Source: an uncultured virus (IMG/VR IMGVR_UViG_3300037067_023910) (taxonomy: Duplodnaviria; Heunggongvirae; Uroviricota; Caudoviricetes). From it: DNA of 20,000 nucleotides. Positions within the stretch are counted from its first letter, which is position 1; the number at the start of each line of letters is the position of its first letter. The translations under genes were made by a program, and so were the position numbers. Positions 1 to 20,000 of the stretch are shown piece by piece. A model generated the notes under the pieces. That model did no database searches. It saw only the letters and a program-made list of their open reading frames with translations, and was not told the origin of the DNA. The stretch lies in the IMG/VR virus record IMGVR_UViG_3300037067_023910; one strand, 5' to 3'.

Positions 1-253
1 TCCGGGGTTTTTTGGTGGTTTGTTTCGAGACTGACTTGGACTGACTTTCGGTCTCAGAAGTCTCATCTCCCCTTTGAAGGGCCTTTGGGGGTTCCAATAG
101 CTTTTGTGGGGATGACCGAGACTCCCCGAGACTCTCAACTGTCTCCTTGTCTTTTAACCCTATTTTAGGAAGCACAGGCGGAAGCAATGGCGGGGCCGCG
201 ATTGCTTGTTGTTTTTGGGCTTGGAGTTTTTTCATTTTATCGCTGAGGCTCAT
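1..253 (-). CDS. Hypothetical protein, N-terminal part (runs off the window), low-complexity K/P/S/E-rich
   Basis: Not in ORF track. ATG at 253 overlaps the upstream stop (ATGA); frame open to base 1: MSLSDKMKKLQAQKQQAIAAPPLLPP... Confidence 0.7.
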   Translation of the reverse strand, partial: MSLSDKMKKLQAQKQQAIAAPPLLPPVLPKIGLKDKETVESLGESRSSPQKLLEPPKALQRGDETSETESQSKSVSKQTTKKPR

Positions 254-567
254 GGTCCGACCACCTTTTCGATCGCTTCAATTAATTGAATGTCTTCGTC
301 TGTAAATTGTAGGGCTGCCGTGTCTTGGCGGTTAAAAAATGCATAAAATTGGCCCAATACTTTTTTCAAGTCCATCACCATCAAGCGGTCTGCCTTGTCT
401 TCCGGGGCCATGCCCCTGACCGCCCGTTTAATTTGGACCACAGAAGACCGCCCAACACCATCAGAAAAATGTTGGCGGGTCGCAAAAATGGCATCGTTAA
501 TGGTCAAGCCCGGGTTCTTAAGAAAGAGCCCTTCGAGAAAGGCCCGTTTTTCATCCACCATCATCAT
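250..567 (-). CDS. Hypothetical protein, possibly helical DNA-binding
   Basis: ORF 250..645; start more likely at the ATGATGATG run (567-561) after SD GAAGGTGA; coupled to neighbours. Confidence 0.65.
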   Translation of the reverse strand: MMMVDEKRAFLEGLFLKNPGLTINDAIFATRQHFSDGVGRSSVVQIKRAVRGMAPEDKADRLMVMDLKKVLGQFYAFFNRQDTAALQFTDEDIQLIEAIEKVVGP

Positions 568-721
568 CAAGGTCACCTTCACAGTGTTCAGCTTCCCACG
601 CTTTCGTGGCAGCCCGAAAATCCTCGATCGTAAAGGTCTCGTCAAAGAGAAGCGATTTCGGGGGCTGTAAGTGGGACAACCGTTTTTCGTGTTGTTTCAT
701 AAAATCGAGCATTGTCGACAT
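551..721 (-). CDS. Small acidic hypothetical protein (56 aa)
   Basis: Not in ORF track: MSTMLDFMKQHEKRLSH...EGDLDDDGG*; fills the gap and overlaps the next start; preceded by hairpin CGGCGGG-AGG-CCCGCCG (734-750). Confidence 0.55.
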   Translation of the reverse strand: MSTMLDFMKQHEKRLSHLQPPKSLLFDETFTIEDFRAATKAWEAEHCEGDLDDDGG

Positions 722-785
722 AGGGTGCGGGGGCGGCGGGAGGCCCGCCGTAGTTTCCGCCTATTTCGAAGAGGGAAGAAAAAAA

Positions 786-959
786 TTAGGCATAGGGGTA
801 GGCCCGTTCTAAACCTAAGAGCCAGTTTAATTGGTGGTCTCGTTTTTGTAAATGGGTCTGGTTGCAGTGGTGGCAGACGACCCGGCGGGGGTGCCGGAGG
901 ATAAAACTCTCCCCGATAATGGGGTTGCCACATTCTTCGCAAATGATGGGTTTGGGCAT
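786..959 (-). CDS. Small Zn-finger protein (57 aa)
   Basis: Not in ORF track: MPKPIICEECGNP...RVVCHHCNQ...; two CxxC pairs; starts 2 nt after the upstream stop. Confidence 0.7.
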   Translation of the reverse strand: MPKPIICEECGNPIIGESFILRHPRRVVCHHCNQTHLQKRDHQLNWLLGLERAYPYA

Positions 960-961
960 TG

Positions 962-1243
962 TTACGTAGTCACCTCGAGTAATTTAAAAAACACTAAGGG
1001 CCGCCCACACGAATTGGTAGGCCGGGAAAATTTCTTGACCATATTGAAATGCGACAACCGCATTAAGTTGTCATAAACAGTCGACCAAGGGTAATGGACT
1101 GCCTGGGCTAAATCGCGGCGGGTCATTGGCCCGTTTTTCTCCAGTAGTTTTATTAATTCGAGTTGGAGGAGGCTGGGCATAAACCCGTTGACCTCGATAC
1201 AGTGGTCAGTGAGGTGTTGGGTGTGTTTGTCAGACAGGATCAT
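962..1243 (-). CDS. Winged-helix (TrmB/ArsR-like) transcriptional regulator
   Basis: LIKLLEKNGPMTRRDLAQAVHYPWSTVYDNLMRL...GRPLVFFKL is a wHTH pattern; ATG 1243 follows SD GAGGAG. Confidence 0.85.
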   Translation of the reverse strand: MILSDKHTQHLTDHCIEVNGFMPSLLQLELIKLLEKNGPMTRRDLAQAVHYPWSTVYDNLMRLSHFNMVKKFSRPTNSCGRPLVFFKLLEVTT

Positions 1244-1688
1244 GGGGGATCTCCTCTGAAATGCGAGTGTTAAGGGCCCGGCGGGCTGCGGCCCATTTGG
1301 CCCGGCGAGCTTTATTATGCCGGGAATCCCTAAACGAGACAAAATGCGGCTGAAAGGCCTGGTGGAGTTTTTGGCCTAAGGCCCAAATCACGGCGTCCCG
1401 CATTAAAAGGTGGTCGGTCGCATGTCCCCATTGAGCGTCCGTTAACGAAATAGCAATTGACTGCGTCCCCCCTTCATGGTATTGGGTCGCTCCAAAGGAG
1501 GGGATGGTGGTCGGTTTATCGGCATCAAGCCACCGTTCAAACAATTGCCGGAAAAATTCGGCCAAGCTTTTGGCATATTTGGGCCAGACTTGACGCATAA
1601 GGGTCAGAATGTCAGTGGGCACCGAAAGGGTTAAGATATTCTTGCCCTTTGGGTCCTCGTTCAATATGTTATCAGTTGTGGCAGTCAT
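1230..1688 (-). CDS. Putative tandem ribbon-helix-helix DNA-binding protein
   Basis: ILTLSVPTDILTLM...SLAEFFRQLFERWL and SIAISLTDAQW...MRDAVIWAL fit the beta-alpha-alpha RHH pattern; SD GAAGGT. Confidence 0.6.
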   Translation of the reverse strand: MTATTDNILNEDPKGKNILTLSVPTDILTLMRQVWPKYAKSLAEFFRQLFERWLDADKPTTIPSFGATQYHEGGTQSIAISLTDAQWGHATDHLLMRDAVIWALGQKLHQAFQPHFVSFRDSRHNKARRAKWAAARRALNTRISEEIPHDPV

Positions 1689-1730
1689 ACATAATTACCT
1701 TCATTTTTTGATTAAAATCATAAAAAAACG

Positions 1731-1997
1731 TTATTTGCGGTCATACCGACACGCTGGGAGGGTACACCCGGCGTTCGACCATGCATCGCATTCGAGACAG
1801 CTAATTTTATAGACCGAAAAAGGGGAATCGGTCGTGGCAATTTTTAGGACTTGCCCGGCATTTTTTAATTCAGTCAATGCCTGGTAAATCGCCGTGTTGA
1901 TGTCTCTCAATTCATTACTCATTTCAAGGAGACTCAAAGCCCCCCGTTCTCGTAAAAGGGTCAAGATAATGGCTTGTAAAGGGTTGTCGGACGCCAT
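1731..1997 (-). CDS. Winged-helix protein with C-terminal Cys cluster
   Basis: IILTLLRERGALSLLEMSNEL...IYQALTELKNAGQV; C-terminal CLEC...C...C. Confidence 0.75.
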   Translation of the reverse strand: MASDNPLQAIILTLLRERGALSLLEMSNELRDINTAIYQALTELKNAGQVLKIATTDSPFSVYKISCLECDAWSNAGCTLPACRYDRK

Positions 1998-2000
1998 GGT

Positions 2001-2963
2001 TCAGACACTCCCATTTTGGACTTGATCTTGTGTCGCTTTCCATCTGAAGTTTTGTTGATGCAAAAGGTCTTGGAGATCTTGGGATAAAGGGTCAAAGGAC
2101 GGCTGTTTTATTTTTTTGAGATAGTTCCTTAAACTTAATGGATTCATATTGTTTGACAACTGGAATTTGACAAACAACTCACAGATAGCCTTTTGAGAGC
2201 TTACGGCACAGATTTGAAGATAGACCACCATTCCCGCCAAATAATCAGCCCGAATGGTATTCCTTTTTTTGAAGCATGTTTTTTCGATGGTTTTTATCAT
2301 TGCTACCCCCGTCTCACTTGAGAAGGGAAGGTCTGTGAGTTCTGGGTGAAATTCTGTGTCAAAGGTCGCCCTAAATTGCCGATATAATTGTTGGGCCACT
2401 GAACATGCGACCGTCTTGCAAATGACTTTCGGGTCGGTCATAAGGGCTTGTTTTGCTTTGATTATGGCCGCATTGTGCAAAGTGTGAAAGGCCGAGGGGT
2501 GGGTCGTATTTTTGGGCCTACCTTTTGGGTGCTTTTGATAATATATTTTTTGATCAGATGGAGCCATTTTAGCAAAGGGGAGCGTATTTCCCAGTTCATC
2601 AATGGGAGTATTTAACCCCGTGTCCATTATGGTTTCAATGAAAGAAGTCATGAACGAAAATTTAAGGCCCTGGCGAGCGATATTCCATTTTATAAAATCT
2701 TTCATAGGTATTCTTAAATGGAGAATATGGGAGGGCCCCGAACAAGTGGTAGTTTTAGAAAGGGGATTAAGCAGATCAAGCACATGATCTATCGTGGTAT
2801 TTATCACGATTGGGACGAAAGAAGCCAGGGTCGGATAACCATGACTTTGGCAAAGTGTTTCCAATTTGATAAAATTTGTTTCGGACAAGCGGCAACACAT
2901 ATCCTTCATGTCTGGCCAAGAATCCAATTGGCCCTTCGTTTCACGGATGTTTTTCACAAACAC
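2001..2963 (-). CDS. Protein with two RHH-like repeats and a C-terminal TFB/TFIIB cyclin-repeat-like domain
   Basis: ORF 2001..3023, likely GTG start at 2963 (SD AAGGAG); RADYLAGMVVYL...SQKAICELF...NPLSLRNYLKKI resembles the TFB core repeat (LAAAALY...TQKEVA...TEVTIRNRYKEL). Confidence 0.55.
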   Translation of the reverse strand: MFVKNIRETKGQLDSWPDMKDMCCRLSETNFIKLETLCQSHGYPTLASFVPIVINTTIDHVLDLLNPLSKTTTCSGPSHILHLRIPMKDFIKWNIARQGLKFSFMTSFIETIMDTGLNTPIDELGNTLPFAKMAPSDQKIYYQKHPKGRPKNTTHPSAFHTLHNAAIIKAKQALMTDPKVICKTVACSVAQQLYRQFRATFDTEFHPELTDLPFSSETGVAMIKTIEKTCFKKRNTIRADYLAGMVVYLQICAVSSQKAICELFVKFQLSNNMNPLSLRNYLKKIKQPSFDPLSQDLQDLLHQQNFRWKATQDQVQNGSV

Positions 2964-2964
2964 T

Positions 2965-3504
2965 TTACTCGTCTCCTTTGGATGGGGTGAGAATCCCTGC
3001 TTGGGCTGCTTTGCGTAGGGCAAACATTTCCTTCACATGGGGGTGGGTCTTATCCACTAATTTGGACTCGAATAAAGCGTCCCGGTTTTCAATAGCGGCT
3101 AAAGCTAAATATTCGTTGGGTTTTGTTCTAATCGACTGTGGTTTTGATGGAAATTTTCGTTTCTGGTTTGTGGGGGTTAAGGTTTTTAGAGCCGGGTTAA
3201 GGGGGATCCCGTGAGTGGCTAAAAACTTATGCTGGTCTTCAATTAAAATCGAATCAAACTCATCTTTGGATTTGAACACATCAACCTGGACTGTTATATT
3301 CAAGGAACTTAGGACCGCAGAAGCGTGTTGATAGTTTTCACGCCCCTCAACGCGAATAAAGGCCCATTTGTAAGATTTTGTATCGGGTAAACGTCGAGGA
3401 CCTTTGAATGGGACATTGTTTTGTTGTAAAGAATAGCGAATGGTGTTTTCTAAAGATTTCATCTGTCGGGGCCATGCCCCGAACTTAAGCGTAAATTTAA
3501 TCAT
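2965..3504 (-). CDS. Hypothetical protein with N-terminal RRM/ferredoxin-like domain
   Basis: beta-alpha-beta-beta-alpha-beta pattern with RNP1-like DTKSYKWAFIRVE followed by helix ENYQHASAVLSSLN; CDS is solid, fold call tentative. Confidence 0.5.
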   Translation of the reverse strand: MIKFTLKFGAWPRQMKSLENTIRYSLQQNNVPFKGPRRLPDTKSYKWAFIRVEGRENYQHASAVLSSLNITVQVDVFKSKDEFDSILIEDQHKFLATHGIPLNPALKTLTPTNQKRKFPSKPQSIRTKPNEYLALAAIENRDALFESKLVDKTHPHVKEMFALRKAAQAGILTPSKGDE

Positions 3505-3519
3505 AATAATCAACGAAAT

Positions 3520-3728
3520 CCTATGACCGACTTGGACGGTCTGGAGGCGATAATCCTCATAGGACAGTTTAGATCATTTCACCTGCTTTCCTTACACCCG
3601 AAGGCAAAAGCCGGAGCATCCAGCTTCCTTGATGAATACCCCGGTGGAACCTGTCGAACAAAAAAGTGGCATCTCTGCCAACGAAAAGGTCTCCTTATGA
3701 CCATTGGAGGCGTTTTCGTAGACAGAGA
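3520..3728 (-). ncRNA. Candidate structured leader/cis-regulatory RNA
   Basis: Only large gap in a tightly packed operon; stems at 3672-3728 (TCTCTGTC/GGCAGAGA, ACGAAAA/TTTTCGT, CTCC/GGAG), 3621-3653, and 3520-3563 (CCTATGA/TCATAGG). Confidence 0.4.
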
Positions 3729-3740
3729 AAAGAGAAAAAA

Positions 3741-4088
3741 TTAGACCGGGCTCGCTTTCACGACATCGGCCACGTACGGGGAAATGCGGTAGACGATTAA
3801 GTCAGTGTCTGGCCAAATTAATGCTTGGACATAGCCACAGTCGCAGAGTTGTTTGATCCGCCCCCGGATTGACCCGGCGGGGACACCGACTAAAACGTCC
3901 GAGATCTGTTGGTTGGAGAAATATAAGGTCGGGTTGCACGCCAGGAGGAGTAAAATATCCCACGTCGTCTTCCCTTGGTTGGCCTTAGGGGCTAAGGTGG
4001 CACTACTTTTTTTCGGGAGGGCATTGAGGGTCGCTTCCGTGTAGCCTTCGGCTGTGAAGTGCGAAGGTTGTTTAAGGTCGGAGGCCAT
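3741..4088 (-). CDS. Winged-helix DNA-binding protein
   Basis: TWDILLLLACNPTLYFSNQQISDVL...GSIRGRIKQLCDCGYV...VYRIS; SD GGAGGT. Confidence 0.75.
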   Translation of the reverse strand: MASDLKQPSHFTAEGYTEATLNALPKKSSATLAPKANQGKTTWDILLLLACNPTLYFSNQQISDVLVGVPAGSIRGRIKQLCDCGYVQALIWPDTDLIVYRISPYVADVVKASPV

Positions 4089-4089
4089 G

Positions 4090-4314
4090 TTAATGCACGA
4101 CCTCCGGGGTGGGGGTAGTAAAGACCGACATCTGTGGAGGTAGAGGGGTCAATTCTTCCAAGCGGAATTCCAAATCATATAATAAATCAATAACAGTATG
4201 GTTAGGGTCTGGGTGTTGTTGATACCAAGCGACCATTTCGGCGATTTGCTGGGGGAGGGCTTGGACGATCGCTTGGGTAAGGGGGGCTTGATTTAAGAAT
4301 AGATTATCGATCAA
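4090..4314 (-). CDS. Hypothetical protein (74 aa)
   Basis: TTG start overlapping the upstream TGA, SD GGAGGT; fits the operon packing. Confidence 0.6.
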   Translation of the reverse strand: MIDNLFLNQAPLTQAIVQALPQQIAEMVAWYQQHPDPNHTVIDLLYDLEFRLEELTPLPPQMSVFTTPTPEVVH

Positions 4315-4475
4315 GTTGCTATGACCTCCGATTCTTTTTCAATTGGAACCAATTTAACGCGATAACTCTTTTTAGGATCGATAAGACCAGCATCTACATC
4401 TTTCTTAGGAATCGTAATTTGGAATCTGGCACCATTATTTATCGAGATAATATTGGCAGTAAATTCAGTTGACAT
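4311..4475 (-). CDS. AbrB/SpoVT-like swapped-hairpin regulator (54 aa)
   Basis: MSTEF...GARFQITIPKKDVDAGLIDPKKSYRVKLVPIE; paralog of 4604..4795. Confidence 0.7.
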   Translation of the reverse strand: MSTEFTANIISINNGARFQITIPKKDVDAGLIDPKKSYRVKLVPIEKESEVIAT

Positions 4476-4490
4476 AATTTTTTCACGATC

Positions 4491-4571
4491 TGTAAACAAT
4501 TTGTATACAATATTATTATTCATCAATATATTATTTAAATGTTTACAATTTGTATACAATCTGTATAATAA
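4491..4571. promoter_or_regulatory. Divergent promoter region with operator repeats TGTWWACAAT and a minus-strand TATA box
   Basis: TGTAAACAAT 4491, TGTATACAAT 4502, TGTTTACAAT 4540, TGTATACAAT 4551 (two pairs with 11-bp period); TTTAAATA on minus at 4539-4532. Confidence 0.75.
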
Positions 4572-4603
4572 ATGTAAAATTTTCGTGTTTCCTTATTTAT
4601 ATT

Positions 4604-4795
4604 ATGAGTGAAGAAGTTGATAGAAAAAAATGGAAAAAATTTGTTGAATTTCCTTCAGAAATAACTTGCACCAAACAAAGGTATTATATTCATGTACCAG
4701 TAAAATATATTAAATTTAATCAGGTTAATCCAAATAAGAAATATAAGGTAATACTAATCCCTATAGAGGATCAGCCTTTACCCCAAGACTCTTAA
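4604..4795 (+). CDS. AbrB/SpoVT-like swapped-hairpin regulator (63 aa)
   Basis: KQRYYIHVPVKYIKFNQVNPNKKYKVILIPIE; ATG at 4604. Confidence 0.7.
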   Translation: MSEEVDRKKWKKFVEFPSEITCTKQRYYIHVPVKYIKFNQVNPNKKYKVILIPIEDQPLPQDS

Positions 4796-5054
4796 AGAAA
4801 GTAATCTCAAAATCTAAAGGATTTATATGAAGTTCGACCAATAGGATGATGTCTGAATTCTTTTGTTGTTTTTCCTTCTGTTTTAAAGATATTTGTTCCA
4901 TTGTTAATAAGCCCCCGACAATATCATTTTTGTCGTCATTTATTAGGTCTTGCACCATATATAAGGTTTTTGATGGAATCCGCAGAGTCATTCTCTCTCT
5001 ATTGACTGGACTCCGCAGTCCTGGAGAGAGAGAGGTCACCGAAAGTAGGTCCAT
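4761..5054 (-). CDS. Hypothetical protein (possibly distant AbrB-like, RMTLRIPSK)
   Basis: 97-aa ORF with SD GGGGGT. Confidence 0.5.
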   Translation of the reverse strand: MDLLSVTSLSPGLRSPVNRERMTLRIPSKTLYMVQDLINDDKNDIVGGLLTMEQISLKQKEKQQKNSDIILLVELHINPLDFEITFFKSLGVKADPL

Positions 5055-5102
5055 TTTACCCCCGACAAAACCTTTTTATCGACTTAAGACGCACATGGAA
5101 GT

Positions 5103-6107
5103 ATGCCGAAAAACAAAAGTGTTTTGGTAGTGTTAATCCTGAGCATAATGTGCTTTGGGGGCCTCTGTTCGTGTACTCGAGGTGAAGCTTATATCATCGA
5201 AATTGAAGGCCAAACGCGGACTAGTGCGTGGTGGGATGATGTTGAAAAATATTTTACCATAACTCATGACGACAGCGATGTCATTTTGATTGGGATAAGT
5301 GACCCGGATGAAGGGGTAGAGTATCCTACGCATTTTACTGGAGCGGCCATTTGGTATGATGAAGATTTAGTAAATCCTGAATTAGAATTAGACGAAAATG
5401 ATTTAGTGTCGCCTGAATTTTTTGTCATCACTGATGACGACGACCCGGTCTATCTTGGAATAGGAAGGACTGACTTGGCAGACAATAGCGAGTTCAATGT
5501 CGAAGTTGTTTATCCAGACAAAATTGAACTGTTTGATCAATTGAGATATTATACGGATGAAAAAGAAAAAACTGCGTATGATGAATCGGTGTTTAGTGGG
5601 GCCGTCTGGGACCATGAATGGTATATTGCATGTTTTTATCAAGTGCATTTAGATGCAGGGCGTTCCTATCAAATTTTTGCGGAAACAGAAGACCATACTT
5701 TGATTGATGAATATGATTGGGGGCGGTTCTTTCTATTCAATGCGGACGGAGATATTAAATGGGCGACTTCAGGAGGGACGAGTGATAATGCTGATGAAGA
5801 GCAAGGGGAAACGATTTTTGACGAAGAAGCCGGGGCCCGCTACATTGGGTGGGGCGAAGGGTCCGAACTTGAGATAGCCACCGAGGGCGATTATTATCTG
5901 GTCGGTATTAATGAATATCAAACCTATCCGGCGATCGACCAAATAGTATTCCGGGATATGACAATCAACCGGTGGAATGAATGTAAAGAAGACGAGCAGT
6001 GTGGAAGTTCGATTGATGGAATACCGCTCTTGGGGATCTTCCTTGCGGGGCTCTGTGGCTTGGGGGGCATTATGAAAATAGTTAAAAAATCACGGTCGTT
6101 TTTTTAA
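5103..6107 (+). CDS. Secreted acidic cell-surface protein with PPC-like beta domain and Loki-CTERM-like membrane anchor
   Basis: Signal peptide MPKNKSVLVVLILSIMC; FYQVHLDAGRSYQI...FFLFNADG...TEGDYYLV (pre-peptidase C-terminal-like); tail SIDGIP + TM helix + KKSR. Confidence 0.8.
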   Translation: MPKNKSVLVVLILSIMCFGGLCSCTRGEAYIIEIEGQTRTSAWWDDVEKYFTITHDDSDVILIGISDPDEGVEYPTHFTGAAIWYDEDLVNPELELDENDLVSPEFFVITDDDDPVYLGIGRTDLADNSEFNVEVVYPDKIELFDQLRYYTDEKEKTAYDESVFSGAVWDHEWYIACFYQVHLDAGRSYQIFAETEDHTLIDEYDWGRFFLFNADGDIKWATSGGTSDNADEEQGETIFDEEAGARYIGWGEGSELEIATEGDYYLVGINEYQTYPAIDQIVFRDMTINRWNECKEDEQCGSSIDGIPLLGIFLAGLCGLGGIMKIVKKSRSFF

Positions 6108-6117
6108 AGTGTCATCC

Positions 6118-6342
6118 CTAACATCTTTTTTTCTTCGCTTTTTTGTTCTGGGGTGGGGCATTGCTTTTGATTTCAGCTAATTTTTTCTCAACCGTCTTGA
6201 GCTCGTTTTCGGCCTCATGTTGTTTAAACTTCAACGCCCATAGGCGGTTGGTAAGGTAGTTGAGTTGTCGATGGACGGTCTTGCGGTTCTTTAACACCGC
6301 ATTTAATTGTTGTTCCCGTTGGTCTTGCGTTTTGGTCTTCAT
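6118..6342 (-). CDS. Small basic coiled-coil protein
   Basis: K/Q-rich helical ORF, last gene of the basic-protein cluster. Confidence 0.65.
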   Translation of the reverse strand: MKTKTQDQREQQLNAVLKNRKTVHRQLNYLTNRLWALKFKQHEAENELKTVEKKLAEIKSNAPPQNKKAKKKRC

Positions 6343-6386
6343 AGGGGTTTCATCCAATTTTTAATTTTAACTATAACTAAAAAAAA

Positions 6387-7010
6387 CTAAATATAACCGC
6401 TGCCTTGCTTTCTTTTTGGCGTTTCGGGGCTAAAAATAGTCTTAACTTCCACTTGGTTTTTCTGAAGAGCGGAAGCTAACCCAAGCTTATCAACGTCTCG
6501 ACATTGGTGATTATAAGAGACCACCGAGGATTTCAAGTGGAGATCTTTTAAAACCTGTTGATTTTTTTTATCATTGTCTATAGTGAGATCGCCGACAATG
6601 GAGGAGGATTGTTTCGATTTTAAGATATTTGATAATTTTTGAGGTGATATGGAGTATTTTTTATCAAAAGCCGATTTTTTTATCTCGATGTCCATGTCCT
6701 CTAACTGTTGAGTTTTTTTGGGGGTTTTAAAAGTTACCAATATGTTTGTCCAGTCATCTTCATAATCTGTCCGATGCTTTGAAAGCGGTTTTTGGGGCTT
6801 GGGGACCGTTTTTTTAGGTTTTAGTGTTGATGCACTTTTCCGGGCTTGTTTCAAGGCTTCGCCTTTGGTATGATAATCTGCTTTCGTTTTTTCATACACC
6901 TTTTCCAATTGCTGTCGTTCTCGGCCTTTCGCCGCCTTTAACCGCAAACCCATGGCATTCCGTTTGGCTTTGGCCAATTGGTATTCTTGTTCTTTTTTTG
7001 TAAGGGTCAT
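6387..7010 (-). CDS. Lys-rich protein, N-terminal domain paralogous to 7514..7915
   Basis: LTKKEQEY...KAAKGRE...YEKTKADYHTKGEALKQA; SD AGTGA. Confidence 0.75.
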   Translation of the reverse strand: MTLTKKEQEYQLAKAKRNAMGLRLKAAKGRERQQLEKVYEKTKADYHTKGEALKQARKSASTLKPKKTVPKPQKPLSKHRTDYEDDWTNILVTFKTPKKTQQLEDMDIEIKKSAFDKKYSISPQKLSNILKSKQSSSIVGDLTIDNDKKNQQVLKDLHLKSSVVSYNHQCRDVDKLGLASALQKNQVEVKTIFSPETPKRKQGSGYI

Positions 7011-7045
7011 ACTTTTTCACTTTCTTCGGATTTGGATTATGACAA

Positions 7046-7267
7046 TTAGAACCCATATTTCTCGGCCATTTTTTGAAATGCCTTTTTCCCCGCTTCGGTC
7101 TCCCGGATCTCATCCGATCTGGCGATAGCCTTCTTTTCGAGTTCGTGGTATTTATTGGAGACTTTTTGAAGCTCCCGCCCTGCTTTGACCCGTAACTTAA
7201 GGGATTCTAAATGGATTTGTTTTAACTCCATATACGGGGTGAGTTTTTTCTTTTTTGTGGTCTTCAT
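7046..7267 (-). CDS. Small basic helical protein
   Basis: MKTTKKKK...KAGRELQKVSNKYHEL; SD GGAGAG. Confidence 0.7.
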   Translation of the reverse strand: MKTTKKKKLTPYMELKQIHLESLKLRVKAGRELQKVSNKYHELEKKAIARSDEIRETEAGKKAFQKMAEKYGF

Positions 7268-7269
7268 CT

Positions 7270-7455
7270 TTATCTCTCCTGTTGTTTACTTGCTTTTTGT
7301 AACCTTTCCCCGAGCTGGTGATATCGTGCTTTAGCGTCCGGGTAGAGTTTTTCGGCTTCAAATGAATCGGGACCTTTTTGTTTCGCCAGTTCCCCAATTC
7401 GATGGTATTCCGCTTTGGCTTTTTCATACGATTGAGTTAAACGTTTGATCCCCAT
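7270..7455 (-). CDS. Small basic protein with an internal duplicated motif
   Basis: YEKAKAEYHRIGE and YPDAKARYHQLGE. Confidence 0.7.
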   Translation of the reverse strand: MGIKRLTQSYEKAKAEYHRIGELAKQKGPDSFEAEKLYPDAKARYHQLGERLQKASKQQER

Positions 7456-7513
7456 AATTCGGTCCACATCGTTTCAGTTTTTTTAGAATGGAATAAAAAA
7501 AAGGGCTGAGAAA

Positions 7514-7915
7514 TTATTTGCCTTTGTCTTTGGTGTCAACACCCGGGTAGTCAAAACTGCCGGGGTCGTTGGCCCACCGCATGTCGGTGACGACATTTTC
7601 GGACGTGGCTTTACTGTCAGCCGTCCGAGATCGTTTTGATCGATCTTTTTGCAGTTTTTTGGCCACACCTTCCTTTAAGGGAATTTCTTTCAACGGAACT
7701 TTCCCCCGGCGGGCTGCCCGTTTTTCTTTCTTGGGCCCGGCTTTGGCCGCTTTCAGGGCTTCCCCGGTTTCTTTCCAACGTTTTTCGGCGTTTTTTATTT
7801 GGGTCGCAATCCCCGAATTCTCACGGCCTTTCGCCGTTTTTGATTTCTTCTGCAAGTCTTCCAATTTTTTCTTGGCGTCGTAATATGCAGCTTGCTTGTT
7901 CGTAAGTTCTGTCAT
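7514..7915 (-). CDS. Lys/Arg-rich protein, first gene of the basic cluster
   Basis: LTNKQAAY...KTAKGRE...WKETGEALKAAK; conserved-looking tail WANDPGSFDYPGVDT. Confidence 0.75.
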   Translation of the reverse strand: MTELTNKQAAYYDAKKKLEDLQKKSKTAKGRENSGIATQIKNAEKRWKETGEALKAAKAGPKKEKRAARRGKVPLKEIPLKEGVAKKLQKDRSKRSRTADSKATSENVVTDMRWANDPGSFDYPGVDTKDKGK

Positions 7916-7989
7916 ACAGATTGGGTCCTTAAGATTTTTTGATCAAAAATGCCCCGATTTTAGGGCAAAAAAAGGGCAAATTTGTTCAA

Positions 7990-8024
7990 TATTTAAATGA
8001 TCGGGCCCCTCTATATAAACCTTG
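7990..8024 (-). promoter_or_regulatory. Archaeal TATA boxes driving the basic-protein cluster
   Basis: Minus strand AAGG-TTTATATA (8019-8012) and CA-TTTAAATA (7997-7990), upstream of ATG 7915. Confidence 0.55.
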
Positions 8025-8039
8025 AGGTCGTGAAAAGGG

Positions 8040-8113
8040 AAAAAAAAGCCCCGCACCCACGGGGTATTTGAGATAGGACCATTCTGTAGACATTACTCAA
8101 AGGTAGAGTAATG
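8040..8113 (-). terminator. Hairpins plus U8 tract terminating the 8-14 kb unit
   Basis: CATTACTC/GAGTAATG stem (8091-8113), CCCCG/CGGGG stem (8049-8064), then TTTTTTTT on the minus strand. Confidence 0.55.
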
Positions 8114-8130
8114 CACCACACGTCGAAGAA

Positions 8131-8409
8131 TTAGGGAGTATTGGCCTTTAAATAAAACCGGGGCTGTTTTTTTGTCCCAAAGGGGTAAAACAGCAAAAAG
8201 GCCGCCCGGGGCTTCGGTCGTATGTCTCGGAAGGGATACCGGGCCAAGATCTCTTCCAAAGCGTCATTGACCGATGCAGATTTGAGGATCAATTTGACGT
8301 CGGGAGAATGTAATAAGGAAGTGGTGACCCCCACCCCCGTGGGGTAGACCGTGCGTTCATAAATGTAAGCTATTTTTATTACCCCCTTAATATTTCCCCT
8401 CGGGGTCAT
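8131..8409 (-). CDS. Hypothetical protein (start uncertain)
   Basis: Globular-looking YIYERTVYP...FYLKANTP; ends just before the terminator. Confidence 0.5.
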   Translation of the reverse strand: MTPRGNIKGVIKIAYIYERTVYPTGVGVTTSLLHSPDVKLILKSASVNDALEEILARYPFRDIRPKPRAAFLLFYPFGTKKQPRFYLKANTP

Positions 8410-9043
8410 CCGGGTCCAAGGCCTGGTCGGCTTTGGGCGGAAAAATTTGCACCGTAAAGGTGTGGGTGCGGTCAACGGGCTTGGGGAGCCGAAATTGTTG
8501 ACTCCCGGAATATTGTTTCAACTCCACGGGGCCCATGGAAATGGTCTCGGTGGTATTTTCATCAATCACGACCAAGGGATATTTGACCCCGGCTTCGAGG
8601 ATTCCATCATCAATATACGCTTTGGCAATGCGGAACCCGTAACCCGCGTCTTGAAAGATTTCTTTATTATGAATTTCGAGATAGGGGGATCCCTTCAGTA
8701 ACGAAGAATAATTGATTGCGTCGATAAATTTACGGTCTTCTGGCCCTAAGGTCGTTTTGTCCCACAAGGCCGTGAATTTCGTATGGAGGGTTTTGCTGAG
8801 TTTTGAGAGAATATTTTTCGCAAAGGGGACCCAGGCGACTTGGAGGTCATGGCCTGAGGCGATTTTTTCGACCCACTGGTCGCGGAAATCGGCGGGAAGA
8901 ACCTTGAAGGGCACTTCATCGAACTCTTCGAAGGCGATATCGTTCATCCAGCCGCATTTTTGGCATAAAAACCGGGTAGAATCGGTCAACGGGTCATTGG
9001 TAGGGGCCCCACAGTGGAGGCAATTAGGAAGAGGTGTTTGCAT
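8387..9043 (-). CDS. Zn-ribbon protein with C-terminal AbrB-like repeats
   Basis: CLHC...CQKC; GYGFRIAKAYIDDGILEAGVKYPLVV aligns with the 4311/4604 proteins; ATG 9043 after GTGA. Confidence 0.65.
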   Translation of the reverse strand: MQTPLPNCLHCGAPTNDPLTDSTRFLCQKCGWMNDIAFEEFDEVPFKVLPADFRDQWVEKIASGHDLQVAWVPFAKNILSKLSKTLHTKFTALWDKTTLGPEDRKFIDAINYSSLLKGSPYLEIHNKEIFQDAGYGFRIAKAYIDDGILEAGVKYPLVVIDENTTETISMGPVELKQYSGSQQFRLPKPVDRTHTFTVQIFPPKADQALDPDDPEGKY

Positions 9044-9267
9044 ATTTTGATCACATTCTTTACAATTATTATAATGATGGGAAAAAAGGAAAAAAAGGTA
9101 TGGAAAGTACATAATTCTATATTAATTTTCAATCACACCCCGAGCCTGGAAATCTGGCCCGGTTAGTGTCGAAAGGGGCCATTACCCCCATTTCAATTTA
9201 CTACATTGTATAGCATAAGTTTCAATCTCAAGCCCCCCGGGGCATGCCCGGGAGGTCTCGTTGAACT

Positions 9268-9678
9268 TCATTTTTTGACCATGAATTTTACGTTGGGGAA
9301 CTGAAACCGTTTCGAACAAGTCGTCCCCCGGCTAAACCAGACCATAAAGACCACATCTTTCCCATGGTCAGTATCGAGGGGGAGCCGGTCGATGGAATGA
9401 GTGTCTAATTGCACGGCAAAGGGGCTTTCAGTCCCATCGTCAAACCAAATTATCAGCCCGATTATCCCCGGGAAGGAGGGCAACGGCCCTTTTTCGATTT
9501 CTATTTTTTTCATGTCTTGGATTGCTTTCGAGATTTCGGCTTCCTTGGAAGGGGGCACTAAGAGGCGAAAAGCCCCGGCGTTGATACTTAAGTAGAATTT
9601 CCCCGCCTTGCCCATGGGGAGGTCAAAATAGTTCGTGCCGCGGATTTCCCGCCCTTCGTTTTGAATAAAGATTTGCAT
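9268..9678 (-). CDS. Conserved hypothetical protein of plasmid type
   Basis: TNYFD...GKFYLSINAGAFRLLVP...FDDGTESPF...DRLP; recalled (unverified) as a family on bacterial conjugative plasmids; GTGAATAAA before ATG. Confidence 0.7.
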   Translation of the reverse strand: MQIFIQNEGREIRGTNYFDLPMGKAGKFYLSINAGAFRLLVPPSKEAEISKAIQDMKKIEIEKGPLPSFPGIIGLIIWFDDGTESPFAVQLDTHSIDRLPLDTDHGKDVVFMVWFSRGTTCSKRFQFPNVKFMVKK

Positions 9679-9689
9679 TTTATTCACGC

Positions 9690-9794
9690 TTATGAGATGT
9701 TTCTAAAATAAAAAAAGGATCTTGTCCTTGCATATTTTTCAATGGCAACCTGGTCTGCGATACGCAGATCAAAGTGTTGTTGAAGCTTGATCAT
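9690..9794 (-). CDS. Possible 34-aa microprotein
   Basis: MIKLQQHFDLRIADQVAIEKYARTRSFFYFRNIS*, AAGGT upstream; fills the gap. Confidence 0.3.
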   Translation of the reverse strand: MIKLQQHFDLRIADQVAIEKYARTRSFFYFRNIS

Positions 9795-9838
9795 ATTTGG
9801 AATTCGACCTTTAAAAAAATATGGTAAAAAAAAGAGGT

Positions 9839-9991
9839 TCATTTATTTTGATTGGGAAGCGTGGGTTTTACAATCGTGGGTTTTCCGTTCAAGGTCTTCA
9901 GAAAAGACCCGCAAAATTCATTGTCAGATGCCAAGACTCGGGTTCCTGGGGGAAGTTCTTTGAGTTTTTGAATTCTATGTTCCATGTCCAT
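9839..9991 (-). CDS. Small hypothetical protein (50 aa)
   Basis: Not in ORF track: MDMEHRIQKLKELPPGTRV...; strong SD AGGTGA. Confidence 0.6.
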   Translation of the reverse strand: MDMEHRIQKLKELPPGTRVLASDNEFCGSFLKTLNGKPTIVKPTLPNQNK

Positions 9992-10037
9992 GCTATTCAC
10001 CTATTAATTTATTAATTGAGTTAAAAAAACAAAAAAA

Positions 10038-10439
10038 TTAATTGCTTTCGGTGATTTGTTTGCCGGTCCGGGATGAAAACTTTGGAGTGGACTCGTTTTC
10101 ACAATATACAATATGCTCATCTTCAGTGTGGGATGCACATGCATAATGTTCTTCATCACCAAGGTAGCCGGTTTCATTCTCTGAAGTAATTTCAGAGATT
10201 TCATCGCCACAAATGCAACAAAATATTTTATTCGAAGATAATAAATTATGTTGTTCAGCATAAAGCCAAAAATCATCGGGAAATTCACTTACCTCATATT
10301 GCACGAGGTTAATTTTGTCTTCTGCCCGGAGGCAGTCATAAATTCGTTCGGCTAATTCGGCGGAGCCTTCAGAGCCCAGCCCGACGTCAATATAATCAAT
10401 GGCGTCTTGTTTACAGTCGACCATTTTTCGAGTGACCAT
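10038..10439 (-). CDS. Acidic protein with C-terminal Zn-binding motif
   Basis: ATG 10439 after GGTGG; CCICG...CASH; very D/E-rich; lies directly downstream of the hammerhead. Confidence 0.7.
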   Translation of the reverse strand: MVTRKMVDCKQDAIDYIDVGLGSEGSAELAERIYDCLRAEDKINLVQYEVSEFPDDFWLYAEQHNLLSSNKIFCCICGDEISEITSENETGYLGDEEHYACASHTEDEHIVYCENESTPKFSSRTGKQITESN

Positions 10440-10477
10440 ACTATCCACCAATTTTTTTACCTTTAAAAAAAGAGGTT

Positions 10478-10546
10478 TTTTGTTTCGGCCTTGGGACGGC
10501 CCTGGGCAGCGAGGCTCATCAGACCGGGCGATACCCGGTGACAAAA
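10478..10546 (-). ncRNA. Hammerhead self-cleaving ribozyme, type III
   Basis: Minus strand: UUUUG-UC^ACCGGG-uaucg-CCCGGU-CUGAUGA-GCCU...AGGC-C-GAAA-CAAAA; complete core, perfect stems I and III, GUC cleavage triplet (cut between 10540 and 10539); stem II has one extra C. Confidence 0.85.
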
Positions 10547-10565
10547 GGGAGAAAAAACAAAAAGG

Positions 10566-10919
10566 TTAGTCTTCTAAATCGTCTGGGGTCATGTGCCAGA
10601 CATGTTCCCCACAAGACACACAAACTAAGTTTATGCCTCCCTGACCATCGCTTTCTGATCTGATGCGGGTGTCCAAGCAAATTCCCGCTTCCAAATTTGC
10701 TCCGCAAGCAGTCCTATTCTCCATTATTTTCTCGATTTGAAGAACTATTTTTCGCTCTTTTTTATGGAGCGGTTCAGCGAGTTCATGACTACATTTGTGA
10801 CAATATATGGGTTCTAACGCTAAATTATCGCTTGGTTTGCGGACGCCAATTTGAACGCCGCATTCGTGGCAAAAGATTTGAAAATCTTTTGTCCCTTTTA
10901 TAGGTTCAATTGTTTTCAT
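10566..10919 (-). CDS. Double Zn-ribbon protein
   Basis: CHEC, CHKC, CG...CVSC; GTGAATAAAA before ATG. Confidence 0.75.
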   Translation of the reverse strand: MKTIEPIKGTKDFQIFCHECGVQIGVRKPSDNLALEPIYCHKCSHELAEPLHKKERKIVLQIEKIMENRTACGANLEAGICLDTRIRSESDGQGGINLVCVSCGEHVWHMTPDDLED

Positions 10920-10979
10920 TTTTATTCACATTTATTATTTGATTAGATATTCTAATTGAAAAAAGATATTGAAAAAAAA

Positions 10980-11165
10980 TTATGGGAGAGCGTCAGTCCC
11001 AAATTCTGTGATCAGAAAGCGGGAGAGTGTGTCTAAATCGGCAAACAAGCCGCAGCGAGTGAGAGTCTGTACCCAGACCCCAATTTTTCCATCAGGTAAC
11101 ACGCGGTTAAACCCGATCCGAATGGGAATATACATATTTCCCTTTAAAATCCAATATGTGTCCAT
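10980..11165 (-). CDS. Small hypothetical protein (61 aa)
   Basis: SD GGTGA; followed by a U8 tract. Confidence 0.65.
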   Translation of the reverse strand: MDTYWILKGNMYIPIRIGFNRVLPDGKIGVWVQTLTRCGLFADLDTLSRFLITEFGTDALP

Positions 11166-11247
11166 ATTTTCACCAGTTCTGCCCGGTCTCGCAATGGGGC
11201 CGGGGGTCAGAGGGTTGAAAGTAAAAATATAATAAAAAAAATAGAAA

Positions 11248-11418
11248 TTAGAAGGCTAAACTGATTTTTTGGGCTTTGGGGATATATAATTCCACTTGCT
11301 TCCCACATGTGGGGCAAGGTTTCGTGATCGCATTGTCCAGCGAATCTTCAATCTGTCTTTTGACCTCGTGAATTGAAAAAGAAACGAGAGTATTGCAATG
11401 TTTACAGGTTTTTTGCAT
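11248..11418 (-). CDS. Small Zn-ribbon protein (56 aa)
   Basis: Not in ORF track: MQKTCKHCNT...KPCPTCGKQVEL...; SD AGGCGA. Confidence 0.75.
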   Translation of the reverse strand: MQKTCKHCNTLVSFSIHEVKRQIEDSLDNAITKPCPTCGKQVELYIPKAQKISLAF

Positions 11419-11480
11419 GATTTTCGCCTTTCTACCCGTCCTCTGTTAAGAAGGCGGGAAGAAAGAAGAAAAAAGGAAGG

Positions 11481-12182
11481 TTATTTCTTTTGAAGAAAGA
11501 ACCGGACGGCCCCGTCTGTCGTGATAAAGTCCAAGTCTTCAGTCAGGGTCACTTCTCCCATTTTAGGAAAAGTGGAAAGGTCTAAATACAGAATATCGCC
11601 TTCGCATTGGTGAAAGCGGTCCCAGCAAGAAAATTCATCGTTAAATGCGACATATTCTAACTCGTCATATTTGAAAAAGGTCACCGTATTGCATTCGGAC
11701 CGTTTTGTTTCGGTCAAAAAGGCCTGGTTTAAATGTTCCGAATGGTTACTTTGACATATTAGAAATTCCCACTTTGAATTTGATTCGGCGACCCCCCGGT
11801 GGGCAATCAACATGTCGATGGAAAATGTGGAGTTTAATTGCTTGAATTCCACATCGGGCATAGATTTTGAAGGTATTTTATGAAAAAACATACCGTCAAT
11901 GGTCGCATCAAAATACTCCCGGAGTTCACCCCCCATTGATCGCTTTTTTTCTTGGGTAAACTTGATCGTTAATGAATATGCCAGGTTTGTCCCTTTAATC
12001 TTCGATTCGATATGTTTGTTCATTTTTTGGAAAAGGGCCTGAACGGCCTTTTCCCCTTCGGCAATATCGATAAATTTATAATATTTGTCATAACCGATAT
12101 GAATCAAATCATTACGAAAATATAAATCACCGAGTATTTCGCTCTCGAGTTTGAGTAATTTTTGAAGTTCAATTTGCTCCAT
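11481..12182 (-). CDS. Hypothetical protein (233 aa)
   Basis: Long ORF with SD AGGTGA; no motif recognised. Confidence 0.8.
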   Translation of the reverse strand: MEQIELQKLLKLESEILGDLYFRNDLIHIGYDKYYKFIDIAEGEKAVQALFQKMNKHIESKIKGTNLAYSLTIKFTQEKKRSMGGELREYFDATIDGMFFHKIPSKSMPDVEFKQLNSTFSIDMLIAHRGVAESNSKWEFLICQSNHSEHLNQAFLTETKRSECNTVTFFKYDELEYVAFNDEFSCWDRFHQCEGDILYLDLSTFPKMGEVTLTEDLDFITTDGAVRFFLQKK

Positions 12183-12266
12183 TATAATTCACCTGTGATG
12201 CAGCCCTTGGTCTTATTGAAAAAACAGATCGAAAACAGGGGCATAATAAAATAAGAAAGAAAAAAT

Positions 12267-12452
12267 TTAGTGGTATTTCTGGAAGGCCATGTCGATTTGG
12301 GCATCGGTGGCGGGCGGGTGCAAACTCTGCATAATTCGTCGAATTTCACCCGCGAGTTTGCCCATCCGTAATTGGTTTAAGACCAAGTCGTTGACCTGGC
12401 GTTGTTGTTTTAAAATCTTTTGAAAAAAAAAATTATAATTCGATTTTCGCAT
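12267..12452 (-). CDS. Small hypothetical protein (start uncertain)
   Basis: Helical ORF ending before a U-tract. Confidence 0.4.
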   Translation of the reverse strand: MRKSNYNFFFQKILKQQRQVNDLVLNQLRMGKLAGEIRRIMQSLHPPATDAQIDMAFQKYH

Positions 12453-12708
12453 TCCCGATTTGTTGATACACCAGGGCATTAATCAATGTTTTTGTGTATC
12501 TTATCAAAAACTCACCAAATTCGTAAATACAATACCCTTCAGCCTTCTTTTCATTCCAGTCTATATTGACTTGGTTAAGAAACCCGTTTTGGTCTTTAAT
12601 TTGGAATATTTCGATAAATTTTCGTTGAGACAATATTAAAGGCGTACTGCTTCGTTTAGTTAGGATAATAAATACTCCATTCTCGTTAATTTCAGTTAAT
12701 AGACTCAT
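12433..12708 (-). CDS. Hypothetical protein
   Basis: Strong SD GAGGTGA. Confidence 0.7.
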   Translation of the reverse strand: MSLLTEINENGVFIILTKRSSTPLILSQRKFIEIFQIKDQNGFLNQVNIDWNEKKAEGYCIYEFGEFLIRYTKTLINALVYQQIGNAKIEL

Positions 12709-12765
12709 CAAATTTCACCTCTCCCTTTTAGCTTTGAGATAAAGATAAATAGGGGGCAAAAAAGA

Positions 12766-13639
12766 TTATCTTTGAAGAATATAGTCCGCGGCTTTTTGGG
12801 CCTGTTGAGCTGCGATAATTAACATTTGTTTATCAGATCGAAGGGCTTTGAGCCAATCTTGTAAATACGCGGCATTATGGGCCCGAATTCGGGGAGTGAA
12901 AATCCCAGCTTCGGAACATAAAAAGCTGGCGGTCATTTCTGCGACTAATTCTTCTTTAGAATAATCGTGGCTCCCGAAAAAGCTCGCTTGAGCGACCCCG
13001 GCCCGGTTTAACCGGTCTTTATGCCCGGTCGAATGGCCCGACTCATGAAAAAGAGTCGAATAATAGAGTTCTTCCGAGACAAAAGTCTCTTTTTTCGGCA
13101 TATTAATAAAATCGCCCCGCGGGTTATAGTAAGCCGCTTGCTCTTCATATTGAATTTTCGGGCAATCAGTATAGTTTTTCATTATTTCTTCCGCCAATAA
13201 CACAGGATCGAATTTTTTCATTTCTTCGGGGGCCGGAATTTTATCTGCGGGGATGTTTTCGCATTGTTCCACGTTGAACACGTAGTACACGCGGCAATAG
13301 ATAAACGAATGTTCTTCTTCTTCTCCGCCTTCTTCTTCTCCCTCTGCCTTTTCAGTGGTCTTTTTGCCCCAAAAGGTAATTGGGGTGCCTTTTTCGCCTT
13401 TTTTGACCGACCCTTTCAAATCTTTGGCTTGTTTAAAAGTGAGCCAAAAAGGGGATGAAAAACCTTTGATTTGAGCTGTAAAGGCCAAAATCATAATATT
13501 TGCCCCGCGATAGGGCTTTTTTGAAATTAAATTGGTCGGCATTGAATCGCCAGACCACGGCTTCTCCCAGGGTAACTCCCCGGATTCTTCAATTAATTTA
13601 ATCCATTTCTTCTGTGATTTTTTCGTAAGCTGAGACCAT
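12766..13639 (-). CDS. ardC: ArdC-family antirestriction protein (ssDNA-binding domain + zincin-like MPTase domain), with a one-base frameshift near codon 12
   Basis: LPWEKPW, PYRGAN, WLTFKQA, VKKGEKG, YYVFNVEQ, LFHESGHSTGH (HExxH), YSKEELVAE, AAYLQDWL, AQKAADYI. The N-terminus MVSAYEKITEEM (ATG 13639, SD AGTGA) is out of frame by one base at 13603-13604. Confidence 0.93.
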
Positions 13640-13706
13640 TTTTTATCACTTTTCCCTTGCCTTCTGAAATAGAAGGAACATTAGGGAGTGAATCAGATAA
13701 AAAGTC

Positions 13707-13910
13707 TTAAAAAACGGGGATGGATGGGATTATTGGGAGATATTTCATAAAAAACCATCGATTGTTTCCACACGCGTCCGCGTATTTACCTTGTTTTTTA
13801 CAATGATCTAATTCGGATTGAGAATAACCTAATTCGGCGAGGTCAGAGTCAGACATAATTTCTCGGTCTGTCTCATATTTATAAGAATATTCAAAATAGA
13901 GGAACAACAT
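13707..13910 (-). CDS. Small hypothetical protein (67 aa), first gene of the array
   Basis: ATG preceded by the hairpin at 13922-13957. Confidence 0.6.
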   Translation of the reverse strand: MLFLYFEYSYKYETDREIMSDSDLAELGYSQSELDHCKKQGKYADACGNNRWFFMKYLPIIPSIPVF

Positions 13911-14109
13911 AATTTTTTCCCTTTTCTAATCGTTTTACGACAAAAGCGATTAGAAAAAAGAAAAATTAATTTTCTAACAATCTAGCTCGATCGATTGTAA
14001 AAACAAGGGTCATTTTTCGGGTTAGAGAACAGACAAGTTCGCGATCGTAAAAATAACGTACAATTATCGTAGAGTTTTACAATAGATTGTATATTGTCAT
14101 TTTTGAACG

Positions 14110-14320
14110 AGCGGACCCTGGTTAATGTTTATTCTCAGTAATGTCAGTTAAAGAAAAAAAATTCTGAGGGCAAAACATTAAGGTTGAGCTAAAGTAGCCA
14201 TTAAGCCCCATACCCGGGACCTTTTCTATGAATTCCTCTGGAATTATAGACCTACATCCCCCCGGTATTGGCCTTGCCCCGGAGGTCATTTTTTTCAACG
14301 AGTGAAAAAAAGTTTTCTTC
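14110..14320 (-). ncRNA. Candidate structured RNA / long 5' leader
   Basis: No ORF; consecutive stems at 14289-14311, 14259-14285, 14225-14250 and 14122-14181; begins about 25 nt downstream of the TATA at 14350-14343. Confidence 0.45.
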
Positions 14321-14342
14321 TGATCTAATCAAGGGTACAACC

Positions 14343-14369
14343 TATTTAAATGTTTACAATTTTTGTAAA
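14343..14369 (-). promoter_or_regulatory. TATA promoter/operator identical over 20 bp to the AbrB promoter
   Basis: TATTTAAATGTTTACAATTT at 14343-14362 equals 4532-4551; overlapping palindrome TTTACAA-TTT-TTGTAAA. Confidence 0.75.
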
Positions 14370-14456
14370 GTAAATTTATGTTATTTGTAATTGTTATTTT
14401 AATTAAAGAAGAAGTCTATTTTGAAAACGAATTTAAACCACCACACGACCACTCCT

Positions 14457-14479
14457 AAAAACTGAACAAAAATGTACCG
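14457..14479 (+). repeat. 23-bp direct repeat, copy 1
   Basis: AAAAACTGAACAAAAATGTACCG, identical at 16542-16564. Confidence 0.9.
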
Positions 14480-15076
14480 TTTTTTTGAGAACCTTTCTTG
14501 GAAACTTTCCAACAATCTAAAAGGACCTGGACCCCGTCTGTTTTTCTACCTCACTCAAAACCCTTTCAAAATTGACCACCCAAAAAAAACATTTGTGTCA
14601 TTCCTTCAATCTGAACTTAAAAAGATTGTTTTCGTTGACTTTGACAAAAACTCAAAAAAACGATTTAGGGTAATCTGAAATGTGTTTTGTTTCAAGTCCC
14701 ACCAAAAACACAAAAATGTTTTTTTGAACTTTGGGGACCCTGGCGAATCCCCCTTGATTTTTTTGATCTTCTTCTCCCCAGGGTGACTTTTTTTCCGATC
14801 GCGGATCTTCGGTTTTTGAATTTGCGTTTAAAATAAAACGACCTTCCCATCCCCACCAAAAATAAGAAGGGCACCCTTTGGGTCTGCGAAGGGCTTCCTC
14901 TTTTACCTCGGTCTGGAAGGTTTATTTCGCGACCAAAAAAAGTGTGGGCCGAAATACTCCACAAATTTTTGTGGATCCAAGTCGCAAAAAATATTTCCCC
15001 GGGCCATCCCTCCTTCCTTCTGCCTTCCCTCCTCCCAAAGGGCGGAAAGTGTGGGCCAAAAATAAACGCAAAAAAA

Positions 15077-15592
15077 TTAGTGGGTTACTAAAATCTTTAA
15101 CGCTTTCATCACAGTCGATCGGGCATATTTCTCTTCCAATAATTCACACCGGTCATACCATTCTTCCGTAAAGGGGGCCCGGGATAAATAAAACAACAAG
15201 TCTTCAATCCGGGATTTACGGCCCCCCAGTTTATAGTCAAGGCCCGCTTCGATTAGCATACGACGCTCAGACCGGCCCGCTGCTAATTTCACCCCGACTT
15301 TAAAATCGGGCATCTGAAAGTCCAACCTGGTAGTTTTAAAGCCTTGTTGTTCATTTTGCTTTTGTATTTCTTTCAAGTGATCTTTCAACGATAAAAGGAC
15401 ATTCGTCAAATCTCTTTCGATTAAGGTATAGTGCGGGTGGAGGTGATCGGTGATCGTGAAAAGGGCCGTCAACATTTCTTTATCATTGTCATCCCAACAC
15501 GCGTCCAAAATGGTTTGGTGCGTTTGGGAAATATTCTCATTACCAAAGTTATGAGACGTCGGAGCGGAAGCCATACAAACGTCACGGGGCAC
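15077..15592 (-). CDS. Hypothetical protein (171 aa), isolated within the repeat-rich region
   Basis: Only ORF with normal protein composition between 14.0 and 16.7 kb. Confidence 0.7.
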   Translation of the reverse strand: MPRDVCMASAPTSHNFGNENISQTHQTILDACWDDNDKEMLTALFTITDHLHPHYTLIERDLTNVLLSLKDHLKEIQKQNEQQGFKTTRLDFQMPDFKVGVKLAAGRSERRMLIEAGLDYKLGGRKSRIEDLLFYLSRAPFTEEWYDRCELLEEKYARSTVMKALKILVTH

Positions 15593-15794
15593 GATGATTT
15601 AACACTTCGCGACAGAAATGTTTTTTTTAAGTGAAGCCCAGGGGGCCTTTAATATTTGATATATGGTTTGATATCCCCTCTCTTTCTTTGACTTTATCCT
15701 TAACTCAAGAAGAGAAAGGATAGGAATGGAAAAGCCCCTTGGGGAAGAAAAAGGGCTTGAATGGCCCCCACCCCTTTTTCCCTTTCAAATTACA

Positions 15795-15996
15795 AGACCA
15801 TCCACCCCCACCCCCTCCCCGGTCACCCTTGACGGTCAAGCGGGGCCCTTCCAGCCCGTCCTACGGCACGTCGCATAGATTCACCCCGATCAGGGTTTCG
15901 GGCCCCTTTACGCCCCCCCCGCTGCCGCTGGTCCGCTCTCTCTTATACCCTTCCCTGTCCCCTGGATGGGGGGAGGGGATAGGGGGTGGATGGTCT
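15795..15996. repeat. Long C-rich/G-rich inverted repeat
   Basis: AGACCATCCACCCCC-ac-CCCCTCCCC (15795-15820) versus its reverse complement at 15970-15996. Confidence 0.85.
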
Positions 15997-16148
15997 ATTC
16001 GTTTTCCCCCTTTGATAGGAAGCCTTTTTGGGCCCGTGACGGGGGCAAAATACCCCGGTTTTCGCCTTCAAACCCAAGGACGTTTTTTCGAATTCCGAAA
16101 ATATGGGGTGAAAAGCGGTGATTTTCAAGGGTCATATTCTCAAAAAGT

Positions 16149-16323
16149 GGTCTCGGGGAGTCTCAAAATGAAGGCGAAAAACCCATAGAAAAGCCGTGTA
16201 TATGGTAATGAGACTTTGTGAGACTTAAAGTAAGTCTCGGGGAGTCTCAATAAGAGTCAAGAAAATGACAAGAAAACCGAAGATGGGACTCTATGAGACT
16301 CTAAGTAAGTCTCGGAGAGTCTC
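16149..16323. repeat. Iteron/centromere-like array GAGACT-N4-GAGACT-N7-AGTCTC-N4-AGTCTC
   Basis: Full units at 16210-16248 and 16285-16323, half unit at 16149-16164. Confidence 0.9.
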
Positions 16324-16541
16324 GAGAAAAGGGGCGAATATTTTCAACTGACTTGGTGTTTTTACCTTTCAAACCATAGAAAATAATGCTTTTTTAGGCG
16401 AAATACCCTATGGTAAAAACGCTCAAAAACCCGCGGACGCCGTAGGCTAATTATAAGATTACTCCTAATTACCTCCAAAAGAAACTAAAAAAGGTCAATG
16501 CCACGGGGCAGACCGGCCCAAATTTGGGCGTAGGAGTAAGC

Positions 16542-16592
16542 AAAAACTGAACAAAAATGTACCGATTTTCTGACCCGTTTTGGTCAGAAAAT
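16542..16592 (+). repeat. 23-bp direct repeat copy 2, followed by a perfect 11-6-11 inverted repeat
   Basis: 16542-16564, then ATTTTCTGACC-cgtttt-GGTCAGAAAAT (16565-16592). Confidence 0.9.
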
Positions 16593-16700
16593 AGACGGGC
16601 TACAGAGAAAAAAAAGACCAAAAGCCCAGAGATAGAAGGGGAGATGTGGTCCAGGGTAGGAAGAGAAAAAAGGGATAATCATTCGAATTATTTTTGCGAC

Positions 16701-16835
16701 TTACATTAAACTGCTTTTCAGGTCTTTTAATCGTTCACATAATTTCTCAAAGTCTTCTTTTGATAAATTAAGTAAGTAGGGCCCTGTGATTAGTTGAACT
16801 TCGATTTTGATATTTGATTCGACGCCACTGGTCAT
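16701..16835 (-). CDS. Small hypothetical protein (44 aa)
   Basis: SD GAGGTGA before ATG 16835; MTSGVESNIKIEVQLI... Confidence 0.65.
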   Translation of the reverse strand: MTSGVESNIKIEVQLITGPYLLNLSKEDFEKLCERLKDLKSSLM

Positions 16836-17009
16836 ATTTTTCACCTCGGTTATAGGATGAATTCTGGAGCTTGTTGTTTGTCTCCATGTCAAGTAACGAG
16901 AAACAAAATATATCCTTTTCCCTGGAAATTTATCGTAGGGGCAATAATCAAAAACGGATTAAAAAACAGGGGCTCCGGGGGACCATGTGCCCCCCCTCAT
17001 TGCCTGCAA

Positions 17010-17220
17010 TAAAAAAGAAAATATTTCCTTAAGCTAAGGAATAGTAAGATGGGGCACTTACGCCTGCTTGGCCCAAAGTCAGCGACCATGGACCCTTTTT
17101 AACGTGCCCGGCATTGTATAATGGCCCTTCAAACGGAAGGGAATAAATGCCCTTTTAGAGTGGGCTAACTCGGAGTGGACATGGAAAAGGTGCTAAGCTC
17201 GTAACGGGAGTTCTACCTTC
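17010..17220 (-). ncRNA. Candidate stand-alone structured ncRNA (~200 nt)
   Basis: TATA TTTAAATA at 17243-17236; no ORF; stems 17125-17141 and 17052-17109; terminal hairpin 17025-17041 followed by a U-tract. Confidence 0.45.
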
Positions 17221-17271
17221 ATTACATGATAGGTCTATTTAAACCTAAATATTAACGGGGCATTATCACCA

Positions 17272-18069
17272 TCACCGAATTTGGCCATAGACTTGGGCGA
17301 ACCCCGTCTGGAAGGCCGACCACGGCGTGACCTCCACCCGGGTCTCTTTAATGGCAGTTTTACAATGGCCGATATGCTGGGCATCGATCAATGCCAGTAA
17401 AAAGGGTTTGTGGGTATACCGCCCGGCCCGTTTAGCCAGTTCTTTTTCAATCGACAAAGGCATGGGAATAGTATAGACCCCCGCTGCTTCCATGGCCCGG
17501 ACTTGGGCCATAAAAAGCTGCGACCCTTTCGCATAATCTTTAGTCCCATTGAGGGGCACATGATAGACCACTTCAAAGGGGGACCCCGCTAAGAGGTTCG
17601 CATAGTGCAAGATAAAATAGTGGTGGCTGCCCCCGAAGTAAAAGACGACTTGCCGGGTAGGTTGGGCCTGTTTAATTTTTAACAAAAAATGGGACAACCG
17701 GTCGATAAAGATAAACTCGCCCTGGACCGATAAAAACTCGATCGGGAGGTTGTAGTCCGGGCGGAGGGGGTCGGCTTCGAGGCGATAGGGGATCACAGTA
17801 CACGGTTCGGACAAAATGACCTTTTCATTGAGGGGGTCTTCCCGGATTGCCTTTAAAAACTGGTGGGAAGTGCTTTCGGAAATGAACTTCCGGCCCCCGT
17901 GGGCCCCCCGAGTTTTGAAGGCCCCGGCACAGGGCAAAAAAAAGAGGCGTTGATTCAAAGGGGGCAAATAGGTCATACTCACATAAAGCCACCACTGAAT
18001 GTTCTCCAATGTGAGGAATGATGCATTGACCGGGTCATTGTTTTGTGTTTGCAGGAGTTTTCGGGGCAT
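17272..18069 (-). CDS. Stand-alone ArcS core / DUF5591-like protein
   Basis: FFLPC-x13-KFISESTSH...KVILSEPCTVIPYRLE...DYNLP matches the ArcS pattern PC-x3-KPY-x2-S-x2-H...VIVTSPLGLVPRELE...YDIP with a 10-aa insertion. Confidence 0.7.
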   Translation of the reverse strand: MPRKLLQTQNNDPVNASFLTLENIQWWLYVSMTYLPPLNQRLFFLPCAGAFKTRGAHGGRKFISESTSHQFLKAIREDPLNEKVILSEPCTVIPYRLEADPLRPDYNLPIEFLSVQGEFIFIDRLSHFLLKIKQAQPTRQVVFYFGGSHHYFILHYANLLAGSPFEVVYHVPLNGTKDYAKGSQLFMAQVRAMEAAGVYTIPMPLSIEKELAKRAGRYTHKPFLLALIDAQHIGHCKTAIKETRVEVTPWSAFQTGFAQVYGQIR

Positions 18070-18424
18070 ATTCTCCGACCTCGTTGAAGGCATCGTTTAC
18101 AGCTTTGTGGGAAATGGCTTCCCGCCATTGGTCGATTAAGCCATGGGTCTTCCGGTGGGTTTCTCGGTTATATTCCGCCGCAACTTTCGACGACCAGATC
18201 TCGCCTATGCCGCATTCACAGATAAATTGCCACCGCCCATCGCCCAATAAAAAGAGCCCCGGCTTTCCGCCATGGGTCTTTTCAAAAAAGATGTTGGCCT
18301 TGGGAGGCGGGGGGTCAGGGGCCCAGAGCCCGGCCCCACATGAGGGGCAGAAAAACGGGCCGTCGACATAGACGACCTCGTGCCACTGGCATAAGGGGCA
18401 CTTCAGTTTTTTGAGTTCACCCAT
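18035..18424 (-). CDS. Multi-Zn-finger protein
   Basis: CPLC, CPSC and C2H2-like CEC...H-x3-H. Confidence 0.75.
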   Translation of the reverse strand: MGELKKLKCPLCQWHEVVYVDGPFFCPSCGAGLWAPDPPPPKANIFFEKTHGGKPGLFLLGDGRWQFICECGIGEIWSSKVAAEYNRETHRKTHGLIDQWREAISHKAVNDAFNEVGEYAPKTPANTKQ

Positions 18425-18426
18425 AA

Positions 18427-18609
18427 TTAGGTCGAAACCTCCTCACAAGATTCACAAGGGACCCCTTTTTGTTTCGCTCTTGGGCATTGGGAGCTGTGGC
18501 ATATCCACTTGGGGATGGACTTATGTAGGGGCTGACAATACCCGACCAGTTGAAATGCGTCAATAAAGACCCTCGCTTCCACATTCGGGCCCAAAAAGCG
18601 ACAACTCAT
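18427..18609 (-). CDS. Small Cys-rich protein (60 aa)
   Basis: Six Cys; ATGA overlap with the upstream gene. Confidence 0.6.
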   Translation of the reverse strand: MSCRFLGPNVEARVFIDAFQLVGYCQPLHKSIPKWICHSSQCPRAKQKGVPCESCEEVST

Positions 18610-20000
18610 GCTTTCTCCCCCACTTGCGGGGCCGAGTTCCCAGGCCCGTTGAATTTTTTGGCGGGTTTATAGAACACCACCGCGGGTTTCATTTGTTTCG
18701 GCTCAATGGTCTCCACCAAATAATCTTCCCTCCACTCGACATTAAGTTCGGCAAAATAAAACGGCACCCCAAGTTTGACCGCTTCATCATATTCTGCCCT
18801 ACAATCATCGGGGACGGCAAAGCGAATGGTCTTTTCGGCGGTCTGTTTACATTTGAGCTGATAGATCCGCCCTTGGTGGTCGATAAAATCCGGCGTACTA
18901 TTGTTATGGGCCGTTTTCCCCCGGGCATCGCCCCCATGGGTCAAGGCAAACCAGTCTTCAAACAAATACCCCGCCGCTAAATTCGGATAATTCGGGATGT
19001 CCCCTATTTTAAACGCTTTTAAGAGGGGTTGGACTTGGTTACGGGAAATATGCAATGTTGTGGGAATATCCCGCGTGGAAGCCCCTTTGGCCCAGAGATA
19101 TATGATGTCCGCCCATTCTTTATTAATGGGGCGGGTTGTGTCCCGGCAAAATTCCGCGAAGGTAATCGAAGGGGGCATGGTCGTTGTCGTTAGGGCTGTC
19201 CCACTTGTTCCATCTAATTTTGCCGCCAGCTGATTAACTTCCGCAGTGAGTTGGTCAGAGAGCCGTTGGAGTTTTTCCGCTTGGATTTTTTTATCCCACA
19301 TCCGGTAGTTCAGTTCATCAACAATCATTGGGATGATTGCTTGGGCATCATAATAGAGTTCCAAGTGTTTATTATGAAGCCACCCCCGGAACAAGCTGGC
19401 TGAAATACTTTTTTCGATTGCGGGATGTTCGGTAACAAAGAGGTCTGACGCTTTTTGGACCATTTCATTATCTTTTTCAAAGTCTTCAAATTCCGCGTCC
19501 AGGTTAACATCTTCATACGCTTTCGAGAGTTCTTCATTCCACCATGGGACATAATCATATAAGTCCAAGTCGACAAAGCCTTTTTCAATCAATTGCCCGA
19601 CTTTCCCATTCGCATCAACCGAAGCAAACCGCGAATAGGTCGACTGAAAAATGGCCTTTCGCATTTTCTCAGGGTGATATAATTTCTTAATCAATGCCGC
19701 AAAATCTTTGGCGAATACGTCATCACTTTCCCGGATCGCATCAAAGGTATTACCCTTATAAAATCGGAGGTCGGTCATCATCCGCATATTTTTGGTGACG
19801 TTTTCGATCTGGGTATTATAAATTAAGGTAATATTTTGTTGCCTGGAAATGGAGATCATTTTTTCCAACCTGCGGGCCGCTTTGGTCAAAGCTTGTTTCG
19901 CGTTCAAGTCCCTTTGCCCTTCATCAAATAAGAGGATGATAAATTTATATCGTTGTTTGATACGGGTCAAATCCCGGAGACGGATAATATTAAACGCATG
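18606..20000 (-). CDS. FtsK/HerA/Zot-like P-loop ATPase fused to HTH and PD-(D/E)xK nuclease-like domains (5' end outside the window)
   Basis: Frame open to base 20000; Walker B IILLFDEGQ, Arg finger ISRQ, IYNTQ; HTH IIYLWAKGASTRDIPTTLHISRNQV; GYLFE...PDF...YQLK. Confidence 0.75.
   Translation of the reverse strand, partial: HAFNIIRLRDLTRIKQRYKFIILLFDEGQRDLNAKQALTKAARRLEKMISISRQQNITLIYNTQIENVTKNMRMMTDLRFYKGNTFDAIRESDDVFAKDFAALIKKLYHPEKMRKAIFQSTYSRFASVDANGKVGQLIEKGFVDLDLYDYVPWWNEELSKAYEDVNLDAEFEDFEKDNEMVQKASDLFVTEHPAIEKSISASLFRGWLHNKHLELYYDAQAIIPMIVDELNYRMWDKKIQAEKLQRLSDQLTAEVNQLAAKLDGTSGTALTTTTMPPSITFAEFCRDTTRPINKEWADIIYLWAKGASTRDIPTTLHISRNQVQPLLKAFKIGDIPNYPNLAAGYLFEDWFALTHGGDARGKTAHNNSTPDFIDHQGRIYQLKCKQTAEKTIRFAVPDDCRAEYDEAVKLGVPFYFAELNVEWREDYLVETIEPKQMKPAVVFYKPAKKFNGPGNSAPQVGEKA

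Follow-up and report, generated by a model that had tools for sequence, protein, structure and literature searches.

Intergenic hammerhead ribozymes in mobile DNA

Intergenic hammerhead ribozymes have been known since 2011 from prophages, archaea and haloarchaeal viruses (PMC3088659). The same report includes archaeal and archaeal-virus hammerheads just upstream of genes, and the scarcity of these RNAs in archaea, cited in a preliminary description of the present locus, makes the locus look more remarkable than it is. In phage-like DNA they flank small, non-conserved ORFs (PMC3088659; PMC6155905). Phage and prophage hammerheads have the full consensus core, lie in sense orientation between small non-conserved ORFs of mobile DNA and near the next start codon, often occur in pairs around a gene, and usually combine a short, regular stem II with a Watson-Crick loop-loop pseudoknot. 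A second close counterpart is HHphage of haloviruses HF1 and HF2. This archaeal-virus hammerhead lies only 13 nt ahead of the start codon of the gene that follows, and a transcript 5' end has been mapped close to its cleavage site; its activity under standard conditions is reduced by an unusual 1-2 nt insertion in the vicinity of C3 and stem I (PMC3088659).

Here we analyse a hammerhead-like sequence in a 20,000-nucleotide stretch of an uncultured caudoviricete record (IMG/VR IMGVR_UViG_3300037067_023910), referred to below as the window. Compared with the phage and prophage hammerheads, the candidate has the same complete core, sense orientation, setting between small non-conserved ORFs and proximity to a start codon, but it is single in the window, and its stem II region is 29 nt long and irregular, with no Watson-Crick loop-loop pseudoknot seen. 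Like HHphage it precedes a gene and is irregular; unlike HHphage, its irregularity lies in stem II, its distance to the start codon is 38 nt, and its host is only probably archaeal. The candidate therefore adds to the known intergenic hammerheads, with the irregular stem II as its unusual feature.

A type III hammerhead sequence on the minus strand

Positions 10546..10478 form a type III hammerhead sequence for which self-cleavage is predicted. Along the minus strand the order is that of type III, namely stem III, GUC, stem I, CUGAUGA, the 29-nt stem II region and GAAA. Every position of the conserved core is present, both C3-U4-G5-A6-N7-G8-A9 (10522-10516) and G12-A13-A14 (10486-10484). The GUC cleavage triplet occupies 10542-10540 and is accompanied by the A15.1-U16.1 pair; stem III is open, with 6 bp, and stem I is capped and begins directly at N1.1-N2.1. 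The parts are as follows.

10478..10546, minus strand: the whole type III hammerhead motif, 69 nt, found by a full-length RF00008 match (10547-10477) and by a descriptor scan
10541..10546, minus strand: 5' strand of stem III, ending in U16.1, forming 6 bp with 10483-10478
10539..10540, minus strand: predicted cleavage site between C17 (10540) and A1.1 (10539), judged by where the GUC triplet falls with respect to stem III and stem I
10523..10539, minus strand: 17-nt hairpin of stem I, made of 6 Watson-Crick pairs, one U.G pair and a loop of 3-5 nt, from sequence reading and the descriptor scan
10516..10522, minus strand: core CUGAUGA (C3-A9), from sequence reading and the RF00008 alignment
10487..10515, minus strand: irregular stem II region, 29 nt, with three possible registers, from folding and alignment
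10486..10506, no strand assigned: 11-nt tandem duplication that takes in G12 as well as the 3' half of stem II (Tandem Repeats Finder)
10478..10486, minus strand: core G12-A13-A14 (10486-10484) followed by the 3' strand of stem III from A15.1 (10483-10478), from the sequence and RF00008
10554..10563, minus strand: U-rich decoy strand that can replace stem III by pairing with 10486-10477, seen in the minimum-energy fold and as an inverted repeat
10566..10919, minus strand: upstream gene, a Cys-rich, zinc-ribbon-like ORFan of 117 aa with weak zinc-ribbon Pfam hits, stop codon TAA at 10568-10566
10452..10471, minus strand: predicted U7/A7 hairpin that separates the ribozyme from the ribosome-binding site
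10038..10439, minus strand: downstream gene, a Cys-rich ORFan of 133 aa, with ATG at 10439 preceded by GGTGG at 10449-10445

A descriptor scan of both strands of the 20-kb window returned 10546..10478 as its single type III-shaped site, and together with the Rfam scan it gives one hammerhead in the window rather than a flanking pair. No other self-cleaving ribozyme family was matched there at E values up to 5. Sequence reading, the RF00008 alignment and the descriptor scan agree exactly with the motif, topology, coordinates and cut between 10540 and 10539 given in the preliminary description. As a separate by-product of the Rfam scan, a plus-strand Guanidine-II match scoring 18.5 bits against a gathering threshold of 32 was rejected as arising from GC-rich hairpins.

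The spacer between the two minus-strand genes measures 126 nt and holds the ribozyme in sense orientation, with 38 nt between the ribozyme and the next start codon and the cut site 100 nt ahead of ATG 10439. The placement between two zinc-finger genes that had been described is borne out for orientation and for two small Cys-rich genes, of which the upstream one has the weak zinc-ribbon hits. One could argue that the sequence is simply coding and supplies the first 35 codons of a 168-aa protein whose start would be TTG 10544, since the frame is open from 10544 and one public gene call (P0003) takes this extended start. Another call gives 133 aa, however; GGTGG lies 6-10 nt upstream of ATG 10439, while the TTG is preceded by a T-rich run with no ribosome-binding motif, and no homologues back the extension. 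A coding origin thus has a near-negligible probability. As the preliminary description proposed, the 35 extra N-terminal codons are probably the RNA itself, because ATG 10439 with its GGTGG motif is the likely start and one gene call agrees with it. The U7/A7 hairpin at 10452-10471 could be terminator-like or could modulate translation.

Hammerhead ancestry versus chance resemblance

RF00008 aligns the candidate end to end with 28.8 bits. The E value is 1.7e-4 on a stretch of 221 nt and 0.016 when 4227 families are run against the entire window. The covariance-model hit that was called for does exist, but it falls 20 bits below the RF00008 gathering threshold of 48.5 bits, and no match in the window reaches its Rfam gathering threshold. 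The meaning of such a score was gauged on 15 unique, clean, hammerhead-shaped prokaryotic type III RNAs collected in this analysis. Eleven of them score 49.1, 47.5, 45.2, 43.7, 42.3, 41.1, 40.6, 40.5, 36.1, 35.3 and 20.7 bits, and the other four, textbook AU-rich type III hammerheads (loci L010, L012, L031 and L034), give no RF00008 match at E values up to 10. Thus one of the 15 reaches gathering, ten outscore the candidate and five fall below it, including the four undetected ones; three look-alikes without hammerhead shape all lack an RF00008 match. Since 14 of 15 clean prokaryotic type III RNAs also fail, a sub-gathering score does not refute an RNA of this kind. RF00008 is poorly tuned to prokaryotic and viral hammerheads, and its gathering score is a poor test here.

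Pattern searches bear more directly on ancestry. The stem I and core pattern of 23 letters, which comprises GUC, both stem I strands and CUGAUGAG, matched three viral loci (L054-L056), and all three are type II hammerheads (RF02276, 30-35 bits). They are identical to the candidate in GUC, the stem I strands and CUGAUGAG, but are circularly permuted relative to its type III order, with stems I and III capped, stem II open and unrelated flanks. The stem III and core pattern matched one viral and 24 metagenome loci; one of these, L013, is identical to the window, and the other 24 were compared. A clean stem I hairpin is present in 22 of the 24 and wholly missing in L021 and L022, and the majority of the loci, judged by eye, lie just upstream of a start codon. 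Pattern matches that are not hammerheads (L021, L022, L036) lack stem I. Other searches were silent: a partial stem II pattern found nine matches in viral contigs, none with an Rfam match at E values up to 1, an exact 47-letter stretch of the candidate is unmatched in species genomes, and its stem I and core string does not occur in the available portion of the Perreault 2011 supplements.

How easily such a sequence could arise by accident was estimated from 3000 dinucleotide-shuffled windows, in which a CUGANGA...GAAA core that also had a U-H site and 6 bp or more in both stem I and stem III appeared twice (6.7e-4 per window). This frequency is not negligible across a scan of about 250,000 windows, and together with the sub-threshold Rfam match it speaks for a chance resemblance in an AT-rich spacer. 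The count, however, omits GUC, U7, G10.1/C11.1 and C15.2-G16.2, for which we estimate an additional factor of about 4e-4, and it omits the sense-strand, intergenic placement (the listed ORFs cover 74% of the window, leaving about 26% outside). In the candidate the extended consensus letters and G10.1/C11.1 all agree, the placement is sense-strand and intergenic, the exact stem I and core recur in true hammerheads only, and non-hammerhead matches have no stem I. We consider chance a very improbable explanation: the two pattern checks outweigh the shuffle count, and the candidate can with high confidence be regarded as hammerhead-derived.

An irregular, partly duplicated stem II

The stem II region of 29 nt compares with 10-17 nt in 13 unique hammerhead-shaped comparators, 12 of which have at least three contiguous stem II pairs counted from the ends. 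With stem II capped by the 10.1-11.1 pair at A9 and G12, G10515-C10487 can pair and the next position is C.C, which leaves one contiguous pair before a mismatch. Three registers can be drawn. In register (a), G10515-C10487 is followed by the C.C mismatch, C-G and U.G, with an energy of -16.8 kcal/mol in the hammerhead frame; this is the alignment chosen by Rfam and by MAFFT against the types of L011 and L024. Register (b) consists of GCCU/AGGC plus two short inner helices, with one unpaired C adjoining G12; taken alone, the stretch folds in this register at -7.7 kcal/mol, and within the hammerhead frame the value is -20.2. Register (c) is GGCC/GGCC with a 7-nt loop, which abuts G12 cleanly and leaves 14 nt between A9 and G10.1, at -6.3 kcal/mol isolated and -20.9 in the hammerhead frame. 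Both odd pairings pointed out earlier, GCCU/AGGC with an extra C and GGCC/GGCC, are therefore present in the sequence. The extra length is explained by the tandem duplication at 10486-10506 (11 nt, 1.9 copies, 90% match, score 35), which also created the GGCC/GGCC helix of register (c). In a prediction confined to Watson-Crick pairing, no complementarity was found between the loops of stems I and II, the best duplex reaching -1.9 kcal/mol.

Irregularities near this junction have precedents. Among the comparators, L023 likewise has a bulged C beside its first stem II pair. The hammerhead of chrysanthemum chlorotic mottle viroid, associated with De la Pena and Flores in 2001, reportedly has an extra base between A9 and G10.1. 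It would be an active natural ribozyme with an insertion at the core/stem II boundary, as in the candidate, but it has one inserted nucleotide, where the candidate has either 14 nt or a single C on the opposite strand. In tested natural ribozymes described by Perreault et al., cleavage is kept with a stem II of 1-2 bp, with a mismatched first stem II pair (U10.1-U11.1) and with a U inserted within GAAA (PMC3088659). The same paper reports that changes shifting the tertiary contacts, such as added pairs or insertions nearby, lower the rate by orders of magnitude, and that some genomic hammerheads are possibly non-functional (PMC3088659). The irregular, part-duplicated stem II of the candidate probably makes it slow, not inactive.

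Folding brings in a further difficulty. With 45-nt flanks, the hammerhead-competent fold of the candidate lies 7.8 kcal/mol above the minimum. In 14 controls this gap has a median of 1.65 and runs from 0 to 10.0, and one control is worse than the candidate. The main competitor is a 10-bp helix between the U-rich strand 10563-10554 and 10486-10477, which runs from G12 through the stem III strand and sequesters G12-A14. Because the energies ignore core tertiary structure and runs of U and A pair by composition, this competing fold is best read as a mild negative or as a hint of gating.

These observations bear on the main rival to a working hammerhead, namely that the sequence is a relic, once active, which was disabled when stem II acquired the 11-nt duplication and a C that is mispaired or extra, and which is now neutral. 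The duplication within stem II reaches G12, the stem is a length outlier without any regular register, the competent fold is disfavoured by the energy gap given above, and the losses of rate and of function described by Perreault et al. would fit such decay (PMC3088659). On the other hand, the core, stem I and stem III are perfect and decay is seen nowhere outside stem II; the duplication itself supplies a GGCC/GGCC helix that joins G12 cleanly; the natural ribozymes cited above tolerate a stem II that is short or imperfect; and two comparators are also disfavoured by folding energy (L023 by 5.6 and L028 by 10.0 kcal/mol). A relic with a disabled stem II is thus unlikely, yet it has to be taken seriously.

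The same competing helix could instead be a control element, in which case the decoy and the duplicated stem II would keep the RNA inactive until a signal arrives. Besides the 10-bp helix, such gating could draw on the alternative stem II registers, which lie within 1.6 kcal/mol of one another, and on the position of the decoy, an oligo-T tract 3-14 nt past the upstream stop codon. Yet composition is enough to make U-runs and A-runs pair, fold z-scores of -1.8 and -1.1 do not stand out, two ordinary comparators have similar energy gaps, and no relatives were found that could show conservation of the decoy. A gated hammerhead is therefore improbable, and a switchable stem II, as suggested in the preliminary description, is speculation, though competing folds exist. 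In a version of still lower probability, a ribosome that reaches the end of the upstream gene would sit on the decoy and thereby release the ribozyme. If so, the intergenic cut would be made only on messages under translation, the duplicated stem II would add a second toggle between GCCU/AGGC and GGCC/GGCC, and in an archaeal host translation and RNA processing would then be coupled in a new way.

Copies and related hammerheads

The sequence recurs without change. L013 is 100% identical over 469 nt, and contigs of groundwater, landfill and sediment runs contain the stretch without any difference, the sediment run as one identical 222-nt piece (10395-10616). The groundwater run is a possible source of the element, and none of the runs listed as carrying the stretch is an RNA run. 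Among these copies no sequence variation was found at the ribozyme. Both flanking proteins also occur on contigs of 20.6 kb and 81 kb; they have no relatives in viral contigs, and none among 5.8 billion proteins apart from the same element. Since all other copies are 100% identical and the flanking proteins lack relatives, covariation argues neither for nor against the ribozyme.

Close look-alikes in form are the L011, L024 and L047 types, on contigs binned to the Candidate Phyla Radiation. They match the candidate in stem III, in the G-N-C-U/A-G-N-C make-up of stem II and in a 17-nt stem I with a 5-nt loop U...G, but their stem II loop is 4 nt with no extra C, while that of the candidate is 20 nt with an extra C. 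No protein similarity was found between contigs of these types and the window. A separate observation from the same searches concerns L049 (G001 contig C9), a Woesebacteria-binned contig with two type III hammerheads on one strand, at 6518-6571 and 7667-7718, 1.1 kb apart. Sister copies on three other contigs show pair-preserving changes in stem I, for example U.G to U-A, and by their sequences L049 and its sisters are a small conserved hammerhead family on Candidate Phyla Radiation-binned contigs.

The carrier and its host

The genes of the window are nearly all on the minus strand and almost all ORFans in Pfam, PHROGs and NCBIfam, apart from a few weak hits. A marker of a mobile element lies 2.2 kb upstream of the ribozyme.

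12766..13542, minus strand: ArdC-type anti-restriction gene, the sole one in the window and a mobile-element marker (Pfam ArdcN and MPTase-PolyVal; PHROG 7245)

The array of ArdC genes in which the ribozyme had been placed does not exist, as only one of the 61 ORFs scanned is ArdC. The relatives of this protein, about 50% identical, are bacterial or phage where named, and an Atlas search with it returned bacterial and phage taxa only; the same search with the 454-aa protein returned nothing.

On the side of an archaeal host, a run of at least five T occurs within 30 nt after the stop codon in 16 of the 34 ORFs of the list, while the share among background windows is 12% (binomial P about 7e-7). 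Most of these T runs have no hairpin before them, a pattern that looks like archaeal-style termination. In addition, the ribosome-binding motifs are of the GGTGA type, and a winged-helix protein has weak hits, mostly to archaeal regulator families. These three features together tip the balance somewhat towards an archaeal host, and the archaeal assignment made previously is thus plausible but not firm: the stem III and core pattern matched bacterial records only among species genomes (archaeal in 0 of 6). The window has no protein similarity, at E values up to 1e-3, to five hammerhead-bearing species-genome contigs. The carrier is an uncultured mobile element, plasmid- or virus-like, whose host is probably archaeal.

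Several other features of the window deserve mention. The ArdC frame runs on upstream of its first ATG (13543-13650, minus strand) and there encodes the conserved N-terminal ArdC motif PWEKPW, with no ATG, GTG or TTG before the next stop; the start may be unusual, or the 5' end truncated or broken, and ArdC homologues have 280-300 aa compared with 258 aa here. Upstream of ArdC, 13906-13973 forms a long, imperfect hairpin. Its arms of 31 nt are 81% complementary and separated by 6 nt, it overlaps the start of a 67-aa ORF, and on both strands it draws weak matches to microRNA precursors; it may be an origin, a terminator or a single-strand promoter. Of the 34 listed genes, just two lie on the plus strand, 15739-16188 and 5103-6107. 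The latter codes for an acidic protein of 334 aa that has a signal or lipobox-like sequence at its N-terminus and, at its C-terminus, a hydrophobic anchor with basic residues behind it; Pfam and PHROGs give no family match for this protein. Finally, a GC-rich palindrome at 9231-9258 lies just downstream of a 139-aa gene, in a spacer that is otherwise AT-rich.

Proposed action and implications

The sequence, topology, orientation and context of the hammerhead can be read directly from the DNA, and from them we infer its transcription, its cleavage and any effects on message stability or translation. Our preferred reading, to which we give a probability of roughly 0.55, is a working but probably slow hammerhead that would cut read-through or polycistronic RNA between the two genes. 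The spacer would be transcribed within such an RNA, stems I, II and III would fold into a three-way junction, and the RNA would cut itself after C10540. The upstream message would keep a 26-nt tail with a 2',3'-cyclic phosphate end, and the downstream RNA would start with a 5'-OH at 10539, 100 nt before ATG 10439, with the folded ribozyme body as its leader. This putative role is the one proposed for prophage hammerheads and for the HF1/HF2 case (PMC3088659; PMC6155905). An active ribozyme is favoured by the intact core, GUC and 6-bp stems I and III, but the oligo-T tracts before it could end transcription in an archaeon. If the two T tracts between the upstream stop codon and the ribozyme are terminators, the ribozyme would be made on read-through RNA only.

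Prokaryotic type III hammerheads are under-annotated in metagenomes, since the gathering score missed 14 of the 15 collected examples. If active, the candidate would be one more intergenic hammerhead in the mobile DNA of an uncultured, possibly archaeal lineage, and it would mean that a hammerhead can accommodate a 29-nt, part-duplicated stem II in which one C is bulged or mispaired. Such tolerance, if true, would be useful for ribozyme search descriptors, which usually reject matches of this kind.
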